The notes under the pieces: model-generated
What the model was told of the DNA's origin: nothing
What the model saw: the letters and a program-made list of their open reading frames with translations, nothing else
Database searches by the model: none
Part shown: positions 1 through 64,000 of the stretch, piece after piece
Layout of the letters: the number at the start of each line of letters is the position of its first letter
Numbering within the stretch: the stretch's first letter is position 1
Made by a program: the position numbers and the translations under genes
Source of the DNA: Edaphobacter sp.
Lineage (GTDB): Bacteria; Acidobacteriota; Terriglobia; Terriglobales; Acidobacteriaceae
Length of the DNA: 64,000 bases
Assembly (NCBI GenBank): GCA_035317185.1
Contig: DATHHN010000048.1
Span: 27,194 to 91,193, forward strand
Reading direction: 5' to 3'

Positions 1-2626
1 GCTGACGACGAGCAATGAGATCTGCCTTCTGGCTACGGGCGTCGCGGTTGCGTTCGTTGGTGAGGTTCCAATCCTGCAGACGGCGCTCAATCCGGGCGAC
101 CTCGGATTCCATCTGGCGCAGGGCTGCGCCAGAGTTAGCGGACTCCCGCTCGGCATCGCGCCGTTCGTGTGTTTTGCTTTCGATTGAGGCGTTCAGTGCG
201 GCGATTTGATGTTGGAGCTCGGCTGTACGCAGGTCCGTTTGAGCCAACTCCTGCTCGGCTTTTTCCACTTTTTGTTGCACTTCGGCGAGCTCGCGCTTGA
301 GAGCAAGAGGGCCCTGAGAGCGTGGCCGTCCACCAGTGACGGTGACGTTGTGAAAGGTCTCGCCTGAAGGTGACAGGAAAAATGCATGCGGATTCGAGAG
401 GGCGAGCGAGCGGGCCGTATAGGAATCCGGAGCAACGAAGCCCTCGCGAAGTTTGGGCAGGATAACTTCGAGCGATTTGCCGAAGCCGTCCAGGACGCGA
501 ACGCATTCTTTCAGTGGGACTACACCCTCGATGCCCTCGATGTTGGTCTGTGCAGCGCTTTTCATGCCGTCGGCGAAGGTGAAGTTGGCCTGTGCATCGG
601 TGGGATGGACGAGGAAGGTGGCTCGGCCCGCGACGTCGGTCTGGAGCAGGTGCATACCGGTGTCGGCTGCATCCCAGGATTTGACGACGATGTAGTTGAG
701 TTCGTCGCGCAGGAATTCGTCGACAACGCTCTCATACTTGCCGTCAACTTCTAGGAAGTCCGCGAGAGTGCCAACTGCAGCCATGCCGTTGGTGTTGTGC
801 TTGTAGGTATCGGTCTTGAAGATGTTGCGGACGGTGTCGGTGGAGTAGCTGTGTTCGCGGATGAGAGCTTCGAGCGAACTGCGACGACCGTTCAGGCTGG
901 CGACTTCTCCACGCAGCTGGTCGCCGTGACGCTTCGATTGAGACTCTTCGGCGCGATGGGCTTCGATCTGTGCGCGGAGGTCGGCGATTTCGGATTCGAG
1001 GCGCTTCAGGCGTTCCGTGACGGACTCAAAAGAGAGTTTCACTTGGCCGCGCTGCAGGCCGAGTGTGGCGAGCTCCTGCCGAGCGATCTCAGACTCAGAG
1101 AGCAATCGTTCAGCCTCGCGGTCAAGTCCTGCTAAGGCAGCTTCGGCCTGGGCCTGCTCGTTGCGAGTCTGTGAGGTGCGTTGGACAAGCTGCATGGTGG
1201 CGCGGCGGTTCTGCTCGGCTTGCTGCTCGGCTGAGGCGACCGAGCGCGCGGCCTCTTGAGCCCGCTGCTGCTGGCTCTGGACGGCGTCACGGGAATCGCC
1301 AGATTCAGTGGTAGCGGTTTCAAGGAAGCTGCGATGCTGCTCCAACTCTCCGGCAAGGGAAGCGAGCTGGGCCTGCGCCTGCGACAGCTCGTCGGCTCCC
1401 GTTGCGAGACGGTTGCTGAGGTCGCCTATGCGGTCGGCATTGGCGGCAGTACGAGCCGTAATGCGCTCGAGCTCGACGGCAGACTGGTTAGCCTGTGCGC
1501 CGGCTTCACGGATCTGCTGGTCGAGCGCGTAGCCGTTGCGGATGCCTTCGCTATGCTCGGCGTCCATGGTTTCAACGGTGGCGGCCTGCGCGTCGATTTG
1601 GGTGGCGAGTGCGCTAATCTTTTCGGTTGTGGCGGTCTGCTCGGCATCAAGCTGGAACATACGGCTGGCGAGGACGACACGAAGACGGCTGCGGAGCTCG
1701 TCGCGAAGAGCACCGTAACGCTCGGCCTTAGCAGCCTGGCGCTTCAGTGTGCCCATCTGGCGGGTCACTTCTTCGAAGATGTCATTGACGCGGGAGAGGT
1801 TCTGCTTGGCGGATTCGAGACGGAGTTCGGCGAGGCGCTTTTTGGTCTTGAAGCGAGTGATGCCAGCGGCCTCTTCGATGATGCTGCGGCGATCATGAGG
1901 TTTGGCTGAGAGGAGTTGGCCGATGCGCTCCTGACCGATGATCGCGTAGGACTCGCCGCCGAGGCCGGTGCCCATAAAGATGTCCTGAATGTCGCGGAGA
2001 CGGCAGATCTTCCCGTTGAGCAGATATTCGCTATCGCCGGAACGGAAAAGGCGTCGGGTGATGGTCAATTCCCCGGCGCGAACTGGTGCGCGGCCAAACT
2101 TGCGACGGCGGATCTTCAGGACGACATTGTTCGGATTCGCGGCCTCAGCGGCGCTGGCGTCTGCTTCTGTAACTGCGGCAACGATCTGTGGACCCTTGGT
2201 CTCGCCTTCGATGACAGTTCCAGGCTGAGCATCGGCCACGGCGTCCTCGGTCTCTTCGGCGTGTTGCTGGCGAAGGGCAGTCTCGTCCCAGTCAGAAGGT
2301 AGGTTGTCGTCTATGACGACGTCGGGCTCGTCGCCGAGGCTGGCTCCGTCGTAAATTTCGGGGTCGACGAGGGTTAGGGAGACTTCGGCCATGCCGGTCG
2401 GCTTGCGGTCGCGGGTGCCGGCGAAGATGACGTCTTCCATCTTGATGCCGCGGAGGGATTTTGCCGACTGCTCACCCAGCACCCAGGTAATCGCATCGGA
2501 GATGTTGGACTTGCCGCAGCCGTTGGGGCCGACGATGGCGGCGATACCTTCACCGGAGAGCTGGACCTCAGTGCGGTCGCAGAAGGACTTGAAGCCGAGG
2601 ATCTGGACTTTCTTGAGCTTGAGCAA
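1..2626 (-). CDS. smc: Chromosome segregation protein SMC, 5' part (runs off the left edge)
   Basis: Manual minus-strand translation from TTG at 2626: MLKLKKVQILGFKSF...IVGPNGCGKSNISDAITWVLGEQSAKSLRG..MEDVIFAG (Walker A and SMC head), then coiled coil and hinge (DEFLRDELNYIVV, GRATFL). Open to position 1. Absent from the ORF track because no stop lies in the window. Confidence 0.97.
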   Translation of the reverse strand, partial: MLKLKKVQILGFKSFCDRTEVQLSGEGIAAIVGPNGCGKSNISDAITWVLGEQSAKSLRGIKMEDVIFAGTRDRKPTGMAEVSLTLVDPEIYDGASLGDEPDVVIDDNLPSDWDETALRQQHAEETEDAVADAQPGTVIEGETKGPQIVAAVTEADASAAEAANPNNVVLKIRRRKFGRAPVRAGELTITRRLFRSGDSEYLLNGKICRLRDIQDIFMGTGLGGESYAIIGQERIGQLLSAKPHDRRSIIEEAAGITRFKTKKRLAELRLESAKQNLSRVNDIFEEVTRQMGTLKRQAAKAERYGALRDELRSRLRVVLASRMFQLDAEQTATTEKISALATQIDAQAATVETMDAEHSEGIRNGYALDQQIREAGAQANQSAVELERITARTAANADRIGDLSNRLATGADELSQAQAQLASLAGELEQHRSFLETATTESGDSRDAVQSQQQRAQEAARSVASAEQQAEQNRRATMQLVQRTSQTRNEQAQAEAALAGLDREAERLLSESEIARQELATLGLQRGQVKLSFESVTERLKRLESEIADLRAQIEAHRAEESQSKRHGDQLRGEVASLNGRRSSLEALIREHSYSTDTVRNIFKTDTYKHNTNGMAAVGTLADFLEVDGKYESVVDEFLRDELNYIVVKSWDAADTGMHLLQTDVAGRATFLVHPTDAQANFTFADGMKSAAQTNIEGIEGVVPLKECVRVLDGFGKSLEVILPKLREGFVAPDSYTARSLALSNPHAFFLSPSGETFHNVTVTGGRPRSQGPLALKRELAEVQQKVEKAEQELAQTDLRTAELQHQIAALNASIESKTHERRDAERESANSGAALRQMESEVARIERRLQDWNLTNERNRDARSQKADLIARRQ

Positions 2627-2691
2627 ATTGACCTCTGCGGCGAGTACCGTTTGGTTTGGGGAGGTCTCGCCTGGCTATTAAGACTGATTCA

Positions 2692-2720
2692 ACTGTAGTC
2701 GTGGAAGAACCCAGAATCAA
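2692..2720 (-). promoter_or_regulatory. Putative sigma70 promoter of smc
   Basis: Minus strand TTGATT (2720-2715), 17 nt, TACAGT (2697-2692). Confidence 0.55.
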
Positions 2721-2739
2721 CGGAAACAACACCACAGGT

Positions 2740-2748
2740 TGTGGATAA
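2740..2748 (-). promoter_or_regulatory. Consensus DnaA box upstream of smc
   Basis: Plus strand TGTGGATAA = TTATCCACA on the minus strand, about 20 bp upstream of the putative -35; overlaps the inverted repeat CCACA-GGT-TGTGG. Confidence 0.45.
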
Positions 2749-3176
2749 GACGTTCCTAACACTATGAATGGGTAGTTGTCACAAAAATGGAAGCTTTTTG
2801 GCCTTCACAGTCTTGGCAATTTGCGCTGCTGGTAAAGTTCAGGATAGCAAAGCTGAAAGATACGCGTCTTTCGTTTCATTCAACTGAAAAGATCGCCGGA
2901 ACGTTCGATTATGTTCGACATGTTTTGCGTCTAACGAGTTGACGTTGGCGCGTATAAATGAATCGAACTTGCCAGACAGCAGCCCGATTTCTATAATCCG
3001 CATCATCATCCCTGAACCAACAAGCACCTCGCATTATGCTTGACCGATGGGTTAGCACTATCGAAGACTCTCGGTTCATTGCATAAAGAGGCATCTTGGG
3101 GTTTATGGTATATCCAACTGACCGCGGGACTACCGGTGGCAGAATTTGAAGGAAAAGATTTACTGAGGAGTGTGGA

Positions 3177-4484
3177 ATGAAGAAGGTAGTCGTTGCGTCT
3201 CTCCTGGCGGTCGCTAGCGTTGCACCCGTTGCACGGATGGCGGTTGCACAGACACAGGTGAATCTGGGGTCCAACGCGCAGGCAAATGGCGGAATCCAGA
3301 TGTCTCCGGCAGAATATAAGGCCTATAACGATGCGATTGCGCAGACCACGCCTCAAACCAAGGCGCCTGCGCTTGAGGCTTACCTGACTGCGTATCCGCA
3401 GTCGGCGGTGAAGGCGGCCACGCTGGAACAGCTGATGCTGGCTTACAGCAGTTTTGATCCGGCAAAGACGCTGGACGCGGCTGACCGTCTGCTGCAAGTT
3501 GACCCAAACAATCTTCGGGCCCTGACTTTTGAGGTGTACTTTCGCCAGCAGGCCGGCGATCAGGCAACCGATCCGGCAGCCAAACAAGCAGCCTATGACA
3601 AGGCGGCCGAATATGCGCAGAAGGGTCTGACTGTCACCAAGCCGCAGGAGATGAGTGATGCCGATTTCAATGCATTGAAGACCGCTGCTACACCGGTCTT
3701 CTATCGCGCAATTGCAGCGGCTGCGTTGGGCAAGAAGGACGCTCCGACAGCAATCGACGCCCTCAAAAAGAGTTTGGCTAGTGTGCCTGTGGCAGACACT
3801 ACCAAGCCCGGACCACTCCTCCAGGACACCTACACACTTGGTTCGGCGTACTACCAGTCGACGCCGCCTGACCTGATTAACTGTGCATGGTATGCTGCGC
3901 GTGCTGCTGCCTTCGCACCAGAGCCCTACAAGTCGCAGATGCTTCCGTTGGCGAAGTACTGCTTCAAGAAGTACCACGGTGCGGATGACGGTTTCGACGC
4001 GCTTCTGGCCGCAGCACAGCAGAACTTGGATCGTCCAGCCGATTTCACGATCAAGCCCGCACCTCAGCCGTCCGATATCGTGGCACAGGTGATTGCGAGC
4101 ACGCCGGATCTGGCGACGCTGGCGATCAGCGACAAGGAATTCATCCTCGCGAACGGCAAGCCTGAGGATGCCGCCAAGGTCTGGGACACGATTAAAGGCA
4201 AGACTGTGCAGTTTCCGGGCGCAACAGTCATCTCCGTCTCGGATACCGAGCTGAAGGTTGCTGTTTCGGACGATGCGGTTCAGTCGAAGACGGCCGACTT
4301 TACGTTCCAGCTGAAGGAGCCGTTGAAGACGCCTCCTGCGGTTGGCGACAAGGTTGACGTGACCGGAACCTATGCATCATTCACACCAAGCCCAATCATG
4401 ATCACGATGAGCGACGGCGCGATTATCGAGAAGAAGGCTCCTGCGAAGAAGCCGACGCCGGCACGTCGTCCAGCCCATCGGTAA
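3177..4484 (+). CDS. Secreted helical-repeat (TPR-like) protein of unknown function
   Basis: 435 aa, signal peptide (MKKVVVASLLAVASVAPVARMAVAQ), Ala-rich amphipathic helices, beta-rich C-terminus, SD GAGGAG upstream, terminator downstream. Confidence 0.8.
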   Translation: MKKVVVASLLAVASVAPVARMAVAQTQVNLGSNAQANGGIQMSPAEYKAYNDAIAQTTPQTKAPALEAYLTAYPQSAVKAATLEQLMLAYSSFDPAKTLDAADRLLQVDPNNLRALTFEVYFRQQAGDQATDPAAKQAAYDKAAEYAQKGLTVTKPQEMSDADFNALKTAATPVFYRAIAAAALGKKDAPTAIDALKKSLASVPVADTTKPGPLLQDTYTLGSAYYQSTPPDLINCAWYAARAAAFAPEPYKSQMLPLAKYCFKKYHGADDGFDALLAAAQQNLDRPADFTIKPAPQPSDIVAQVIASTPDLATLAISDKEFILANGKPEDAAKVWDTIKGKTVQFPGATVISVSDTELKVAVSDDAVQSKTADFTFQLKEPLKTPPAVGDKVDVTGTYASFTPSPIMITMSDGAIIEKKAPAKKPTPARRPAHR

Positions 4485-4502
4485 ACGGTGGTTGATAGTA
4501 AG

Positions 4503-4527
4503 AAAGGCAGCCTTCGGGCTGCCTTTT
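4503..4527 (+). terminator. Rho-independent terminator
   Basis: AAAGGCAGCC-TTCG-GGCTGCCTTTT. Confidence 0.9.
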
Positions 4528-4812
4528 CTGCGTTTCGCTGAAATTAAATCGATTTCTAGCTCTAGGTTTCAAAGAACCGGTGGCAAAAATATGTGTAGTT
4601 GAAGAAATGTGCAAAAAATTGCACTTTGAAGGCGCACAACGGCCTTTTTCGAGTTAACTTTGGAATGGAGCCTCCAAGATTCGCATTGGAGATGCTTATA
4701 CGGGCGATACGTGCGGTCTGAAGATTCGACCCTGATCGTTGCCTTCCTTGTCCTCTCTGACTTACTTGCATATCCCTGGCTACACCTCAGCAGAGCAGCA
4801 GGAGGAGTATCA

Positions 4813-4854
4813 ATGTTTTATTTGGAGCGGAGCAGGGAGGGGATTTGCTCGTGA
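4813..4854 (+). CDS. Possible 13-aa upstream peptide (MFYLERSREGICS) overlapping the EAL gene start
   Basis: SD GGAGGAG at 4801-4807, ATG 4813, TGA 4852-4854 overlapping GTG 4851 (GTGA). Confidence 0.3.
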   Translation: MFYLERSREGICS

Positions 4855-5645
4855 GTCGAGTGAAACGTTTCCCTGAATTTCAGATTTTTTTGCAACCGAT
4901 CGTCGACCTGAAGAGAACGTCGATTTTTGCGTATGAGGCATTGTGCAGGGGATTGGGGGGAGAAAGTTACCCGGAGCTGTTGGAGCAGGTCGATCCAAAT
5001 CTGATTTCCAGGTTCGATGAACTGATCATGGTCAGAGAGCTTCAACTGGCCGCTTCGCTTCGGTTGGAAAGCATGGGAGCTAAGATCTCTCTGAACATGG
5101 GACCGACGACAGGGCTTGATCGAGCGTACGTGTTGCGCGAAGCAAGGCGATTGGGAATCAAGCCCTCTTCCATAATGATTGAACTTACGGAGGGGGTGAG
5201 AATGGAACCGGCGAAGCTGGCCCGCATCATCGCGGACCACCGCGCGGCTGGGGTTGTGGTGGCACTCGATGATTTTGGCGGAGGATATGCCGGACTGAAT
5301 GTGCTGGCGACGTGTGTGCCGGATGTTTTGAAGATCGACGCTGAACTAATTCGAAATATACATTCGAGTCCACTAAAGAAAACGATTGTGAGTGCGTTCG
5401 CCGATGTGTGCCGGAGATTGAGTGTCGAGATTGTCGCCGAAGGTGTGGAGACAATCGCAGAGGTTGATGTGCTGTACTGCATGGGGATCAATCTGATGCA
5501 GGGATACTTCTTTGCCCATCCGCGGGTAGGGCAGATGCCGGAGGTAAACTTTCCGCGGAAATATCAAAACACCACACTGGCGGAAAAGTGGCCACGAATC
5601 TCCAAAGCAGATCGGGAGTGGTTGCGGCGGGCGATTCGGCAGTAG
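4851..5645 (+). CDS. Stand-alone EAL-domain c-di-GMP phosphodiesterase
   Basis: FLQPIV, YEAL, IELTE, ALDDFGGGYAGL, LKID, VAEGVET, QGYFFAHP motifs. Start GTG 4851 or TTG 4845. Confidence 0.92.
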   Translation: MSRVKRFPEFQIFLQPIVDLKRTSIFAYEALCRGLGGESYPELLEQVDPNLISRFDELIMVRELQLAASLRLESMGAKISLNMGPTTGLDRAYVLREARRLGIKPSSIMIELTEGVRMEPAKLARIIADHRAAGVVVALDDFGGGYAGLNVLATCVPDVLKIDAELIRNIHSSPLKKTIVSAFADVCRRLSVEIVAEGVETIAEVDVLYCMGINLMQGYFFAHPRVGQMPEVNFPRKYQNTTLAEKWPRISKADREWLRRAIRQ

Positions 5646-5653
5646 CGATGAGG

Positions 5654-6448
5654 CTATTCGCCGAGCATGATGCGTTTGATGTGATGGGCGCGGCCAGTGG
5701 CTCCGTCGCAGGAGATGAGGGCAGCGCACATCTTTGGATTGCCTTTGGCGGGCTCGAACTTGCCGGGCATTCCTGTGAGAAAACGTGCCAGAACGAGCTC
5801 TTTTTCGACGCCAATTACGGAGTCGTAGGGACCGGACATGCCTACGTCGGTCTGGTAGGCGGTGCCGTTGGGAAGGATGCGCTCGTCGGCAGTGGGAATG
5901 TGGGTGTGGGTGCCGAGTAGAGCAGTGACGCGGCCGTCAAGGTACCATCCCATGGCCACTTTTTCGCTGGTGGCTTCGCCGTGGAGGTCGAGGAGGATGA
6001 CCTTTGGGGTGATTTTGCTGAGGAGTTCGTCTGCTTTACGGAAGGGGTCGTCGCAGGAGGACATGAAGACGCGGCATTGGAGGTTCATGACGGCGTAGGT
6101 TTGACCGGTGGGTAGCTCGCCTTCATAAACGCCGAACCCTGGTGTGCCAACGGCGTAGTTGGCCGGGCGAATGACGCGCCGGCCACGAACGTGGGAGTCG
6201 GCGGGGACGGTCATGTACTCGAAGATCTCTTTTTTGTCCCAGATGTGGTTGCCAGTGGTGATGACGTGGGCTCCGAGATCGAAAAGTTCTTCTGCGATGG
6301 ACGGGGTGATGCCGAAGCCGCCGGCGGCGTTTTCGCCGTTGATGACAAGGAGATCGACGGCATTGGAATCGAGGACGTGGGGCAGGTGTTCGCGGACGAT
6401 GTGGCGGCCGGCGGAGCCAAAGACGTCGCCGACGAAGAGGATATTCAC
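5654..6448 (-). CDS. ymdB: YmdB/TIGR00282-family metallophosphoesterase
   Basis: ILFVGDVFG, NGENAAGGFG, TTGNHIWD, RPANY, DLHGEATSEK, GTHTHIPTAD, TDVGMSGP. Confidence 0.95.
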   Translation of the reverse strand: MNILFVGDVFGSAGRHIVREHLPHVLDSNAVDLLVINGENAAGGFGITPSIAEELFDLGAHVITTGNHIWDKKEIFEYMTVPADSHVRGRRVIRPANYAVGTPGFGVYEGELPTGQTYAVMNLQCRVFMSSCDDPFRKADELLSKITPKVILLDLHGEATSEKVAMGWYLDGRVTALLGTHTHIPTADERILPNGTAYQTDVGMSGPYDSVIGVEKELVLARFLTGMPGKFEPAKGNPKMCAALISCDGATGRAHHIKRIMLGE

Positions 6449-6528
6449 TGTGAGATTTTACATGGTTGGCGTTGAGAAATGACGGCGGGATGCGGGTTTA
6501 CGGCGGAGGTTGTGGTAGCTTTTTGTGC

Positions 6529-6906
6529 ATGGCACAAAGCGAGCGTTTTCAGTTGAGTGTGCGGGTGTTGGCTGTTCTGGCGAGCGAGCCGGATGCGATG
6601 CATACGTCTGCGGCGATTGCGGAGACGTTGAAGGAGAGTGCGGTGATGGTGCGGCGGACGTTTCTGCTGTTGCATAAGGCCGGGCTGATTATGCAGCGAA
6701 AAGGGCCGAATGGCGGGGCGAAGCTGAAGGTTGCGCCGAAGCAGATCGGGCTGGGAGATTTGTTTGAGGCAACGGCTGGAGATTGGCTTTCGATTGAGGA
6801 TAAGTCTGTGGCTGCGCATATGAAGAAGGTGCGTGGGGACGCGATTGCGGCGATGAATGAGCACTCGCTGGCCGGGATAGTGAAGCGGATGAAGAGGGCA
6901 AAGTAG
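6529..6906 (+). CDS. Rrf2-family transcriptional regulator without Cys ligands
   Basis: wHTH with SAAIAETL...AGLIMQRKGPNGGAKL and IGLGDLFEA; no Cys from ATG 6529 onward. Confidence 0.85.
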   Translation: MAQSERFQLSVRVLAVLASEPDAMHTSAAIAETLKESAVMVRRTFLLLHKAGLIMQRKGPNGGAKLKVAPKQIGLGDLFEATAGDWLSIEDKSVAAHMKKVRGDAIAAMNEHSLAGIVKRMKRAK

Positions 6907-6931
6907 GATATTTTTCATGAAAAAATATGGG

Positions 6932-6960
6932 CCCCGGAGAGATCCGGGGTTTGTTGTTTT
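6932..6960 (+). terminator. Rho-independent terminator after the Rrf2 gene
   Basis: CCCCGGA-GAGA-TCCGGGG followed by TTTGTTGTTTT. Confidence 0.75.
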
Positions 6961-7113
6961 TGCAGGGGTTTTTGAGAAAAAACGGCTGCAGAAGATGGAT
7001 TTTTCGTGGACAAGTTGTGGTGAAATGTGTGGCAAACGTGGATGGCGGATGTCGCATTTTGGGCTTAGGGATTTCGTGCAGTTTTTTGGGATTTATTTTG
7101 CAAGGAGGGCGGG

Positions 7114-7551
7114 ATGAAGAAAGCTGTTTTGCTGCTCAGGATTGCTTCGATTCTGGCGCTGGTGCATGGGGTACTGCATACGATCGGCGGAGTGTTCGGG
7201 TCGGTTGCGCCGGGGTCTATGCAGACGGCTGTGACGGCGATGCAGGTGAACCGGTTTCAGGCGATGGGAGTGAACCGAAGCTACTGGGATTTCATCATGG
7301 GATATGGTCTGCTCACGACGGTGAAGTTTCTGGTGGAGACGGTAGTGTTCTGGCAGCTTGCGTCGCTGGTGAAGGCGTACGGGCTGCAGATACGGCCGAT
7401 ATTGATCGCTTTCAGTGTGGGGTATGTGGTGGATGCGTTTATTGCGTGGAGGTATTTCTTTGCGGGGCCTGCTGTATTTGAGATTGTGATTGCCGGGTGC
7501 TTGTTCTGGGCGTGGTGGCTGGCTGGCCGGGCTGCGCCGCGAGCGGTATAG
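7114..7551 (+). CDS. Four-TM membrane protein (resembles the LIC_13387 family)
   Basis: Four hydrophobic segments, HxxLHTIGG and GxxRSYWDF motifs; SD GGAGG. Family assignment is from memory only. Confidence 0.7.
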   Translation: MKKAVLLLRIASILALVHGVLHTIGGVFGSVAPGSMQTAVTAMQVNRFQAMGVNRSYWDFIMGYGLLTTVKFLVETVVFWQLASLVKAYGLQIRPILIAFSVGYVVDAFIAWRYFFAGPAVFEIVIAGCLFWAWWLAGRAAPRAV

Positions 7552-7584
7552 GCGGGAGTGGAAAGTGAATCGCGCTTTGCGCGA

Positions 7585-7654
7585 TGCCCACTCATGCGAT
7601 GAGACCGCATGAATGGGGCACCCAGCACTTTCTGGCAGCACCCAGCATTTCCGG
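7585..7654. repeat. REP-like palindrome plus direct repeat
   Basis: TGCCCACTCATGCG-ATGAGAC-CGCATGAATGGGGCA hairpin, then GCACCCAGCA(C)TTT twice. Confidence 0.7.
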
Positions 7655-7876
7655 CAGGGAAGAAGGCTATCTACTTTGGCGGAGGAGTGAGATGCCTATT
7701 GCGAGAGTCCGCGTTGATGTGCGATTGCTCATTCGCGACTCATGCAGCTCGGCGAGCTTTTCGGTGCACTGGCAGTTTTGCTAGTGGAGGAGTCAGCACA
7801 GTATCTATAGACTGTGCGCGGTGGCTGGGCCCGGCCAAGATTGCGTTCCTGTAAGAACGAAGGCGAGGAATCAACA

Positions 7877-10387
7877 ATGGGCGAGAGATGCGCGCGCTTT
7901 AACTCCAACAGAAAAATAACGAATCTGAACGCAACTTATTCGTGGCGAATCGTCGTGGCCATGTCGCTGGCTTGGCCGCTGATGTTTGCCTCGCTAACCG
8001 TTACGTCTGTCGCCGCACAAGAGCCTGCCCAAGCGAAGGTGATTTATCCGACCGATCGCACCGTGCTGCCGATTCCGGAGCCCCAGTATCCGCATAGCAC
8101 CGTATTCGATGCCCGGGATGCCACACCTCCGCCACGGTTTGAGGTGAAAGCACCGCCCACCGCGCCTAACGTTCTGATCGTGCTAATCGACGACATGGGC
8201 TTTGGCCAATCGAGCGCATTCGGCGGTCCGATCCACATGCCGACGGTGGAGGGCCTCGCTAACAACGGTCTCCGCTATAACGAGTTCCACACCACGGCAC
8301 TCTGCTCGCCGACCCGCTCGGCGCTGCTGACCGGGCGCAATCATCACATGAACAACTTCGGTTCGATTGCGGAGACCGCCACGGCCTTTCCCGGCCAAAC
8401 CGGCAAGCGTCCCAACAGTGTGGCAACCATCGCTGAGATGTTGCGGCTGAACGGATATAGCACTGCCCAATTCGGCAAGAATCACGAGACCGCGCCCTGG
8501 GAGGTCAGCCCTTCCGGCCCGACCGACCGCTGGCCGACCCGGCAGGGGTTCGACAAGTTTTACGGGTTCATGGGCGGCGAGACCAACCAGTGGGCGCCGT
8601 TGATTTACGACGGGATGACACAGGTTGAGCCGTCGCGCGACCCCAACTACAACTTCATGACCGACATGACCAACGAGGCCATCGCCTGGATGGGGTATCA
8701 GAAATCGCTGACGCCGGACAAACCGTTCTTTATCTACTTTGCGCCCGGCGCCACTCACGCGCCGCACCATGTACCCAAAGAGTGGATCGCCAAGTACAAG
8801 GGCCAGTTCGATCAGGGTTGGGACAAAGTACGAGAAGAGACACTCGCCCGCCAGATCAAACTGGGTGTCGTGCCGGAAGGCACAAAGCTTGCACCCAAGC
8901 CCGAGGCCATCAAGGATTGGGATACGCTGAGCCCGGATGAAAAGAAGCTCTTTGCCCGCCAGATGGAAGTGTTTGCTGGGTTCGGCGAGTACGCCGATAC
9001 CGAGGTCGGCCGTCTGATCAGAGCCATCGATGCGACGGGACAACTCGACAACACGCTGGTCTTCTACATTATCGGTGACAACGGCGCCAGTGCTGAAGGC
9101 GGCATGGTGGGCCTCTTCAACGAGATGACCTACTTCAACGGCGTACATGAAAGTGTTCCGGACATTCTGAAGCATTACGATGAACTCGGCGGCCCGTCGA
9201 CCTATCCACACTACGCTGCAGGCTGGGCGGTCGCAGGGGATTCGCCCTTCGAGTGGACGAAGCAGGTGGCCTCGAGCTATGGAGGAACGCGCAACGGGAT
9301 GGTCATCCACTGGCCGAAGGGATTCACTGCGAAAAACGAAGTACGATCACAGTGGCACCACGTCATCGATATTGCCCCAACAATCCTTGAAGCAACTGGC
9401 CTGCCTGAGCCGAAGAGCGTAAACGGAACGGTGCAGACACCGATCGAAGGAGTAAGCATGGTTTACACCTTCGCGGATGCCAAGGCTCCGAGTCGGCATA
9501 CCACGCAGTACTTTGAGATCTTCGGCAACCGCGCCATCTACCAGGACGGCTGGCTGGCCGGCACAGTCCATCGTGCTGCTTGGGAGTTCAAGCCCCGTAG
9601 GACGCTTCAGGAAGACGTATGGGAGTTATACGACGCCCGGAGTGATTTCAGTCTGGCGAATGACGTCGCCGCCAAGAATCCAGAGAAGCTTAAGGAGATG
9701 CAAGATCTGTTCCTGAAAGAAGCGGTGAAGTACTCTGTGCTGCCGCTCGATGACCGGACCCTTGAACGTGTCAACCCTGCTACGGCTGGACGACCGGATT
9801 TGATGGCGGGCCGCACATCATTGACGGTGTTTGAGGGGATGACCGGGATGTCGGAGAACGTCTTTATCAACATCAAGAACCGGTCTCACACGATCACCGC
9901 TGACGTGGAGATCCCCAAGAGCGGCGCTAATGGTGTGATCCTCGCGCAAGCGGGGCGCTTCGGTGGCTGGAGCTTCTATTTGAAGGATGGCAAGCCGACA
10001 TACACCTACAACTGGCTGGGCTTGAACCGATACACCGTAGCTGCCAAGCAGGCTTTGCCTGCAGGGAAAGCGACCATCCGCTTCGAGTTCGTCTATGACG
10101 GTGGGGGCGTGGGCAAGGGCGGCAAAGGCACGATCTACGTCAACGGCAAGGATGTTGCTACCGGTCGGATCGACCAAACTCAATGCTGCATCTTCTCGGC
10201 GGACGAGGGCGCCGACGTTGGCGCGGATGAGGGCACGGCCGTCAGCGAGGCCTATCAGGTGCCGTTCAGGTTCACGGGCAAGATCGACAAGGTTACGATC
10301 GACCTGAAAGAGACGACACCATCCGTTGCGGATGATGCGGACAAAGCCCACAAGGAGGCCGTCGTGAAGAAAGCGCTATCCGACTAA
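7877..10387 (+). CDS. Arylsulfatase (Cys-type, formylglycine-dependent)
   Basis: NVLIVLIDDMGFG, LCSPTRSALLTGR (CxPxR), GKNH, PHH, DNG and WHHVIDIAPT motifs; C-terminal beta-sandwich extension. Start uncertain (ATG 7877 or 7959). Confidence 0.95.
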   Translation: MGERCARFNSNRKITNLNATYSWRIVVAMSLAWPLMFASLTVTSVAAQEPAQAKVIYPTDRTVLPIPEPQYPHSTVFDARDATPPPRFEVKAPPTAPNVLIVLIDDMGFGQSSAFGGPIHMPTVEGLANNGLRYNEFHTTALCSPTRSALLTGRNHHMNNFGSIAETATAFPGQTGKRPNSVATIAEMLRLNGYSTAQFGKNHETAPWEVSPSGPTDRWPTRQGFDKFYGFMGGETNQWAPLIYDGMTQVEPSRDPNYNFMTDMTNEAIAWMGYQKSLTPDKPFFIYFAPGATHAPHHVPKEWIAKYKGQFDQGWDKVREETLARQIKLGVVPEGTKLAPKPEAIKDWDTLSPDEKKLFARQMEVFAGFGEYADTEVGRLIRAIDATGQLDNTLVFYIIGDNGASAEGGMVGLFNEMTYFNGVHESVPDILKHYDELGGPSTYPHYAAGWAVAGDSPFEWTKQVASSYGGTRNGMVIHWPKGFTAKNEVRSQWHHVIDIAPTILEATGLPEPKSVNGTVQTPIEGVSMVYTFADAKAPSRHTTQYFEIFGNRAIYQDGWLAGTVHRAAWEFKPRRTLQEDVWELYDARSDFSLANDVAAKNPEKLKEMQDLFLKEAVKYSVLPLDDRTLERVNPATAGRPDLMAGRTSLTVFEGMTGMSENVFINIKNRSHTITADVEIPKSGANGVILAQAGRFGGWSFYLKDGKPTYTYNWLGLNRYTVAAKQALPAGKATIRFEFVYDGGGVGKGGKGTIYVNGKDVATGRIDQTQCCIFSADEGADVGADEGTAVSEAYQVPFRFTGKIDKVTIDLKETTPSVADDADKAHKEAVVKKALSD

Positions 10388-10424
10388 ACCCTCGGATGGT
10401 GTTCTTCGCTGTGGTCAGAATGAC

Positions 10425-12128
<1,704 letters not shown>

Positions 12129-12348
12129 GGGTTTTCCTTTTGGCTGATGGGATTGAGGTTTCAGTATAGCGGGACGGGGCCGACCGCGGATAAGGGCGGA
12201 GGAAAACGGATAAGTGCAACTGCTTAACACCGATTTTCACCGATTGCAGCGATTGGTTTTTTTATCTAGTACAGGACAAGTAGTGTGTCGGGTTTTGCCT
12301 CTATCCGTTTGATCCGTGGTCGGGTTGTCGTGATGTAATGGTTGAGTT

Positions 12349-12594
12349 ATGGCGGATGATGGAGCGGAAAAGAATAAGGGTAAGGCGCTGGGCGAGTTGG
12401 TGAAAGCCGAGTCGATGATTCAGCTGGCGATTGCGCTGCCGGCGGGATGTGTGATCGGGTGGCTGATTGGGGCGTGGCTGGATAAGCACTTCCATCAGAA
12501 CTGGATGGGGATTGTGGGGATTCTGCTGGGTGCGGCGGCAGGTTTTATGCAGATATTTGTGACGGCTTCGCGGTATTTGAAGAGGGACCGTTGA
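12349..12594 (+). CDS. atpZ: AtpZ/AtpI-family two-TM protein
   Basis: GWLIGAWLDKHF..WMGIVGILLGAAAG pattern; first gene of the F0 block. Confidence 0.85.
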   Translation: MADDGAEKNKGKALGELVKAESMIQLAIALPAGCVIGWLIGAWLDKHFHQNWMGIVGILLGAAAGFMQIFVTASRYLKRDR

Positions 12595-12625
12595 TGCGGG
12601 TGTCGATGCGGACGGGGCAGAGCCG

Positions 12626-13036
12626 ATGAGAGCGATGGAGAGCTTCAGCGACGAAGATTTCAAGCGGACGATTATGCGGGCGTTGCGTCTGCTGGTGGTG
12701 GTGACGGTGGTGGTAGCTCCGCTGCTGTGGTGGAAGCTGGGCTGGCAGAGTGCGGTGCTGCTGTTGGTGGGAGCTGCGATTTCGGGGTCGGGGCTGTATG
12801 AGTGGCTGCGGTTGATGACTGCTGTGATGGTCCGGATGGACGGCGGGGCCAAGGCGCGGCCGATGGGGATGGTTTTGGTGGGATTCTTCCTGCGACTGGG
12901 GCTTACGGTTGTGCTGCTTTATGTTAGCCTTAAGGTACTGAACGGATCGGTCTATGCGCTGGCTGGAGGCCTTGCGCTGGGAGTGTTTGCACTCTCGGTG
13001 GAGGGATTGAGGCTGATGAAGGCGTGGACTGTCTAG
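12626..13036 (+). CDS. atpI: ATP synthase protein I-like membrane protein
   Basis: Four TM segments; located between atpZ and atpB. Confidence 0.75.
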   Translation: MRAMESFSDEDFKRTIMRALRLLVVVTVVVAPLLWWKLGWQSAVLLLVGAAISGSGLYEWLRLMTAVMVRMDGGAKARPMGMVLVGFFLRLGLTVVLLYVSLKVLNGSVYALAGGLALGVFALSVEGLRLMKAWTV

Positions 13037-13070
13037 ACCGGCGTTCGGGCCAGATTCGACTGAAATTTAT

Positions 13071-13802
13071 ATGCCGACACAGACTTTGTTGACCCAATTT
13101 TTGAATGCCCACTTTGCCGCGTCCGTGACGGCGCTGCTGCGGGCTGTGCATGTGCAGCCGAAGTATCCGCAGGCTCCGATTACGGATGCATTCGCTATGG
13201 AGCTTCTGGTATTTGCCGTGCTGATCGCTTACTTCGTTGTGGTGCGACTGACGCTGAATGTCGAGAAGCCGAACGGCGTGCAGCACCTGGCGGAGATGAC
13301 GAATGAGTTTGTGGCCGACCAGGGCGAGCAGATCATCGGGCATGGCTATGAGCGGTTTGTCAGCTACCTGACGGCGCTGTTCCTGTTCATCCTGCTGAGC
13401 AATCTGCTGGGACTGATTCCGGGGCTGGAGTCGCCAACGGCGAATGTTGTGGTGCCGCTGGGATTTGCGTTGGTCACGTTTATCTACTACCACTACCACG
13501 GTATTCGGGCGAATGGTCCGGCTTACATCAAGCAGTTCCTGGGGCCTGTGTGGTGGCTGTATCCGCTGCTTCTGCCGATCGAGATCATTTCGCACTGCGC
13601 GCGTGTGCTTTCGCTGACAGTTCGACTTTACGCGAATATGTTTGCGGGTGACCTGTTGACGCTGGCGTTCTTCTCGTTGATCCCGATTGGAGTGCCGCTG
13701 GTGTTCCTTGGGCTGCACCTTGGTGTGGCTGTGATTCAGGCTTATGTGTTTCTGCTGCTGGCGGCGATCTATCTGTCACTGGCTGTAGCGCACGACCATT
13801 AG
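13071..13802 (+). CDS. atpB: F0 ATP synthase subunit a
   Basis: FILLSNLLGLIP, PTAN, IEIISHCARVLSLTVRLYANMFAG, IQAYVF. Confidence 0.98.
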   Translation: MPTQTLLTQFLNAHFAASVTALLRAVHVQPKYPQAPITDAFAMELLVFAVLIAYFVVVRLTLNVEKPNGVQHLAEMTNEFVADQGEQIIGHGYERFVSYLTALFLFILLSNLLGLIPGLESPTANVVVPLGFALVTFIYYHYHGIRANGPAYIKQFLGPVWWLYPLLLPIEIISHCARVLSLTVRLYANMFAGDLLTLAFFSLIPIGVPLVFLGLHLGVAVIQAYVFLLLAAIYLSLAVAHDH

Positions 13803-13810
13803 AATTTGGG

Positions 13811-13870
13811 CTGGGGTAGGAAGGCATACCCCAGGGAGACCCAAAGCTAAAGCATTGGGCTACCTAGAAG
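13811..13870. repeat. REP-like palindromes in the atpB-atpE spacer
   Basis: CTGGGGTA-GGAAGGCA-TACCCCAG perfect 8-bp stem, then CCCAA-AGCTAAAGCA-TTGGG resembling the GGCTAAAGCC family. Confidence 0.55.
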
Positions 13871-14028
13871 CCAAAGCGCTGAGCAGATGAAGTTTTGTTG
13901 AGATCTTGAGTTTGCTGCGGAGGGGCTCCCTCTTCGCGGTAGCAACAACGCCGCATAGCGTGAGGGTGCCAGCACGGTGAGCATCAACCACCCACTGGCG
14001 GCGTATCTGACGGGAGACGGAGTATTAC

Positions 14029-14328
14029 ATGAAGAAGCTGCAATATCTGTTTATGTCGTTGGCCGCGCTGCTGCTCGCAACGCCGGCTTTTGCGCAGGGT
14101 GGCGAGGTTGCCAACCAGTGGGTTCCGTTGGCTGCCGGTTTGGGCATGGCCCTTGCGGCTGGTCTCTGCGGTCTGGGTCAGGGTAAGGCGACGGCCTCGG
14201 CAACCGAGGCTCTGGCGCGTAACCCGGGTGCACGTCCTGGAATCTTTATCTTCCTGATTCTCGGTCTTGCATTTATCGAGTCTCTCGCGCTGTTTACGTT
14301 CGTCATCATCTTCCTGAAGGTTAAGTAA
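14029..14328 (+). CDS. atpE: F0 ATP synthase subunit c with an N-terminal signal-peptide-like extension
   Basis: GLGMALAAGLCGLGQG, ALARNPGA, LAFIESLAL (carboxyl Glu). Confidence 0.97.
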   Translation: MKKLQYLFMSLAALLLATPAFAQGGEVANQWVPLAAGLGMALAAGLCGLGQGKATASATEALARNPGARPGIFIFLILGLAFIESLALFTFVIIFLKVK

Positions 14329-14348
14329 GCTCTCAGGTTATGGTGTGG

Positions 14349-14375
14349 AAGGCCTCCGCTTCGGCGGGGGCTTTT
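14349..14375 (+). terminator. Rho-independent terminator (possibly bidirectional)
   Basis: AAGGCCTCCGC-TTCG-GCGGGGGCTTTT between the convergent atpE and YciI genes. Confidence 0.85.
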
Positions 14376-14385
14376 CTGTTTGGAG

Positions 14386-14691
14386 TCAGAGAGTGCGGGA
14401 GGGTTGGGATCCGGCGAGGTGCATGGGACAGATTTGATAGGTGTTGAGTTTGGCGATAACGGTGGGGTCATTGGCGGCGAAGGTTTCGGCGGTCGCGAGA
14501 TCGGGCATGTCGAGGATGGCCATGCCGAAGGCACCTTCGGTGGAGAGCACAGGGCCGTAGGCGAGAACGGCGCCGGCGTCGTAGTGGGTACGGATGTAGA
14601 TGGCGTGCTGGGCCATGAGGGCGCGCTCTTGTTCGGTCATGTCAGCGGCAAAGGTGGGGCGCGGCGGGAGGAGCTTGAAGAAGAGATGCAT
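14386..14691 (-). CDS. YciI-family protein
   Basis: ERALMAQHAIY, AYGPV, GMAIL, FAANDP; ATG 14691 with SD AAGGAG. Confidence 0.85.
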   Translation of the reverse strand: MHLFFKLLPPRPTFAADMTEQERALMAQHAIYIRTHYDAGAVLAYGPVLSTEGAFGMAILDMPDLATAETFAANDPTVIAKLNTYQICPMHLAGSQPSRTL

Positions 14692-14763
14692 TAGTTCTCC
14701 TTGGATAGAGACACTATAACTTCCCCCGGTCTGACGGATAGGTGTATGAGCCTGCTGACAGTT

Positions 14764-14804
14764 AGCCATCCTGAACGAGAGAAGGCTGCTCGTTCAGGAT
14801 GGCT
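14764..14804. other. Perfect 16-bp inverted repeat just downstream of nuoN
   Basis: AGCCATCCTGAACGAG-N9-CTCGTTCAGGATGGCT; no clear U-tract. Confidence 0.7.
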
Positions 14805-14816
14805 CGGGTGTTGTGC

Positions 14817-16343
14817 TTAGTGGAGGTCGGAGTCTGGTTCGATGTGGCAGTCTTGTGGGTGGTTGGCGCACTGCTGGCGGGCCTGCTCGATGCGGGTGGT
14901 GCTGCTGGCGTATTGGGCCAGGCGGAGCGCGCCATCGGGGAGGATGCCGAGGATGAGGGTGGAGAGGGCGGCGAGTGCGAGTCCGATGCCGGCGGGGACG
15001 CTGACGGCGCGGCTGCTGATGTGGCTGCTCTCCGTGGCGGGGCGGCTGTAGATGGCGGATAGCAGGCGGAGATAGTAGAAGCAGGCTACGCCGCTGTTAA
15101 GCAGGCCGATGACAGCGAGCCAGACGTGGCCGGAGCTGATGGCGGCGGAGAAGACGTAGAACTTGCCGAAGAAGCCGCCGGTGAAGGGAATTCCGATGAG
15201 CGAGAGGAGGAAGAAGGCCATCAGGGCGGCGAGAATGGGTCGCTTGAGGGCGAGGCCGGTGTAGTCGGTGGTGGTGCGGGCGGTCTCGTCGTAGCCGGAG
15301 ACCTGGGTGATGACGGCGAAGGCGCCGACGTTCATGGCGGCGTAAGCAGCGGTGTAGAAGCAGGCAGCGGCGATGCCGTCGAGCGGGAAGGCGGTGAAGG
15401 CGACGAGGAGGTAACCGGCGTGGGCGATGCTGGAGTAGGCAAGCATGCGCTTGACGTCGCGCTGGAGCAGGGCACCGAGATTACCGACGGTCATCGAGAG
15501 GGCGGCCAAGCCCCACATGAGGATCGACCAGCGGTGCTGGTAGGTGGGGAAGGTGGTGAAGGTGATGCGGAGCAGGACGGCGAAGGCGGCCGCCTTGGGC
15601 GCGGTGGACATGAGTCCGACGACGGGTGCCGGGGCTCCCTGGTAGACGTCGGGCGTCCAGACGTGGAAGGGAGCGGCGGAAACCTTGAAGCCGAGGCCTA
15701 TGATGATGAGGGCGAGGGCGGTGAAGGCAAGGGCCGGGGTGGCGGTGGTTTCGAGGCCGTGGGCGATGGCGTAGATGTTGGTGGAACCGGTGGCTCCGAA
15801 GGCAAGCGCGATGCCGTAGAGGAAGAAGGCGGTAGCGAAGGAACCGAGGAGGAAGTACTTGAGGGAAGACTCGGAACCGGTGGCCTGGCCCTTGCGGAAG
15901 CCGGCCATGATGTAGGTGGAGATGGAGGAGATCTCGAGGCCGATGAAGACCATGAGGAGCTCGACCGAGCAGGTCATGAACATCATGCCGGTGGCACCAA
16001 AGAGAACGAGAGCGAAGTACTCGCCGGCGTGGGTGGCGTTGCCTTCGAAGTAGTCGAGCGACCCGAGGAGGGTGGCGAAGACGACGGCGGCGATGAGCAT
16101 GTGGAAGAACGCGGAGAAGGCGTCGGACTGGATGGTGTTGGAAAAGGCGTGGAGGGTGCCGAGCTGAAGCTGATAGTAGCTGGCGAGGCCGGCGACGGCG
16201 GTACCGGCGATGGCGATCCAGCCGAGGGGCTTGCGGGAGCTGCCGGGCTTGAGACAGGGCTCGGCCAGCATGATGAGAATACCGGTGAGGGTGAGGATGT
16301 ATTCGGGGAGGAGGGCGAGGATGTTGGGCGATAGGCCTGGCAT
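14817..16343 (-). CDS. nuoN: NADH-quinone oxidoreductase subunit N
   Basis: [59 protein letters not shown]. Confidence 0.97.
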
Positions 16344-17902
16344 TAGCGCTGACCTCCTTCTACGTTCGATATGGGTGCTGTTGAAGTTGTGGCCGCCGGT
16401 TCGAGCTGCGCCGGTTCTTGTGCCAGCCAGACGCCTGCGGTGTCGATGGCGCGGATCCAGTAGGGCGATCCGAGGCCCATGAGGAGGAAGAGGGCGACGA
16501 GGGGCCAGAGGGCGGCGTGTTCGCGGGCGTTGAGGTCAGGCGCGGTGACGGTGGAGGGCTTGAGGCCGAGGTCGCCATAGAAGACGCGTTGGATCATCCA
16601 GAGCATGTAGGAGGCCGTGAGGATGACGCCGGTGGTGGCGAGGACGGTCCAGCCGACGTGGTGGGTGATGGCCGATTGCATGGAGCCGGAGAGGACGAGG
16701 AACTCGCCGACGAAGCCGTTGAGCATGGGTAGCCCGATGACGGAGAGGGTGGTGATGACGAAGAGGGTCACCATCCAGGGGAGTTGCGCGGCGAGACCGC
16801 CGTACTCACGGATGTCGTAGGTGCCGTAGCGCTCGTAGAGGAAGCCGAGGAGGAGGAAGAGTGCTGCGCCGCCGAGGCCTTCGTTGAGGGTCTGGAAGAT
16901 ACCGCCGTCGAGGCCGGAGATGGTGAAGGAGAAGATGCCGAGGATGACGACGCTGACGTGGCCGAGGGTGGCGTAGGCGGCGAGACGCTTGAGGTCCTTC
17001 TGGACGAGGGCGAGGAGTGCGCCGTAGACGATGCCGATGGCTCCGAGGGCGATGAGCCAGGGGGCGATGTGGCGGGACTGCTCGGGGAAGATGCCGAAGG
17101 AGAAGCGCAGGATGGAGTAGAGGCCGAGTTTGCCGGCGAGGACCATGACGGCGGCGGTGGGGGCTTCGGCGACGGCGTCGGTGAGCCATCCGTGGAGCGG
17201 GAAGATAGGAACCTTGACGGCGAAGGCGGCGAGGAAGGCAAGCGAGGCCAGCCAGAGGGCGGCGGAGTTGGTCGAGATGCCGTGGGTGGCGGCTAGGGCC
17301 GAGAGGGTCGGGAGATCGAAGGTGCCGGTGCGGGCGTAGAGCCAGACCATCGCGACGAGCAGGATGGCCGAGGGGATGAAGGTGTAGAGGAAGTACTTGA
17401 TGGCGGCGCGGCGACGGTTTTCGGTGCGGCCGAAGGTGGCGATGAGCAGGACCATCGGGACGAGGGAGAGCTCCCAGAAGGCGTAGTAGAGGAAGAGGTC
17501 GAGCGAGACGAAGACGCCGTACATCGCGACCTGAAGGAGAAGGAAGAGGATGTAGAAGAGTCTTTTGCGGGTGTCGATGGCGCGCCAGGAGGCGAGGACG
17601 CCAAGAGGCGCAAGGAAGCCGGTGAGCACGACGAGCCACATAGAAAGGCCATCGACGCCGAGGTGGTAGCGAATGGCGGGGCTGGAGATCCAGGAGACGT
17701 TCTGCTCGAACTGGAAGGTTCCGGCGGCGGCTCCGGTGACGAAGTGGGCGGGCAGGTGCAGGGTGAGCAGGAAAGTGACTAGAGTGACGGCGAGCGCGCC
17801 CCACTGCATCAGCTTGCCGTTGTCCGGCAGGAGCGCCAGGAGGACCGCGCCCGCTAGGGGGAGGAAGGTGATGAGGGTCAGGATGGAGTGGTCGATATTC
17901 AT
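16343..17902 (-). CDS. nuoM: NADH-quinone oxidoreductase subunit M
   Basis: [41 protein letters not shown]. Confidence 0.97.
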
Positions 17903-17950
17903 TGAATTTTTGGGTGGTGCATGATGCGAAAAAACAAAGCAACGACAGAA

Positions 17951-18079
17951 GCAGATCCCTACGGGATGACAAACAAAAGAATAAGCAACGGCAAAGCAAA
18001 TACAGTGATCCTTCGCTACGCTCAGGATGACGACGTAAAACTAACAACAGCAAGAACAACTAACCACAGCAAGAACAAC
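17951..18079. repeat. Composite REP-like element in the nuoL-nuoM spacer
   Basis: GCAGATCCCTACGGGATGAC (17951-17970), GATCCTTCGCTACGCTCAGGATGAC (18007-18031), and ACAGCAAGAACAAC twice (18047, 18066). Confidence 0.75.
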
Positions 18080-18113
18080 AACAGCAAATTGCGACAAGTA
18101 CAACGATGGATGT

Positions 18114-20081
18114 TTAGTGCATCCAGAATGAACGGCCAAAGATCATGACGACAAGGACTGCTGCTGCGCCTAAGGCGAGCCAGCCTGCGTAGGAGCGGAT
18201 GTTTCCGGACTGGATGCGGCTGGTAAGAGCGCTGAGGCCTCTGGTGGTTGCGCCAGCGGCTTTCCCTGAGCCGTTGACGAGGACGCTGTCGATGAGGCCG
18301 CCGAGGAAGATGCGAGTGAACATGAGCAGCGGTGTGACGATGACGGCCGAGTAGATTTCGTCGACGTAGAACTTGTTTTCGACGAGGCGATAGAGGGCTG
18401 GAGCCTTCTTTGCGAAGGCCGTGGCTGTGCCCGGCTTCTTGTAATAAAAGACGTAGGCGATGAAGAAGCCGAAGGCAGCGACAAGGACCGAGATTGCGGC
18501 CAGTGCAAGTTCCAGGCCGTGGCTTGCGACATTGGTAGCTGTTTCAACGACACCTGCGTTGAAAACTGGCTGGAGGAAGTGTTCAGCTTTGTCTTTTCCT
18601 CCAAAGGCAATGGGAATGCCAACCCATCCGCCGATGACCGAGAGGATGGCCAGCACTACTAGTGGGAAGAGCATGATCCAGGGAGACTCGTGGACCCCGT
18701 GGGAGTGTGCGGTTTCATGATCGTGGGCATGCTCGTCGAAGTTCTCGGGGCCGAAGAAGGTTTTGAACCAGAGGCGGAACATGTAGAAGGCGGTCATACC
18801 AGCGGTGACGAGGCCGACGAGCCAAAGGAGCTTGCCCAGTGGATTAGGCGAGACGAAGGCGCGGAAGAGGATCTCGTCCTTGGAGAAGAAACCGGCCAGC
18901 GGCGGGATGCCCGCGATGGCGAAGACGCCCATCGTCATGGTCCAGAAGGTGACGGGGATGCGCTTGCGGAGACCGCCCATCTTGCGCATGTCCTGCTCGC
19001 CGGAGAGCGCGTGGATGACTGAGCCGGCGGCGAGAAAGAGCAGCGCCTTGAAGAAGGCGTGAGTCATCAGGTGGAAGATGCCGGCTTCATAGGCTCCGAC
19101 TCCGCAGGCCAGGAACATGTAGCCGAGCTGGGAGACGGTGGAGTAGGCCAGAACGCGCTTGATGTCGTGCTGAACGAGGCCGATGCAGGCGGCAAAGATG
19201 GCCGTGGCGGCGCCGATGATGGCGACTACGCCGAGAGCGTAGGGTGAGCGGTCGAACAGAGTGTGGCAACGCGCGACCATGTAGATGCCAGCCGTGACCA
19301 TCGTTGCCGCGTGAATGAGGGCGGAGACGGGGGTGGGGCCTTCCATGGCGTCGGGGAGCCAGACGTAGAGAGGGATCTGCGCGGATTTGCCGGCTGCACC
19401 GACGACGAGCAGGAGTGCGATGGCGGTGAGGATGCCGCCATGCCAATCGGGGTTGGCGGCGATGCTCGAGAAGACGTGCGAGAAGCTAAGCGAACCGAAG
19501 TTGGCGACGATGAGGAACATGGCGAGCAGGAAGCCGAAGTCGCCGATACGGTTGACGATGAAGGCTTTCTTACCGGCGTTGGCGGCGGAGTCCTTCTTGA
19601 AGTAGAAGCCGATGAGGAGGTAAGAGGCGAGGCCGACGCCCTCCCAGCCGACGAAGAGCAGAAGGAAGCTCTCGGCGAGGACCAGGATGGACATGAAGAA
19701 CATGAAGAGGTTGAGGTAGGCGAAGAAGCGCCAGTAGCCTTCTTCGTGTGCCATGTATCCGGCGGAGTAAAGGTGGATGAGGAAGCCGACGCCGGTGACC
19801 ACGCCGAGCATGATGAGGGTGAGATGGTCGACGGTGAGGGCGAAGTCGATCTGGAGGCCGGTGATGGAGATCCAGGGGCTTCCGATGATGCTCATGCCTT
19901 CGGGTGCGCCCGAGGCTTTGATTGTGATCCAGAGCCATACCGAGAGGATGACGGGGATGGCGGTGCAGATGAGAGCAACGGCGGTGACGAGGGCGCGCGG
20001 GAACTTGCGGCCAAGGATTCCGTTGATAAGGAAGCCGGCGAAAGGAAGCAGCGGAATTAGCCAGAGATAAGAAGCGGGCAT
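18114..20081 (-). CDS. nuoL: NADH-quinone oxidoreductase subunit L
   Basis: GWEGVGLASYLLIGF, KAFIVNRIGD, GKSAQIPLYVWLPDAMEGPTPVSALIHAATMV. Confidence 0.98.
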   Translation of the reverse strand: MPASYLWLIPLLPFAGFLINGILGRKFPRALVTAVALICTAIPVILSVWLWITIKASGAPEGMSIIGSPWISITGLQIDFALTVDHLTLIMLGVVTGVGFLIHLYSAGYMAHEEGYWRFFAYLNLFMFFMSILVLAESFLLLFVGWEGVGLASYLLIGFYFKKDSAANAGKKAFIVNRIGDFGFLLAMFLIVANFGSLSFSHVFSSIAANPDWHGGILTAIALLLVVGAAGKSAQIPLYVWLPDAMEGPTPVSALIHAATMVTAGIYMVARCHTLFDRSPYALGVVAIIGAATAIFAACIGLVQHDIKRVLAYSTVSQLGYMFLACGVGAYEAGIFHLMTHAFFKALLFLAAGSVIHALSGEQDMRKMGGLRKRIPVTFWTMTMGVFAIAGIPPLAGFFSKDEILFRAFVSPNPLGKLLWLVGLVTAGMTAFYMFRLWFKTFFGPENFDEHAHDHETAHSHGVHESPWIMLFPLVVLAILSVIGGWVGIPIAFGGKDKAEHFLQPVFNAGVVETATNVASHGLELALAAISVLVAAFGFFIAYVFYYKKPGTATAFAKKAPALYRLVENKFYVDEIYSAVIVTPLLMFTRIFLGGLIDSVLVNGSGKAAGATTRGLSALTSRIQSGNIRSYAGWLALGAAAVLVVMIFGRSFWMH

Positions 20082-20097
20082 CAATATTTCTCGAATC

Positions 20098-20409
20098 TCA
20101 AAGTTTCATCAGGTTGACCTGATCGACGTTCAGGGTCTGGCGTGTGCGGAAGATGGAGATGATGATGGCCAGGCCGACCGCGGCTTCCGCTGCGGCTACG
20201 ACCATGACGAAGAAGACGAAGATCTGTCCCGAGACCTGGTGCCACATGTGCGCGAATGCGACGAAGGTCAGATTGACGGCGTTGAGCATGAGCTCGATGG
20301 ACATGAAAACGGTGACGATGTTGCGCTTGATGAGGAACGACGCGACGCCGACGGAGAAGAGGATCGCGGCGAGGATGAGGTACCAGGCGATGGGAACGGC
20401 TGCGTTCAT
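20098..20409 (-). CDS. nuoK: NADH-quinone oxidoreductase subunit K
   Basis: [23 protein letters not shown]. Confidence 0.98.
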
Positions 20410-20415
20410 AAGGGG

Positions 20416-20922
20416 CTACTGCTCCTTTCGCGCGAGCACGACGGCTCCGAGGATGGCTATGAGGATCAGGATTGAGGTGACCTCGAAGGGGAGAAGAAGC
20501 TTCGTGAAGAGGACAGCGCTGAGCTCGGATATGTTGCTGACGGCGTGGTTCAGGTGGCCGCCGAGGTTAGCAGTCCCGAGAGCTTTGCCTTCGGAGAGGA
20601 AGACGAAGCTGAGCAGGCAGAATATGGCGGCGGCTCCGGGAACTCCGGCGATGTAGGCGGCTCGGCTGCCGGTGGTTCGTTCTTCTTCGCCGGCGTTGAG
20701 CAGCATGATGATGAAGACGAAGAGCACCATGATGGCGCCGGAGTAGACGATGACCTGAGCGGCGGCGAGGAACTCCGCGCCGAGCGACCAGTAGAGGACG
20801 GCCAGCGACATCATGACGACGACCAGCGAGAGGGCGCTGTTGATGGGGTGCTTCTGGAACAGGAAGTTGAGTGCTCCTGCGACCGCCAGCGCGCCAAAGA
20901 TGATGAAGAGTGCCAGTTGCAT
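20416..20922 (-). CDS. nuoJ: NADH-quinone oxidoreductase subunit J
   Basis: AEFLAAAQVIVYSGAIMVLFVFIIML, LPFEVTSILIL. Confidence 0.97.
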   Translation of the reverse strand: MQLALFIIFGALAVAGALNFLFQKHPINSALSLVVVMMSLAVLYWSLGAEFLAAAQVIVYSGAIMVLFVFIIMLLNAGEEERTTGSRAAYIAGVPGAAAIFCLLSFVFLSEGKALGTANLGGHLNHAVSNISELSAVLFTKLLLPFEVTSILILIAILGAVVLARKEQ

Positions 20923-21011
20923 GATGATCCGATGAGTCCTTCTTCGATCTCGTTTGAAACGGAGCAGATGTTACGGGCTATCTGCTGATTGTAAAACAGC
21001 TTGCCGCAAGG

Positions 21012-22082
21012 CTAGCCGCGTAAAGCATAGATGAGGCTGGTGACGATGATATTGGCCATGGACAACGGAAGTAGGAACTTCCAACCGAAGGACATGAGCT
21101 GGTCATAACGGAAACGGGGAACGGTGCCGCGAACCCAGATGTAGAGCAGAAGGAACGCGAAGACTTTGACGACGAACCAGAAGATGGGCAGGATGGCCTG
21201 CACAATGGGGCCACCGATGGCGGGGAAGAGATTGCCAAAGGGACTGGACGCTCCGCCGAAGAAGAGAAGGGTCGCGACACAGCTTACGGTGATCATGTTG
21301 GCGTACTCGGCCATGAAGAACATGGCGAACTTCATGGAGCTGTACTCGGTGTGGTAACCGGCGATGAGCTCGGACTCGGCCTCGGGGAGGTCGAAGGGGG
21401 CGCGGTTGGTCTCGGCGTAGGCGGCGAGGAGATAAACGAAGAAGGCGACGAACTGGAAGCCGCCGAAGACGTTCCAGGAGAGTGCTCCGTGGGCGGATTG
21501 GCTGTTGACGATGTCGCGCAGGCTGAGGGATTGGGCGCGAAGGACTACACCGACTAGAGACAGGCCGAGGGCGAGCTCGTAGCTGATCATCTGCGAGGTG
21601 GCGCGGAGCGAGCCGAGGAGAGCGAACTTGTTGTTCGAAGACCAGCCGGAGAGCGCGATGCCGTAGACGCCGATGGAGGTGATGCCGAGGATGACAAGCA
21701 GGCCGATGTTGAGATCGGCTATGTTGAAGATGTCGACGGCGACACCGTTGACGACGACGTGCTGGACCTGGCCGAAGGGAACGACGGCGATAGAAATAAG
21801 CGAGCAGGTGAGCGCGATGATGGGCGCGATGATGAAGAGCGGGCGCTCGGCGGCGAAGGGGAGCAGGTCTTCTTTGAGGAAGAGCTTGGCGCCGTCGGCG
21901 AGGGGCTGTAGCAGGCCGAAGGGGCCGACGCGTGAGGGGCCCCAGCGGTTCTGGATGCGGCCGAGGACCTTGCGCTCCAGCAGCACCGTGTAGGCGACTG
22001 CTGTCAGAGTGATGACGAGGACGACTACGATCTTGAGAATGCTGAGCAGCAGAAATGTCTGGAATGGAGTGAGGTGGCTCAT
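21012..22082 (-). CDS. nuoH: NADH-quinone oxidoreductase subunit H
   Basis: ERKVLGRIQNRWGP, QPLADGAKLFLKE, AETNRAPFDLPEAESEL, PRFRYDQLM. Confidence 0.98.
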   Translation of the reverse strand: MSHLTPFQTFLLLSILKIVVVLVITLTAVAYTVLLERKVLGRIQNRWGPSRVGPFGLLQPLADGAKLFLKEDLLPFAAERPLFIIAPIIALTCSLISIAVVPFGQVQHVVVNGVAVDIFNIADLNIGLLVILGITSIGVYGIALSGWSSNNKFALLGSLRATSQMISYELALGLSLVGVVLRAQSLSLRDIVNSQSAHGALSWNVFGGFQFVAFFVYLLAAYAETNRAPFDLPEAESELIAGYHTEYSSMKFAMFFMAEYANMITVSCVATLLFFGGASSPFGNLFPAIGGPIVQAILPIFWFVVKVFAFLLLYIWVRGTVPRFRYDQLMSFGWKFLLPLSMANIIVTSLIYALRG

Positions 22083-22154
22083 TCGGTTTTAGCTTCTGGC
22101 TCCTGGCTCTTGAATCTGAAATCTATTGGTTGCTTTCGGTTGAGCTGCGTTTGA

Positions 22155-24548
22155 TCAATCGCCGGTGGCCTGGATCTGAATCAAGGGTTCGTTTGCTTGG
22201 AACTGCTGCACATCGTTCAGCATGGGTGAGTATCGACCGAGCGTGCCGGAGGTGAAGAGGGTGTCGTTTGCCGGAAGCACGAGGTCGCGGCGGCTGGTGA
22301 TTTGTACGAGTTCTGCGGGTGCGGCGGGATCGAGGTGCTGGTCGTTGCCGCTGAGGAGCTGGAGACGGAGGAGGTTGTAGCCGGGGACGAGGCGTTGGAT
22401 CTCGTCAAGGATGGCCCATGGATCGAAGGGGCTGAGCTTGGGCTCCAGATTGTTTGCGGTGAGCCAAACGGCGTGGCGGTCGGCTTCGCCGGATTGCGCG
22501 CCGCGTGACTGGCCCATGTCGGCGCGGGTGCCTTTGCCGAAGGGGACAAGTTCGGAGATGTTTGCGCCCATCCTGTCGGCGATGCGGACGATCATTTCGA
22601 AGTCAGTGCGGACGCCGGCGCGGTCTCCGGCTTTGTTGACCTGCTGGAGATCGCCGTAGCTATTGGTGACGGAGCCGGACTTCTCGTAGAGGTTCGCGGC
22701 GGGGAGGATGACGTCGGCGAGGGCGGCGGTCTCGGTGAGGAACATGTCCTGTACGACGACGAAGGTGTTCTTCAGGGCTGCGGGATCGACGCTGTAGCGG
22801 GCGACAGGGTTGGAGCCGACGACGTAGAGAGCGGAGAGTTCACCGCGACCGGCTGCTTCGAAGATTTCGAGCATGTCGAGTCCGGGAGTGGCGGGGGCGT
22901 TGTACTCGGCGAAGGTGGCTGCAGATGCGACCGGGGTGTAGCCGGGGAGCATGTCGGGGAGCAGGCCCATGTCGGCGGCGCCGTGGGCGTTGACGTAGTC
23001 GGAGAGAAGCGCGAACTTCCTGTTCGGCAAGGTAAGACCGAAGGCAAGAAGGCGCTTCAGGTCTGCGCCGCGAATCTCGGAGCCGATGAGGACGACGAGG
23101 CTCTCTTCGGCACGGACGGTTTCGCGGAAGTTATGGAAGGAAGCTGCGTCTGCGCCGGAGTGTGTCAGAGTATCGACGGCGGTGTCGTCTCCGGTGAGGA
23201 AGCTGGCGAGTGCGCCGTAGCTGAAGGGAGCGATGTGCGCGAAGGCGTGAGCCTGGCGGCGAAGTTTGATCTCTTCGGAGTTGGCGACGTAGAGACGTGC
23301 ACGATTAATGCGGACGTTGGTGCGAATGTTCCATGCGGTGCCCGGGGCTTGGTTGGTAGGGTCGCCGCCAAGGATCATAATGGCTGGCGCGGTCTGGGTG
23401 TCGCGCAGAGAGGCGGTGCGCCCTTTGGTTCCGGCGAGGGCCTGGGCGAAGGTGACATAGTCCGCGGTGCGATGGTGGTCGATGTTGTTGGTGCCGAGGG
23501 CCGTGCGGGCGAATTTCTGGAGGAGGTAGGACTCTTCGTTCGTCGTGCGGTTGGAGCCGATGACTCCGATGGACTTGCCGCCGCGGGTGTCGCGGAGCTC
23601 CCGGAATTTTTTGCCGACGTGATCGAAGGCGTGGTCCCAGGAGACGGGCTTGAGCTCGCCATTGGGCTGGCGGACGAGAGGCTGCGTGATGCGTTCTGTG
23701 TGGTTGGCAAAGTCAAAGGCATAGCGGCCCTTGTTGCAGAGGAAGTCGCCGTTGATGCCGGACTTGTCGCGGTTGTCGCCGCGAACGATCTCGCTGCCGT
23801 CGGAGGTGGAGCGGACGCCGAGCGTGGTCTTGCAGCCATCGCCACAGTGGGTGCAGATGGTGGCAACGTGATTCATCTCCCAGGGGCGGGTCTTGTAGCG
23901 ATAGGTGCCGGAGGTGAGAGCGCCTACGGGGCAGGCATCGATGCACATGCCGCACTGCTCGCAGTCGACGTGGGCGAGGTCGTCGGGGCTTTGAGCGGCC
24001 GGAATATTCGGTGCAATGACGCTCGAGCTGCCGCGGTTCTGGATGCCGAGAGCGAAGACATCCATACCTTCGCCGCACATGCGCACGCAGCGGTAGCAGA
24101 GGATGCAGCGGGGGCGGTCGAAGTAGACGACGGGTGACCACTTCTGCTCTTCGCGGTGGTTCTTGGGCTCGGCGTAGAAGCTGTCGGCGGCGCCATACTT
24201 GAAGGTCATGTCCTGCAGCTCGCACTCTCCGCCGGCATCGCAGACGGGGCAGTCGAGCGGGTGGTTGCCGAGGAGAAGTTGCAGGGTGGCCTTGCGGGCC
24301 TGAGCGATCTCGGGGGTCTCGGTCTGGACGACCATGCCTTCGGCGACCGGTGTGGTGCAGGCGGTCTGGAGCTTCGGCATCTTCTCGATGCGGACGACGC
24401 ACATACGGCAGGCTGCCTGGAGCGAGAGGCCGGGGTAGTAACAGAAGGCCGGGATCTCGATGCCGGAGGACTTGCAGGCGTCGATGAGCAGGGTGCCGGC
24501 GGGTGCGGTGAGTTTCTTGCCGTCTACGATGAAATTTACGTCTGGCAT
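22155..24548 (-). CDS. nuoG: NADH-quinone oxidoreductase subunit G
   Basis: FCYY..ACRMC, NHPLDCPVCDAGGECELQ, RCILCYRCVRMC, CGMCIDACPVGAL and CTHCGDGC...C (N7-type cluster). Confidence 0.97.
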   Translation of the reverse strand: MPDVNFIVDGKKLTAPAGTLLIDACKSSGIEIPAFCYYPGLSLQAACRMCVVRIEKMPKLQTACTTPVAEGMVVQTETPEIAQARKATLQLLLGNHPLDCPVCDAGGECELQDMTFKYGAADSFYAEPKNHREEQKWSPVVYFDRPRCILCYRCVRMCGEGMDVFALGIQNRGSSSVIAPNIPAAQSPDDLAHVDCEQCGMCIDACPVGALTSGTYRYKTRPWEMNHVATICTHCGDGCKTTLGVRSTSDGSEIVRGDNRDKSGINGDFLCNKGRYAFDFANHTERITQPLVRQPNGELKPVSWDHAFDHVGKKFRELRDTRGGKSIGVIGSNRTTNEESYLLQKFARTALGTNNIDHHRTADYVTFAQALAGTKGRTASLRDTQTAPAIMILGGDPTNQAPGTAWNIRTNVRINRARLYVANSEEIKLRRQAHAFAHIAPFSYGALASFLTGDDTAVDTLTHSGADAASFHNFRETVRAEESLVVLIGSEIRGADLKRLLAFGLTLPNRKFALLSDYVNAHGAADMGLLPDMLPGYTPVASAATFAEYNAPATPGLDMLEIFEAAGRGELSALYVVGSNPVARYSVDPAALKNTFVVVQDMFLTETAALADVILPAANLYEKSGSVTNSYGDLQQVNKAGDRAGVRTDFEMIVRIADRMGANISELVPFGKGTRADMGQSRGAQSGEADRHAVWLTANNLEPKLSPFDPWAILDEIQRLVPGYNLLRLQLLSGNDQHLDPAAPAELVQITSRRDLVLPANDTLFTSGTLGRYSPMLNDVQQFQANEPLIQIQATGD

Positions 24549-24551
24549 GGT

Positions 24552-25880
24552 TTAATGTGCTCCAACGAGCTGCTCAACGGTGATGATGGGGGTTCCGGCC
24601 TTGCGGCCTTCGATGTAGTCTTCGAATTCTTTGCGGAACTTCTTAACGAAGCCGAGGGTGGGCATGGCTGCGGCGTCGCCGAGCGGGCAAAAGGTGCGGC
24701 CCATCATGTTTTCGGCGAGGTACTGAACGTTGTCGATGTCTTTTTTGGAGCCGCCGCCTGCGTGGACGCGGGTGAGGGTCTTCTTGATCCAGTCCGTGCC
24801 TTCGCGGCAGGGAATGCACCAACCGCAGGATTCGTGCTGGTAGAAGGCGATGGTGCGGAGGGCGAATTCGACGATGGAGACGGTCTCGTCCAACACGACG
24901 ATGCCGCCCGAGCCGAGCATGGTGCCAGCTTTGCCCATCTGGTCGAAGTCGAGGCCTACGTCGATCTCGTCGGCGGTGAGGACGGGGCAGGAAGAGCCGC
25001 CGGGGACGACTGCTTTGAGCTTCTTGCCGTCCTTGATGCCGCCGGCTACGTCGTAGATTGCCTTGCGGAGCGAGTAGCCCATGGGTAGCTCGTAGACGCC
25101 GGGGCGCTCGACGTGACCGCTGATGCCGAAGAGACGTGTGCCGCCGTTGCGCTCGGTGCCGAGCTTGGCATAGGCCTCGCCGCCCATGAGAAGGATGTGC
25201 GGGGCGTTTGCGATGGTCTCGGCGTTGTTGATAACGGTGGGGCCACCGTAGAGGCCGACGACAGCAGGGAAGGGTGGCTTGATGCGAGGGACGCCGCGCT
25301 TGCCTTCGAGCGACTCCATGAGGGCGGACTCTTCGCCGACCTCGTAGGCTCCGGCTCCGGTCTGGGTGATGATATCGAAGTCGACGCCGGTGCCGAAGAT
25401 GTTTTTGCCGAGGAAGCCCCGGGCGTAGGCGTCGGCCACGGCCTTTTCGACGATCTTGAGGAGGTAGCGGTACTCGCCGCGCAGGTAGATGAAACCGAGC
25501 TTGGAGCCGATGGCGAGGCCGGCGATCATGGTGCCTTCGATGACGGCGTGCGGGTCTTCGAGGAAGATGACATGGTCTTTGCAGGTTCCGGGCTCGGACT
25601 CGTCGCCATTGACCAGGACGTACTTGGGCTTTTCGCTGACTTTAGGAACGAAGGACCACTTCATGCCGGTGGGGAAGCCGGCTCCGCCACGTCCGCGAAG
25701 GCCGCTGGCCTTCATGGTGTCGATGATCCAGGCGGACATCTTCTCCGGGCCTTCGGCGAGCGCCTGCTGGACGGCTTTGTAGCCATCGAGTTCGATGTAC
25801 TTATCGATGTTGGCTGCACCCATGCCGAAGCGGCGGGAGATTACTTTGACTTCATCTGGATGAGAGACGAGGGTAGGCAT
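24552..25880 (-). CDS. nuoF: NADH-quinone oxidoreductase subunit F
   Basis: GLRGRGGAGFPTGMKW, NGDESEPGT, GAYEVGEESAL, HESCGWCIPCREG, FCPLGD. Confidence 0.98.
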   Translation of the reverse strand: MPTLVSHPDEVKVISRRFGMGAANIDKYIELDGYKAVQQALAEGPEKMSAWIIDTMKASGLRGRGGAGFPTGMKWSFVPKVSEKPKYVLVNGDESEPGTCKDHVIFLEDPHAVIEGTMIAGLAIGSKLGFIYLRGEYRYLLKIVEKAVADAYARGFLGKNIFGTGVDFDIITQTGAGAYEVGEESALMESLEGKRGVPRIKPPFPAVVGLYGGPTVINNAETIANAPHILLMGGEAYAKLGTERNGGTRLFGISGHVERPGVYELPMGYSLRKAIYDVAGGIKDGKKLKAVVPGGSSCPVLTADEIDVGLDFDQMGKAGTMLGSGGIVVLDETVSIVEFALRTIAFYQHESCGWCIPCREGTDWIKKTLTRVHAGGGSKKDIDNVQYLAENMMGRTFCPLGDAAAMPTLGFVKKFRKEFEDYIEGRKAGTPIITVEQLVGAH

Positions 25881-26390
25881 CTACTTCACGTCCTTTCCCT
25901 GGCCGTTGCGGTAGGTTTCGAGGATCTCGTCGACCTTGATGGTGGTGAGGTTGTCGTGGAAGTCGTAGTTGACCTGCATGGCGGGAGCCCAGCAACAGGC
26001 GCCGATGCACTCTACTTCTTCCAGAGAGAACGTGCCGTCTTTTGTGGTTTCCTTATGGCCGATTCCGAGCTTGGCCTTGCAGTGGTCGAGGATCTCGTAG
26101 CCGCCGCGCAGCATGCAGGAGATGTTGGTACAAACCTGCAGGTTGTACTTGCCCGCGGGCTTGGTGCGCAGCATGGAGTAGTACGAAAGCACGTTGCGTA
26201 CGTCCAATTCCAGAATACCGATGCGCTGTGCGATCTCGGTGACGACGGCGTCGGAGACGTAGCCGACCTCATCCTGCGCGTAGAGCAGCATGGGCACGAG
26301 CGCCGAGCGCTTGAGCGGGTAGATCGTTACGAGATGGTCGAAGCGGGCGGCCAGCTCCGGGGAGAAGATCGTATTGGCTGTTGTGCTCAT
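25881..26390 (-). CDS. nuoE: NADH-quinone oxidoreductase subunit E
   Basis: VCTNISCMLRG and VECIGACCWAP (2Fe-2S); ATG 26390 with SD GAGGA. Confidence 0.97.
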   Translation of the reverse strand: MSTTANTIFSPELAARFDHLVTIYPLKRSALVPMLLYAQDEVGYVSDAVVTEIAQRIGILELDVRNVLSYYSMLRTKPAGKYNLQVCTNISCMLRGGYEILDHCKAKLGIGHKETTKDGTFSLEEVECIGACCWAPAMQVNYDFHDNLTTIKVDEILETYRNGQGKDVK

Positions 26391-26417
26391 GCGTAAGATC
26401 CTCGGCAGCAAGGTGAA

Positions 26418-26450
26418 GCAGATTCCTCCGCTACGCTGCGGAATGACAAC
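26418..26450. repeat. REP-like palindrome (GATGAC/AATGAC-ended family)
   Basis: GCAGATTCCTCCGCTACGCTGCGGAATGACAAC; same ends as the 17951 element. Confidence 0.7.
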
Positions 26451-26459
26451 AAAAAAACA

Positions 26460-26759
26460 TCACTCACTATGCATCATCTCCCGCGCCAGTTTTTCGGCGG
26501 CAAGGTCCATCTCTTCGGCGATACCGTTCAGTTTAACAGTTCCGTCTTCCTGGAGGCTGAAGCCGGTCTGATTACCTTCACTATCTTGAAGCGTCTCGTG
26601 CGTGAAGCGAAGCCAGCGGCTTGCTACGCGGAGGGTGATTTCATCTGCGCCGACCTCGACGACTGCATGATGCCGGCTGTTGAGTCCGTGGGCGGCGGCG
26701 TAGGAGCGAAGCAGCGATGCCCAGGAGGTCCAAAGCTCTCGGTGGAGTTTCGTGTCCAA
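26460..26759 (-). CDS. Hypothetical 99-aa protein inside the nuo operon
   Basis: Co-oriented with nuo, SD GAGG before TTG 26759, protein-like composition (WTSWASLLRSYAAAHG). Confidence 0.7.
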   Translation of the reverse strand: MDTKLHRELWTSWASLLRSYAAAHGLNSRHHAVVEVGADEITLRVASRWLRFTHETLQDSEGNQTGFSLQEDGTVKLNGIAEEMDLAAEKLAREMMHSE

Positions 26760-26769
26760 CCGTTACCTC

Positions 26770-26826
26770 AGGGGCTAAAGCCCCTTTCTGATTTCAACTT
26801 CTTCGGCACGGGCTGAAGCCGTGCCC
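26770..26826. repeat. Paired REP-like palindromes (GGGCTAAAGCCC family)
   Basis: AGGGGCTAAAGCCCCT (26770-26785) and GGCACGGGCTGAAGCCGTGCCC (26805-26826). Confidence 0.75.
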
Positions 26827-26876
26827 TTAAGCAAAACGAAGAACAAAAAAACGAAGACGAAATATGGCTGATACTT

Positions 26877-28136
26877 TTAGCGGTCGATCTCTCCTAAGAC
26901 GATATCGATCGATCCGATGACAGCGACGACATCGGCGAGGAGGCGACCCTTGCACATGGTTTCGAGTGCCTGCAGGGTCGCGTAGGACGGGTTGCGCATG
27001 TGGACGCGGTACGGTTTGGCGGTGCCGTCGGAGACGACGTAGTAGCCCATCTCGCCGCGAGGTGATTCGACGGCCTGGAAGACCTCTCCTGCGGGAACAG
27101 CGAAGCCTTCGGTGACGATTTTGAAGTGATGGATGAGGGATTCCATCTGGGTCTTCATCTGTTCGCGGTCGGGCAGGACGATCTTGGGGGCGTCGGCTAC
27201 GATGCGGCCTTCGGGCAGACCATCGAGCGCCTGCTGGCAGATCTTGACCGACTGGCGCATCTCCTCGATTCGGACGACGTAGCGCGCCCAGACATCGCCT
27301 ACATCGGAGACGGGGACCTTGAACTCGAACTTCTCGTAGCCCGAGTAGGGCATGTCGCGGCGAAGGTCCCAGTCGACGCCCGAGGCGCGCAAAGGCGGTC
27401 CGGTGACGCCAAGAGCGATGGCGTCTGCGGCTGAGAGATAGCCCACTCCCTTGAGGCGATTCATCCAGATTGGATTGCCAGTGAGGAGGTTTTCATACTG
27501 GTCGATGCGCGCTGGCATCATGTTCAGGAAGTCCTGGACCTGCTTGTAGAAGTCCAGCGGCGGTTCGAGCGCGAGGCCGCCGATGCGGAAGTAGCTGGTC
27601 ATCATGCGCTGGCCCGAGACGTTCTCATAGATGCGCATGATGTCTTCACGCTCGCGCCAGCAGTAGAGGAAGATGGTAAGCGCGCCGATATCCATGGCGT
27701 GGGTGCCGAGCCAGACAAGATGCGACTGGATGCGGGTGAGTTCGTTGAGCAGGACGCGGAGATATTGGGCGCGTTCGGGAATCTCGAGGCCGAGCAACTT
27801 CTCTACTGCGAGGCAGTAGGTGAGGTTGTTGGTCATGGGGCAGAGATAGTCGACGCGGTCGGTGAGGGGGACGACCTGCTGGTAGAACTTGGCCTCGCAG
27901 GTCTTTTCAATGCCGGTGTGCAGGTAGCCGATGTCAGGAGCGAGCGAGACGACGGTTTCGCCGTCAATTTCGACTACGAGACGGAGTACGCCATGGGTCG
28001 AGGGGTGCTGCGGACCCATGTTGATGATCATGGTCTGATCGGAGGTGGGGTCGGTACCGTGGTGATTCAGTTTGGCATCAGCAACTACGTCTTCGATGCC
28101 GGGGTTGATCTGATCGGGAGCAGCGACGGGTGCCAT
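26877..28136 (-). CDS. nuoD: NADH-quinone oxidoreductase subunit D
   Basis: NMGPQHPSTHGVLRL, GYLHTGIEK, DRVDYL, ESPRGEMG, SIDIVLGEIDR. Confidence 0.98.
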   Translation of the reverse strand: MAPVAAPDQINPGIEDVVADAKLNHHGTDPTSDQTMIINMGPQHPSTHGVLRLVVEIDGETVVSLAPDIGYLHTGIEKTCEAKFYQQVVPLTDRVDYLCPMTNNLTYCLAVEKLLGLEIPERAQYLRVLLNELTRIQSHLVWLGTHAMDIGALTIFLYCWREREDIMRIYENVSGQRMMTSYFRIGGLALEPPLDFYKQVQDFLNMMPARIDQYENLLTGNPIWMNRLKGVGYLSAADAIALGVTGPPLRASGVDWDLRRDMPYSGYEKFEFKVPVSDVGDVWARYVVRIEEMRQSVKICQQALDGLPEGRIVADAPKIVLPDREQMKTQMESLIHHFKIVTEGFAVPAGEVFQAVESPRGEMGYYVVSDGTAKPYRVHMRNPSYATLQALETMCKGRLLADVVAVIGSIDIVLGEIDR

Positions 28137-28627
28137 TAGCGATAGCCCTCCACGGGGTAGTCCTTGCGTAGGGGATTCCCGTTCCAGTCTTCGGGCATCA
28201 TGATGCGGCGGAGGTTAGGATGGCCGCCGAAGTGAACACCGAAGAGATCGAAGACTTCGCGCTCGTAGAAGTTTGCTGAGGGCCAGACGGTGACGATGCT
28301 GTCGATGGAGGCGTCTTCGCTGTTGAGCCGGACGACGAGGCGTATGCGCTGCTTCAGCGAGTGCGACAGAATGTGGTAGGTGATGTAAAAGCGAGGTTCG
28401 GAGGGGTACCAGTCGACTGCGGTGACGGTCTCAAGGAAGTTGTAGCCTGCTTGCTGAAGGGCCTGACAAGCGGCGATGACGGTCTCGCGGGTGACGGTGA
28501 TGGTCAACTCGTCGCGGTCGTACTTGGCGTCGATAGCGAGCGATGAGAGCGCTTGGACGGCGGCGTTATCGGGGTGGGCCGCGAAGACGGCTTCGGTGCC
28601 GGTGAGGGCTGAGGTGGGATCGTACAT
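28136..28627 (-). CDS. nuoC: NADH-quinone oxidoreductase subunit C
   Basis: SANFYEREVFDLFGVHFGGHPNLRRIMMPEDW..PLRKDYP. Confidence 0.97.
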   Translation of the reverse strand: MYDPTSALTGTEAVFAAHPDNAAVQALSSLAIDAKYDRDELTITVTRETVIAACQALQQAGYNFLETVTAVDWYPSEPRFYITYHILSHSLKQRIRLVVRLNSEDASIDSIVTVWPSANFYEREVFDLFGVHFGGHPNLRRIMMPEDWNGNPLRKDYPVEGYR

Positions 28628-28629
28628 AA

Positions 28630-29043
28630 CTAGAGGTCTCCCTTGTCGTTGGCCCAGTCGAGGATGCCTTTCTTCCAGACATAGAAGAGGCCGACGGCGA
28701 CGAAACCGAGATAGACAATCATCTCGTAGAAGCCGAACATACGGGAGCCAGTGATGGCGGGCAGGCGGCGAAAGATAACGGCCCAGGGAAGCATGAAGAC
28801 AGCTTCCACGTCGAAGAGAATAAAGAGCATCGCGACCATATAGAAACGGACCGAGAAGCGGCCGCGGGCGTCGCCGATGGGGTCCATGCCGCTCTCGTAG
28901 GTGCTGGCTTTGGTGCGGGAGTTCTTATGTTTGCCGATGAAAAAGGAGGCGCCCACCATGCCGCATGCAAGCCCTAGGGCGACCAGAATCTGAAGCACCA
29001 GGGGAAGGTAGTTCCATATGTAGGGGTAACTTTGCATGGCCAT
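28630..29043 (-). CDS. nuoA: NADH-quinone oxidoreductase subunit A
   Basis: TYESGMDP, FYMVAMLFILFDVE, YVWKKGILDW. Confidence 0.97.
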   Translation of the reverse strand: MAMQSYPYIWNYLPLVLQILVALGLACGMVGASFFIGKHKNSRTKASTYESGMDPIGDARGRFSVRFYMVAMLFILFDVEAVFMLPWAVIFRRLPAITGSRMFGFYEMIVYLGFVAVGLFYVWKKGILDWANDKGDL

Positions 29044-29048
29044 CTTCG

Positions 29049-29077
29049 ACTCTAAGATTGCGGCTGGCAAGTGTCAA
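29049..29077 (-). promoter_or_regulatory. sigma70 promoter of the nuo operon (probably leaderless)
   Basis: TTGACA (29077-29072), 17 nt, TAGAGT (29054-29049), 5 nt, ATG 29043. Confidence 0.75.
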
Positions 29078-29099
29078 GTAAATGGCTTTGTTTGTGCGG

Positions 29100-29990
29100 C
29101 TATCGAAGAAGTGCGGTGTACATGTTGATGATGCGGTCGCCGAACTGCGCGGAGAAGAGTCCGCCGATGGCAAGGAAGCTGCCGAAGGCTAGCTTGGTGG
29201 TGGCATGGGCTTTGCCTCGGAACAGCAGGACGACTCCGTAGAGGCTTGCAAGCAGAACGCCGATAAAGAGGGCGAGGATCGATGGCCAGAAGCCGAGAAA
29301 GGCGGCGATCATGGCGAGGAGCTTTACGTCGCCCAAACCCATACCTTCGCGATGGCGAAGGGCTTTATAGAGCCAGCGGACGACCAGGAGGATGAGAGCG
29401 GCTCCGACGATGGCGGCGATACGGCCGAAGATGAGGCTTTCGGGGCCAGTGAGGAAGACGTTGCCGTGATCGGTTACTCCTCCGGGACTGGTGAGGTGAA
29501 GGCTATGTTTGGTGAGAAGGACTTGGTCTTCGGTGGGGCCGAGGAAGATTGCCTGGGTGCAGACGAGGAAGATGGCGATGGCGATCCCGGTCAGGGTGAA
29601 GGTGTCGGGGAGGGTTAATGTCTGCCAGTCGATGACGATGAGGCCTATCAGGAGGAAGCCGAGGATGGCGAGGGATACGATCTCGAGCTTATAGATAACG
29701 CTGGGAGGTGCCGATTGAAGCTGTATCGCCTGCACCATGAACCAGAGGCCTACAGCGAGCTCTACGAGCGGATAACTCCGCGGAATGGACTGTTTGCAGT
29801 CGCGGCAGTGGCCCCGGAGGAGGAGCCAGCTCAGGAGGGGGATGTTGTCGTACCAGCGGATCGTCGCTCCGCATTGTGGGCAGCGGGAACGAGGGTGGAC
29901 GATCGACTCACCATTAGGTATGCGAGAGATGCAGACGTTCAGGAAGCTGCCGAAGATGAGACCTATAAGGAAGCCGAAGAGCTGGATCAC
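29100..29990 (-). CDS. pilD: Prepilin peptidase (A24A)
   Basis: GSFLNVCISRIP, RSRCPQC, NIPLLSWLLLRGHCRDC, IDW..LPD, GMGLGDVKL, AFGSFLA. Confidence 0.93.
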   Translation of the reverse strand: MIQLFGFLIGLIFGSFLNVCISRIPNGESIVHPRSRCPQCGATIRWYDNIPLLSWLLLRGHCRDCKQSIPRSYPLVELAVGLWFMVQAIQLQSAPPSVIYKLEIVSLAILGFLLIGLIVIDWQTLTLPDTFTLTGIAIAIFLVCTQAIFLGPTEDQVLLTKHSLHLTSPGGVTDHGNVFLTGPESLIFGRIAAIVGAALILLVVRWLYKALRHREGMGLGDVKLLAMIAAFLGFWPSILALFIGVLLASLYGVVLLFRGKAHATTKLAFGSFLAIGGLFSAQFGDRIINMYTALLR

Positions 29991-30162
29991 AATCTGGAGT
30001 ATACGGTCTTGGGGTTAGGTTCGAGGCTACATCCCTACCCGTACTTTTTTGCGCAAAGTATTCAATTGATGTGGCTTAGGTTCGTACTTTTGGTTTTAGG
30101 GCAGACATAGAGTGGATCCATGGATAGGGATACCGTAAACGTAAGGTAGAGGAAAACAACCA

Positions 30163-30217
30163 CAGGTCCTTCGACTCCGCAACTCGCAAGTGCGCGAGTT
30201 GCTCCGCTTAGGATGAC
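30163..30217. repeat. REP-like element with an extended hairpin
   Basis: CAGGTCCTTCGACTCC-GCAACTCGC-AAGTGC-GCGAGTTGC-TCCGCTTAGGATGAC; GGATGAC end as at 18007. Confidence 0.7.
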
Positions 30218-30273
30218 ACTTCGATTTTGACCACATCATCTTTTTTTGAAAAACCGGTCTAGGAAAAACCGAT

Positions 30274-31722
30274 CTAGAAGTCGACGTGCATTCTTAGGGA
30301 TTCGACCAGGACCGGACCACGATCTCTGTTGTAGCCGGGGTGGTTGATGGATTGGAGGTCGAGCGCGTAGTAGACGCCGCGCCACGCGTGCAGATTGTAG
30401 TAAGCTTCGACGATGTTTTCGCGACCGTAGTTCAGTTTGCCGTCACCGAGCAGGAAACCGAGGCCACCGTAGGCCAGGTAGTTCTGGTGGTCTTTCTTGA
30501 TGGCATTGCTGACGAAGGTCACGCCCAGCTTGTCGTTGGGGCGGGACCATCCGCGTCCGGAGTAGTCGCCGCCGAACGAGACGGTCTGATCGACCTCGGT
30601 GTAGGCGAAGGACTCGTGCTGGCCCTCGTTCCAGCCGATGCGGGTGAAGGCGCGGAGGTTCCGGGTCACTTCCTGCTCGGCGTTGAGGGCGAAGCCGTAC
30701 TTTACGGAGCTGAACTTCCTGTGTGCGACGATGTCGGGCTTGGGATCCTGTCCGGCGAGGAAGGCATTTACGGCGTCACGATAGAGGCCCATGTTGGCAT
30801 GGTTGACGAAGCTGAGCACGCGGACGGTGCCTTTGCGGTCGGAGGAGACGAGTGGACCGAGCAGCGATTTACGGAGCTCGAACTCCATATTTTGTCCACT
30901 GGCGCGGCTGATGGCCCAGTCGAGGTCGATGCCGTTGGCGGTGGTGGGCATGGCGGCGAGACCGTAGCGGGCGGACCAGTTTTTGTCGTGGTATTCAAGG
31001 ACGCCGGCGTAGGTGTAGCCGCGGGTATCGGCGGCGTAGTCCCAGGCTCCGTTGTTGTCGATGGTCCAATTGAGGAACTGGAGGTGGCTGTCGGAGCCGA
31101 CGGTGTTGATGTCGAAGTAGTCGGGGAGGCTCATCTTGCCGAAGTGGAGCTCGAAGCGACGCTCGGGAACCTGCGTAGCCAGAGCGAAAGGTGTGCGTTC
31201 GCTTTCGATGAGCTTGTCGGTGAGGCCGAGGGTCTGGTGAATCTGAACGCGGGCGATGTAGGGCTTCGAGCCGAGGTTTGGGTTGCGGACGACGTCGAGG
31301 TTGGTGAAGCCGGCGAGACCGAGCGCCTGGCTGATGCCGCGGCCGCCGGAGGATTCAATGTCCAGGATGGCGTCGGTGTTGTACCGGGGGTTGCGGTTGA
31401 CCTGCGCTCCGAGGAAGAGCGTTCCGAGCAGGGAAGTCTTGTATTCGCCTCGGCTTTGGAGGCTGTTGATTCCTTCGTAGGGAGAGTGGAAGGGGCCGTG
31501 GCCCTGCAGGATGATATTGGCTTGCCCGGTCGCCAGAAAGCGGGAGGTTTCAGAGTGCGGAAAGATGGTCAGGGGTGGGTCTGTCTCTGGTGCCGATGGT
31601 TTGGACGGAGCCGCGGGTTTGCTTGGATGCGGATCTTCCGGGAGCAGATCCTGGCCATAGCAAGTGAGCGAAAGAGTAAGAAGAAAGAGAGCGGCCAGCG
31701 CTTGCATCGAGTCCTTGGGCAT
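30274..31722 (-). CDS. OprB/carbohydrate-porin-family outer membrane porin (similar in type to the MnoP metal porin)
   Basis: Signal peptide MQALAALFLLTLSLTCYGQ; GGRGISQALGLAGFTNLD, WTIDNNGAWDYAADTRGYTYAG, GFLLGDGKLNYGRENIVEAYY; C-terminal Phe. Start 31722 or 31707 (SD AAGGA). Confidence 0.85.
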   Translation of the reverse strand: MPKDSMQALAALFLLTLSLTCYGQDLLPEDPHPSKPAAPSKPSAPETDPPLTIFPHSETSRFLATGQANIILQGHGPFHSPYEGINSLQSRGEYKTSLLGTLFLGAQVNRNPRYNTDAILDIESSGGRGISQALGLAGFTNLDVVRNPNLGSKPYIARVQIHQTLGLTDKLIESERTPFALATQVPERRFELHFGKMSLPDYFDINTVGSDSHLQFLNWTIDNNGAWDYAADTRGYTYAGVLEYHDKNWSARYGLAAMPTTANGIDLDWAISRASGQNMEFELRKSLLGPLVSSDRKGTVRVLSFVNHANMGLYRDAVNAFLAGQDPKPDIVAHRKFSSVKYGFALNAEQEVTRNLRAFTRIGWNEGQHESFAYTEVDQTVSFGGDYSGRGWSRPNDKLGVTFVSNAIKKDHQNYLAYGGLGFLLGDGKLNYGRENIVEAYYNLHAWRGVYYALDLQSINHPGYNRDRGPVLVESLRMHVDF

Positions 31723-31998
31723 TCGGGATGATCGTATTAAGGGTGCAGGAGAAGTATGAATATAGAGCAAACAGCCTGCCTTCAAAGAACGACGGGAGAA
31801 GGCAGGCCGCATTGATCCGGGGTCGTCGTCATGGTCGGCGAGGGTATCCGCGATGACTGCGGGCAGGGCGAACCAGACACAGGCGAGCGGACAACGCTCA
31901 TCCGCGGTTTCAACCCAGCGGCGAACGATATCGGGGCGAGGACGGGACATCTTTGATCGATTAAGATGCAACATCCGTTTGGTCATTTGCATGATCAT
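31723..31998 (-). other. In-frame upstream leader region of the porin with its own SD/ATG and an internal hairpin
   Basis: AAAGGAG then ATG 31998; encodes ...IVRRWVETADERCPLACVW...DHDDD...; 10-bp stem GCCTGCCTTC/GAAGGCAGGC at 31774-31807; no stop before the porin. Confidence 0.45.
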
Positions 31999-32070
31999 TT
32001 GGCTGACTTCTCCTTTCTGCTGCAAGACTGGCTGTGAAGGGCTTGCGTCGCGGATGAACAACACTGATAG

Positions 32071-32089
32071 TATACCCCCGTAGGGTATA
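32071..32089. promoter_or_regulatory. CsoR/RcnR-type operator
   Basis: TATACCC-CCGTA-GGGTATA (AT-rich inverted repeat flanking C/G tracts) between the divergent porin and repressor; overlaps a minus-strand TATACT (32074-32069). Confidence 0.8.
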
Positions 32090-32101
32090 GGAGTTATATT
32101 T

Positions 32102-32377
32102 ATGTCACACGTAAATCGTGAAAAAGCGAAGCTGCTGAATCGAATGAAACGGATTCGCGGGCAGATGGAATCGGTCGAGCGAAAGCTTGCAGCCGAGGAC
32201 CATGACTGCGCCGAGGTTTTGATGCTGTTGGCTGCGGTGAGGGGCGGTATCAACGGCTTGATGGCGGAGGTTCTGGAGGACCATATCCGGCTGCATCTTT
32301 TGCAGGACGGTCACGCTCCACTTACACCGGATCTGGGAGAAGATCTGATCGATCTGGTACGGGCGTATCTGAAATGA
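32102..32377 (+). CDS. rcnR: RcnR-type Ni/Co-sensing repressor (CsoR/RcnR family)
   Basis: LLNRMKRIRGQ, and the His3-Cys36-His61-His65 fingerprint counted in the translation. Confidence 0.88.
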   Translation: MSHVNREKAKLLNRMKRIRGQMESVERKLAAEDHDCAEVLMLLAAVRGGINGLMAEVLEDHIRLHLLQDGHAPLTPDLGEDLIDLVRAYLK

Positions 32378-32438
32378 CTGTGCCTTGTGCTCCCGACTCC
32401 CGAGCGGCTGTTGTGCGCCGCTCAGGAATTGGTTGTGT

Positions 32439-32660
32439 CTAGCGGCCTTTGACCCCAACTGCGACCAAGCCGACACCGGCGACAAGTGCGAGGGTGCTAA
32501 GGATGGGGGAGATTGGCAATGTGTCCTTGGTTTCGTGGGAGACCTGGACGGGTCCGAGATCGACGTCTTTCTTCTGGTGCGTGAAGGAGATGCCTCCGGT
32601 GGCAAATCCGATGATGGCTAGGAGAATGAGCAAAGCTCCGATGATGGTTGCTGGTTTCAT
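32439..32660 (-). CDS. Small two-TM protein (DUF3185-like)
   Basis: Two hydrophobic helices around a DLGPVQVSHE loop. Confidence 0.75.
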   Translation of the reverse strand: MKPATIIGALLILLAIIGFATGGISFTHQKKDVDLGPVQVSHETKDTLPISPILSTLALVAGVGLVAVGVKGR

Positions 32661-32811
32661 GGATGGGGTTGACCTTTCGTGCGTCTACGTGCGCGTTATG
32701 CAGTGAGATGCGTAAGTTATTGCAAAGCGATGCCTTTGATTGCGGAATGGACGAGGGCAGTGGTTGGTTTGGTAAACTTGCGGCGTTCTGCGGCATCTGT
32801 GGGAGGTCACT

Positions 32812-35067
32812 TTGTTGAGTCGATCCGTTCCTGTATTTGCGTTGTTTTGTGCAACGGCGAGTTTGCTGGCTCAACAGCAGAGCTTCGGCGGCTCGCTGAG
32901 CGGAAGGCTTACTGACCTTTCAGGCGTGAATGTAGCCGAGGCTACCGTAACGGTGGTGCAGGATGGAACGGAACGATCGTTTTCGACGGCCAGCGATCGA
33001 AATGGAAGGTTCCAGTTTGCCGATCTTCCGGACGGGCGCTATGAGGTGACGGTGCACCGCGCCAACTTCGCCGATGCAAGGCGAGTTGTGACTGTGCAGG
33101 GGCATGAGGCAGCGGTAGTATCTGTTCAACTTGGAAAAGCAGAAAGTGCGGCGCAGCCTAGTCAACGGCTCATCTTCAATACTCCACGATCAAACACTGC
33201 GACGATGCCACTGCTCGACGAGCCTCGGCCTGTGGGTGAGGGGCAGGCGATTGAGATGCCCGATATGCTCAACGGCCTGACGGCGATCCAGGAATTTCGG
33301 GTGATGAACGATGCGTATCGTGCAGGGGTTTCTATGGGCATCCCGGGCGCGAATGCGGCGATGGTTCATGGTGAAGTGTATGGTTTGGCGGGAAACTCGC
33401 TGATGGGTTTGAACGGAATGCTGACCGCTGTTCAGGTTCCGTTGGCGCAGTATGGCGGATCGGTGGGAGGAGCGAGCCAACGCGGAGGGAGCTCGTATTT
33501 TGTGGGTTTCGACCAGAACTCGATGGATCGAAACAAGGTACTCGCGGGTAGTGTTGGCCAGCCTCTTTTACAAAAGGATTCTGCGGGGCACTCGCTGGTG
33601 TCCAATCAGCTTCTGGCGCGAATCGACCATCAGATTGGACAGCGGGATACGGTGAGTGCACGCTATAGCCGTTCGGCTATGAGTAATCCGTTGCAGGGTG
33701 CCGGGGCGCAGGCAGCGGGCCTCAACATACAGCAGCAGACTGCGACGGTGGACAACACGGTTGCGATTTCGCCGCGGACGATCAATGCGACGCAGGCGCA
33801 GTATGTCGATGGAAGTGTGCGGGTTCCGGCGGGGGCGCCGGCACAGGGCATCCAGGCGGATGTGGCAACGGCACGTCGGTACAGGATCTACGAGGCTGCG
33901 GATAATCTTTATCATCAGATGGGCCGCCAGACTATGCAGGTGGGTGGGGATTTCTTCTTCAACCAGATGAGCGTTGCGTTTCTGGAGGGAGCCTCCGGGA
34001 ACGCGAGTTTTGGCCAATCATCGCGAAACGTGGGTTTCTACGCCCAGAATCAGTGGAAGATGAGACCCGACTTTGTGGTGACGGCAGGGGCTCGGTACGA
34101 CCTTGAGTCGTTGAAAAATGTGCATGCCGATACGAATAATGTCGCACCCCAGGTCGGTTTTGCGTGGGCGCCGGGAGGGTCGAGGAGCACGGTGATTCGG
34201 GGCGGCTTCGGTCTGATGTATGAGCAGCTTCCGCTGCCAACGATCTCGGGCGCGGCGGATTCCATGGGAGCGGTCAACCTGGCGCGGTCGGGAAACTTTA
34301 CGGCTGGCCGCAGCGGCATACCGATCGCGTCGCTGGCCAGTTTCAGTGTGGTCGATCCGATGATTCAAAACTCGTATGCGGAGGAGGCAAATGTGGAGTT
34401 CGAGCAGCAACTCGGTGCGCGAACGACGATTTCGGCAAGCTTGCAGCATGTGAGTGGGCGGCAGATTGAATCCCCTGGCTATAACGCCGCGGCGCTTTGT
34501 GCGGTGGCAAGTGGATGCAGTGCGGGGAATGAATTCTACGGAGGAACGCGGTATACGTCCGGATCGAACTCCTCGTATGACGGCCTCTCGGTCTCGTTCG
34601 TTCAGAGGCCGGTGCGCTGGGGCGATTACAAGGTTTCGTATACGTATGCCACCGCGCAGAGCTCAGGCGCGCAGGAGTACAACGCCATTGTAGGAGACCA
34701 GATGCGGCGGGTGTCTTTTACTGGCGCGCTCCACACTTCGCCGGATGCGGCGACGAATCTGTGGCAGAATCTGAGCCATAACTTTGCGTTGACGGGATAT
34801 GGCGACTTTACAAGGCGCAACGAGATGCCCGGGCTGGACTTTATTCATTTCAATGCTCAGTTGGTCAAGAGTTTTCAGCTAGGGACGCGAGCTCGCCTGG
34901 AAGCAGTGGCGCAATCGTTCAACATGCTGGAACATCGAAACTATTCGATCGATAAAGCAAGGGAAGAGCTGGGGGAGTATGGAGTGAACATCCTCTCGTC
35001 GTACGAACGCGTGTCGGCGCTTGCAACGCCGAATGGAAGCCAGGTCGGGTTGCGGCTGAAGTTCTAA
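32812..35067 (+). CDS. Compact TonB-dependent-receptor-like protein with an N-terminal carboxypeptidase-regulatory-like domain
   Basis: Signal peptide; GRLTDLSG..AEATVTV..GRFQFADLPDGRYEV; YAQNQWK..VTAGARYD, APQVGFAWAP, TVIRGGFG; ends GLRLKF; SD GGAGG. Confidence 0.8.
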   Translation: MLSRSVPVFALFCATASLLAQQQSFGGSLSGRLTDLSGVNVAEATVTVVQDGTERSFSTASDRNGRFQFADLPDGRYEVTVHRANFADARRVVTVQGHEAAVVSVQLGKAESAAQPSQRLIFNTPRSNTATMPLLDEPRPVGEGQAIEMPDMLNGLTAIQEFRVMNDAYRAGVSMGIPGANAAMVHGEVYGLAGNSLMGLNGMLTAVQVPLAQYGGSVGGASQRGGSSYFVGFDQNSMDRNKVLAGSVGQPLLQKDSAGHSLVSNQLLARIDHQIGQRDTVSARYSRSAMSNPLQGAGAQAAGLNIQQQTATVDNTVAISPRTINATQAQYVDGSVRVPAGAPAQGIQADVATARRYRIYEAADNLYHQMGRQTMQVGGDFFFNQMSVAFLEGASGNASFGQSSRNVGFYAQNQWKMRPDFVVTAGARYDLESLKNVHADTNNVAPQVGFAWAPGGSRSTVIRGGFGLMYEQLPLPTISGAADSMGAVNLARSGNFTAGRSGIPIASLASFSVVDPMIQNSYAEEANVEFEQQLGARTTISASLQHVSGRQIESPGYNAAALCAVASGCSAGNEFYGGTRYTSGSNSSYDGLSVSFVQRPVRWGDYKVSYTYATAQSSGAQEYNAIVGDQMRRVSFTGALHTSPDAATNLWQNLSHNFALTGYGDFTRRNEMPGLDFIHFNAQLVKSFQLGTRARLEAVAQSFNMLEHRNYSIDKAREELGEYGVNILSSYERVSALATPNGSQVGLRLKF

Positions 35068-35173
35068 GGCAGAGCTTGCATGAGCGGGAGTGTCAGAGTA
35101 ATCTGCGAGTACACGGGAAAGGAGGATGATCCAGCCTATGAAAATTGACAGTAACAGTTGCATCGATAAGCGT

Positions 35174-35340
35174 GAGGTGACTGAGGCTTAGAGCGTCCCT
35201 TGCTCTAGACCTGGCGGTCTTTTCAGAAGTAATGAAGATCCTTGCCGAGGCTCGTTCCGAGTGGGGACGCCTCAGGTCAATCTCAACAGTTCACCGCCAG
35301 ACGGCTCGTTGCTCCTCGGAGCGCGAGCCGTTTGCGTTTA
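35174..35340 (+). ncRNA. Candidate structured RNA of unknown class
   Basis: TTGACA at 35145-35150; extensive self-complementarity in two alternative folds; a 3' hairpin followed by TTTGCGTTT. Identified by hand, with no family match recognised. Confidence 0.5.
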
Positions 35341-35368
35341 ATGCGGACGACCGCTTTAGAATGGGGCT

Positions 35369-36139
35369 ATGAAACCCCTCGTCATTGCCGGAAGAGCCTT
35401 TCAGTCGCGACTCATTGTTGGAACCGGAAAGTACAAGGACGGTCCGGAGACCCAGGCAGCCATTGAAGCGTCGGGTGCCGAGATGGTTACAGTGGCGGTG
35501 CGCCGAGTGAATCTCGACCGCTCGAGTGAATCGCTGCTGGACTATATCGATCCGCAACGCTATTTCCTGCTGCCGAATACAGCGGGCTGTTATACGGCAG
35601 ACGAGGCGATTCGAGCGGCTCGATTGGGGCGCGAGGTGGGGTTGTCGGACTGGGTGAAGATCGAAGTGATTGGCGACCAGCAGACTCTGTATCCCGATGT
35701 TCAGGCAACGCTTGAGGCGACGCGAGTGTTGGTGAAGGAAGGCTTTACTGTTCTTCCGTATACCTCTGATGACATTGTATTTGCAAAGCGATTGATTGAC
35801 GTTGGGGCGGCGGCGGTGATGCCGCTGGGGGCTCCCATTGGAAGCGGGCTGGGGCTGCAGAACACGGCGAATCTTAGGATTCTGCGAGAGCTGATTACGG
35901 AGGTTCCGCTGATTGTGGACGCTGGTGTTGGGACGGCGTCGGATGCGGCTGTGGCGATGGAGCTTGGTTTCGACGCGGTGCTGATGAACACGGCGATTGC
36001 GCAGGCGAAGGATCCGCTGCTGATGGCCGAAGCGATGCAGCACGCGGTACTGGCGGGACGGCAGGCGTTCCTGGCGGGCCGGATGCCGAGGAAGCTGTAT
36101 GCAACGGCCAGTTCGCCGCTTGAGGGAATCTCTCGATAA
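35369..36139 (+). CDS. thiG: Thiazole synthase
   Basis: [60 protein letters not shown]. Confidence 0.98.
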
Positions 36140-36195
36140 TGGGCTGTTGATGGTTTCGCTCCATAAGGCAATGGAGTGATCGGGAGCTACTCGAA

Positions 36196-36723
36196 ATGCA
36201 GTACACTTCGCCCATGCGGGTCTTTGGTGTCGATTGCGGGACGGAGTTCACCGGGTACGGTGTGGTCGAGGTGGACTGCGAGGCGCGGATGCCGCGACTG
36301 GTTCATCTTGCTGCGGGAACGATTCGGCTGAACAAGAAGGAGAAGACGCCGCAGCGGCTGGCGCAGGTGTATGCGGAGTTAACAGGTTTGATGGCGCTGC
36401 ATCAGCCTGAGGTCGTGGCGATTGAAGAGGTTTTTTTCTCGGCCAATGCGAAGTCCGCGCTAAAGCTGGGACAGGTTCGTGGGGTGGCAATGCTTGCTGC
36501 GGCGAGTTGCGGGCTTCCCGTAGTGGAGTATGCGCCGCTATCGATCAAGAGCGCGGTCGTAGGGTACGGGCTGGCGGCGAAGGAGCAGGTGCAGTTCATG
36601 GTGACGCGGCTGCTGGAGCTCGATCGGGCGCCGGATTCGGCTGATGCTGCTGACGCACTCGCTATTGCCATTTGCCATATCCATACGTCGCAGACACTTC
36701 TGCAGCAGGGTTCCGTACGATGA
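36196..36723 (+). CDS. ruvC: Holliday junction resolvase RuvC
   Basis: VFGVDCG..TGYGVV, VAIEEVF, LKLGQVRG, VVGYGLAAKEQV, DAADALAIAICH. Confidence 0.97.
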   Translation: MQYTSPMRVFGVDCGTEFTGYGVVEVDCEARMPRLVHLAAGTIRLNKKEKTPQRLAQVYAELTGLMALHQPEVVAIEEVFFSANAKSALKLGQVRGVAMLAAASCGLPVVEYAPLSIKSAVVGYGLAAKEQVQFMVTRLLELDRAPDSADAADALAIAICHIHTSQTLLQQGSVR

Positions 36724-37418
36724 AGATTGCTGCGTTCATGGTTCTTGGAGCGGCGTCGTTCGCTTTTGGCCAGGCTGCGTCGGCGACCGAGCCTCCGGCT
36801 GTGTTGCAGGGGCAAGTGAGCTTCCAGTTTGAGCGCGAGGGATTGCCAGTGCCTCGGTACACGGTGGAGATTCACGAGGATGGAACGGGAAGATATCAGG
36901 CCGATGAGGCAGCGAGTGTACCGAACCAGTCGAGTTCCGCTGCGCAGTATGTGGGTGGGAAGCATATCGATAGAGTGATAACACTGAGTCCGGCTACGGT
37001 GAGCAAGATCTTCAAGCAGGCTCGCTCGCTCGACCGCTTCAACATTACGTGCGATTCAAAGGCGAAGAACATAGCGAACACAGGGAAGAAGACACTGACC
37101 TACGTGGGGCCTGATGGACGGGGTTCTTGCGTGTACAACTACTCCGATAACAAGAATGTCATGGCTCTATCGGATATGTTTCTGGCGATTGCCTTCACGA
37201 TGGATGAGGGGCGACGGCTGGAGTTTTTTCATCGCTACGACCGGTTAGGGCTGGATTCGGAGATGTCGACGCTGTCGCATGAGGTGGACGAGGGGAGGGC
37301 GCTTGAGTTGGGTACCATTGCGCCGACCCTGCAGTCGATTGAAGCTGACACGGCTGTGATTCAGCGGGTACGATTGCGCGCAGGTAAGCTGCTGGAACAA
37401 TCGAAAGACGATAAATAA
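36720..37418 (+). CDS. Secreted hypothetical protein
   Basis: ATGA overlap with the ruvC stop; signal peptide MKIAAFMVLGAASFAFG. Confidence 0.75.
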   Translation: MKIAAFMVLGAASFAFGQAASATEPPAVLQGQVSFQFEREGLPVPRYTVEIHEDGTGRYQADEAASVPNQSSSAAQYVGGKHIDRVITLSPATVSKIFKQARSLDRFNITCDSKAKNIANTGKKTLTYVGPDGRGSCVYNYSDNKNVMALSDMFLAIAFTMDEGRRLEFFHRYDRLGLDSEMSTLSHEVDEGRALELGTIAPTLQSIEADTAVIQRVRLRAGKLLEQSKDDK

Positions 37419-37479
37419 GAAAATAAATGCCGGTGGCGAGCGTCTAATTCTCAGGCGCCGAATTGGGCCGAGGATTGTT

Positions 37480-39234
37480 ATGAGGAATTATTTGGGGCTG
37501 TGGCGAGGAATTAATGGCTGTGGCGCGATGCTGGCGCTGGGATGTCTTTTGTTTGGCGGGTTTGCCGTTTCTGCTCACGCTTACGATACAGCGCCACAAC
37601 GCGCTGCCCGGCTTAGCTATCTGCAGGGGAGCGTTACGGTTGTGCGGATGGACAACACCGGAAGCGATACAGCCCAGCTGAATATGCCGCTGGCCGAGGG
37701 GCTGCGTGTGATGACGGGCGAGGATGGTCAGGCAGAGGTGGAGTTTGAGGACGGCAGCCTGGTGCGGTTGACTCCGAACAGCTCGTTGAGCCTCGATCAT
37801 TTGAGCGCGAATTCGAGTGGTAACTTTCAGACGCAACTCGGTTTGGTGCATGGACTGGTTTATGCAGAGCTGCGTGCAGCTTCGAAATATACATATCAAC
37901 TGTATGTTGATGGAGCTGTGGTCTCGCCCGTGGAAAATGCGACGATTCGAATCAATCTGGATGAGCCACCCGCGGTCATTTCGGTGCTCACAGGCAAGGC
38001 CCATGTGGAGCGAGCCAGCTCGCAGGACTCCGATGGCTACCGCACGGATGTGCGTGCGGGCGAGATGTTGACGGCCGATGCGTCGGACGCAGGACGATAT
38101 TTCTTGTCGCAGCAGATCACCGAGGACTCGTGGGATAACTGGAACGAAGAACGCGATCAGGCTGCGGCGGATGAAGCTACCAGACGAACGGCGGCGCGCG
38201 ACAATCTGGAAGGGGACCATGGCTACGGCTGGTCTGATCTGGACGCCAATGGAAGCTGGTACGACGTTCCCGGGCAGGGGCAGGTGTGGCAGCCGACGGT
38301 TGCGATGGATGCGAACTTCGATCCGTACGGCTATGGAAGCTGGGTGTGGTATCCGAGTTCGGGCTACGTTTGGGCGTCTGGGTATAGCTGGGGTTGGACG
38401 CCGTTTCGATGCGGTAACTGGTCGTTCTGGGGCGGTTTTGGCTGGGGCTGGGCTCCGGGAGTGAACTGCGGTTTTGGCGGCTGGGGTTTCCCCGGTGGTG
38501 TCTTCGTGATCAACGTTGTGCAGCCGCCGCGAGGCTATCGGTTCCAGCCGTTGCCGGTGCGTGGCCCCGGTGGCGTTCATCCGATCGTCGTGGTGCACCC
38601 GGGGCGTGGACCCGCGATGCCTTTTCGTCCTGTGCAGGGAGCGCGCACGATCGCCGGGCATACAGTCGAGCCTTTGAGGCCGATCGGCAACAGCTATACA
38701 TCGCGGGGCGGTAGTGCGATGGGGGCTTCGTTGCAGCGTGATTTTCCGATGGACCACAACCATCAGCCGGTGGTTGGTCGCGTTGGAGATCACGGTTCAG
38801 CTCCGGGCTTCAATGCGGGTGGAACTCCGGTTGTCAGACCGGGGACAGATCTGCATTCCGATGGATGGAGACAGGAGAGAGGCCCGAGAACCGCAGATGG
38901 GACGCCAGCAGCTTCGGGTCAGCCGATGCGTCCTCCACCGCCGAACAGTCAGCGGCTGGATGCGATTCAGGGGGCTCATCCGGCGCAGGGAGCGCGTGAT
39001 GATGGGCGTCCAGCGCCGCGTTCAAATCCGCCGGCGCAGTCGTATGTGCCCGGACAAGTTTCTCGCCCCTCGCCTCCGAACCCGGTAGCAAGACCGATCA
39101 GTCCGCCACCACAGGCTCCGCGTTCGATGGCGCCACCACCCATGCCTCGGTCGATGCCATCAGCGCCGGCGCCGCGGATGGCACCACCGCCTTCGGCACC
39201 GGCTGCGCCTCGTGCTGCTCCATCACCGAAGTAG
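37480..39234 (+). CDS. FecR-domain / DUF6600-like protein with a Pro-rich tail
   Basis: AARLSYLQGSV, TGEDGQAEVEFEDGSLVRL, W/G/P/Y-rich repeats (PYGYGSWVWYP..WGWTPFRCGNW), PAPPM-rich C-terminus. Confidence 0.85.
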   Translation: MRNYLGLWRGINGCGAMLALGCLLFGGFAVSAHAYDTAPQRAARLSYLQGSVTVVRMDNTGSDTAQLNMPLAEGLRVMTGEDGQAEVEFEDGSLVRLTPNSSLSLDHLSANSSGNFQTQLGLVHGLVYAELRAASKYTYQLYVDGAVVSPVENATIRINLDEPPAVISVLTGKAHVERASSQDSDGYRTDVRAGEMLTADASDAGRYFLSQQITEDSWDNWNEERDQAAADEATRRTAARDNLEGDHGYGWSDLDANGSWYDVPGQGQVWQPTVAMDANFDPYGYGSWVWYPSSGYVWASGYSWGWTPFRCGNWSFWGGFGWGWAPGVNCGFGGWGFPGGVFVINVVQPPRGYRFQPLPVRGPGGVHPIVVVHPGRGPAMPFRPVQGARTIAGHTVEPLRPIGNSYTSRGGSAMGASLQRDFPMDHNHQPVVGRVGDHGSAPGFNAGGTPVVRPGTDLHSDGWRQERGPRTADGTPAASGQPMRPPPPNSQRLDAIQGAHPAQGARDDGRPAPRSNPPAQSYVPGQVSRPSPPNPVARPISPPPQAPRSMAPPPMPRSMPSAPAPRMAPPPSAPAAPRAAPSPK

Positions 39235-39250
39235 GCCGATAGCCTGCAAA

Positions 39251-40042
39251 TCAAACTTGTAAGGCCCGATAAAGCTCGGCCATAGGTTCCAAGGCCAACG
39301 ACTCTGCACGGGCCTGCGCCGGAATGCTGGCTGGCCATACTACGGCGAGTCGCTCGGCGGGATAACCCGCTGCGCGAAGGTTATTCTGCAGGGTCTTGCG
39401 CTTCTGCGCGAAGCATTGACGGAGGAAGGCATCGAAGCCCTGAGCATCGACGCCTAATTCGGCGAAACGTGGCGCGAACTCTAGTCGCAGAACGGTGGAG
39501 TAGACCTCAGGAGGCGGTGAGAAGGCCGACGGCGGAAGTGTGAAGAGGTGATCGACCTGCGCGTTCATCTGCGCTGTGGCTGAGAGCAAGCCATAGTCGC
39601 GAACGCCGGGAGCGGCCGAGACGCGGTCGGCTACCTCACGCTGCATCATCAGGACGGCTCGCGATACGACGCCAGCGCTGCCCGCGGCGAAGAGCTTAAG
39701 CAGGATGTCGGAGGTGATGTAATAGGGCAGGTTGCCGATGACATCTGCGGTCTCGCCTTCGGGTACAAGCGCTCGAAGGTCTGTCTTTAGCACGTCGGCT
39801 TCGATAACCTGAACCTGAGGCTGGTTGCGGAAGCGAAAGGTCAGTTCAGGAGCGAGGGCGCGGTCGAGTTCGAGGGCGATCAGGTTTTTTGAACGGCCTG
39901 CGAGTATCTCCGTGATGGCTCCCTTTCCGGGACCAATCTCGATAACAGTGCGCTGGGAGAGGTCGCCGAGAGCGTCGACGATGGCGTGGCGGGCAGCATC
40001 ATCCACAAGAAAATTTTGTCCCAGTTTCGGCTTGCGTTTCAT
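39251..40042 (-). CDS. rsmA: 16S rRNA m6(2)A1518/1519 dimethyltransferase
   Basis: LGQNFL, IEIGPGKGAIT, IGNLPYYITS, MMQREVADR, FSPPPEVYS, FAQKRKTL. Confidence 0.97.
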   Translation of the reverse strand: MKRKPKLGQNFLVDDAARHAIVDALGDLSQRTVIEIGPGKGAITEILAGRSKNLIALELDRALAPELTFRFRNQPQVQVIEADVLKTDLRALVPEGETADVIGNLPYYITSDILLKLFAAGSAGVVSRAVLMMQREVADRVSAAPGVRDYGLLSATAQMNAQVDHLFTLPPSAFSPPPEVYSTVLRLEFAPRFAELGVDAQGFDAFLRQCFAQKRKTLQNNLRAAGYPAERLAVVWPASIPAQARAESLALEPMAELYRALQV

Positions 40043-40121
40043 ATGCATCCAATATCTTCGGCTTGTATCTATATCTCTTGTATAGACTAACTGTTTGATC
40101 GCGAAGGCAAAGGAAGGCTAC

Positions 40122-41570
40122 ATGCATATTGTGTTTGCAGCATCGGAGTGCGCACCCTGGGCAAAGACGGGAGGCCTGGCGGATGTCGTCAAGAGCCTGC
40201 CGAAAGAGTTGGTCAAGTTGGGGCATAAGGTAAGTGTCTTTCTGCCGTACTATCGCCAGGTTGCGAAGCTCGTTCCCGACGCTCCGGTGGTATTCCCCAG
40301 TGTCACGATTCCGTTTCCGTCGTACAACCGTTTCGTGAGCATTCTGGATGGTGGAGTAGCCGACGGGGTCCAGACGTACTTTGTGAATAGCCCTGAGCTC
40401 TTCGATCGCGAGAACTTTTATGCAACGCCGTCGGGCGACTATCCCGATAATGCAGAACGCTTTGGCCTGCTGAGCCGTGCTGTCATCGAGGCGTCGAAGG
40501 TATTGGGCGTACCCGACGTCTTCCATGTGCACGATTGGCAGACGGCCATGCTGGCCGTGCTGCTGCGCTCGACCTACTACTTCGATCCGGTATTGCGGCA
40601 TGTACCCGTTTTGCTGACGATCCACAACGCGGGCTATCAGGGGTTGTTTCCTCCGCGGACCATGGAGACGTTGTTGCTGCCGTGGGATATGTTCACCTTC
40701 GAGAAGCTGGAGCAGAATGACAATGTGAATTTCCTAAAGGGCGGCATCGTTTATGCCGATGCGCTTACGACCGTAAGTCAGAAATATGCCCAGGAGATTC
40801 AGACGGCGGAGTATGGCAATGGACTTGAAGCGGTAATACAGCGGCGCAGCGGAGATCTCTTTGGCATATTGAACGGTGTCGATTACGACGAATGGAATCC
40901 GGCGACCGATCCGCACATCGCGGCACATTACTCTGCTGAAAAACCTGCCGGCAAAAAAGAGTGCAGGCGCGATCTGCTGCACGCTTTTGGCCTCGAAGGC
41001 GTGAGCGACGAAACGGCCGTGATCGGCATAGTCTCGCGCTTTGCAACGCAGAAAGGCTTCGACTTCATCGTGGAGATTATGGACCGGCTGGTTCAGGAGG
41101 ATATGGTTCTGGTGATCCTTGGCAACGGTGAGGAGTACTATGAGCGGCTGCTGGTCGAGATGGCCGAGCGGTATTCTTCGAAGGTGCGAGTGCAGGTGAA
41201 GTTCGACAATGTGATGGCGCACAAGATCGAGGCCGGAGCGGATATGTTCCTGATGCCTTCACGCTACGAGCCGGGTGGATTGAACCAGATCTATAGCTTG
41301 AAGTACGGGACAGTACCGATCGTCCGAGCCACCGGCGGACTGGACGACACGATCGACGAGGAGCCCGATGGCGGTGGCAATGGGTTTAAATTCTGGGGCT
41401 ACGATTCCAGTGATTTGATGGATGCCATACAACGCGCGCTCGTCGTCTTCCGCAATAAAAAGCAGTGGATGAAGATGATGAAGCGTGGCATGGGGCAGGA
41501 CTTCTCGTGGGAAAAGCCTGCGCAGGAGTACGTGCGCGTGTATGAGCGGACGATACAGAACCGAAGTTAG
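40122..41570 (+). CDS. glgA: Glycogen synthase
   Basis: PWAKTGGLADV, HVHDWQT, TIHNAGYQG, GILNGVDY, SRFATQKG, PSRYEPGGLNQ, TGGLDDT. Confidence 0.97.
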   Translation: MHIVFAASECAPWAKTGGLADVVKSLPKELVKLGHKVSVFLPYYRQVAKLVPDAPVVFPSVTIPFPSYNRFVSILDGGVADGVQTYFVNSPELFDRENFYATPSGDYPDNAERFGLLSRAVIEASKVLGVPDVFHVHDWQTAMLAVLLRSTYYFDPVLRHVPVLLTIHNAGYQGLFPPRTMETLLLPWDMFTFEKLEQNDNVNFLKGGIVYADALTTVSQKYAQEIQTAEYGNGLEAVIQRRSGDLFGILNGVDYDEWNPATDPHIAAHYSAEKPAGKKECRRDLLHAFGLEGVSDETAVIGIVSRFATQKGFDFIVEIMDRLVQEDMVLVILGNGEEYYERLLVEMAERYSSKVRVQVKFDNVMAHKIEAGADMFLMPSRYEPGGLNQIYSLKYGTVPIVRATGGLDDTIDEEPDGGGNGFKFWGYDSSDLMDAIQRALVVFRNKKQWMKMMKRGMGQDFSWEKPAQEYVRVYERTIQNRS

Positions 41571-42922
41571 TTTGTTCGTCGGCGTTGCAGGAAGCGATGC
41601 AGTGGAATGCCGAGCAGGATGATACCTGAGCCGATCAGCGAGTTGCGCGGCTGGTCGGCGAAGGAGAAGACCAGAAGCACAATTGCGGCGAGGATGAAAA
41701 GCGCTGGCAGAAAAGGATATCCCCAGACGCTGTAGGGACGACTGGCAGGAGGGTCGCGGCGGCGGAAGATAAAAATGGTGCTGGAGGTCATCGCGTAGAA
41801 AAGCCATTCTCCGAAGATGGCCAGCGAGAAGAGAGCCTGGAATTTTCCGATGGCGAGCAACAGCAGGGAACTGAGCACGGCCTGAAGAATGAGGGCAGCG
41901 GAAGGGGTTTGAAATCGCGGATGGACGTAGGCGAGGCCTTTGAAGAAGAGGCCATCACGCGCGGCTGCAAAGGGGACTCGCGCTCCGGATAACGACGAGC
42001 CGACGAAGGTTGCGGCGATGCTGACGGCCATTCCGAGGGAGACCAGTGTTGCGCCCCAGTTGCCTGCAACGAGGCGCATGGCATCGGCGGCAGGCCGGTC
42101 GACGGTAGCGATGACAGAGGCTGGTAACACGTACTGAATCGCTGCGTTGGTTAGCATGTACAGTCCGCCGACGATGGCGACACCAGCTATCAAAGCGATG
42201 GGCATGCTGCGCTGGGGACGTTCGACCTCGCCTGCCATGGTGGTCACGTCGCTCCATCCGTCGTAGGCCCATAGTGCGGCGACAAGGGCGATCATGAAGC
42301 CGGAGAAACCCCGCTTTGCGCCTGCGAAGTCAGTGGCGAAGTTGTGCCATCCACCGTGCGCAGAACCTGCATTAAAGCAGAAGCCGGCGATAACGAGAAT
42401 CAGTAGCCCTTTGAGCCAGGTAAGCACAAGCTGAACATTCGCAGAACGGCGAGTGCCTACGATGTTGAGAAGAGTGATGAGCCAGGTTACGGTGATGGCG
42501 AAGAGTTGGCCCCATAGCAATCCGGCGAACGCTGGCTGCGAAAATGTGCTGAAGATCGAGAAGGTCGCGAGTACTCGCGTGAGCCCGGATGCGACGGTGG
42601 CCAGCGATGCCGGCTTGGCAACGGTGATCTGAGTCCACATGTAGAGGAAGCCCATCTGGTCGCCGTAGGCCTCGCGGAGGAAGGCGTATTCGCCGCCATA
42701 TTTGGGGCGCGCGGCGGCGATCTCGGCGTAGGTCATGGCTCCGAAGAGCGAGAGCAGGCCGCCGACGATCCATACAACATAGACCATGCGCGAGGAGCCT
42801 ACCGCGGCCATCATCTCTCGCGGGACAAGGAAAATGCCGCTGCCGATGATGATGCCGACGACGATCGCCGTCGCGTGGGAGACGTTCAGAACGCGGGGTA
42901 GCTCAGACCGGGTTTCTTTCAT
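41567..42922 (-). CDS. APC-family amino acid permease (LAT-like)
   Basis: VGIIIGSGIF, YAEIAA..PKYGGEY, LWAYDGW..MAGEV, HPRFQTP. Confidence 0.92.
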   Translation of the reverse strand: MKETRSELPRVLNVSHATAIVVGIIIGSGIFLVPREMMAAVGSSRMVYVVWIVGGLLSLFGAMTYAEIAAARPKYGGEYAFLREAYGDQMGFLYMWTQITVAKPASLATVASGLTRVLATFSIFSTFSQPAFAGLLWGQLFAITVTWLITLLNIVGTRRSANVQLVLTWLKGLLILVIAGFCFNAGSAHGGWHNFATDFAGAKRGFSGFMIALVAALWAYDGWSDVTTMAGEVERPQRSMPIALIAGVAIVGGLYMLTNAAIQYVLPASVIATVDRPAADAMRLVAGNWGATLVSLGMAVSIAATFVGSSLSGARVPFAAARDGLFFKGLAYVHPRFQTPSAALILQAVLSSLLLLAIGKFQALFSLAIFGEWLFYAMTSSTIFIFRRRDPPASRPYSVWGYPFLPALFILAAIVLLVFSFADQPRNSLIGSGIILLGIPLHRFLQRRRTN

Positions 42923-42974
42923 GGGTTGCACGGAGAGTAGCACATGGATGCGCCGTCCCCGCAACCATAAAAAG

Positions 42975-44567
42975 TTAGATGTAATGCTTAAAGCTGAGCC
43001 AGTCCTCGAGAACATTTTTGCGGCGGCCACGGACGAGATAGATATTTCGGCGCTCGTAGGGCATGGAGTATGGGTTATCCATGCGGCCGGCAATCTGGAC
43101 GGAGTCGTAGAACTTGTGCATCTCCTCCGGTGTGGCTCCGTTAATGACGATCATCACGTTGCCGGTCGCGCCGCGTGGTCCCCACAGCCAGTAGCTGTTA
43201 TGCCCGCTGATGGCTGTGGGTAGGCCGTGGCCGAGGAAGTTGATCGCGCTGGCTTCACCGTAGTTCGAGGTGTAGATTGCGACCTTTGCCTGATCCTCAG
43301 GCGATAGCGAGTGATAGATTCTGCTCACCTGGTCGACCTCTTCCTGCCATCCGAAGCGATCGGCGTAAAACTGCGGCAGCGGCCCGCTGGATTCGTTCTC
43401 CGTGTTGTCGCTTGCGCTATAGAGATGAATCGCTTTGGTGTAGGCGATCCAGGTGGATGGCCGCATGACTGGTATCGCCATGGGCAGAATCAAAACTCCG
43501 AAGACGACGATCACTGTCTCCAAAACGGGGAAGGCGAAGATGCGATTTTCAGTGACGCGTCGTCGGCTTGCGAAGCGCTGCTCCCATGCAATACCACCGG
43601 CGGCGAAGAGAATCGGATAGATGGGCGCGACGTAGTAGTCTTTGGCGTGCATCACCATCATGACGGCGAGAAAGAAGATGTAGGTGAGGCCAAGCCAGCG
43701 CCAGCTCTTTGCCAACGGGTTGCGCAGAAGCCAGACCAGGCCGGCGACCCAGACCAACACGGTTACGGGCTGGAGATTCATAATCTGCTTACCGAGGAAG
43801 GCCAGGGCAGAGAGCTTGATGTTCTTGTTTTCGATCTGACCGTTCCGTAGAAATTCGAGCGTCGGCCAATGATTGTGGATCTGCCACATCAGGTTCGGCA
43901 GAGCGATAAGGATCATCAGCGCGATACCTGCCGCTGCCCATTTGCTGAAGAGCAGGCGGCGCTGCGGCGTAAGCAGCAGACCAATGAGTAAAGCGACAAG
44001 AAAGAAGGTCATCGAAGGTTTGTTCAGCAGGCCAAGGCCCCCGGAGACACCCAGAAGGAGCCAGATTTTTTCGGAGCCACCGCGCACAATCAGAATGAGA
44101 ACAAGCAGGCACCCCATCCAGAAGAACGACTCGAACGAGTTCATGGAGAGGTAACCGTCCGTACCCAGATACTGCGGCGCGATGAGCACACATAGCATGG
44201 CAAGGCTCTGAGCTGGTCTTCTTCCACCCAATGCCCATGCAAGAATTCCTGTAAGGAAGACTCGCCCCGCCCCGCCGAGGGCCGAGAGCATTCGGATTCC
44301 TGCGAGCGATTTGCCAAAGAGCGCGAGTGCGAGCTTCGACTGAATGGCTATGCCGGGGCCGTGATCGACGTATCCCCAGGCAAGATTGCGCCCGCAGATG
44401 ATGTAGTAGAACTCATCACGAAAGTAGCCGTAACCGATGTGCGCCTGCCACAGGTTCGTTGCAATATGTAGGACTAGCTTGATTGCAGCAAAGAGAGCCG
44501 CGAGCTTCAGAGCGGATCGTAACGAAGGATCGGCGGGGCGAACGAAGGTTGTATGCGCACTCGACAT
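42975..44567 (-). CDS. GT-C membrane glycosyltransferase (PMT/ArnT-like)
   Basis: YFRDEFYY..LAWGYVDH, GLLNKPS, PNLMWQIHNHWP, many TM helices, soluble C-terminus (NYGEASAI, SGHNSYWLWG). Confidence 0.88.
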   Translation of the reverse strand: MSSAHTTFVRPADPSLRSALKLAALFAAIKLVLHIATNLWQAHIGYGYFRDEFYYIICGRNLAWGYVDHGPGIAIQSKLALALFGKSLAGIRMLSALGGAGRVFLTGILAWALGGRRPAQSLAMLCVLIAPQYLGTDGYLSMNSFESFFWMGCLLVLILIVRGGSEKIWLLLGVSGGLGLLNKPSMTFFLVALLIGLLLTPQRRLLFSKWAAAGIALMILIALPNLMWQIHNHWPTLEFLRNGQIENKNIKLSALAFLGKQIMNLQPVTVLVWVAGLVWLLRNPLAKSWRWLGLTYIFFLAVMMVMHAKDYYVAPIYPILFAAGGIAWEQRFASRRRVTENRIFAFPVLETVIVVFGVLILPMAIPVMRPSTWIAYTKAIHLYSASDNTENESSGPLPQFYADRFGWQEEVDQVSRIYHSLSPEDQAKVAIYTSNYGEASAINFLGHGLPTAISGHNSYWLWGPRGATGNVMIVINGATPEEMHKFYDSVQIAGRMDNPYSMPYERRNIYLVRGRRKNVLEDWLSFKHYI

Positions 44568-44659
44568 TCTTGAGATCTCCGGAAGCTTTCAGCATTGCAT
44601 ACGGATTCGCCATCATGATGGTTCACAAAAAAATATTTACCGAAGTTGCTGTCAGGAAC

Positions 44660-46651
44660 TCAATTCAATACGGTGAGGGCGGAGGCTTGCGCCGGATCGG
44701 ATTCGCCGTCGAAGTATTTTCGGATGCGTTCTGCTGTCGCGGCGTTTACGACTGCTGTCAGCGCATCAGATTTTGCCTGCCGTATGCCGCGAATACTGCC
44801 GAAGTGTTCGATCAGCCGTTGCCGCGTTCGCGGGCCGACGCCGGGTATCGAGAGAAGCTCGCTGTCGCGGTCGCGCATCTGTCTGCGCTTGCGGTGGTAT
44901 GTCACGGCGAATCGATGGCTCTCGTCGCGGATCTTCTGGATCAAATGCAGTACAGGCGAACGGCGATCGAGCACAACCGGTTCATTCTCCTGGCCGTAGA
45001 CGTAGATGATCTCCTCGCGTTTGGCGATTGAGGCCAGTGGCTGCAGCGTGACGCCGATCTCCTCGAGTGCGGTATAAGCAGCGTGCAGTTGGCCAAGACC
45101 GCCGTCGATTAGGATCAATGAGGGGAATGGTTTGTTGTCATCGAGCAATCGTTTGTAGCGGCGCTGTATAACCTCGCGCATGCTGGCGAAGTCGTCGACG
45201 CCGCTGACGGTCTTCACCTGGAACTTGCGATAGTCGGACTTCTTCATCGCGCCGTCTTCCCATACGACCATGGAGGCCACAGTCTCCGCGCCCTGGATAT
45301 GCGAGATATCGAAGCACTCAATTCTGCGAGGCAGTTCTTCTAAAGTGAGCGCATACTGCAACGCCTCCTGAATCGCCTTGATCGAAGGCTGTAAGACACG
45401 GAAGCGCTGATCGTACGACTGCTTGGCATTCTGGCAGACGAGATCAACGAGCGAGCGCTTCTCCCCTCGTTGTGGCGCGAGGATTTCGATGCGCTTTCCG
45501 GTGCGCTCGGTCAAAACTTCAGCCAGCAAAGCACGGTCGGCAAACTCAACCGGCACAAGGATCGATCGCGGAATGTAGCTCTGGTCGAGGTAAAGCTGTT
45601 TGAGCAGCGCGGAGAAAAACTCTGCCGGACTGAAGACTCCGCTAAGCTCCGATATAGGTGAGTATTGGACCACCGGGATATCTTCTTCGATCTCCGGCGC
45701 AGGCGTTGATGGGTCTGGTTCCATGCGAGGAGTAGCCTGCTCTTCCTCCTTGACCGCTGCGAGTTCATTCAGAGTTTCAGATAGAAATTCAGGCAGATCT
45801 TCCCAGAAAAAATCGCGCCGATCGACGATCTTGCCTCCACGCATGTGGAAGAGATTGACGGCAAGCATCTCGTTCTCGTAGTGGTAGCCGAAGACGTCGG
45901 CGTCCTCATTCTCCGCGCTGGCAATCCGCTGCTTGTCCTGCATCTGATGTACGGTGACGATCTGATCGCGGAGCCGTGCCGCAAGCTCGAACTGCTCCGT
46001 CTCCGCTGCGATCTCCATACGCTTTGTCAGCGACTGCTCCAGCTCATTCGGCTTGCCTTCGAGGAAGAGCTGCACATCGCGAACCGTTTGTTTGTAGGTC
46101 TCGGGCGTCGTAAATCCTTCGACACAGGGGCCGAGGCAACGCTTGATGTAGTACTGCAGACACGCCCGAGGATGGTAGCGCGAGAGATCGACCTTGCAGC
46201 TTGGAATGAGAAAGCTGCGGTGGATTAGATCGACGAGGCGGTAGGCCAGATTACCGGGAAAGTAGGGGCCGAAGTACAAGCTTCCATCTTTGCGAAGGCG
46301 TCGCGTGACGAAGACCTTGGGATAACGGTCGCCCATGGTGAGCTTGATGTAAGGGTAGGTTTTGTCGTCGCGCAGAAGAATGTTGAAGCGCGGCTTCTTT
46401 TGTTTGATGAGGTTGTTCTCGAGTGCGAGCGCCTCATGCTCGTTGGCGACCGTGATGTATTCGACATCGACGGCCTCGCGCATCAAGGAACCTGTCTTCG
46501 CGTTGGCCTGCGACGCCTCTAGAAAATAGGACCGCACACGCGCACGAAGATTCTTCGCCTTGCCGACGTAGATAACCTCACCCTCGGCGTTCTTGTAGAG
46601 ATAGCAGCCGGGTTGCGTGGGGATGGTACGAATTTTCTGGTGGAGATCCAT
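44660..46651 (-). CDS. uvrC: Excinuclease ABC subunit C
   Basis: GIY-YIG (PGCYLY..IYVGKAKNLRARV), RIECFDISH, KSDYRKF, LIDGGLGQL, IRDESHRFA, HhH GVGP. Confidence 0.98.
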   Translation of the reverse strand: MDLHQKIRTIPTQPGCYLYKNAEGEVIYVGKAKNLRARVRSYFLEASQANAKTGSLMREAVDVEYITVANEHEALALENNLIKQKKPRFNILLRDDKTYPYIKLTMGDRYPKVFVTRRLRKDGSLYFGPYFPGNLAYRLVDLIHRSFLIPSCKVDLSRYHPRACLQYYIKRCLGPCVEGFTTPETYKQTVRDVQLFLEGKPNELEQSLTKRMEIAAETEQFELAARLRDQIVTVHQMQDKQRIASAENEDADVFGYHYENEMLAVNLFHMRGGKIVDRRDFFWEDLPEFLSETLNELAAVKEEEQATPRMEPDPSTPAPEIEEDIPVVQYSPISELSGVFSPAEFFSALLKQLYLDQSYIPRSILVPVEFADRALLAEVLTERTGKRIEILAPQRGEKRSLVDLVCQNAKQSYDQRFRVLQPSIKAIQEALQYALTLEELPRRIECFDISHIQGAETVASMVVWEDGAMKKSDYRKFQVKTVSGVDDFASMREVIQRRYKRLLDDNKPFPSLILIDGGLGQLHAAYTALEEIGVTLQPLASIAKREEIIYVYGQENEPVVLDRRSPVLHLIQKIRDESHRFAVTYHRKRRQMRDRDSELLSIPGVGPRTRQRLIEHFGSIRGIRQAKSDALTAVVNAATAERIRKYFDGESDPAQASALTVLN

Positions 46652-46902
46652 GCGTAAATCAATCCCGCGTCTCAGTTTAGACGGAGGACCGCGAACCAGC
46701 ATCCTTGAGTGCCTGAGTAGATTTGACGCATGACTGTATCAAAAGTTCCAGATTCGCCAGCAGGCCTAAAGGTCTCCATTGATAGATGTGTTGCCGCAAG
46801 TCATTGAAATGGCGTGGTATCGGGCGATTCATTCTTTGGCACGGCGATTGCTTTAGGTAACAGTGTTGAAGATTGTTTCAACCTAAACAGGAGATGAAAC
46901 CA

Positions 46903-47667
46903 ATGAGCTCCAATATGCAATCAGATAGCTTTACCGATACGAAGATGAAATCGGCTTTCCAGGTAGCAGTTGCAAGCGCTCTCGTCCTTGGTTTGACCGT
47001 AGGATGCTCGAGCAAAAATTACGTCCGCTCCCAGACAGCCCCACTTATTCAACAGACTAATGACCTTGATGCCAAAACTGCTGCGGATCACCGCAACATC
47101 GTCGACACCGATGAGCGCGCGCAGAAAGGCATAGGCACGGCACAGAATGCAGCCGATACAGCCGATCAGCACGCTCTCACTGCTGGTCAGTCAGCTGATT
47201 CCGCAGGGCGCTCCGCACAAGAAGCCTACAACCGCGTCGATAGCCTTAGCGGTGTAGTCGCCAATCTCGATAACTACAAGCCTCTCGCCGACGTCAGCGT
47301 TAACTTCGCCTTCGACAAGGCAGTCCTTACCGCAGCCGACCGGTCGCAGCTTGATGATTTTGCGGCCCACCTCACGAATGCGCGATTCTATATCCTCGCT
47401 GTAACGGGCGGGACCGATTCTGTTGGCGATAGAAACTACAACTATCAGCTCAGCCAGCGCCGTGCAGATGCGGTCGTGAACTATTTGGCGACTAAGTACA
47501 ACATTCCCCCGCGCAAGTTCTACCTCATTGGCATCGGCAAGGACCAGGAGGTCGCGAGCAATTCGACCGCCGCTGGACGAGCCAAGAATCGCCGCGTCGA
47601 GATCAAGCTCATGAGCAATATGAGCGATCAGCCTACCTCAGCTTCGGTGCACCCGAACGGTCAATAG
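46903..47667 (+). CDS. OmpA-family lipoprotein
   Basis: Lipobox LTVGC; FAFDKAVL, GGTDSVG..YNYQLSQRRADAV, RAKNRRVEI. Confidence 0.9.
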   Translation: MSSNMQSDSFTDTKMKSAFQVAVASALVLGLTVGCSSKNYVRSQTAPLIQQTNDLDAKTAADHRNIVDTDERAQKGIGTAQNAADTADQHALTAGQSADSAGRSAQEAYNRVDSLSGVVANLDNYKPLADVSVNFAFDKAVLTAADRSQLDDFAAHLTNARFYILAVTGGTDSVGDRNYNYQLSQRRADAVVNYLATKYNIPPRKFYLIGIGKDQEVASNSTAAGRAKNRRVEIKLMSNMSDQPTSASVHPNGQ

Positions 47668-47817
47668 TTATTGGCTAGCCGATAAGCTTCGCAACAAAAA
47701 CTGCTACACAAACCCAACCAAAAGCAGCGCATTCGGAGTGCTACGAACGCGCTGCTCCCCTCTCCCAGTGGCGGCAGGGAGCACTTTGTAATGCCCTGCC
47801 AGCCAGCCTTTGCAGTT

Positions 47818-48021
47818 CTAGGTTTTCAGCTTCAGATAGACGAACCCCAGTAAAGCCGAGGCAAGAATGACCCAGGCAAACTGGTACCAGTAGAAAAAGG
47901 GAAAACCCCACAGTGCAGGCGTAGAGCGAGCATAGATCTGCGGGAAGCAAAGCGCGAGATACGGTAGCGCCAGAAGGAGAGTCCATCTGCTTCTTTTTCT
48001 TTTGGGATCGGTTGAATTCAT
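47818..48021 (-). CDS. DUF3311-family small membrane protein
   Basis: P..YAR..P.L.GFPFFYWYQ..W signature. Confidence 0.85.
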   Translation of the reverse strand: MNSTDPKRKRSRWTLLLALPYLALCFPQIYARSTPALWGFPFFYWYQFAWVILASALLGFVYLKLKT

Positions 48022-48115
48022 CGTCTCTCTTTTACGTCGGTGAGTCAGACCCTCTCAGCGCATGATGCTATCACGATAGATGCTACTGAGCCGTGCGTTC
48101 GGGTAAAGTGGAGCT

Positions 48116-48946
48116 ATGGCGTCAACTCCGGCCGAAGAGGCCGCACAGCAGTTTCAGCAAGCCGTAGCAATCATGGCCCGCCTTCGCGCGCCCGACGGAT
48201 GCCCGTGGGATCGCGAACAGACCTTCGACACCATCAAACGCTACACCCTCGAAGAAACCTACGAGGTCTTCGACGCCATCGAACGCCGCGCATGGCCCGA
48301 CCTGAAAGACGAGCTTGGCGACCTGCTGCTGCAAGTGCTCTTCTACGCGCAGATGGCTTCCGAAGCTGGATACTTCACCATCTCCGATGTCGCCGCTAAC
48401 CTGAACGTCAAGCTCATTCGCCGCCATCCGCATGTCTTTGGCAATGCCGAGGCTATCGACGCCGATGCCGTGTTGCGCAATTGGGAGCAGATCAAGCGCG
48501 AAGAGAAGCAGTCAGTGGGCACAGCGCATCATTCCATGCTCGACGATATTCCTCGCACCATGCCTGCGATGCTGGAAGCAGGGAAGTTGGGCTCAAGAGC
48601 CGCGAAGGTCGGCTTCGACTGGCCGAACGTCGACGGTCTCTTTGAAAAATTACAAGAGGAAATTGCAGAGCTGCAGGCGGAGCTGACTCCTTCCACGGCG
48701 AGCGCGCCTACAGCAGCAGAAGAGGAGTTAGGCGATCTTTTGTTTACCGCCGTCAACCTCGCCCGGCATCTCAAAATCGATCCGGAATCTGCTCTGCGCG
48801 CGTCGAATGCCAAGTTTCGCAATCGCTTCCGTGCGATGGAGTCCGCTGGGGGTGGCAAAGACGCCCTGGCGGCCCGTACCCCGGAGGAGCTCGAAGATCT
48901 ATGGAACCAGGCGAAGAATTCTACCAGCGAGTCGCAAAGTTCATGA
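48116..48946 (+). CDS. mazG: Nucleoside triphosphate pyrophosphohydrolase MazG
   Basis: GCPWDREQT, EETYEV, ELGDLLLQV, KLIRRHPHVF, GFDW, EELGDLLF. Confidence 0.97.
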   Translation: MASTPAEEAAQQFQQAVAIMARLRAPDGCPWDREQTFDTIKRYTLEETYEVFDAIERRAWPDLKDELGDLLLQVLFYAQMASEAGYFTISDVAANLNVKLIRRHPHVFGNAEAIDADAVLRNWEQIKREEKQSVGTAHHSMLDDIPRTMPAMLEAGKLGSRAAKVGFDWPNVDGLFEKLQEEIAELQAELTPSTASAPTAAEEELGDLLFTAVNLARHLKIDPESALRASNAKFRNRFRAMESAGGGKDALAARTPEELEDLWNQAKNSTSESQSS

Positions 48947-49713
48947 ACGTCCATCCTAAAGGCAGCGCCAATATCGAGATATGCCCCCTCACCACCCTCG
49001 AACACTTCGAGCGTTGCGTCGTCCTGCAACTTGAGGTCTGGGGCTATAGTGACGGCGATGTCATTCCGCGTCGTGTCTTTATCGTTGCCAAGCGCATCGG
49101 CGGGCAGGTTATCGGCGCCTTCGATGGCGACACCATCATCGGCTTTGCGATGGCTTTGCCAGGCTACCGCGATGGCTATCCCTATCTCCACTCGCACATG
49201 CTGGCAGTGCTGCCGGACTACCGCAATGCAGGCCTTGGCCGCAGCCTGAAGCTCGCCCAGCGCGACGACGCCATTGCCCGGGGCTTCAACCTGATGGAGT
49301 GGACCTTCGATCCTCTGGAGATCAAAAACGCCCACCTGAATATCGCCCGGCTCGGGGCCATCTCGCGCCGCTACCAGCCGGATTTTTACGGTCCTTCATC
49401 GTCGCCGTTGCAGGGAGGCCTTCCAACGGATAGGCTATACGCGGAGTGGTGGTTGAACTCGCCCCGCGTCACCAATCTGCTCAACGGGGAGGCTCAGCCG
49501 ATCCAGTCGGTCGAACGTATTACTGTCCCGCATACCGTCTACCAGTGGAAGCAGGACGTCCAGCGGCGAAGTCTTGCGCAGCAGTTACAAACCGGCAATC
49601 GCGAAGCCCTCCAATCCGCCTTCAGTCGGGGTCTCGCGGTAGTCGGCTATGAACGTGACTCCGATGGCAACGGCAGCTTTTTACTTGGCCAATGGGAAGA
49701 ACCGAAGGGATAG
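48943..49713 (+). CDS. GNAT-family acyltransferase (COG3375-like)
   Basis: LHSHMLAVLPDYRNAGLG..LKLAQR, WTFDPL..NAHLN..LGA, TDRL.AEW; ATGA overlap with mazG. Confidence 0.88.
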   Translation: MNVHPKGSANIEICPLTTLEHFERCVVLQLEVWGYSDGDVIPRRVFIVAKRIGGQVIGAFDGDTIIGFAMALPGYRDGYPYLHSHMLAVLPDYRNAGLGRSLKLAQRDDAIARGFNLMEWTFDPLEIKNAHLNIARLGAISRRYQPDFYGPSSSPLQGGLPTDRLYAEWWLNSPRVTNLLNGEAQPIQSVERITVPHTVYQWKQDVQRRSLAQQLQTGNREALQSAFSRGLAVVGYERDSDGNGSFLLGQWEEPKG

Positions 49714-49795
49714 CAGCGAAATCAAGCGAGCTTAAATTTCGAAATCAATTTGTAACGATCACCGGTACTGAATCTCCGAGAGACTGGAACGCCAT

Positions 49796-50929
49796 ATGTT
49801 CAACATCGATGCCATTCACCTGCGCGAGATCAATATGCCGCTGGCATATCCCTTCGAGACCAGCTTCGGCCTCACCACCGGCCGCCGTATCCTCTTAGTC
49901 GAACTTGAGGCCGACGGCCTGACCGCCTGGGGCGAGTGCGTTGCCGGCGAACACCCTTATTTCAGCGACGAGATGATCGATACCGCCTGGATCATCACCG
50001 AAACTGAATTGGCTCCTCGTCTGCTCGACGCCGAAGTGCGCGGAGGCTCGAGCTGTCCCGATCTCTTCAAGCAGGTCCGCGGCCATCGCATGGCCAAGGC
50101 CGCGCTCGAAAACGCAGTATGGGATCTGGAGGCGCAGGCCAAGCGAATCTCGCTTGCCGAGCTGCTTGGCGGAACGCGCGAAATCATTCCATGCGGAGTT
50201 TCGATCGGGATTCAGCCTTCGCTCGAGCAGCTTATGGACAAGATCGAAATGGAGCTTGCAGCTGGCTATCAACGCATCAAGTTGAAATGTAAGCCGGGGT
50301 GGGACCACCGCCTCTTCGAGGCTGTGCGTGAGCGTTGGCCCGGCATCATGTTGAGTTGCGACGCCAACTCCGCCTATCGCATGAAAGATCTCGACCACAT
50401 CGCTGAATGGGACAAATTCAATCTTCTGATGATCGAGCAACCTCTCTGGTACGACGATTTCTACTTCCACTCCATGTTACAGAAGCGCATCGATACCCCC
50501 ATCTGTCTTGACGAATCCATTCGCAACCGCCGGGACGCACTCGCGGCGATTGCCATGGAGTCCTGCCGGATCATCAATATCAAAGTAGGGCGCGTGGGCG
50601 GTTTCAGCGAGGCAATCGCCGTCCACAACATCGCCGAAGAGCGTGGCATTCCCGTATGGTGTGGCGGCATGTTGGAGACAGGCATCGGCCGCTCGCACAA
50701 TATAGCCCTGTCGTCATTGCCCAACTTCACGCTCCCCGGCGACGTCTCCGCCTCCAGTCGCTACTGGTCGCAGGACATCATCGAGCCTGCAGTCACCGTC
50801 AGCTCCAAAGGCGAGATCGTAGTTCCCGACGACATTGGAAGAGGCTTTGAGGTACAGAAGGACCGTATCGAAGCACTGACAGTTCGCCGCCAGACGCTCC
50901 GTGCGAAAGCGCGTGTTACCGCCGCCTAG
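49796..50929 (+). CDS. menC: o-Succinylbenzoate synthase / N-succinylamino acid racemase (enolase superfamily)
   Basis: FETSFG, IKLKCK, DAN, IEQP, LDES, NIKVGRVGG, CGGMLE, PGDVS. Confidence 0.92.
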   Translation: MFNIDAIHLREINMPLAYPFETSFGLTTGRRILLVELEADGLTAWGECVAGEHPYFSDEMIDTAWIITETELAPRLLDAEVRGGSSCPDLFKQVRGHRMAKAALENAVWDLEAQAKRISLAELLGGTREIIPCGVSIGIQPSLEQLMDKIEMELAAGYQRIKLKCKPGWDHRLFEAVRERWPGIMLSCDANSAYRMKDLDHIAEWDKFNLLMIEQPLWYDDFYFHSMLQKRIDTPICLDESIRNRRDALAAIAMESCRIINIKVGRVGGFSEAIAVHNIAEERGIPVWCGGMLETGIGRSHNIALSSLPNFTLPGDVSASSRYWSQDIIEPAVTVSSKGEIVVPDDIGRGFEVQKDRIEALTVRRQTLRAKARVTAA

Positions 50930-50934
50930 AGAAG

Positions 50935-51855
50935 CTACTTCGGCAATGGTGTGTCCAACAACAAGTGGATCGCATCCTGGTAGCTTATTTCGTTGATTGG
51001 CTTGAACTCTGACGCTTGCACGTTGGTCTTTACATTCAGCGTCTTCACCATCAGCGCACGCACGGCTAGTTGTTCGGTGAAATTTGTGTAGATCCACCGT
51101 CCGCCGCCTGAGTCGGTCTGTTCGATTGCCAGCTTGCCGCCAGGATAGATGTGCGCCAGCATCCCCCAGCCAAAGTTAATGCTACGGAAGATCGTTCCTT
51201 CCATGCGAACGACATATTTGCTCTTTGCATCGATCCACACTCGACCCTTAAGCCCCGTCAACGCCTCTGCAGTGGTCGTCGGCGGAAAGAACTTGGGATT
51301 GGGTTCATAGTCGAGCACAATCTCGGTCATTCCCGGATTCTTCCCCGTCTGTGGCTGCCCCGGCACATAGGTATACAGCATGGCATCCGGCATCAGTTTG
51401 ATCAGGGAATCCGCGATCTTGCGGCCCGAAGCATCATTTTTTACATGCTTGGCATAGGCCGACGGAGACGACAGTATATCGTTCAGGCGCTGACGTTCTC
51501 CCTTGTCCTGCTCCTCCGTCAGCGGTTTGCCATCACGCAGAATCAGTCGCGCCACACTGCCATCTTTGCTCTCGATCACATCGCGGGTCTGGTCTCCCTT
51601 GTCATCGACAAGGTGCATGCGGTAGCGCAGGTACGATCCTTTGTAATGCAACGCCGTCAGCTCGTTCGCACTGGCGGCTTCGACCCATACACGTGGCTCA
51701 ACTGATAGTGGAGACGACGCGGCATCAGCCTTGGCTGCGGCTGTGTTCTGTCCTAAGGCAGTAATGGTTACAGCCTGTAGCGTTCCAAATAAGGCCAGTG
51801 CGGACCATAGCAGGACTTTCCCGCGAATCAGTGCACGCCGTTGGACGCAAACCAT
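50935..51855 (-). CDS. Secreted hypothetical protein
   Basis: Signal/anchor near the N-terminus; beta-rich body (GRVWID, GMLAHIYPGG). Start uncertain (51855 or 51888). Confidence 0.75.
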   Translation of the reverse strand: MVCVQRRALIRGKVLLWSALALFGTLQAVTITALGQNTAAAKADAASSPLSVEPRVWVEAASANELTALHYKGSYLRYRMHLVDDKGDQTRDVIESKDGSVARLILRDGKPLTEEQDKGERQRLNDILSSPSAYAKHVKNDASGRKIADSLIKLMPDAMLYTYVPGQPQTGKNPGMTEIVLDYEPNPKFFPPTTTAEALTGLKGRVWIDAKSKYVVRMEGTIFRSINFGWGMLAHIYPGGKLAIEQTDSGGGRWIYTNFTEQLAVRALMVKTLNVKTNVQASEFKPINEISYQDAIHLLLDTPLPK

Positions 51856-51917
51856 CTTCCCAGTTCCTTCTCCCGTCAAACGTTGCACTCCTCGCTTACA
51901 TTTATGCGTTCCGCTTA

Positions 51918-51939
51918 TCTTATGTAAGTCTTATGTAAG
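51918..51939. promoter_or_regulatory. Perfect 11-bp tandem repeat in a divergent promoter region
   Basis: TCTTATGTAAG TCTTATGTAAG; each unit is also near-palindromic (CTTA-TG-TAAG). Confidence 0.55.
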
Positions 51940-52048
51940 ACGGATGGATCCGCCACAAAGTTTTCTCGTTTGCCTCTAGGCATTGGCTTGGGTATAGTTC
52001 GGGCAAGGCGCACCAACTTAGATGCAAGATCCAGGAGACCAGAAGCAC

Positions 52049-52456
52049 ATGAAGCCAGCAGAAGGTTCCACCGTCATAGGCAGGTCAGTAACCATCCGGG
52101 GAGAACTTACCGGCAACGAAGACCTTTTCATGGACGGTGACATTGAGGGTACGATCACGTTGCCGGGAAGCCGGTTGACCATTGGTCCGAATGCGCGCAT
52201 CCTCGCCGACATTCATGGTCTCGACATCACTGTATTCGGCGCGGTCACGGGAAACATCCACGCAGCAGGCCGCCTCGAGCTGCGTCAGTCTGCCTCGGTT
52301 ACAGGTGATATCTTTGCGAGCAGGCTATCGATCGAAGAGAGTGCCTTCATCAAGGGAAGCGTTGAACTCAAAACTGCCGAAACATCATCGGCACAGGTCT
52401 CAACCGTCCCCGAGGGTAAGATTCAGGAAACTCTCGTCCTTGAGCCAAAGGCCTAG
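52049..52456 (+). CDS. Bactofilin (polymer-forming cytoskeletal protein)
   Basis: TVIGRSVTIRGELTGNEDLFMDGDIEGTI..LTIGPNA..VFGAVTGNIHA..LSIEESAFIKG. Confidence 0.95.
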   Translation: MKPAEGSTVIGRSVTIRGELTGNEDLFMDGDIEGTITLPGSRLTIGPNARILADIHGLDITVFGAVTGNIHAAGRLELRQSASVTGDIFASRLSIEESAFIKGSVELKTAETSSAQVSTVPEGKIQETLVLEPKA

Positions 52457-52477
52457 AACAGAAAGGGAAGCGGACGT

Positions 52478-53113
52478 ATGCGCAGCCTCTTTGGCGGTAG
52501 TGATAGTACAAGCACACGTGGGGCCGATGCCACTCGCGTCCCACGCCACTCAAGCGGATGGAAGGATTTGCTCAAGTACCTGCGAACGCAGGAGTCGCTG
52601 CGCATTCTCGATATCGGCCCAACCTCATCGACGAATATCAACTACATCACCAGCCTCGGCCATAGCATCTATATGGCGAACCTGGTGGAAGAGGCCGCCA
52701 AGCCAGAGTGGGTTATTCCAGCCGAAGCCGGCGAACAATCCACGTACGACATTGATGGCTTTCTCGCCAACAATCTCAACTTCTCCGGACGCCACTTTGA
52801 TGTAGTTATTTTGTGGGACACAGCGGATTATCTGCCGGAGCCGTTACTGGCACCCGTTTTTTCACGCATCCATGAAGTAATGGAACCGGGCGGACTTATG
52901 CTTGCCTTCTTCCATGCCACGATTGATCCTGCCCTGCACTTTAGCCGTTACCATCTCACCGATACTGAATTTGTTGAGATGCAGAAGGCAGGGAACTATC
53001 CGTTGCTTCATATCTATAGCAATCGAAAGATCGAAAATATGCTGAATCAGTTCAGCAACTATCGGTTCTTTTTGGCAAAAGATAATCTGCGGGAAGTAAT
53101 TGTCACACGATAA
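52478..53113 (+). CDS. Class I SAM-dependent methyltransferase-like protein
   Basis: ILDIGPTS (variant motif I), HFDVVILWD..DYL, MEPGG. Confidence 0.7.
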   Translation: MRSLFGGSDSTSTRGADATRVPRHSSGWKDLLKYLRTQESLRILDIGPTSSTNINYITSLGHSIYMANLVEEAAKPEWVIPAEAGEQSTYDIDGFLANNLNFSGRHFDVVILWDTADYLPEPLLAPVFSRIHEVMEPGGLMLAFFHATIDPALHFSRYHLTDTEFVEMQKAGNYPLLHIYSNRKIENMLNQFSNYRFFLAKDNLREVIVTR

Positions 53114-53147
53114 AAAATTGCATAAAGAAAGATGCTTCAGCGCAGGA

Positions 53148-53185
53148 AAAAGCGCAAGAGCGGAAACTGCAGCGCTTGCGCTTTT
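53148..53185. terminator. Bidirectional terminator
   Basis: AAAAGCGCAAG...CTTGCGCTTTT between convergent genes. Confidence 0.8.
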
Positions 53186-53204
53186 CATCTTGCGACGTTG
53201 AAGC

Positions 53205-53462
53205 CTAACCCTTGGCGTTCTGTTTTCTACGCTCAGCCCACCGCTTTTTCATAGCATCGGCAATGCGCTTACGTCCCTCTGGGCTTAGTTTGCGTTTCCG
53301 TGCTCCTGCTGGAGCGGCGGCAGCGCCACCATTCTTGCTTCCCTTGGGACGTCCACGACCTGCCCGCGCAGCCGGAGCAGCAACTCCAGCAAGCAAAGCA
53401 CGTGCCTGCTGCAGTTTTAATATTTGGGCATCAATCTCTGCGACGATACGGCTAACTTCCAC
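53205..53462 (-). CDS. 85-aa basic protein with a coiled coil and an AT-hook (candidate nucleoid-associated protein)
   Basis: GTG 53462 with SD GGAGG; MEVSRIVAEIDAQILKLQQARALLAG, GRGRPKGSKN, RKRKLSPEGRKRIADAMKKRWAERRK. Confidence 0.8.
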   Translation of the reverse strand: MEVSRIVAEIDAQILKLQQARALLAGVAAPAARAGRGRPKGSKNGGAAAAPAGARKRKLSPEGRKRIADAMKKRWAERRKQNAKG

Positions 53463-53547
53463 TTGCTGCCTCCAGTTGGCACCGGTAATTTGAGTCACTT
53501 GATTCAGCTGGGAGGCACAAATCAAATCCCCTGAATGCCACATAATT

Positions 53548-53576
53548 ACCATACAGAAGCAACTAATGACTGGCAA
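53548..53576 (-). promoter_or_regulatory. sigma70 promoter of the AT-hook gene
   Basis: TTGCCA (53576-53571), 17 nt, TATGGT (53553-53548). Confidence 0.6.
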
Positions 53577-53592
53577 ACAAGTAATAACTACT

Positions 53593-55977
53593 TTAAGACT
53601 TATTGACTACATCTGAAGTAGACTTCGTATCCTTTGTTTCTAGACCTCGTTGCGGCGCACGCACAGCATATCCCGGTCCTGCCTCATCCATCTCTTCATA
53701 GCGTGAATTTCCCAGGCCGCGGCGTGTATTAACCTCTTCAATACAATGCTTCAACCCTTTTAGTGTCTCTTGTTTATCCTGCGCAAACTCAGCAGCCATG
53801 CGGGTCAGCGCATAGGTGACGATATCGCTATGATGTAAGTCATGCATCCCCGGCGCGCGCCGCAGATTCAGCCACAACCGATGCACTAGCTGTACTTCGT
53901 TTGGTTGAATTGCCGGAGCATGAGGTCCAATGTGAAAACTCAGTGACTCACCATCCGGCTTGATGACATAAAAAGTAAATTGCCGTTTCGGCTCAGGCAA
54001 AGCCTCCCATGCCTGACCTACATGATAGGCCTGTTCTTCAGCAGTCAGCTTGCTCGACAGGCCGGAGATTACGGCAGCCGCCTCGAGTGAGTTAGCCGTC
54101 TGCACAAGGGCAGCGAATATATCGCCTGCCGGAACTACAAGCAAAGAAATATGTTTGCCAAAGCTCTCTGCCACGGAGACTGCCTTGGTAAATAGCATTT
54201 GCTCATGCTCGCTGAATAACTGCTCGGAGGCATCAACGTACTCTGGCCCACCTGCACCCATCATTCGCGCGGCAAGCACAACCAGATCCTGCTCGTCTGT
54301 ATTGGTATGAGTTAGAGCCCACTTCAACGCGAATGGTGTGGCGGAGTCTCGCATTGTTACTACTACGGCACCCGGACGAATCTCCAGCGCATCTCGACCT
54401 ACTGTGTCCTGGTGTTCCAGTTGAAAATGTTCTCTCATCTGGCGCGTAGTCAGGTCATGGCGCCTCTTGTTATCCCTCTCCGAGAGCGTAAACACAATAA
54501 AGAAGGCTGCCGCAAAGATGACGCCACTTACTGTAGCTACCGATTTAGTAAATAAATTCACAATCGCGGTAGACAGTAACACCAGAAATACTGAGATAAG
54601 TCCCAGTGGTATCTCAGTTTTACCAATGCGAAGGTTAAGCGGCACTTTCGACCCCCGCTCTCCGCGAAACTTCCAGCGCAACACCAGCATAGCCAGCGCA
54701 TTGAAAGTAAAACTCCAGATAACACCGAACGCATACGCCTCGCCGATAATTAAAACATTGCCGTGGGTCAGCACAATAACAAACAGCTGGATTCCCGCAA
54801 CAAGATTGATGATCCTGTAACTCGTTCCGTACTTTCGCTGTGGCTTGCGGAACCAATCCGTAAGTACGCCATCCTCTGCGACGCGCATCAACACGCCTGT
54901 TGAGCCGACGATAGCGGTATTGACTGCACCCCCAAGGATCAGAAATCCAACCAGCACCACAAAGCCACGGAAGAATATCCGTAATATCTCCGGCCCCACC
55001 ATGTACATCGCCATACCCGCGATCAGGTTGTCGCGGTAGACATGGACTCGAACAGCGTCGGGAATAATCATGACCGCAAGCATGGAGCACAGGCCCGTAA
55101 ACATAAAGCTGTACACCGCGATAACCAGGGCTGCACGCTTCAGGTTTTTCAGCTTCGGATGTTCAATCTCGCGGTTCACCTGTGCGAGTGACTCCTCGCC
55201 GCTCATGGCAAGCACCGAGTGGCCAAAGGCCATCACCACGCCAAGCAGTCCCAGCGAAGACGCAAATTTCGTGCCCTTCAGAAAGCCCAAAGCATCCGGA
55301 CTGAAATGAAGATTGGAAGGAATAGGCAGAGGAGGCAGTGCCGCTCCACGGTGAACTACGGTAAAAATTCCCCAGGCCAGCAAGATCACCACCATTACGG
55401 TAGTGATCTTCATAATATCGAGAGCTTTTTCGCTCGACTCTTCAATCCCTTTGATGTTCTGCCACCAGAAGTAGATCGTAATAACGATAGCGATGCCGGC
55501 CGAAGAGAAATCGGGCCTGAGATGCGGTACGACAGCCCAGTGAAATCGAGCAGCGAAAAACGCCGCCAGGTCGTTCAACATACCGACGATGTACTGACCG
55601 GCGGAGACGCCTGATATTGGTCCCGTCAGCACATAATCGAACATCAGCGCCGAAACGCTTACTTTGGCAAATGTCCCCCCCAACGCCTCTTTGACGATAC
55701 GGTAGACGCCACCTCTGGTGAACATCGAGCAGCTCTCGACATACACCGCACGCACGGCATAGGCAAAGACCATCACGCCCAGAATGAACCACGGCGCTGC
55801 TTTGCCCACGGCCTCTTCAGCAAGGCCACCTGCATAGAAAGCGGAAGATCCAAGATCGTTGAGAACGATGGCGGCCGCACGCCAGAAAGAGATGAAGGTA
55901 AGCATGACCGAAGACGCCACAACAAGGCGTACACGGTTCGATTGCGGCAGAACGATAGTCTGTTTAGTTGCAGCCAT
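53593..55977 (-). CDS. KimA-like APC-superfamily transporter with a C-terminal cytoplasmic domain (probable K+/H+ symporter)
   Basis: NDLGSSAFY (Asp and Tyr 7 residues apart as in KimA), GGVY, LMFDYVLT, SGEESL; 12 TM-like segments plus a soluble C-terminus. Confidence 0.8.
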   Translation of the reverse strand: MAATKQTIVLPQSNRVRLVVASSVMLTFISFWRAAAIVLNDLGSSAFYAGGLAEEAVGKAAPWFILGVMVFAYAVRAVYVESCSMFTRGGVYRIVKEALGGTFAKVSVSALMFDYVLTGPISGVSAGQYIVGMLNDLAAFFAARFHWAVVPHLRPDFSSAGIAIVITIYFWWQNIKGIEESSEKALDIMKITTVMVVILLAWGIFTVVHRGAALPPLPIPSNLHFSPDALGFLKGTKFASSLGLLGVVMAFGHSVLAMSGEESLAQVNREIEHPKLKNLKRAALVIAVYSFMFTGLCSMLAVMIIPDAVRVHVYRDNLIAGMAMYMVGPEILRIFFRGFVVLVGFLILGGAVNTAIVGSTGVLMRVAEDGVLTDWFRKPQRKYGTSYRIINLVAGIQLFVIVLTHGNVLIIGEAYAFGVIWSFTFNALAMLVLRWKFRGERGSKVPLNLRIGKTEIPLGLISVFLVLLSTAIVNLFTKSVATVSGVIFAAAFFIVFTLSERDNKRRHDLTTRQMREHFQLEHQDTVGRDALEIRPGAVVVTMRDSATPFALKWALTHTNTDEQDLVVLAARMMGAGGPEYVDASEQLFSEHEQMLFTKAVSVAESFGKHISLLVVPAGDIFAALVQTANSLEAAAVISGLSSKLTAEEQAYHVGQAWEALPEPKRQFTFYVIKPDGESLSFHIGPHAPAIQPNEVQLVHRLWLNLRRAPGMHDLHHSDIVTYALTRMAAEFAQDKQETLKGLKHCIEEVNTRRGLGNSRYEEMDEAGPGYAVRAPQRGLETKDTKSTSDVVNKS

Positions 55978-56037
55978 TATTAAGCGGACGCGCCATCTGG
56001 TATTTGCGTCCTCGGAAACTACCGTCCGACATCCTAA

Positions 56038-56066
56038 AGTTTAGATTTGAGCTTATCCGTCGTCAA
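56038..56066 (-). promoter_or_regulatory. sigma70 promoter of the KimA-like gene
   Basis: TTGACG (56066-56061), 17 nt, TAAACT (56043-56038). Confidence 0.7.
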
Positions 56067-56077
56067 TAAGTCAGTGG

Positions 56078-56230
56078 TTACAAGTCTGGGCTATCTGTAT
56101 CTTCATCCGTTGTGAATACCTCTTGCAGATCACGAACTATCGTAGAGATCACAACGAAAAGCGAACCGACCATACCCGTAAAAAACAACGGCACAAGTAC
56201 TGCGGAAAGAATGTGGGTAAGCGTTTCCAT
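56078..56230 (-). CDS. 50-aa membrane micro-protein (below the ORF-track cutoff)
   Basis: Manual translation METLTHILSAVLVPLFFTGMVGSLFVVISTIVRDLQEVFTTDEDTDSPDL; long hydrophobic stretch and acidic tail; TACAAT 11 nt upstream. Confidence 0.65.
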   Translation of the reverse strand: METLTHILSAVLVPLFFTGMVGSLFVVISTIVRDLQEVFTTDEDTDSPDL

Positions 56231-56282
56231 ATCCGCAATCTATTGTAGTCTCGAATCGCAGCAATGCTAGACTTCATCTGCG

Positions 56283-57950
56283 ATGCGACGAATTCCTTTG
56301 CGCCACTGGGCCATGGCTGTGCTTTCCGGTGCCCTCCAGATTTTACCTTTTCCCATCGCCGGGCCAACGCCTCTCTGGCGAACAGCCTTCTGCTGGATCG
56401 CTCTTCTGCCGCTGCTAGCTGCCATTCTCGGAAACGATAAGCAGGGAAATCCACTTACTCGAATCCAGGGTGCAGTTCTCGGATACGTCTGCGGGTTCGT
56501 CTGGTATCTCGGTAACTGTTACTGGATCTATCAGACGATGTATCTCTACGGCGGCCTCGCAAAGCCCATCGCTGTAGGCATTCTTATCCTTTTCTGCCTC
56601 TATCTGGGCCTCTATCATGCTCTCTTCAGTATGCTTCTCGCCGCATTTCGAATTCGTTTCGGACGCCAGACCGCGCTGTTTCTTGTCCCCTTCGCCTGGG
56701 TTGCGGTAGAGCTGGCTCGAGCCCGCATTACTGGCTTGCCCTGGGATTTCCTCGGCGTTACCCAGGTCGACAGCCCTATCCTTACGCGACTGGCCCCTAT
56801 CACCGGAGTCTATGGTCTCTCGTTCATCATCGCCGCCATCAATGCGCTCTGGCTCGTCCGCATCCGAGTCCGCGAGCGTCGATTCACACGCGTAGCCTTT
56901 ACCGCCGCCGGGGTTATCTTCGTCGTACTGTACGTCTTTACCTTGCGACGAATCGAAAGCCCACAAGACGTACCCACCACGGCCCACGCGACGTTAGTCC
57001 AGGAGAACCTTGAGGTAGGCGCAGCCAGTACCGGCCCACAGCCCTCGACACAGGAACTTCTCGAATCCTTCGCCTACCTAAGTCGTTTTCCCTCTGCCCA
57101 TTTTTTGTTGGGCATTCCCGAACTTCCAGGCACCCAATCGGTCTACCTCATTCGCCAGCATCCTCTTGAAGATGGAGCAGATCCCAACACTTTCGCTCCC
57201 ATGCCCACGGATCTCATTGTCTGGCCGGAATCACCAGCACCTTTTGAAGAGAACGACCCGCTGTTCCGCGCGGCGCTGTCGAATCTCGCCCGCCAAGCCA
57301 ACGCGCCCATCATCGCAGGCAACATCGGCACCGACCGCACCACCGATAATCCACGCGGGTACAATCTCTTCAACTCCGCCTCCTTCGTCAACCCGCATGG
57401 AGAGTTCGTCGGCCGCTACGACAAGATGCATCTCGTGCCTTTTGGCGAGTACGTTCCCTTCAAGGCATTTTTCTTCTTCGCAAAAAGCCTCCTCTACGAA
57501 GCAGGCACCTTCGATCGCGGCCAGCACCGAATAGTCTTCACTACAGGTGGCCACACTTACGGAACCTTCATTTGCTACGAGTCCATCTTCGGCAACGAAA
57601 TCCGCGAGTTCACCAAACAAGGCGCTGAAGTTCTGGTCAACATCTCCAATGACGGCTGGTACGGTGACACCAGTGCACCGTGGCAGCACTTGAACATGGT
57701 TCGTATGCGCGCCATCGAAAACCACCGCTGGATTATCCGCGCCACCAACACCGGAGTCACCGCCTCCATCACTCCCTACGGCCGCGTAATCGCCGCCGCG
57801 CCTCGTCACATCCGCACCAGCATCCGCGTCGGCTTCGCCTACGAGCACGACCTTACCTTCTACGTCGCCCACGGCGATCTCTTCGCCTACGCCTGCGCTC
57901 TGGTCACTGCAATTGCTCTCGCATTTAGCCTTCGAGCAAAATTGCCGTAA
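56283..57950 (+). CDS. lnt: Apolipoprotein N-acyltransferase
   Basis: TGLPW..LG..Q, IVWPES, YDKMHLVPFGEY, FICYES, NISNDGWY, RAIENHRW.IRATNTG. Confidence 0.97.
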   Translation: MRRIPLRHWAMAVLSGALQILPFPIAGPTPLWRTAFCWIALLPLLAAILGNDKQGNPLTRIQGAVLGYVCGFVWYLGNCYWIYQTMYLYGGLAKPIAVGILILFCLYLGLYHALFSMLLAAFRIRFGRQTALFLVPFAWVAVELARARITGLPWDFLGVTQVDSPILTRLAPITGVYGLSFIIAAINALWLVRIRVRERRFTRVAFTAAGVIFVVLYVFTLRRIESPQDVPTTAHATLVQENLEVGAASTGPQPSTQELLESFAYLSRFPSAHFLLGIPELPGTQSVYLIRQHPLEDGADPNTFAPMPTDLIVWPESPAPFEENDPLFRAALSNLARQANAPIIAGNIGTDRTTDNPRGYNLFNSASFVNPHGEFVGRYDKMHLVPFGEYVPFKAFFFFAKSLLYEAGTFDRGQHRIVFTTGGHTYGTFICYESIFGNEIREFTKQGAEVLVNISNDGWYGDTSAPWQHLNMVRMRAIENHRWIIRATNTGVTASITPYGRVIAAAPRHIRTSIRVGFAYEHDLTFYVAHGDLFAYACALVTAIALAFSLRAKLP

Positions 57951-57961
57951 ACTAAATATCT

Positions 57962-59096
57962 ATGCTCAGTGATCTTGAATACTCCTACTCCCCGGTGCGC
58001 GACAGAGTTCGCGAGCTGCGGGAGTACCTTTGACTCGCCCCGCCTCCGCCGAGAACTAGCTGTCATTGAAGAAAAGACCTCCGACCCATCCATCTGGGCC
58101 GACCCCGCACGCTCGCAGCCTCTCATGCGCGAGCGCAAGCGAATCGAAAACCTCCTGACTGACGACGCCGAGCTGGCCCGCCGCTCCGACGACATCGAGG
58201 CCTACTTCGAGCTCGCCAAAGAGGGCGAAGACACCGAGCCCGACCTTGCCCGCGAGATTCCCGCGCTCATCGAATTCCTCGACAAGCTCGAATCGAAGAC
58301 CATGCTCTCCGAGGAAACAGATCCTCTCAACGCGATCGTCGTCGTCCATCCTGGCGCGGGTGGCACCGAGTCGCAAGACTGGGCCGAGATGCTCATGCGC
58401 ATGTACATCCGCTGGGGCGAGCGACAGAACTTCAAGGTCGAGATCAACGAAGTCCAGGACGGCGACGAAGCCGGCATCAAATCCGCCACCTTCACCATCT
58501 CCGGCGACTTCGCCTTCGGTCTTCTCTCCGGCGAGACCGGGGTCCACCGCCTCGTCCGCATCTCTCCTTTCGACTCTGCCAAGCGCCGCCACACCAGCTT
58601 CGCCAGCGTCTACGTCTCGCCCGAGATCGACGACACCATCGTCATCGACATTAAGACCGAAGATCTCCGCATCGACACCTACCGCTCCGGTGGCAAAGGC
58701 GGCCAGCACGTCAACACCACCGACTCCGCCGTCCGCATCACCCACCTTCCCACCGGCCTAGTCGCCGGTTGCCAGAACGAGCGCTCCCAGCACAAAAACA
58801 AGGAGAGGGCGATGAAGCTTCTCCGGTCGCGCCTCTACGAGTACGAGCTGGACAAGAAGAAAGCAATAAGCCGCAAGCTCGAAGACTCCAAACTCGACAT
58901 CAAGTTCGGCTCGCAGATTCGCAGCTACGTCCTGCAGCCCTATCGCATGGCCAAGGATCTCCGCACCCGTGTTGAAGTAGGCGATGTGGATAAGGTCCTC
59001 GATGGCGATCTCGAGCCCTTCATCCGCGGCTATCTACGCATGCGTCGCGAAGGCAACTTTCCAGCGGGCGTCGCAGAAGACGACGAAGTCGCCTGA
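57962..59096 (+). CDS. prfB: Peptide chain release factor 2 (programmed +1 frameshift)
   Basis: ATG 57962, 23 codons, then CTT TGA C; the +1 frame carries GGTESQDW, ISPF, SGGKGGQHVN. The ORF-track start at 57969 is an artefact. Confidence 0.98.
58020..58034 (+). promoter_or_regulatory. prfB +1 ribosomal frameshift cassette
   Basis: GGGAG-TAC-CTT-TGA-C: internal SD, 3-nt spacer, slippery CTT and UGAC stop. Confidence 0.95.
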
Positions 59097-59149
59097 CAAT
59101 CGCTTGATTCGGCAGCCCTCCGCCTGCATCCAATAGGTGGAGGGTCCGC

Positions 59150-59674
59150 ATGCCCGAACCGAAGCACACCGACTCCGCAAGACACACGCACACCGAACAG
59201 TCCGAGCTTCGCAAGCAAATCCTGGCCCTCCTTCGCGGAGGCCAGGCCCACGCCACCTTCGACGAAGCCATCAAAGACTTTCCGGCGAATCATCGCTCCA
59301 CCGTACCACCGAATCTCCCTTATTCCGCCTGGCAGCTCCTCGAACACCTTCGCATCGCCCAGCGCGACATTCTCAACTTTTCCGCTCCTCCCACTGGCGG
59401 CTACCACCCTCTCCAGTGGCCCGAGGAATACTGGCCTAAATCCCCCGAGCCACCTTCAGCCCATGCGTGGGACGCCTCTATCGCCGCCATTCGCAAGGAT
59501 CTCGAGCACTTCGAGGCCCTCATCACCAAATCCGATTCCGATCTCTTCAAGCCCTTCCGTTGGGGCGACGGCCAGAATCTTCTTCGCGAAGCGCTTCTCA
59601 TCGCCGACCACACCGCTTATCATCTCGGTGAGCTTATTGTTCTTCGCCGCCTCCTCGGCATCTGGCACAAATAA
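59150..59674 (+). CDS. DinB-family protein
   Basis: AHATFD, WQLLEHLRIAQ, ADHTAYHLG. Confidence 0.88.
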   Translation: MPEPKHTDSARHTHTEQSELRKQILALLRGGQAHATFDEAIKDFPANHRSTVPPNLPYSAWQLLEHLRIAQRDILNFSAPPTGGYHPLQWPEEYWPKSPEPPSAHAWDASIAAIRKDLEHFEALITKSDSDLFKPFRWGDGQNLLREALLIADHTAYHLGELIVLRRLLGIWHK

Positions 59675-59704
59675 CCAACCTTCGGAAAGATCGGAAAGAG
59701 AAAA

Positions 59705-60124
59705 ATGAACGAACCCGAAGTCATCCGAGACATGCTCGGCGACCCTCCGTCGCAGCCTCGCACCATCGCCGTCATCGGTCTGGCCGACGACGCCAATAAG
59801 CCCAGCAACTACGTTCCTGCCTACATGCAGAAACAGGGTTACCGCATCCTGCCAATCAACCCGACGGTCGAAACCGTCCTTGGCGAAAAATCCTATGCCA
59901 GCCTCGCCGATCTCCCCATCAAACCCGACATCGTCAACGTCTTCCGCCTTCCCAGGTTCATTCCCGCCATCGTCGATCAGATGCTCTCTCTCGGTCTCAA
60001 GAACATCTGGGTCCAGCAGGGAATCATCAACGCCGAAGCCGCTGCACGTGCTGAAGCCGGAGGCATCCACGTCGTCATGGATCGCTGCATCATGGTCGAG
60101 CACTCCCGCGCACACCTCTCCTAG
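59705..60124 (+). CDS. CoA-binding protein (YccU-like)
   Basis: TIAVIGL...PINP..GEKSYASL, DIVNVFR, IWVQQGI, VMDRC. Confidence 0.92.
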   Translation: MNEPEVIRDMLGDPPSQPRTIAVIGLADDANKPSNYVPAYMQKQGYRILPINPTVETVLGEKSYASLADLPIKPDIVNVFRLPRFIPAIVDQMLSLGLKNIWVQQGIINAEAAARAEAGGIHVVMDRCIMVEHSRAHLS

Positions 60125-60175
60125 CAGCTTCACACGTCTAACAGAAAGCCGAGCAGTCACCTACAATTAAAATTC

Positions 60176-62278
60176 ATGAATATTCGTCGCCACGTCTCTA
60201 TTCTGTTGCTCCTCCTCTGCGCCACTCTGGCCCTCACTTCGGCCAACGCACAGATCCAGGTCGTAGGTGACGGCGGCCCCGGTCCCGTCAAGGCTCAGCA
60301 CCTCACCGCAGAGCTTGTCTCGCTCTCCCCGACCATCGCCCCAGGGGGCACGGTACAGGTCGGCCTCGTCCTCACCCTCGAAGAGCACTGGCACGTCTAC
60401 TGGATCAATGCCGGCGACTCCGGCGAGCCGCCGAAAATCACCTGGACACTGCCTCCCGGCATCACCGCCGGTCCCGTGCAGTTCCCCATACCCACGCGCC
60501 TTCCCCTCGGCCCGCTCATGGACTTCGGCTACGAAGACTCCGTAGCCTTCCCCGTTCTTATCACCGCCGCAAAAGACATCAAGCACGGCCCCATCCGTCT
60601 CGACGCCCAGGTTAACTGGCTCGTCTGCCGTGAGGTCTGCATCCCCGGCAAGGCCCATCTCGGCCTCAACCTCACCGTCGTCCCCGGCCCCACCACCCCT
60701 GTCCAGCCCGTAGGCGCAGTCGGCGAAGCCCTTGGCCTCATTCCCAAGCCGCTACCGCCCGACATGAAGTTCACCGCCCTTGGCGGCAAGCAGGACTTCG
60801 TCTTTACCCTCACCACCGGCGAGCGCGAGACCGACGCCGAATTCTATCCCTTCGATCAGGAACAGATCGCTAACGCCGCCGACCAGCGCGTCGAGCCGTT
60901 ATCCGATGGCGTTCGTCTCCGTGTAGCCCGCGCACCCGAGCTCACACAACTCCCCGCAAAAATCCACGGCGTTCTCAAACTCAACGACGAGCGAGCCTAC
61001 GAAGTCACTGCCCCCGTCACTCCCGGCGAACTAGCCGCAGCCCCCGGCACAACGCCTCCTCCGGGCACTACCGAAGTCACCACCCTCACCGCCATCGGCC
61101 TTGCCTTTGTCGGCGGCATCATCCTTAACCTGATGCCCTGCGTCTTCCCCGTCCTCTTCCTCAAAGGCCTCGCTCTGGTGCAGTCCTCCAGCGAAGAGCG
61201 CAGCCGCCTCCGCAGTCACGGCCTTGTCTACACCCTGGGCATCCTTGTCTCCTTCTGGGCTATCGTCGCCGTTCTGCTCGGTCTTCGTGCCGGTGGCAGT
61301 CAGGCCGGATGGGGCTTCCAGCTTCAATCCCCGATCTTCATCACCCTCCTCGCCGCGGGCCTCTTCTTCTTCGCCCTCTCGCTCGCCGGACAGTTCGAGC
61401 TAGGCCTCTCCCTCACCAGCGTCGGAGGCGGCCTCGCGCAGAAGCATGGCTACACCGGCAGCTTCTTCACCGGTGTGCTCGCCACCATCGTCGCCACCCC
61501 ATGCACGGCGCCGCTCATGGGAGCGGCCATCGGATTTGCGCTTGCACAGTCCGCAGCCGTCACCTTTGCAGTCTTCACCGCGTTGGCTCTAGGCCTTGCC
61601 ACCCCGTATCTTCTGCTCAGCTTTAACCCTGCATGGACGCGCCTGTTGCCACGCCCCGGCGCATGGATGGAAATCTTCAAACAGATCACATCCGTTATCT
61701 TTTTCGCTACGGTTATCTGGCTCGCCTGGGTCTACGGACATCTGTCCTCTGCCTCAAGCCTTGGCGTCGATCACGTAGCAAAGCTTCTTCTCTGCTTCCT
61801 TCTCATCGCTGTAGCCGGATGGGCCCTCGGCAAATGGCCCGCCCGCTGGTCCAGCGCCGTCGCAGCGGTAGTTCTCATCGCCATCGGCCTCGCCATCCCG
61901 CTCTACCAGCCCAAAGACACCACCCTCACCTGGGCCCCCTTTTCGCAGCAGGCGCTCGATCAGGCCCGCGCCGCCGGCCATCCCGTCTTCATCGACTTCA
62001 CCGCCGCCTGGTGCCTCAGCTGCCAGGTCAACGAGCGCCTTGTCCTCCGTTCCTCCGACGTTCAGCGTCAGTTCGCCGACAACAAAGTCACTCTCCTCAA
62101 GGCCGACTGGACCCAGTACGATCCCGAGATCACAAAACATCTCGCCTCCGTAGGCCGCAGTGGAGTTCCCACCTATGTCATCTATCCCGGCCGCCCCAAC
62201 TCTCAGGCCGACGTCCTGCCCGAGCTCCTCACTAAAGACATCGTCCTCAACGCCCTCACCAAAAACCTAAAGCAATGA
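60176..62278 (+). CDS. dsbD: DsbD-family thiol:disulfide interchange protein
   Basis: N-terminal WHVYW.N.GDSG domain with VCREVCIPG; TM domain NLMPCVFPV and ATPCTAP; thioredoxin domain AAWCLSCQVNE. Confidence 0.93.
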   Translation: MNIRRHVSILLLLLCATLALTSANAQIQVVGDGGPGPVKAQHLTAELVSLSPTIAPGGTVQVGLVLTLEEHWHVYWINAGDSGEPPKITWTLPPGITAGPVQFPIPTRLPLGPLMDFGYEDSVAFPVLITAAKDIKHGPIRLDAQVNWLVCREVCIPGKAHLGLNLTVVPGPTTPVQPVGAVGEALGLIPKPLPPDMKFTALGGKQDFVFTLTTGERETDAEFYPFDQEQIANAADQRVEPLSDGVRLRVARAPELTQLPAKIHGVLKLNDERAYEVTAPVTPGELAAAPGTTPPPGTTEVTTLTAIGLAFVGGIILNLMPCVFPVLFLKGLALVQSSSEERSRLRSHGLVYTLGILVSFWAIVAVLLGLRAGGSQAGWGFQLQSPIFITLLAAGLFFFALSLAGQFELGLSLTSVGGGLAQKHGYTGSFFTGVLATIVATPCTAPLMGAAIGFALAQSAAVTFAVFTALALGLATPYLLLSFNPAWTRLLPRPGAWMEIFKQITSVIFFATVIWLAWVYGHLSSASSLGVDHVAKLLLCFLLIAVAGWALGKWPARWSSAVAAVVLIAIGLAIPLYQPKDTTLTWAPFSQQALDQARAAGHPVFIDFTAAWCLSCQVNERLVLRSSDVQRQFADNKVTLLKADWTQYDPEITKHLASVGRSGVPTYVIYPGRPNSQADVLPELLTKDIVLNALTKNLKQ

Positions 62279-62676
62279 CCCCAAATTCGAGAACTGACGA
62301 ACAGCAGATCCGCGCCCTCATCGACGCCTGGGCCGCGGCCACCCACACCGGCGACCTCATCGCCCAGATGAACCTGATGACCGAAGACGTCGTCTTCCTC
62401 ACCGCCGGCAACATACCCATGCGCCGCGAAGACTACGTCGCCGGTTTCCGCTCCATGATCGACCAGGTAAGCCTCCACATCCGCTCCAACCCGCAGGAGA
62501 TCACCATCACCGGCGACACCGCCATCTGCTGGAACCTTCTCGAGGTCTCGATCACCCCGCTGGAGGGAGGCGCCACCATCAAACGCGCCGGCAACACCCT
62601 CACCGTCCTTCGCCGCGGCGTCGACGGCCAATGGCGCATCTGGCGCGACGCCAACATGCTCGCCCCTACGTCCTAG
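62275..62676 (+). CDS. SnoaL/NTF2-like protein (YybH/SgcJ-like, DUF4440)
   Basis: IRALIDAW, MTEDVVFL, GDTA, RRGVDGQWRIWRDAN; ATGA overlap with dsbD. Confidence 0.85.
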   Translation: MTPNSRTDEQQIRALIDAWAAATHTGDLIAQMNLMTEDVVFLTAGNIPMRREDYVAGFRSMIDQVSLHIRSNPQEITITGDTAICWNLLEVSITPLEGGATIKRAGNTLTVLRRGVDGQWRIWRDANMLAPTS

Positions 62677-62703
62677 AATGATTTCAGTATTAGTGGATGG
62701 GAG

Positions 62704-62757
62704 CGCAGGGCTTTAGCCCTGCGAAAAGAACAAACAGATAATAGGGGCTTTAGCCCC
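62704..62757. repeat. Paired REP-like palindromes (GGGCTTTAGCCC family)
   Basis: CGCAGGGC-TTTA-GCCCTGCG (62704-62723) and GGGGC-TTTA-GCCCC (62744-62757). Confidence 0.75.
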
Positions 62758-62840
62758 GGGCCTTTCCCTCGCCCGCTACAACCTTGCGCCTCGCCCCACC
62801 ACAGTCGCAAAATATCGGCAGGCAGTAGCTGGAGGCGCTC

Positions 62841-63443
62841 ATGTCCCACCGCCGTCTTCTTCCCGTCGTTCTCGCTCTCGCCACCCTCACCGCCTTCGCC
62901 ATCCCTCCCGGCACCCTCGCGCCTGACTTCAAAGGCGTCGACTCCAACGGCGTCACCCACCGTCTCTCCGACTACCGCGGCAAATATGTCGTCCTCGAGT
63001 GGGCCAACAAGGGCTGCCCCTTCGAGCAGAAACACTACCTCAGTGGAAACATGGAAGCCCTCCAGCACGAGTGGACCGGAAAAGGCGTCGTCTGGCTCTC
63101 CGTCCTCTCATCGGCTCCCGGTGAGCAGGGCAACGTCACCCCTGGCGAAGAGAACGAGTACCTCAAGACCATGAAAGCCGCCCCAACCGCCGCTCTCCTC
63201 GATCCCAGCGGAGAGATCGGCCATCTCTATCAGGCCAAGACCACACCGCACATCTTCGTCATCGACCCCACCGGCAAGCTCATCTACCAGGGAGCCATCG
63301 ACGATAAGCCCACCACCGACCAGGCCGATGTCAAGACCGCCCATAACTACCTCAACGAAGCTCTCAACGCAGCCATGTCCGGCAAACCCGTTCCCACCGC
63401 CAGCACGCGCCCCTATGGCTGCTCCGTAAAGTACAAAGACTAG
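62841..63443 (+). CDS. Secreted thioredoxin-fold redoxin (AhpC/TSA-like)
   Basis: Signal peptide; APDF, VVLEWANKGCPF, AKTTPHIFVID, YQGAIDD, YGCSVKY; SD GGAGG. Confidence 0.9.
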   Translation: MSHRRLLPVVLALATLTAFAIPPGTLAPDFKGVDSNGVTHRLSDYRGKYVVLEWANKGCPFEQKHYLSGNMEALQHEWTGKGVVWLSVLSSAPGEQGNVTPGEENEYLKTMKAAPTAALLDPSGEIGHLYQAKTTPHIFVIDPTGKLIYQGAIDDKPTTDQADVKTAHNYLNEALNAAMSGKPVPTASTRPYGCSVKYKD

Positions 63444-63477
63444 GCTTCCCCGCGCAGCCTACTGTGTACCATTGTCC

Positions 63478-64000
63478 ATGCGCCGATATCTTTCGCAGCT
63501 TTCCTCTGCTCTGATCGTCCTCTCTGGTCTTGCCTGCGCTCAGGCTCCCGCTGCTGCGCCAAACAGCGACCAGGTCACCTCCTTCATGGTCAAGCTTCAC
63601 AGCGGGATCTCCCTCAACTACGTCGCGCAAGGCGATGCCAGCGGCCCCGTCATCGTCCTTCTGCACGGCGCAGGAGACTCCTGGCACTCCTTCCAGCGCG
63701 TCCTCCCGCTCCTGCCATCTACCTACCGCGTCTACGCCATCACCCTTCGCGGCCACGGCCTCTCCGACCATCCCGAGACCGGATACACCCGCGCCGACAT
63801 CGCCGCCGACATCCTCGATCTCCTCGACCAGCTCCACCTCCAGCACGTCACTCTCGTCGGCCACTCCCTCGGCAGCTTCGTCGCCCAGAAAGTCGCCGAG
63901 CAGGATGCTGCGGGTCACATCGACCGCGTCGTTCTCATAGGCTCCGGTCCCGGTACCGTCAAACCCGGCGTCCAGAGCGTCAGCAGCGCCTTCGCCGCCC
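63478..64000 (+). CDS. Secreted alpha/beta hydrolase, 5' part (runs off the right edge)
   Basis: Manual translation from ATG 63478: signal peptide, VLLHGAGDS, LRGHGLSD, VGHSLG nucleophile elbow. Not in the ORF track. Confidence 0.92.
   Translation, partial: MRRYLSQLSSALIVLSGLACAQAPAAAPNSDQVTSFMVKLHSGISLNYVAQGDASGPVIVLLHGAGDSWHSFQRVLPLLPSTYRVYAITLRGHGLSDHPETGYTRADIAADILDLLDQLHLQHVTLVGHSLGSFVAQKVAEQDAAGHIDRVVLIGSGPGTVKPGVQSVSSAFAA

What the first reader, a model, noticed from the sequence alone, without database searches (positions are those of the whole stretch)
30274..32377. Ni/Co-type RcnR repressor apparently controlling an outer-membrane porin, with no efflux pump in the locus
Seen: a repressor with the His3/Cys36/His61/His65 fingerprint, a G/C-tract palindrome (32071-32089) overlapping a divergent TATACT, and an OprB-type porin as the only divergent gene. 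Established: RcnR/DmeR release DNA on binding Ni(II)/Co(II) and normally control inner-membrane exporters (RcnA, DmeF); MnoP, a porin of this type, is a Mn2+ uptake channel in Bradyrhizobium. Inference: this porin would be induced by Ni/Co excess, which is unusual for an uptake porin. It may be an outer-membrane exit route or may import a protective competing cation, and an exporter present in relatives may have been lost.
Basis: partly seen in the sequence, partly recalled or inferred. Interest (0 to 1): 0.7.

Follow-up and report, generated by a model that had tools for sequence, protein, structure and literature searches.

The report
Metal-sensor repressor controlling a porin
A small metal-sensing repressor of the RcnR type sits back to back with an outer-membrane cation porin and almost certainly switches it on and off through one shared DNA site; this pairing is conserved across a whole family of soil Acidobacteria, has not been described in the literature I could search, and carries an unannotated leader peptide.

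Summary
The window holds a 91-aa CsoR/RcnR-family protein with H3/C36/H61/H65, a unique palindrome TATACCC-N5-GGGTATA at 32071-32089, a divergent OprB-family porin, and no metal exporter anywhere in the 64 kb.

Comparative genomics supports the regulatory inference:
- 46 of 80 Acidobacteriaceae porin loci carry the same divergent repressor, with the same operator.
- At least 7 loci that lost the repressor gene keep the operator in front of the porin.
- In at least 11 loci the operator fills the spacer after a TTGACA -35 box pointing at the target gene.

The "lost exporter" idea is not supported. No genome relative has one in that position. The recurring partners are uptake genes: mntR-mntH next door, or an Nramp-like gene between leader and porin. 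One metagenomic relative of the repressor does control a CzcCBA-type pump, which fits a metal-excess sensor.

It belongs to an unannotated family that also precedes the Nramp-like genes.

The metal sensed and the porin's role under stress remain inferred. Protective Mn2+ entry and a metal exit route are both open.

Verdict: a new variant of a known kind, moderately to highly interesting.

The parts
32102..32377 (+). rcnR-like gene: 91-aa CsoR/RcnR-family repressor with His3, Cys36, His61, His65
   Evidence: PF02583 E=7e-19. Closest solved relatives are FrmR 5LBM (E=5e-18) and 5LCY. Cys36/His61/His65 are invariant in 46 orthologues.
32071..32089 (.). Operator: palindrome TATACCC-CCGTA-GGGTATA (core ATACCCCCGTAGGGTAT, 32072-32088), a C/G tract flanked by AT-rich inverted repeats
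   Evidence: Unique in the window, 0.02 expected. Conserved upstream of every rcnR orthologue and upstream of porins lacking rcnR. About 35 of 119 metagenome matches lie next to a CsoR-family ORF.
32069..32074 (-). -10-like hexamer TATACT of the leader-porin transcription unit, overlapping the operator (inferred promoter element)
   Evidence: A TAnnnT hexamer at this position is conserved in the porin direction in nearly all loci. Relatives have TTGACA immediately 5' of the operator. The simple sigma-70 scan did not call a promoter in the window itself.
32010..32017 (-). Shine-Dalgarno GAAAGGAG of the leader ORF
   Evidence: G(A/G)A(A/G)AGGAG is conserved in all 8 aligned long leaders; coordinates.
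31723..31998 (-). Leader ORF of 92 codons (MIMQMTKRML...), with invariant core RRWVETADERCPLACVWFAL at 31864-31923. In this genome it runs in frame into the porin without a stop.
   Evidence: The core varies at third codon positions, which indicates selection on the peptide. There are 59 stand-alone small-protein clusters and 78 representative clusters, with no Pfam/NCBIfam family. Relatives L005, L007, L022, L089, L209 and L211 have a stop just before the porin start. A homologous ORF precedes the Nramp-like gene in L071 (hhalign 94%).
31773..31808 (-). Conserved RNA hairpin inside the leader ORF (GGCCUGCCUUC ... GAAGGCAGGCU)
   Evidence: Ten pairs are kept in 8 loci, with compensatory double changes in L007 (1), L005 (1) and L022 (5). 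No U-tract follows, and the scan does not call it a terminator.
31754..31772 (-). Conserved box GTTTGCTCTATATTCATAC of unknown role
   Evidence: GTTTGCnCnnCATTCAyA recurs 55-75 nt upstream of the porin start in both long and short leaders. In short leaders it is read in another frame, as a mini-ORF.
30274..31722 (-). OprB/MnoP-type outer-membrane porin. Start at 31722 (MPKDSMQALAALFLLTLSLTCYGQ) or, better conserved, at 31707 (MQALAAL...).
   Evidence: PF04966 E=5e-26. Homologues 70-92% identical are named 'high affinity Mn2+ porin' by JGI. The alignment shows the signal peptide. One 151-nt metatranscriptome contig lies on it.

Best explanation
This is a conserved regulatory module of Acidobacteriaceae. 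A tetrameric RcnR/FrmR-clade metal sensor binds one operator between two divergent promoters. From there it represses both its own gene and a transcription unit made of a leader ORF, a hairpin and an OprB/MnoP-type porin. When the sensor's Cys36/His61/His65 (+His3, N-terminal amine) site fills with a divalent transition metal, it leaves the DNA and the leader-porin mRNA is made. Ni(II)/Co(II) is the most likely metal by ligand set, but this is not shown. Translation of the porin is then tied to translation of the leader ORF, which ends at, or here runs into, the porin start. In relatives the porin belongs to the divalent-cation uptake set: it sits beside mntR-mntH, or in an operon behind an Nramp-like gene. 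The most likely output is therefore more outer-membrane entry of a benign competitor such as Mn2+ during metal stress, rather than a remnant of an efflux operon. Status of each step: shown are the anatomy, the conservation of the pair, the operator and the leader, and the absence of an exporter. Strongly inferred (about 0.85) is that the repressor controls the porin. Inferred (about 0.45) is Ni/Co as effector. Inferred (about 0.35) is protective Mn import as the purpose.
For: Pairing: 46 of 80 porin loci in species-representative genomes have the divergent rcnR. The pair occurs in at least three different chromosomal contexts (thiG/pilD-nuo, amt-glnB-glnD, others). All nine loci fetched through rcnR orthologues, all four fetched through leader-ORF homologues (L210 fragmentary) and seven metagenome contigs also show it. 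Operator: it is conserved 10-45 nt before each rcnR start and is duplicated in 10 loci. It is retained with its TAnnnT hexamer before the porin in at least 7 loci without an adjacent rcnR. It is preceded directly by TTGAC(A/T/C) in 11 loci. A second copy stands between TTGACA and a TA-rich hexamer upstream of the leader ORF and Nramp-like gene in L071, where 0.03 matches are expected in the 1.1 Mb searched. Sensor type: PF02583; Cys36, His61 and His65 invariant; closest to FrmR structures but with Ser2 instead of Pro2 and His at the Z position. A 61%-identical relative nested among the porin-linked ones faces an OEP-MFP-RND operon carrying the heavy-metal signature DFGMVVDGAVVMVEN and scoring 970 bits on TIGR00914. 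Uptake context: bona fide MntH (636 bits, DPGN/MPHN) with a DtxR/MntR-type gene lies next to the pair in L005, L007 and L211; mntR-mntH-porin lie on one strand in L028; L066 has rcnR <-> operator -> leader ORF -> Nramp-like -> porin. No exporter was found in the window.
Against: No expression or binding data exist. Public RNA runs gave only a trace of porin transcript. The window's own promoter lacks a recognisable -35, and the consensus scan calls none. His3 is missing in about half of the orthologues, and the protein is below the NCBIfam cut-offs for both RcnR (62 vs 138 bits) and FrmR (83 vs 133). The Nramp-like genes that share the operator are non-canonical (DNDAGA, no MPHN), so their substrate and even their direction of transport are unknown. 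The canonical mntH genes nearby do not carry the operator. Inducing an uptake channel when a metal is in excess is counter-intuitive. In rcnR-less loci I could not verify that rcnR is encoded elsewhere in the genome.
Confidence: 0.45

Rival explanations
1. Exit route. The sensor reports metal excess, and the porin (with the non-canonical Nramp-like protein in some relatives) lets the surplus metal leave: across the inner membrane by the Nramp-like carrier or another exporter encoded elsewhere, and across the outer membrane by the porin.
For: The same repressor clade controls a CzcCBA-type efflux pump in L166 and sits before a P-type ATPase in L179. In L066 an inner-membrane carrier and the porin are co-transcribed behind the operator. 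The carrier lacks the DPGN/MPHN motifs of importers.
Against: To my knowledge no Nramp-family exporter is known (own knowledge). The porin's closest named relatives are Mn uptake porins. The porin sits in a cluster with canonical mntR-mntH in L028 and next to them in L005/L007/L211. A passive porin gives no direction.
Confidence: 0.2
2. Different signal or inverted logic. The protein does not report Ni/Co excess. Either it senses another ion or stress for which more Mn entry is the normal answer (Fe(II), Zn(II), an oxidant acting on Cys36), or metal binding strengthens DNA binding so that it acts like a classical uptake repressor.
For: The regulon seen here consists of uptake-type genes (porin, Nramp-like). 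His3, needed for the Co response in E. coli RcnR (PMC11672702), is not conserved. The sequence is closer to FrmR than to RcnR. A FrmR with His at the Z position gains Zn/Co sensing (PMC4528141).
Against: Every characterised CsoR-family member is released from DNA by its inducer (PMC11672702). The L166 relative controls heavy-metal efflux. A DtxR/MntR-type regulator already stands next to mntH in the same loci, which argues for a different input. With one Cys per protomer and invariant His61/His65, a metal site is the simplest reading.
Confidence: 0.2
3. Autoregulation only. The operator serves rcnR alone, and the porin is merely a syntenic neighbour.
For: The operator lies 13 nt before the rcnR start codon. 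The whole neighbourhood (thiG ... pilD-nuo) is syntenic, so adjacency alone could be inherited.
Against: The operator and hexamer are kept before the porin where rcnR is gone. The pair moves together between unrelated contexts. The TTGACA-operator-TA-rich geometry points to the porin, leader or Nramp side. An operator without rcnR stands before the Nramp-like gene in L071.
Confidence: 0.05
4. Anatomy rival. The 574-aa reading frame is one real protein, so the 92 N-terminal residues are part of the porin precursor rather than a separate leader ORF.
For: In the window and in L001, L002, L003 and L009 there is no stop between them, and an in-frame 69-nt deletion in L003 keeps the frame. At least 19 homologues are called as about 570-aa proteins.
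Against: A normal signal peptide follows residue 92. L005, L007, L022, L089, L209 and L211 have a stop 14-25 nt before the porin start. There are 59-78 stand-alone clusters of 60-130 aa. The same peptide precedes an Nramp-like gene. The C-terminal half of the extension evolves as an RNA hairpin, not as protein.
Confidence: 0.1

Closest known systems
E. coli RcnR-RcnA/RcnB and rhizobial DmeR-DmeF (Ni/Co sensors of the CsoR family)
   Same: About 90-aa PF02583 protein, N-terminus Met-Ser-His, H-C-H-H ligand set, divergent arrangement with the target gene, and one or two operators made of a C/G tract flanked by AT-rich inverted repeats (family features from PMC11672702 and own knowledge).
   Different: The target is an outer-membrane porin (and an Nramp-like carrier in relatives), not an inner-membrane exporter. 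The score is far below the NCBIfam RcnR equivalog cut-off. His3 is not conserved in the orthologue group. A leader ORF is interposed.
FrmR (formaldehyde sensor) and its E64H variant
   Same: Highest sequence similarity (5LBM E=5e-18; NCBIfam FrmR 83 bits). Like the engineered E64H FrmR that gained Zn/Co sensing, it has His at the Z position (PMC4528141).
   Different: Ser2 replaces Pro2, which is required for the formaldehyde cross-link (PMC11672702). No frmA-type gene is nearby.
MnoP-MntH-Mur of Bradyrhizobium japonicum (Mn2+ porin plus Nramp importer)
   Same: An OprB-family porin teamed with an Nramp transporter. Homologues carry the JGI name 'high affinity Mn2+ porin'. Canonical mntH and an MntR-type gene are adjacent in relatives. 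MnoP's role as a Mn porin is cited in PMC6011978.
   Different: In Bradyrhizobium the pair is repressed by Mn through a Fur-family protein (own knowledge). Here the porin is under a CsoR-family repressor that, by family rule, is released by metal.
CsoR-type operators of Firmicutes/Actinobacteria (copZA and similar)
   Same: The same sequence type, ATACCC-N4-5-GGGTAT, occurs beside csoR genes of many phyla in the metagenome scan.
   Different: Those sensors use Cys-His-Cys for Cu(I) and control Cu ATPases.
Leader-peptide control of cation transporters (e.g. mgtL-mgtA, corA leader) and arrest peptides
   Same: A well-translated short ORF with an invariant 17-20-residue core and variable flanks, followed by a conserved RNA structure, directly upstream of a metal-transport gene.
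   Different: No similarity to any described leader; no alternative terminator/antiterminator pair recognised; the ORF is long (60-130 codons); the mechanism is untested.

Membership tests
CsoR/RcnR superfamily (PF02583) | Profile match over the about 90-residue helical-bundle repressor | tested here: met
   PF02583 E=7.1e-19, 68 bits vs cut-off 22.8; nine PDB relatives, all CsoR family.
RcnR (Ni/Co sensor) | W-X-Y-Z fingerprint His-Cys-His-His with Ser2/His3 at the N-terminus | tested here: met
   H3, C36, H61, H65 and MSH in the window protein. C/H/H are invariant in 46 orthologues; His3 is present in only about half.
RcnR (Ni/Co sensor) | Score above the curated NCBIfam equivalog cut-off | tested here: not met
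   NF011613 scores 62.4 bits vs cut-off 138.
RcnR (Ni/Co sensor) | Operator with a G/C tract flanked by AT-rich inverted repeats in the regulator-target intergenic region | tested here: met
   TATACCCCCGTAGGGTATA, unique in the window, conserved in orthologous loci.
RcnR (Ni/Co sensor) | Controls a Ni/Co exporter (rcnA, dmeF or similar) | tested here: not met
   No exporter in the window or in the flanks of the 46 genome loci. Only the metagenomic relative L166 faces a CzcCBA-type pump.
RcnR (Ni/Co sensor) | Ni(II)/Co(II)-dependent release from DNA | not testable with these tools
   Needs EMSA or fluorescence anisotropy with metal titration.
FrmR (formaldehyde sensor) | Pro2-Cys35-His60-x motif, and score above the equivalog cut-off | tested here: not met
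   Ser2 instead of Pro2; His at the Z position; NF008464 scores 82.8 bits vs cut-off 133.
OprB-family porin | PF04966 beta-barrel profile, plus an N-terminal signal peptide | tested here: met
   E=4.9e-26, residues 177-482. The hydrophobic stretch ALAALFLLTLSLTCYG-Q is conserved in the alignment; the signal peptide was judged by reading, not by a predictor.
MnoP-type Mn2+ porin | Works with MntH in Mn2+ uptake and is shut off by Mn | tested here: inconclusive
   Supported by context only: JGI names, and canonical mntR-mntH adjacent or co-directional in L005, L007, L028 and L211. Channel selectivity and Mn response cannot be tested here. Regulation here is by a CsoR-family protein, not a Fur/Mur type.
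Leader-peptide attenuator | Translated short ORF upstream of the regulated gene, conserved at peptide level | tested here: met
   SD GAAAGGAG + ATG; third-position variation in an invariant core; 78 representative clusters.
Leader-peptide attenuator | Alternative RNA structures (terminator or SD-sequestering helix) governed by the ribosome's position | tested here: inconclusive
   One hairpin is conserved with compensatory changes. It has no U-tract and is not called as a terminator. The SD/anti-SD pairing in the MFE fold is not conserved in relatives.

The most novel reading that the evidence does not exclude
The module may be a two-tier metal switch for cation uptake of a kind not described before. 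Tier one is a CsoR/RcnR-family repressor whose regulon is an outer-membrane porin plus an Nramp-family carrier, making it the first member of this family dedicated to import genes and possibly one with a new effector or inverted allostery. Tier two is a new family of leader peptides, (W/F)VETGDERCPLA(C/G)(V/I)W, predicted to form a beta-hairpin with a CxxxC pair. These would sense a metal or the translation state and couple it to expression of the downstream transporter.
Probability: 0.2. Interest if true: 0.85.

Novelty: new variant of a known kind. Interest (0 to 1): 0.62.

Why it matters
CsoR/RcnR-family sensors are textbook regulators of efflux and detoxification (PMC11672702). A conserved lineage that instead switches an outer-membrane cation channel, and in some genera an Nramp-like carrier, would show that soil Acidobacteria answer metal stress by changing what enters the cell. 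This is relevant to life in acidic, metal-rich peat and forest soils where these bacteria dominate. It also gives a directly testable case of outer-membrane permeability being under a cytosolic metal sensor. Finally, it uncovers an unannotated, narrowly distributed leader-peptide family linked to metal transport genes, which could be a new cis-regulatory device.

Tried and rejected
- Riboswitch in the 379-bp gap: no Rfam match with E<1 in 29900-33000 (one chance snoRNA hit at E=0.99 lies outside the gap), and no family at gathering score in the whole window.
- Simple promoter/terminator scan of 31600-32500: nothing called.
- Lost exporter: multi-TM ORFs were searched in all 80 loci. Only PilD, Amt, Nramp, TauE, PMT and similar were found.
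- L084 RND pump downstream of rcnR: its TM4 motif IDNSVVVLEN is of the multidrug type, not the heavy-metal type, so I do not count it.
- Small ORF in the L166 leader: similarity to the leader family is not significant (hhalign E=0.17).
- uORF SD pairing with ACUUCUCCU in the MFE fold: not conserved in relatives, dropped.
- Hairpin as intrinsic terminator: no U-tract, and in L022 none at all.
- Expression data: only DNA metagenomes hold the locus. One metatranscriptome gave a 151-nt porin contig, and an RNA search with E. modestus DNA gave nothing useful.
- Literature: no paper links RcnR/DmeR to a porin or Nramp gene, none contains the peptide motif, and the Granulicella trace-metal proteome paper mentions no porin.
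Full report
**What is there**

On the plus strand, 32102-32377 encodes a 91-residue protein (MSHVNREKAK...) that matches the metal-sensitive repressor family PF02583 at E=7e-19. Direct reading gives His3, Cys36, His61 and His65. Against NCBI's curated models it scores 83 bits for FrmR and 62 bits for RcnR, both far below the cut-offs of 133 and 138. Its closest solved relatives are the two FrmR structures (5LBM, E=5e-18; 5LCY). However, it has Ser2 where FrmR needs Pro2, and His where E. coli FrmR has Thr and Salmonella FrmR has Glu. It is therefore a member of the RcnR/FrmR clade with the RcnR ligand set.

Thirteen bases upstream of its start lies TATACCC-CCGTA-GGGTATA (32071-32089). This is the only such site in 64 kb even with two mismatches allowed, against 0.02 expected by chance.

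On the minus strand, 30274-31722 encodes an OprB-family porin (PF04966, E=5e-26) with a typical signal peptide. Neither the neighbours (PilD, NADH dehydrogenase genes, a 73-aa membrane protein, a 751-aa beta-barrel protein, ThiG, RuvC) nor any other ORF of the window is a metal exporter.

**Is the pairing more than neighbourhood?**

I fetched 80 loci from species-representative genomes with a porin profile; nearly all are labelled Acidobacteriaceae/Terriglobales.
- Forty-six carry an orthologue of the repressor (56-99% identity), divergent and directly upstream of the porin.
- The pair occurs in at least three unrelated chromosomal settings: between thiG and pilD-nuo, after amt-glnB-glnD, and elsewhere. 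It therefore travels as a unit.
- Nine loci fetched through repressor orthologues, four fetched through leader-ORF homologues (one of them, L210, fragmentary) and seven metagenome contigs show the same pair. One has a porin only 33% identical.
- Cys36, His61 and His65 are invariant in the orthologues. His3 is present in about half.

**Whose operator is it?**

Every rcnR orthologue is preceded by (A/G)TATAC-C3-5-N2-4-G2-3-GTAT, and ten loci have two sites in tandem. Three results tie the site to the porin side.
- At least seven loci that lack an adjacent rcnR (L013, L016, L018, L030, L033, L036, L051; near matches in L004 and L019) keep the site 115-605 nt upstream of the porin's inferred start, together with the TAnnnT hexamer that overlaps it in the porin direction.
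- In eleven loci the site is immediately preceded by TTGAC(A/T/C) and followed by a TA-rich hexamer. The operator thus fills the spacer of a promoter that fires toward the porin or leader.
- In L071 a second copy stands in just such a promoter upstream of a different gene, an Nramp-family carrier, with no rcnR beside it. The pattern is expected 0.03 times in the 1.1 Mb searched.

The same sequence type lies beside CsoR-family genes of many phyla: about 35 of 119 metagenome matches. This confirms it as a family operator. In the window itself the -10-like TATACT (32074-32069, minus strand) overlaps the operator, but no -35 is recognisable and the consensus scan calls no promoter. The window's own promoter is therefore inferred from relatives.

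**What the "leader" is**

The 379-bp gap is not a riboswitch. It contains a strong Shine-Dalgarno (GAAAGGAG, 32017-32010) and an ATG at 31998 that opens a 92-codon ORF.

Across relatives whose porin barrels are only about 70% identical, the core RRWVETADERCPLACVWFAL is nearly invariant. The DNA alignment shows changes concentrated at third codon positions, which indicates selection on the peptide.

About 55 nt after the core comes a hairpin (31808-31773). Its ten base pairs are kept in eight loci, with one, one and five compensatory double changes in L007, L005 and L022. These changes alter the encoded amino acids, which indicates selection on the RNA.

In the window and four close relatives the ORF runs in frame into the porin, which is why gene callers report about 570-aa porins. 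In L005, L007, L022, L089, L209 and L211 it has its own stop 14-25 nt before the porin start. That spacing suggests translational coupling.

The peptide belongs to a small unannotated family:
- 59 clusters were found with the word-indexed search, and 78 representative clusters in 1.84 billion proteins. Nearly all are 59-130 aa, with no Pfam or NCBIfam model.
- The general motif is (W/F)VETGDERCPLA(C/G)(V/I)W.
- AlphaFold models only the core, as a beta-hairpin with pLDDT 79-87; the rest has low confidence.
- A homologous ORF (hhalign probability 94%, E=1.4e-7) precedes the Nramp-like gene of L071. In L066 the order is rcnR <-> operator -> leader ORF -> Nramp-like gene -> porin.

The leader family therefore goes with the operator-controlled transport genes, not with the porin as such.

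**No lost exporter, but uptake partners**

A search of all 80 loci for multi-helix membrane proteins found no NicO/RcnA, CDF, P-type ATPase or RND gene near the pair. What recurs instead:
- A bona fide MntH (636 bits on the MntH model; DPGN and MPHN motifs) with a DtxR/MntR-type gene next to the pair in L005, L007 and L211.
- mntR-mntH-porin on one strand, without rcnR, in L028.
- The Nramp-like genes behind the leader in L066 and L071. These are non-canonical (DNDAGA instead of DPGN, no MPHN) and pass only the generic Nramp model.

JGI names the 70-92% identical porins "high affinity Mn2+ porin". MnoP of Bradyrhizobium is the characterised Mn porin (PMC6011978).

On the other side, one metagenomic repressor (L166, 61% identity) nests among the porin-linked ones in a neighbour-joining tree. 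It faces an OEP-MFP-RND operon whose pump carries DFGMVVDGAVVMVEN and scores 970 bits on the CusA/CzcA model. A 50%-identical one precedes a P-type ATPase. The RND pump downstream of rcnR in L084 is of the multidrug type, and I do not count it.

**How it most likely works**

By family rule, CsoR/RcnR proteins bind DNA in the apo form and are released by their inducer. H-C-H-H marks Ni/Co sensors, with the N-terminal His needed for Co but not for Ni (PMC11672702). The efflux-linked relatives fit a metal-excess sensor.

I therefore read the module as follows. Metal excess releases the repressor. The leader-porin mRNA (and rcnR) is transcribed. Porin synthesis then depends on translation of the leader ORF.

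Because the porin's company is Mn-uptake machinery, the most economical purpose is extra entry of Mn2+, or another benign cation, to compete with the toxic one.

The rivals are:
- An exit route for the metal.
- A different effector or inverted allostery, which would make this a true uptake regulator.
- Pure autoregulation, which is now unlikely.

Which metal is sensed and what the porin conducts cannot be settled with sequence tools.

**Comparison and novelty**

The repressor works like RcnR/DmeR, but it fails two membership tests: the curated score and an exporter target. The porin resembles MnoP but is under a different kind of regulator.

I found no paper linking a CsoR-family sensor to a porin or an Nramp gene, and none containing the leader motif. 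I rate it a new variant of a known kind. Its unexpected target class is conserved across a bacterial family, and it carries an undescribed leader-peptide element.

Noticed in passing
window 35126-35191 (+), with flanks 35110-35300: A 21-codon ORF (MIQPMKIDSNSCIDKREVTEA*) with a very strong Shine-Dalgarno, followed by GC-rich hairpins, lies upstream of thiG. The same element is conserved upstream of thiG in many relatives, and no TPP riboswitch or any other Rfam family is found in the window. It may be a leader peptide or an undescribed thiamine control element.
   Followed up: partly
window 32439-32660 (-): A 73-aa two-helix membrane protein convergent with rcnR. It is conserved at this position in most relatives and has no family above cut-off (weak DUF4383 hit).
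   Followed up: partly
window 32812-35067 (+): A 751-aa outer-membrane beta-barrel protein (CarboxypepD_reg + OMP_b-brl_4) is an insertion between the 73-aa gene and thiG compared with relatives. The same slot holds mntR-mntH, an RND pump or OmpA/UvrC in other genomes, so it looks like a variable spot.
   Followed up: partly
window 31754-31772 (-); L013, L016, L018, L030, L036, L051, L006, L026, L027 leaders: The box GTTTGCnCnnCATTCAyA is shared by long and short porin leaders. In Granulicella-type short leaders it is read as a mini-ORF M-x-(V/I/L)-C-T-P-F-(T/I) located 15-17 codons before, and in frame with, the porin start; in L027 the mini-ORF has its own stop after 10 codons. In the window it is read in another frame. 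Its role is unknown.
   Followed up: partly
L066 2549-3865 and L071 3879-5189: The Nramp-family genes behind the leader ORF have DNDAGA in place of the DPGN metal-site motif and lack MPHN. This is a divergent clade of unknown substrate.
   Followed up: partly
window 31723-31998 (-) and P0001: Public gene calls fuse the leader ORF to the porin (574 aa), here and in many metagenome homologues. This is an annotation artefact, or a real read-through product, worth flagging.
   Followed up: yes
L044, L047, L048, L057, L060, L061, L068, L070, L071, L078 intergenic regions: Two operators in tandem, about 21-25 nt centre to centre, in the Terracidiphilus-like group. This suggests binding of two tetramers, as at some RcnR/CsoR sites.
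   Followed up: no

What the first reader, a model, noticed from the sequence alone, without database searches (positions are those of the whole stretch)
31723..31998. Cys/His/Asp-containing leader ORF with an internal hairpin, in frame with the porin: possible metal-sensing leader or fused micro-protein
Seen: an SD (AAAGGAG) and ATG 92 codons upstream of the porin signal peptide, encoding VRRWVETADERCPLACVW (CxxxC) and DHDDD, then a perfect 10-bp stem (31774-31807) followed on the coding strand by TGTTTG. A 92-aa hydrophilic stretch in front of a Sec signal is atypical. Inference: a second control layer below RcnR (leader-peptide attenuation), or a separate small metal-binding protein that lost its stop codon here.
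Basis: partly seen in the sequence, partly recalled or inferred. Interest (0 to 1): 0.62.

Follow-up and report, generated by a model that had tools for sequence, protein, structure and literature searches.

The report
Conserved leader reading frame gating a porin
The 92 codons in front of this outer-membrane porin are a real, translated and previously undescribed leader reading frame of soil Acidobacteria; with its fixed RNA hairpin it most likely controls how many ribosomes reach the porin gene, rather than acting as a metal-binding protein.

Summary
In detail: the SD and ATG (31998), the 92 in-frame codons, the CxxxC and DHDDD motifs and the hairpin (31807-31774) are all present. The ORF belongs to a conserved family with no Pfam or NCBIfam match, found only in Acidobacteriaceae among the genomes searched. 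In about 120 loci it always lies between a divergent rcnR-type repressor gene and an OprB porin gene.

The 21-residue core (RRWVETADERCPLACVWFALP) varies only at synonymous sites, so it is translated. The hairpin is kept by compensatory changes at a fixed distance from the core. It is preceded by an acidic cluster and by the rarest codon of Leu, Ser or Ile.

The leader has a strong SD in 42 of 42 loci where this was measured. The porin start has none (0 of 42) and lies a median 16.5 nt after the leader's stop. The window belongs to a clade that lost that stop, so leader and porin are fused.

Weaker paralogs precede NRAMP transporters; the two in this genome also have rcnR-type neighbours.

Best reading: a cis-acting leader that feeds ribosomes to the porin start through a programmed pause. 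The signal is unknown. Metal binding by the Cys pair is not supported, because neither Cys is universal.

The parts
32102..32377 (+). Divergent rcnR-type repressor gene (PF02583; His3-Cys36-His61-His65).
   Evidence: Pfam E=7e-19. A homolog sits in the same divergent position in all 34 genome loci and in nearly all metagenome loci long enough to show it.
32071..32089 (.). RcnR/CsoR-type operator palindrome TATACCCTACGGGGGTATA, overlapping a TATACT -10-like hexamer.
   Evidence: Read directly. Conserved in the relatives' alignment. Also seen in L106 about 45 nt before the leader ATG.
32010..32016 (-). Shine-Dalgarno sequence AAAGGAG of the leader ORF.
   Evidence: Duplex with the anti-SD is -13.1 kcal/mol. 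Leader starts of 42 of 42 relatives are at or below -6, mean -14. The block GAAAGGAG(G/A)AGTCAGCC is conserved.
31723..31998 (-). Leader ORF of 92 codons with no stop, continuing in frame into the porin.
   Evidence: Family membership.
31861..31923 (-). Invariant core R26-P46 (RRWVETADERCPLACVWFALP).
   Evidence: Over core codons 0-14, nearly all variation is at third codon positions, and T, A, P and G each use 3-4 synonymous codons. AlphaFold2 models it as a beta-hairpin; the 10-residue blocks covering it average pLDDT 73-84, and the rest of the peptide is disordered.
31819..31830 (-). Acidic cluster with proline, D57-D58-D59-P60.
   Evidence: D-[DE] is present at codons -7 and -6 before the hairpin's Pro codon in about 88 of 91 loci. 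Pro or Ser follows at -5.
31813..31815 (-). Rare codon TCA (Ser62), 7 nt before the foot of the hairpin (family-wide spacing; 5-7 nt here).
   Evidence: At this position the family uses TTA 43, TCA 21, ATA 11 and CTA 3 of 91. TTA, ATA and TCA are the rarest Leu, Ile and Ser codons in the window's genes (1.6%, 8%, 6.1%), and CTA is the second-rarest Leu codon at 4.9%.
31771..31810 (-). RNA hairpin inside the ORF. The arms encode (R)PAF and KAG, with a 14-nt loop.
   Evidence: Free energy -24.4 kcal/mol, z = -4.9. Present at +91 to +97 nt from the W/F codon in nearly all of 97 loci, with several different stem sequences.
31768..31773 (-). Tail TGTTTG after the stem, a weak U-tract.
   Evidence: T at alignment column 43 is at least 90% conserved. 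The sister subfamily often has TTTTTATT or TTTTCAT here.
31705..31722 (-). Junction with the porin's own candidate starts: ATG 31722-31720 and ATG 31707-31705, the latter preceded by AAGGA (31716-31712).
   Evidence: SD duplex for the 31707 start is -4.9 kcal/mol. Most clade members instead have TTG at the equivalent place (31 of 31) with no SD.
30274..31707 (-). OprB-family porin gene; the signal peptide is MQALAALFLLTLSLTCYG/QD.
   Evidence: PF04966. A homolog lies directly downstream of the leader in all 34 genome loci.

Best explanation
The stretch is a translated, cis-acting leader reading frame (upstream ORF) that carries ribosomes from its own strong ribosome-binding site to the porin start, which lacks one. 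Built into it is a programmed pause module made of four parts. These are an invariant 21-residue nascent peptide, an acidic D-D-(E)-P cluster, one very rare codon, and a stable hairpin whose foot lies 7 nt after that codon. When the rare codon is in the A site, the hairpin foot sits at the ribosome's mRNA entrance, the acidic cluster is near the peptidyl-transferase centre, and the invariant peptide lies roughly 17-35 residues back in the exit tunnel. The module would set how many ribosomes get through to make porin. Pass-through happens by termination and reinitiation in relatives that keep the stop. In this window's clade it happens by direct read-through as an N-terminal extension that signal peptidase would remove. 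A second possible effect is on whether the downstream RNA is left naked for termination. RcnR sets transcription and the leader adds a translational layer. What is shown: the ORF is translated and under amino-acid selection; the hairpin is selected as RNA; the SD asymmetry and the spacing. What is inferred: pausing, its consequences, and the existence and nature of any signal.
For: Translation and peptide selection: in the core, variation is almost confined to third codon positions, and every synonymous codon of T, A, P and G is used.

Family size: 59 proteins and 78 cluster representatives. No Pfam or NCBIfam match.

Fixed module: the order rcnR, leader, porin holds in 34 of 34 genome loci and in the metagenome loci.

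SD asymmetry: leader starts average -14 kcal/mol, with 42 of 42 at or below -6. Porin starts average -1.25, with 0 of 42. The median stop-to-start spacer is 16.5 nt.

In the clade carrying the LKNS junction motif (fused loci plus a few that keep the stop), the porin's TTG is kept in 31 of 31 loci, while neighbouring Leu codons vary.

Hairpin: constant position; 95.2% paired, 0 of 500 shuffles as high, 8 of 11 pairs with double changes, and G-U pairs that fit the sense-strand RNA.

Rare codon: the rarest codon of Leu, Ser or Ile is used at one fixed position.

Separate and fused architectures interchange freely. This fits a role in which ribosome passage is what matters.

Paralogs: three copies in this genome, each directly upstream of a transport gene (the porin and two NRAMP genes). 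In the NRAMP copies the leader's stop overlaps the GTG start, and by my reading of the sequence the SD can be paired inside a hairpin in the leader's 3' end.

Structure: AlphaFold2 finds no globular fold, mean pLDDT 60 and pTM 0.30.

RNA: metatranscriptome contigs of a relative cover the leader and the porin 5' part as one RNA.
Against: There are no ribosome-profiling, toeprint or reporter data, so pausing is inferred from geometry alone. One relative (L005) has lost the acidic cluster and the left arm of the hairpin yet keeps the ORF and the porin. The window's own porin has a modest SD (AAGGA) and an ATG, so here it may also start independently. Some distant paralogs precede purM, a DapA-like gene or a TPR protein, which does not fit a purely metal-transport role. 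A conserved beta-hairpin peptide could also act in trans. In the fused clade, ribosomes from the leader ATG would make a porin precursor with about 110 extra N-terminal residues, and its export has not been demonstrated.
Confidence: 0.5

Rival explanations
1. The ORF encodes a trans-acting small cytoplasmic protein, a roughly 24-residue beta-hairpin with disordered tails. It would work with the RcnR-type regulator or in metal handling and is merely co-translated with the porin. On this reading the hairpin is an mRNA stability or processing element.
For: There is strong amino-acid conservation. AlphaFold2 gives a moderately confident beta-hairpin for the core. All three copies in this genome lie beside PF02583 regulator genes. 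One Cys next to Pro (ERCP) is invariant in both porin-linked subfamilies.
Against: Only about 21 residues are conserved and the rest is predicted to be disordered. No Cys is universal across the wider family. Many distant copies have no rcnR gene within the roughly 1.5 kb of upstream flank held. Codon-level and RNA-level constraints at fixed distances from the peptide have no obvious use for a trans-acting protein. A trans-acting protein would not be expected to tolerate fusion to a signal peptide across a whole clade.
Confidence: 0.22
2. The main output is transcription attenuation. The ORF-internal hairpin plus U-rich tail would be an intrinsic terminator (pyrBI type), or the G-poor, C/U-rich RNA after it would be a Rho entry site. 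A ribosome following RNA polymerase closely suppresses termination, and a ribosome held at the pause site allows it.
For: The stem is GC-rich and is followed by TTTTTATT or TTTTCAT in many subfamily-2 loci and by TGTTTGC in subfamily 1. The ORF runs through the hairpin, as in pyrL. The region at +150 to +210 has a C/G ratio of about 2 with 16% G.
Against: The terminator scan finds nothing in the window. Loops are 10-19 nt and many tails are not U-rich (ATCTCAT, CATTCAT). I saw no conserved alternative anti-terminator pairing, though I did not search for one systematically. RNA contigs of a relative span the hairpin. The C>G excess is modest against a strand baseline of about 1.2.
Confidence: 0.15
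3. In this clade the 92 residues are a functional N-terminal cytoplasmic domain of the porin precursor, for example for export control or regulated proteolysis, and not a leader.
For: The reading frame stays open into the porin in about 30 loci of the clade, and the junction (..LAQSLKNSIHTIAA..) is conserved.
Against: The ancestral and most widespread state is two separate ORFs. Close relatives differ only by Gln codon versus stop at one position. The TTG at the signal peptide's N-terminus is kept in 31 of 31 loci as if it were a start codon. The same peptide family precedes inner-membrane NRAMP genes as a separate overlapping ORF.
Confidence: 0.06

Closest known systems
CruR (DUF2946/PF11162) copper-responsive upstream ORF of Bordetella pertussis (PMC9426467)
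   Same: It is a conserved upstream ORF of similar size that heads an operon for an outer-membrane transporter in a metal regulon. It carries a Cys motif. Its nascent peptide controls the downstream genes post-transcriptionally through translation arrest.
   Different: The window's peptide has no PF11162 match, no signal peptide and no C-terminal RAPP arrest motif. Its Cys pair is not conserved. The candidate pause site is internal, at an acidic cluster, a rare codon and a hairpin. The downstream gene lacks an SD and is sometimes fused in frame. Rho involvement is untested.
SecM-secA, MifM-yidC2 and VemP-secDF2 arrest-peptide leaders (my own knowledge)
   Same: Each has an invariant stretch of nascent peptide of about tunnel length and an mRNA hairpin in or after the leader ORF. 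Downstream translation depends on where the leader's ribosome sits.
   Different: Those leaders are exported or membrane-inserted force sensors, and stalling opens a hairpin that hides the downstream SD. Here there is no export signal, the porin has no SD to unmask, and the hairpin lies ahead of the presumed pause site. There is no sequence similarity.
pyrL (pyrBI leader) of E. coli (my own knowledge)
   Same: The leader ORF runs through a hairpin and U-tract, so a closely coupled ribosome could physically prevent the hairpin from forming.
   Different: pyrL has no conserved peptide, because its signal is UTP-sensitive polymerase pausing. Here the peptide is invariant and the U-tract is weak.
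MgtL and intrinsic ribosome destabilisation by acidic/proline runs (Chadani et al. 2017; my own knowledge)
   Same: A D/E-plus-Pro cluster in a leader ORF upstream of a divalent-cation transporter. Weaker paralogs of the window's leader sit before NRAMP genes.
   Different: MgtL is 17 residues long with EPDP near its N-terminus. Here about 55 residues precede the cluster, which should counteract destabilisation. The cluster is short, and Mg or Mn dependence is untested.
Leader genes placed about 10-16 nt before structural genes and proposed to boost translation by reinitiation (Korolev et al. 2016, PMC4833913)
   Same: There is a short stop-to-start spacer (median 16.5 nt) with a strong SD only on the leader. 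Acidobacteria are among the phyla that show the distance peak in that study.
   Different: That study describes a statistical trend among unrelated short ORFs. Here there is a single homologous family with an invariant peptide, a covarying hairpin and a fused variant.

Membership tests
CruR / DUF2946 (PF11162) | Sequence match to the Pfam model | tested here: not met
   The Pfam scan of the 92-aa peptide at E up to 0.1 gave 0 families. Scans of relatives and paralogs at E up to 10 gave none.
CruR / DUF2946 (PF11162) | N-terminal signal peptide or TM segment, and a C-terminal RAPP-type arrest motif just before the stop | tested here: not met
   The N-terminus MIMQMTKRMLHLNRSKMSRPRPD is basic with no hydrophobic run. 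C-termini in the family end ..TLA..RYSLA or ..CA, with no R-A-P-P.
CruR / DUF2946 (PF11162) | Conserved CXXC that senses the metal | tested here: not met
   The motif is CPLAC (CxxxC) only in subfamily 1. It is CPIAG in subfamily 2 and xPLAC in the NRAMP-linked copies.
Nascent-peptide ribosome arrest leaders (functional class) | ORF translated, with selection on the amino-acid sequence over a tunnel-length stretch | tested here: met
   Across about 15 near-invariant core residues, variation is almost only at third codon positions.
Nascent-peptide ribosome arrest leaders (functional class) | Demonstrated ribosome stalling at a defined codon | not testable with these tools
   There are no Ribo-seq or toeprint data. 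Only geometry is available: the rare codon lies 7 nt before the hairpin foot and follows the acidic cluster.
Nascent-peptide ribosome arrest leaders (functional class) | Downstream gene expression depends on the leader's translation | tested here: inconclusive
   The evidence is indirect. The porin start has no SD in 0 of 42 loci against 42 of 42 for the leader, and the spacer is short. No experiment has been done.
Classical leader-peptide transcription attenuator (trp/his type) | Run of regulatory codons for one amino acid | tested here: not met
   No such run exists in the 92 codons or in the family alignments.
Classical leader-peptide transcription attenuator (trp/his type) | Intrinsic terminator plus a mutually exclusive anti-terminator | tested here: inconclusive
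   A hairpin is present but its U-tract is weak or variable. I found no conserved alternative pairing by eye when reading the alignments, but I did not search systematically.
Known RNA families (Rfam 15) | Covariance-model match in 31000-33000 | tested here: not met
   Only chance-level hits were returned, with E from 0.64 to 6 and all far below gathering scores. Nine paralog loci gave nothing except one tRNA.
RcnR/CsoR-regulated operon | PF02583 repressor gene adjacent and a G/C-tract palindrome operator in the shared promoter region | tested here: met
   PF02583 E=7e-19. The operator TATACCCTACGGGGGTATA lies at 32089-32071 and is conserved in relatives.

The most novel reading that the evidence does not exclude
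This would be the founding member of a new family of ribosome arrest peptides, so far found only in Acidobacteriaceae. The invariant nascent peptide W-V-x-T-[GA]-[DN]-x-R-x-P-L-A-x-[VI]-W, held in the exit tunnel, would act together with an acidic cluster at the catalytic centre, a rare codon and an mRNA hairpin. It would sense a small ligand, possibly a divalent metal, and gate translation of transport genes that have no ribosome-binding site (OprB porins; NRAMP importers and a CzcC-like gene in weaker paralogs). RcnR-type repressors would then be paired with a translational sensor, which might resolve the paradox of a metal-derepressed uptake channel.
Probability: 0.2. Interest if true: 0.85.

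Novelty: new variant of a known kind. Interest (0 to 1): 0.62.

Why it matters
If the reading is right, it adds a new and sequence-unrelated family to the short list of leader peptides that regulate through the ribosome. It comes from a dominant but poorly studied soil phylum and is tied to metal homeostasis genes.

It also offers a natural experiment. The same element exists as a separate upstream ORF and as an in-frame N-terminal extension, which shows how a coupling uORF can turn into part of a coding sequence.

There is a practical consequence too. Annotation pipelines will call a porin with about 90-180 spurious N-terminal residues in this clade, and they will miss or mislabel the small ORF elsewhere.

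Finally, it bears on the companion puzzle of why an RcnR-type repressor, which is derepressed by excess metal, controls an uptake-type porin and NRAMP transporters.

Tried and rejected
- **Known riboswitch or RNA family.** The Rfam E-value scan of 31000-33000 and the gathering scan of nine paralog loci found nothing.
- **Consensus promoter/terminator scan of 31500-32500.** It returned 0 sites.
- **Global structure of the 361-nt leader region.** It is not unusual (z = -0.86). Only the local hairpin is.
- **Metal-binding CxxxC protein.** Rejected because neither Cys is universal and AlphaFold2 gives no globular fold.
- **Programmed frameshift at the hairpin.** The spacing fits, but the codons before it (CCN GAA TTA and the like) are not slippery. 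A +1-frame stop appears in only part of the family.
- **Long-range pairing of the leader SD with ACUUCUCC (31753-31746).** This appears in the single-sequence fold, but relatives keep only CCTGCACC. Not pursued.
- **Pairing of the GAAUUA flank with the downstream AUUCA.** There is no covariation.
- **RNA-seq for the window and for Tunturiibacter.** No runs were found. Only low-depth metatranscriptome contigs on a relative were available, and their ends are not usable as TSS or 3' ends.
- **Literature.** Searches found no description of this peptide family.
- **Earlier scan notes.** Sequence and word searches held nothing on the leader itself.

Full report
**Observation**

- AAAGGAG lies at 32016-32010 and the ATG at 31998.
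- Ninety-two sense codons run down to 31723. They are in frame with an OprB-family porin gene (PF04966, E=8e-26) that ends at 30274.
- The peptide contains RRWVETADERCPLACVW and DHDDD.
- The 10-bp stem is 31807-31798 / 31783-31774 and extends to 13 pairs with G-U. It folds at -24.4 kcal/mol with z = -4.9. TGTTTG follows it.
- Upstream and divergent is an rcnR-type gene (PF02583, 32102-32377). A TATACCCTACGGGGGTATA operator lies at 32089-32071.

No Rfam family matches the region. The consensus promoter/terminator scan finds nothing.

**The ORF is a real, conserved, translated gene family**

- A DNA search of relatives found the same region in several genomes of the same genus.
- A protein search found 59 relatives, most of them called as stand-alone 80-94-aa hypothetical proteins with no Pfam domain.
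- An exhaustive profile search found 78 cluster representatives, nearly all 60-100 aa long.
- Named genome records place the family in Acidobacteriaceae: Edaphobacter aggregans DSM 19364, Tunturiibacter lichenicola MP8S11, strain KBS 89, and Granulicella and Edaphobacter MAGs.
- A class-wide sample of 401 genomes gave hits only inside this family.
- Pfam and NCBIfam have no model for it, and I found no paper describing it.

There are two subfamilies.
- Subfamily 1, which includes the window: RRWVETADERCPLACVWFALP..DQDDEP..PAFS..KAG.
- Subfamily 2: LTRTFVETGDERCPIAGIWSRL..ADDPEL.RPAM..WRAF.

Within each subfamily, variation across core codons 0-14 is almost entirely at third codon positions. 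Thr, Ala, Pro and Gly each use three or four synonymous codons. This is the signature of translation under purifying selection on the peptide.

AlphaFold2, run with the family alignment, gives no globular fold (mean pLDDT 60, pTM 0.30). It models only a beta-hairpin, strands 23-30 and 38-45, over the invariant core.

**Fixed genomic module**

In all 34 non-redundant genome loci, a divergent rcnR homolog lies about 170-250 nt upstream of the core and an OprB porin gene lies directly downstream. The roughly 80 metagenome loci show the same arrangement wherever the contig is long enough.

**Separate versus fused**

All subfamily-2 loci and the deeper subfamily-1 loci have their own stop, 156-219 nt after the W/F codon. 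The porin ATG follows after a median spacer of 16.5 nt.

About 30 subfamily-1 loci, the window among them, have no stop and read into the porin in frame. Close relatives differ only by CAA/CAG (Gln) versus TAA/TGA at one position of ..TLA|Q|SLKNSIH...

**Who owns the ribosome-binding site**

| Start site | Loci with SD duplex at or below -6 kcal/mol | Mean duplex energy (kcal/mol) |
|---|---|---|
| Leader start | 42 of 42 | -14 |
| Porin start, separate-ORF loci | 0 of 42 | -1.25 |
| Conserved TTG, LKNS-junction clade (mostly fused) | 0 of 31 | -1.97 |

That TTG is present in 31 of 31 loci, while neighbouring Leu codons are TTG only 23% of the time.

Porin synthesis therefore most likely depends on ribosomes that entered at the leader. 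They would reach the porin by termination and reinitiation, or by read-through. This matches the general idea of reinitiation after leader genes proposed in PMC4833913.

The window's own subclade (with L035 and L146) has acquired an ATG preceded by AAGGA (-4.9 kcal/mol). Here an independent start is also possible.

**The hairpin is selected as RNA and sits at a fixed distance**

In nearly all of 97 non-redundant loci, a stem of 8-16 pairs begins 91-97 nt after the W/F codon; in the window it begins at +107 because of a 4-codon insertion. Several different stem sequences occur:
- GGCCTGCCTTC / GAAGGCAGGC
- GCCTGTCTTC / GAAGACAGGC
- GGCCCGCCATG / CATGGCGGGCC
- GGCCCGTC / GACGGGCC
- GGCCCACCGTG / CACGGTGGGCC
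- TGGCGCATCCTC / GAGGATGCGCCA

On a 64-sequence alignment, 95.2% of cells are paired against 82.8% in shuffles (0 of 500 as high). Eight of 11 pairs change on both sides, and controls with the partner slid by 1-3 columns pair only 30-48%. RNAalifold predicts the same helix independently. Much of the covariation separates the two subfamilies, but several pairs also vary within them. The frequent G-U pairs fit the sense-strand RNA. The amino acids encoded by the arms change (A to V, A to T) to keep the pairing.

**Codon-level signal just before the hairpin**

Counting back from the Pro codon of the left arm:
- Codons -7 and -6 are D-[DE] in about 88 of 91 loci.
- Codon -5 is mostly Pro or Ser.
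- Codon -4 is GAA or GGA. GAA occurs 52 times and GAG never.
- Codon -3 is TTA (43), TCA (21), ATA (11) or CTA (3).

TTA, TCA and ATA are the rarest codons of Leu, Ser and Ile in the window's genes, at 1.6%, 6.1% and 8%. CTA is the second-rarest Leu codon at 4.9%. The window has TCA at 31815-31813.

With that codon in the A site, three things line up. The hairpin foot is about 10 nt from the P-site codon, at the mRNA entrance. The acidic cluster is near the catalytic centre. The invariant 21 residues lie roughly 17-35 residues back in the exit tunnel. This geometry is my inference. It is the basis for proposing a programmed pause. Nothing here shows that pausing occurs.

**Paralogs**

The genome holds three copies. 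The other two, on contigs C41 and C88, are weaker paralogs with the motif ..LT[RC]xWVxTGNxRxPLACVW.. They lie directly upstream of NRAMP genes (PF01566, E=4e-70). In each, the leader's stop overlaps the NRAMP GTG start, and by my reading the NRAMP SD can be paired inside a hairpin in the leader's 3' end.

Both copies also have a divergent PF02583 gene (66% identical to the window's rcnR, with an x-C-H-H fingerprint) and an operator TATATCCTATGGGGGTATGATA. The genome has five PF02583 genes in all.

Across 301 Acidobacteriaceae genomes, the wider family occurs in 27 genomes from 19 of 142 genera. It precedes OprB porins, NRAMP transporters, one CzcC/TolC-like gene next to an rcnR gene, and also purM, a DapA-like gene and a TPR protein. 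Many of these distant copies have no rcnR gene within the flank held.

No Cys is universal, which argues against a Cys-pair metal site.

**RNA evidence**

No RNA runs hold the window or the Tunturiibacter locus. Low-depth peat and moss metatranscriptome contigs lie on a subfamily-2 relative (L106) from the leader start across the hairpin into the porin. This shows co-transcription and at least some read-through. The contig ends are not informative.

**Interpretation**

The best-supported reading is a cis-acting leader ORF that couples ribosomes to the SD-less porin start and carries a pause module, beneath RcnR's transcriptional control.

Three rivals remain:
- A trans-acting beta-hairpin peptide.
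- A pyrBI-type or Rho-type attenuator as the main output. The U-tract is weak here and the C>G excess downstream is only modest.
- A true N-terminal domain of the porin.

The free interchange of separate and fused forms, the codon- and RNA-level constraints at fixed distances, and the repeated placement directly in front of transport genes favour the cis reading.

The closest characterised analogue is CruR (DUF2946, PMC9426467). It is a metal-responsive upstream ORF before an outer-membrane transporter gene. The window's peptide fails every defining feature of that family, so it works like that kind of element but is not a member. The signal sensed, if there is one, is unknown.

Noticed in passing
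L032:1150-1492 and L034:1140-1483 (own genome, G000:C88 and C41): The NRAMP-linked paralogs have a roughly 340-nt 5' region between the RcnR-type operator (TATATCCTATGGGGGTATGATA) and the leader ATG. It contains a segment conserved between the copies and in L026 (..CAAGAACCTCCGAGTNACCGGAGG.., a possible CCUCCG/CGGAGG hairpin). There is no Rfam match.
   Followed up: partly
window 32439-32660 (-): A 73-aa two-TM protein with a weak DUF4383 match lies just beyond rcnR. It is conserved at that position in most relatives, so it may belong to the same module.
   Followed up: partly
G000:C41:23648-23881 and G000:C88:29954-30184: Two further PF02583 (CsoR/RcnR-family) genes lie about 7 kb from each NRAMP module. 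They have no detectable leader of this family. C41 and C88 look like diverged duplicates of one region.
   Followed up: no
L031 / L174 (G257:C1:104895-105125): A 140-aa ORF with two tandem copies of the W..W motif (SRVWIETGDPRQPLKSVWIDE and SRVWIWTEDPRMPLKSVLIDE) lies upstream of purM. Single-motif relatives occupy the same position in G324 (also before purM), G155 and G247.
   Followed up: partly
L005 (G004:C1, around 4484851): One same-genus relative has an 81-nt in-frame deletion that removes the acidic cluster and the left arm of the hairpin. It keeps the core peptide, the open frame and the porin. This is a natural variant for testing whether the hairpin is needed.
   Followed up: partly
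L182 (G146:C2:91565-91672): A leader of this family with a divergent rcnR-type gene precedes a TolC/CzcC-like outer-membrane factor, assigned by reading its sequence and not scanned against Pfam, instead of a porin. The leader may therefore serve efflux modules as well as uptake-type ones.
   Followed up: no
window 30274-32253 (-): Mechanical ORF calling gives a 659-aa frame from a TTG inside rcnR's antisense strand. Automatic annotation of this clade will probably report porins with about 90-180 spurious N-terminal residues.
   Followed up: no

Follow-up and report, generated by a model that had tools for sequence, protein, structure and literature searches.

An abundant small RNA of soil Acidobacteria: a candidate ribosome-engaged, two-state RNA gene upstream of thiG

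Between a TonB-type gene and thiG of an Edaphobacter genome lies a stand-alone gene for a small RNA or small mRNA, shared by the Acidobacteriaceae and related soil Acidobacteria, with its own promoter of the sigma-70 type and a constitutive intrinsic terminator. It can be called an independent gene because the promoter geometry is conserved in 83 of 83 sequences, the terminator covaries, and divergent homologues sit in unrelated contexts. In soil metatranscriptomes, coverage of the RNA, which is about 230 nt long, exceeds that of thiG more than 1000-fold; this unannotated RNA is among the most abundant non-ribosomal acidobacterial transcripts in several of these datasets. The model that on balance is probably correct is that of a ribosome-engaged, translation-sensitive RNA gene with two states, and not of a switch for thiG. 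A tempting mis-annotation, that of a new thiamine riboswitch upstream of thiG, is corrected. As a group, Acidobacteria belong to the most abundant bacteria in soil and are difficult to work with. All positions given below refer to the window, i.e. the whole stretch of 64,000 nucleotides that was analysed (contig DATHHN010000048.1 of assembly GCA_035317185.1), and the features are collected in Table 1.

Table 1. Features of the small RNA gene and its promoter in the window.
Feature	Position	Strand	Details
-35 box TTGCAT	35076..35081	+	TTG at -35/-36 from ACACGGG in 75/83 homologues
-10 box TAATCT (TAnnnT)	35099..35104	+	at -12 from ACACGGG in 76/83; -12 to -14 in 83/83
Whole small RNA	35111..35340	+	predicted start ~35110-35113, through terminator U-tract; ~230 nt
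16S-complementary leader	35116..35136	+	GGAAAGGAGG 35116-25 (core Shine-Dalgarno 35120-25), bulged A 35126, UGAUCCAGCC 35127-36
sORF, 17 codons	35138..35191	+	MKIDSNSCIDKREVTEA (MK...REVTEA*), stop UAG 35189-91
P1 5' strand	35178..35186	+	UGACUGAGG = sORF codons 14-17; 98.5% paired; in 72/81 folds
P2 hairpin UAGAGC/GCUCUA	35189..35207	+	holds stop codon; loop X1 GCGUCCCUU 35194-35200
P3	35210..35250	+	CCU-GGCG 35210-16 with UGCC-G-AGG 35243-50; variable tip 35217-42
P4 hairpin	35253..35269	+	X2 CGUUCC 35253-58 with X' GGGACG 35264-69; in 79/81 folds
P1 3' strand	35270..35279	+	CCUC-A-GGUCA, A35274 bulged
Pyrimidine-rich linker	35280..35296	+	AUCUCAACAGUUCACCG (CAAUCYCAACAG...ACCG); conserved in main and divergent groups
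Intrinsic terminator	35298..35340	+	stem 35298-35334, U-tract to 35340; includes UUUGCGUUU as quoted in the preliminary description

A preliminary description, made by hand pairing of the letters of the window, had placed a structured RNA at 35145-35340. Its 3' end stands; its 5' boundary does not, as conservation among homologues sets in sharply at about 35111, which leaves 34 nt to the perfect TTGACA at 35145-35150 that had been taken for a promoter. This TTGACA falls within codons 3-5 of a conserved short open reading frame (sORF) and was discarded; the conserved promoter boxes are found 40-70 nt further upstream. Each hexamer of that promoter matches three of six consensus positions, so that a simple consensus scan overlooked them, and in the divergent group of homologues the -35 box is a perfect TTGAC. 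The hairpin previously described as terminator-like is 97% paired among the homologues, with six pairs changed on both sides, above every shuffled and every slid control; its energy averages -31 kcal/mol. The earlier suggestion of an independent sRNA is borne out in that promoter, terminator and genomic contexts define a transcription unit of its own, and not merely a 5' UTR of thiG.

Transcript data agree with these boundaries. In soil metatranscriptome X25, 136 contigs cover the element, and their summed depth reaches 34,563 at 35176-91 versus 2-9 on thiG. RNA contigs in X25 and X29 span only 35112-35319; the flanking TonB-type gene has no RNA contig at all, and thiG is again covered at a depth of 2-9. 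Datasets X10, X12, X23, X26 and X29 display the same pattern as X25, with a single low-depth contig in X23 extending to 35102.

The region folds beyond chance (-82.9 kcal/mol, z = -4.0), with none of 200 shuffled sequences equalling it. The proposed comparison with Rfam leaves it a structured RNA outside the known families: at gathering score, neither the whole window nor any of 17 related loci matched a family, and a search of 35000-35450 at E<=10 yielded only a chance terminator-like match (Atu_L6, E = 4.7). Acido-1 and Acido-Lenti-1 (RF01686 and RF01687) are both Rfam families (PMC2864571), and neither was matched at E<=10. ARAGORN detected no tRNA or tmRNA gene and no tRNA-like domain in 34900-35500. 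No acidobacterial sRNA or leader with such a design came up in the literature searched, and a search for extended Shine-Dalgarno sequences led to the rreB genes discussed below.

The 5' part of the RNA is predicted to pair with the 3' end of 16S rRNA, which we take to be the general bacterial consensus GGCUGGAUCACCUCCUUUCU and which may differ from that of this genome; rRNA genes were sought in the window and all fetched loci and none was present. With this consensus, the predicted duplex comprises 20 base pairs and one bulge and has an energy of -37.3 kcal/mol, versus -9.2 kcal/mol for a plain AGGAGG. The longest uninterrupted run in the window is 10 nt, the total of 20 nt being split by the 1-nt bulge. 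Across homologues the bulged base may be A, U or G, and the substitutions in the leader, A to G and C to U, leave wobble pairs intact; one homologue (L069) has no extra base and carries an uninterrupted GGAGGUGGUCCAGC with one G.U pair. Across 200 loci, the motif is confined to the element.

Directly after this leader follows the sORF; the distance from the final complementary base, 35136, to its ATG is 2 nt, and this ATG lies 12+-1 nt downstream of GGAGG. All 83 complete homologues preserve frame, start spacing and stop codon; the length varies from 15 to 20 codons (17 in 49 of the 83), and all indels are multiples of three. There are 68 distinct peptides, every one ending in REVTEA. Asp4 and Ser7 are conserved as well, the serine being encoded by both AGY and UCN codons. 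In the variable codons, entropy is flat over the three codon positions (0.87/0.90/0.92), i.e. without the classic signature of amino-acid selection, and the REVTEA codons are invariant including their wobble positions. RNA pairing alone could have frozen the latter. Likeness of the EVT motif to PqqA was dismissed, given that there is neither a Tyr nor a pqq context.

Downstream of, and overlapping with, the end of the sORF, the predicted consensus structure is a four-way junction of helices P1-P4 that is supported by covariation. Pairing was scored per helix over 66-83 homologues, and folds were predicted per sequence for 81. P1, P2 and P3 exceed every shuffle and every slid control. P1 hardly varies; its support lies in conservation and in the divergent group, where the 3' strand is remodelled compatibly and GACUGAGGCC pairs with GGCCUUAGUC, and not in covariation within groups. 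P2 is 94.5% paired, has compensated variants (AAGGC/GCCUU, GAGCC/GGCUC, GGGC/GCCC) and occurs in 79 of 81 folds. P3 is 93.3% paired with three pairs changed on both sides (e.g. GGUG/CACC), and its tip varies in length, as is expected at the end of a helix; a likeness of this variable tip to 5S rRNA (CCUGGCGG...UCAGAAGU) was put down to chance. Compensated variants of P4 include GUCC/GGAC, CAUCC/GGAUG, CCCAC/GUGG and AUCGCG/CGCGAU.

The X' strand of P4 has a second potential partner, namely the P2 loop X1, to which it is complementary in every lineage. The resulting helix P1b (GCGUCC/GGACGC) is 88.5% paired, with four of five pairs changed on both sides, and the X1-X' duplex has a mean energy of -9.85 kcal/mol versus -6.58+-0.20 kcal/mol when X' is swapped between types. 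It usually comprises 7-8 bp in the 8-nt scored window and, by eye, about 10 bp in the L036 group; P2 and X1-X' are best regarded as alternatives because the longer version in that group would consume both arms of P2. An H-type pseudoknot that combines the two was therefore judged unlikely. The energy difference between the two states is 2.3+-2.5 kcal/mol and does not exceed 3 kcal/mol in 49 of 81 sequences; state B, with X' in P4, is the minimum free energy (MFE) fold in 71 of 81. State A, with X' paired to X1, could be no more than an intermediate of folding, without a function of its own.

Every string quoted in the preliminary description was found where it had been placed, and much of its structural reading holds. 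The RNA had been called bistable, and X' indeed can pair with X1 or X2, both pairings being kept by compensatory changes. Its long closing helix corresponds to P1 (98.5% paired), extended by GCGUCCC (35194-35200) with GGGACGC (35264-35270), and its CGUUCC/GGGACG hairpin is P4. The covariation that it proposed to look for is seen as two-sided changes in P1b, P2, P3, P4 and the terminator. Other elements do not carry over to the homologues. The three small hairpins of its fold A (AGACC-UGGC-GGUCU, 35207-35220; UUCA...UGAA, 35222-35236; CCU-UGCCG-AGG, 35240-35250) are only 63-65% paired, and P3 is formed instead. The long-range pairing of its fold B, CUGGCGGU (35211-18) with ACCGCCAG (35293-300), is 76% paired without covariation, and it is not superior to shuffled sequence (307 of 500). 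An antiterminator had also been envisaged through GGCUCGUU, which occurs at 35249 and again at 35303; this duplication is specific to the window, and an 8-nt repeat is present in five of 83 sequences. Both were rejected as antiterminators. When the 3' arm of the terminator was compared with the upstream sequence, the best duplex had -18.1 kcal/mol versus -18.2 kcal/mol for a shuffled arm, and no conserved competitor emerged. In the full-length MFE fold of the window, the linker pairs with the Shine-Dalgarno region (GAGG-a-UGAUC with GGUCA-a-UCUC); this internal anti-Shine-Dalgarno is not kept in the divergent group.

These features can be combined into a model. The leader would pair with essentially the whole single-stranded tail of 16S rRNA and so form an extended Shine-Dalgarno sequence in two halves of 10 nt with the 1-nt bulge between them, and a 30S subunit would thus be captured very tightly at the start codon that follows the duplex. 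The sORF of 15-20 codons would then be read; it is apparently its frame, length and last six codons that are kept, rather than the core of the peptide. The four sense codons at the end of the sORF would, together with its stop codon, double as 5' strands for P1 and P2. X', which adjoins P1, would in state A pair with X1 immediately downstream of the stop codon and extend P1 to a helix of about 15-17 bp; in state B it would pair with the local X2 to form P4 instead, and with it the four-way junction. A ribosome at the stop codon would have to melt P1, P2 and X1, from which we infer that ribosome passage may reset or toggle the fold. The output could lie in the conserved tail, in the peptide or in the ribosome.

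The closest known relatives in kind appear to be rreB and rreR, small mRNAs with extended Shine-Dalgarno sequences from Bradyrhizobiaceae and Rhodobacterales (Hahn et al., RNA Biol 2017, PMC5711450). rreB has a length of 165 nt, 17 nt of complementarity to 16S rRNA and an sORF of 14 codons; it binds 30S subunits tightly, is translated weakly and is destabilised in a manner that depends on its start codon (PMC5711450). The peptides RreB and RreR are mutually unrelated, and a BLASTN survey revealed rre candidates in Alphaproteobacteria only (PMC5711450). In each case a short RNA (165 nt in rreB, about 230 nt here) is transcribed on its own from an RpoD-type promoter up to a terminator, a leader complementary to essentially the whole single-stranded 16S tail abuts the start codon, and the sORF is short (14-18 codons there, 15-20 here) and restricted to a clade. 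The likeness, between members of different phyla, is one of architecture. The search for rre genes required complementarity to the 16S 3' end over 16 nt or more without interruption and including the canonical Shine-Dalgarno sequence (PMC5711450). The RNA described here shares the stand-alone transcript and the sORF at the end of the complementarity; such an uninterrupted stretch is absent from the window when the bacterial consensus is used, with 10 + 10 nt around a variable 1-nt bulge in place of 16-17 uninterrupted nucleotides. The ATG lies 2 nt after the duplex, whereas the GTG of the rre genes is inside it. The acidobacterial RNA also differs in its much larger conserved 3' domain, the four-way junction of which has two competing pairings and overlaps the end of the ORF, and in its extreme abundance in soil metatranscriptomes. 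The puzzling class of small mRNAs with over-long Shine-Dalgarno sequences would thereby be extended to a second phylum, and an ORF end that serves as a strand of a two-state junction would provide a concrete system in which to study how a very strong SD:anti-SD interaction and ribosome passage serve regulation.

The position next to thiG invites a different view, in which the element is a cis-acting leader, either a riboswitch or a leader-peptide attenuator, and the sORF, a ligand-binding junction or both gate the terminator. The element is present in 69 of 80 ThiG loci of Acidobacteriaceae, and in 59 of these 69 it ends 18-235 nt upstream of thiG, always on the same strand; genes inserted between the two are nearly all co-oriented, short leader transcripts often reach high abundance, and the 28 nt between terminator and thiG ATG in the window are too short for a separate promoter. 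Here, thiG is probably transcribed by read-through of the terminator, and in this way the element may have an effect on thiG in cis in Acidobacteriaceae. Against a dedicated switch, it is also present in soil lineages further removed, in which there is no thiG. About ten divergent homologues do not adjoin thiG and are found instead by genes for DinB-like proteins, ruvC, an aldo-keto reductase and others (two of them, L104 and L082, near ruvC), in several cases with a convergent downstream gene, and no thiamine gene is among the inserted or neighbouring genes. The association is, judging by gene order, lineage-specific synteny. The terminator is strong and has no conserved competitor, and the long-range pairing of fold B is no better than shuffles. 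Leader-peptide systems (trpL, mgtL in the mgtA leader, tnaC) are similar in that translation of a short ORF must remodel alternative pairings downstream, and in that it is translation as such and ORF length that are conserved, not the peptide. The overlap of codons 14-17 and the stop codon with alternative pairings, and the competition for X', correspond to such a design in terms of predicted pairing; a conserved competing antiterminator and a run of regulatory codons were not found, and many lineages have no regulated gene downstream. TPP (RF00059) and HMP-PP (thiS motif) riboswitches resemble the acidobacteriaceal element in lying directly upstream of a gene for thiazole synthase, but their covariance models gave no match at gathering score in the window and 17 related loci, nor at E<=10 on 35000-35450, in keeping with the earlier remark that the TPP consensus is lacking; here, moreover, it is the end of a coding sORF that makes the closing helix. 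With homologues in unrelated contexts and no conserved antiterminator, the new thiG switch that had been surmised is very unlikely to be right. A missing thiS gene, or an extension of the sORF by readthrough or frameshift, was discarded too, as no downstream frame is open across homologues.

The RNA might also be an ordinary mRNA for a functional peptide of 17 residues, with a 3' structure for stability and a strong Shine-Dalgarno sequence for maximal yield. The strict conservation of frame, start and stop, the conserved Asp4, Ser7 and C-terminus with serine encoded in two ways, and the very high transcript abundance speak for it; the variable core shows no third-position excess, however, and the invariant wobble positions of REVTEA imply a constraint on the RNA. 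Compensated competition of X1 and X2 for X', together with a four-way junction, exceeds the needs of a stabilising hairpin, and so long a complementarity to 16S rRNA lowered, and did not raise, translation of rreB (PMC5711450). This reading seems rather unlikely. A trans-acting sRNA that base-pairs or sponges a protein through its single-stranded tail or its junction, with the sORF secondary, would fit the stand-alone gene, the strong terminator and U-tail, the linker that is invariant in both groups, and an abundance like that of housekeeping sRNAs. The best-conserved parts, however, are the ribosome-binding leader and the overlap of ORF and P1, not the tail; strict conservation of ORF frame and length would need a separate explanation, and no target was identified. 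This proposal is quite improbable. Dual-function sRNAs (SgrS/SgrT, SR1/SR1P, RNAIII/hld, Spot 42/SpfP, AzuCR) likewise unite an independent RNA, a tiny protein and conserved structure, but in the present RNA the structured domain is overlapped by the ORF and in competition with it, the Shine-Dalgarno sequence is far longer than normal, and no base-pairing target is known. Finally, a likeness to 6S RNA had been suggested, in which case the RNA would bind RNA polymerase by mimicry of an open promoter. Size (about 200 nt) and abundance are similar, and the hand-drawn fold B looked rod-like. The suggestion is almost certainly wrong and already refuted at the level of predicted structure: 6S RNA was not matched at E<=10, homologues do not keep the pairing needed to close the rod, their consensus forms a four-way junction and not a bubbled rod, and a conserved Shine-Dalgarno sequence with an sORF is foreign to 6S RNA.

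The favoured model of a ribosome-engaged RNA with two states can be taken a step further. As an abundant factor, the RNA would capture idle 30S subunits via the 16S tail, and passage of a ribosome over a track of fixed length, 17 codons, would flip the bistable junction; this extension is speculative and has only a small chance of being correct. The hibernation protein RMF acts at the anti-Shine-Dalgarno sequence, and the RNA would be its counterpart. If so, the RNA would serve slow-growing Acidobacteria of soils to sense, buffer or park their capacity for translation, and the mechanism of the unexplained rre genes would for the first time become approachable. The most informative two features of the element, namely the 16S-complementary leader and the translated-looking sORF of 17 codons, had been missed in the preliminary description.

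The small-RNA gene upstream of thiG (about 230 nt, 35111–35340 on the forward strand) represents a real, conserved and highly expressed RNA family that was previously undescribed. The preliminary description had presented 35145–35340 as a bistable structured RNA, and all sequence strings quoted there were found where it had placed them; 35145–35345 has a folding energy of −82.9 kcal/mol, with z = −4.0 relative to dinucleotide shuffles. ThiG relatives were taken from 80 genomes of Acidobacteriaceae, with Edaphobacter, Granulicella, Terriglobus and Paracidobacterium among the genera covered. In this set nhmmer locates the element as a single copy at 69 of the 80 loci, always on the thiG strand and upstream of thiG; intergenic DNA identity among these relatives is 70–94%. 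Ten ThiG loci, Acidipila rosea among them, are without the element in the 3 kb upstream (L035, L037, L039, L040, L042, L050, L057, L068, L076 and L077), and no Rfam riboswitch was found in that interval either.

Conservation has a sharp 5′ edge at 35110/35111 (U-ACACGGGAAAGGAGG...) and extends to the terminator. The conserved unit hence begins 34 nt before the TTGACA motif noted earlier, and the conserved promoter is not TTGACA but a pair of boxes further upstream (see Table). TAnnnT precedes the edge in all 83 complete homologues (at −12 in 76), and TTG is found at −35/−36 in 75. In the window, each hexamer agrees with the consensus at just three of six positions, which is why a simple consensus scan overlooks this promoter. 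In the divergent group, comprising more distant homologues away from thiG, a 17-nt spacer separates a perfect TTGAC from TAnnnT.

Table. Features of the small-RNA gene and its flanks (window positions).
Feature	Position	Remarks
Outer-membrane barrel/carboxypeptidase-regulatory-domain protein	32812–35067	Pfam; upstream flank
−35 box TTGCAT	35076–81	homologue-based promoter
−10 box TAATCT	35099–35104	homologue-based promoter
Transcription start	35110–35113	predicted
sORF MKIDSNSCIDKREVTEA	ATG 35138; stop UAG 35189–91	ATG two bases past complementary stretch
P1, UGACUGAGG with CCUC-A-GGUCA	35178–86 with 35270–79	in 72/81 folds
P2, UAGAGC/GCUCUA	35189–35207	includes stop codon; in 79/81 folds
P3	35210–16 with 35243–50	variable-length tip
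P4, CGUUCC with GGGACG	35253–58 with 35264–69	in 79/81 folds
ThiG	35369–36139	Pfam
RuvC	36196–36723	Pfam

Many soil and litter metatranscriptomes contain 31-mers of the element. Contigs from two soil runs (X25 and X29), placed on the window, cover only 35112–35319; one low-depth contig from X23 extends to 35102. In X25, 136 contigs representing many sequence variants reach a summed depth of 34,563 at 35176–91, whereas thiG has 2–9 and the upstream gene 0, and X10, X12, X23, X26 and X29 behave in the same way. These depths are rough values derived from assembler contigs, from which precise transcript ends are unreadable; even so, the element exceeds thiG more than 1000-fold.

The transcript opens with a leader, 35116–35136 (GGAAAGGAGG-A-UGAUCCAGCC), that is the reverse complement, plus one extra base, of GGCUGGAUCACCUCCUUUCU, the general bacterial consensus for the conserved 16S rRNA 3′ end, targeted by the 1525R/1541R primer. 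This consensus was used for the duplexes below, since no rRNA gene is present in the window or any fetched locus. The predicted leader–16S duplex has 20 bp and a 1-nt bulge (−37.3 kcal/mol); pairing with the 15-nt single-stranded 16S tail only is predicted at −22.5 kcal/mol, and a plain AGGAGG at −9.2 kcal/mol. Across the 83 homologues the extra base varies (A, U or G), and wobble pairs are preserved by the other frequent substitutions, in which UGAUCC becomes UGGUCC or UGGUUC. Only one homologue (L069, 2579–2610; GGAGGUGGUCCAGC/GGAAGGAGGUGGUCCAGC) is without the extra base; its uninterrupted complementarity argues for 16S pairing as the conserved property. GAAAGGAGGNTGATCC is confined to the element within the roughly 1.1 Mb of loci retrieved.

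The sORF that follows starts 12 ± 1 nt after GGAGG and ends in REVTEA-stop in 83/83 homologues. It spans 15–20 codons (17 in 49/83), with 68 distinct peptides and alignment gaps of 3, 6, 9 or 12 nt. The homologues have no open frame downstream of it, which leaves neither a readthrough nor a frameshift product. Codon-position entropy is flat in the variable codons (0.87/0.90/0.92), and the REVTEA codons are invariant, wobble positions included. From this combination, selection looks to act less on the peptide core than on translation, on the length of the track and on the final codons as RNA sequence. Asp4 and Ser7 are conserved.

The end of the sORF is fused to a four-way junction (helices P1–P4), which almost always appears in the individual minimum free energy (MFE) folds of 81 distinct domains. 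On the homologue alignment (A1), P1 is 98.5% paired, P2 94.5%, P3 93.3% and the terminator 97%, with 18 pairs in total changed on both sides; none of the 500 shuffles and no slid control reaches any of these measures. P4 was judged per sequence, because its columns are misaligned in A1 (39%). P1 is near-invariant in the main group; the divergent group has it in a compatibly remodelled form, GACUGAGGCC pairing with GGCCUUAGUC. Of the helices proposed earlier, the long-range CUGGCGGU/ACCGCCAG pairing does not rise above shuffles, and the small hairpins of the first fold are weak (63–65% paired). At the base of P3, one clade (L022, L023, L025, L031, L032, L033 and L070) has CCUGGCG...CGCCGAGG changed to CCCAGCG...CGCAGCGG; this concerted four-base change, equivalent to window 35212–13 and 35246/35248, converts two Watson–Crick pairs to A·A and a shifted C–G plus a bulge, which suggests a structured internal loop, not a plain helix. 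GAGGUGA and GAGG, both SD-like, also occur inside the invariant sORF end (35174–35186), and anti-SD-like CCUC and UCUC in the P1 3′ strand and the linker; the RNA thus consists of repeated SD-like and anti-SD-like blocks able to pair in several registers. In the MFE of the full-length RNA from the window the linker is paired with the SD region, a pairing not conserved in the divergent group.

The junction has an alternative. The P2 loop, X1 (GCGUCCC, 35194–35200), complements the P4 3′ arm, X′, across all lineages, although the sequences differ widely (GCGUCCAUAG/UAUGGACG, CCGCCUUCGG/CGAGGGCG, GCACCCUUUG/GAAGGGUG, GCGUCCACGC/CGUGGACG and CAUCGCGCC/AGCGCGAU). The mean X1–X′ duplex is −9.85 kcal/mol, against −6.58 ± 0.20 kcal/mol with X′ swapped between types; on A1 the helix is 88.5% paired, with 4/5 pairs changed on both sides. 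As X1–X′ (usually 7–8 bp) overlaps the P2 stem and X′ doubles as a P4 arm, the two pairings are alternatives and not a pseudoknot. In state A, X1–X′ lengthens P1; state B is the four-way junction. In constrained folding, state B is the MFE in 71/81 sequences, the states differ by 2.3 ± 2.5 kcal/mol on average, and 49/81 lie within 3 kcal/mol. The two GGGACG pairings noted earlier correspond to X1–X′ and P4, and bear out the term ‘bistable’. A ribosome at the UAG would cover the P2 5′ arm and X1, having melted P1 beforehand, so that translation and either domain fold would be mutually exclusive; after its passage, X′ would be left for pairing with X2, the P4 5′ arm. Candidate outputs are the conserved linker (35280–96), the peptide or a captured ribosome. 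With only moderate confidence, we propose that the element acts as a ribosome-toggled switch.

Two other roles had been considered, namely a switch controlling thiG and a 6S-like RNA. Adjacency favours the former: from terminator to thiG ATG there are 28 nt in the window (35341–35368), and many relatives have 18–33 nt. A promoter would not fit into this gap, so thiG expression probably depends on read-through past a strong terminator (mean −31 kcal/mol) behind a very strong promoter. Such read-through would make thiG a passenger and is not evidence of regulation. The terminator 3′ arm has no preferred upstream partner (best −18.1, against −18.2 for a shuffled arm), and the repeated GGCUCGUU is peculiar to the window. 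Unrelated genes separate element and thiG in ten Acidobacteriaceae loci (toxin–antitoxin pairs, AhpD-like plus Rrf2, glyoxalase, a ~600-aa protein). A metagenome scan with an invariant 14-mer as query gave about 20 true homologues; ten form the divergent group, none adjoining thiG, with varied neighbours (DNA-alkylation repair, DinB-like, aldo-keto reductase) and several convergent downstream genes. L104 and L082 lack thiG at this place and have the element upstream of ruvC. These contexts indicate that the ancestral synteny is with the ruvC region and that thiG adjacency is lineage-specific, which speaks against a thiG switch. Regarding 6S RNA, Rfam 15 gave no family at gathering score across the 64-kb window, a permissive scan of 35000–35450 matched only Atu_L6 (E = 4.7; chance, terminator-like), and the consensus is a four-way junction; Acido-1 and Acido-Lenti-1, both in Rfam, do not match the element, and ARAGORN gave no match. 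Of the earlier interpretation, the independent bistable RNA thus stands, while the thiG switch, 6S-like RNA and TTGACA promoter do not. We are confident that the element is its own gene, and that its RNA is independent, expressed and structured, carries a conserved sORF and has a leader complementary to 16S.

Among the inserts between element and thiG, those of L048 (2235–2974) and L061 (2200–2978) are type II toxin–antitoxin-like pairs on the strand shared by element and thiG, in which a Phd/YefM-like gene precedes a PIN/VapC-like one. The same spot holds AhpD-like and Rrf2 genes in L059, a glyoxalase-like gene in L073 and a 615–642-aa protein in L052 and L058. The metagenomic L104 copy (3416–3640, oriented) is intact from the promoter through leader and sORF into the beginning of P2 and then diverges, so that neither the P1 3′ strand nor the CAAUCCCAACAG linker can be recognised; it may be degenerate or rearranged.

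The closest parallel is rreB of Bradyrhizobium, a small mRNA of 165 nt that has a terminator and a promoter of RpoD type. Its 17-nt stretch perfectly complementary to the 3′ end of 16S rRNA runs into the GTG start of a 14-codon sORF (18 codons in rreR of Rhodobacterales); rreB binds 30S strongly, is weakly translated, and has a longer half-life once the start codon is removed (PMC5711450). Reported rre candidates come from Alphaproteobacteria only, under a search criterion of at least 16 uninterrupted nt (PMC5711450). The acidobacterial RNA shares this overall architecture, with 30S binding and translation as predictions; unlike rreB, it falls outside strict uninterrupted complementarity, starts with ATG and joins the end of its ORF to a large junction with two states. 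It is therefore treated here, by analogy, as a variant of the rreB kind and not as a demonstrated member. Acidobacteria go unmentioned in papers of the GC-IGR motif-discovery series.

Elsewhere in the window, a small ORF at 32102–32377 (91 aa, MSHVNREKAKLLNRMKRIRGQ...) is a candidate for a CsoR/RcnR-type metal-sensing repressor.
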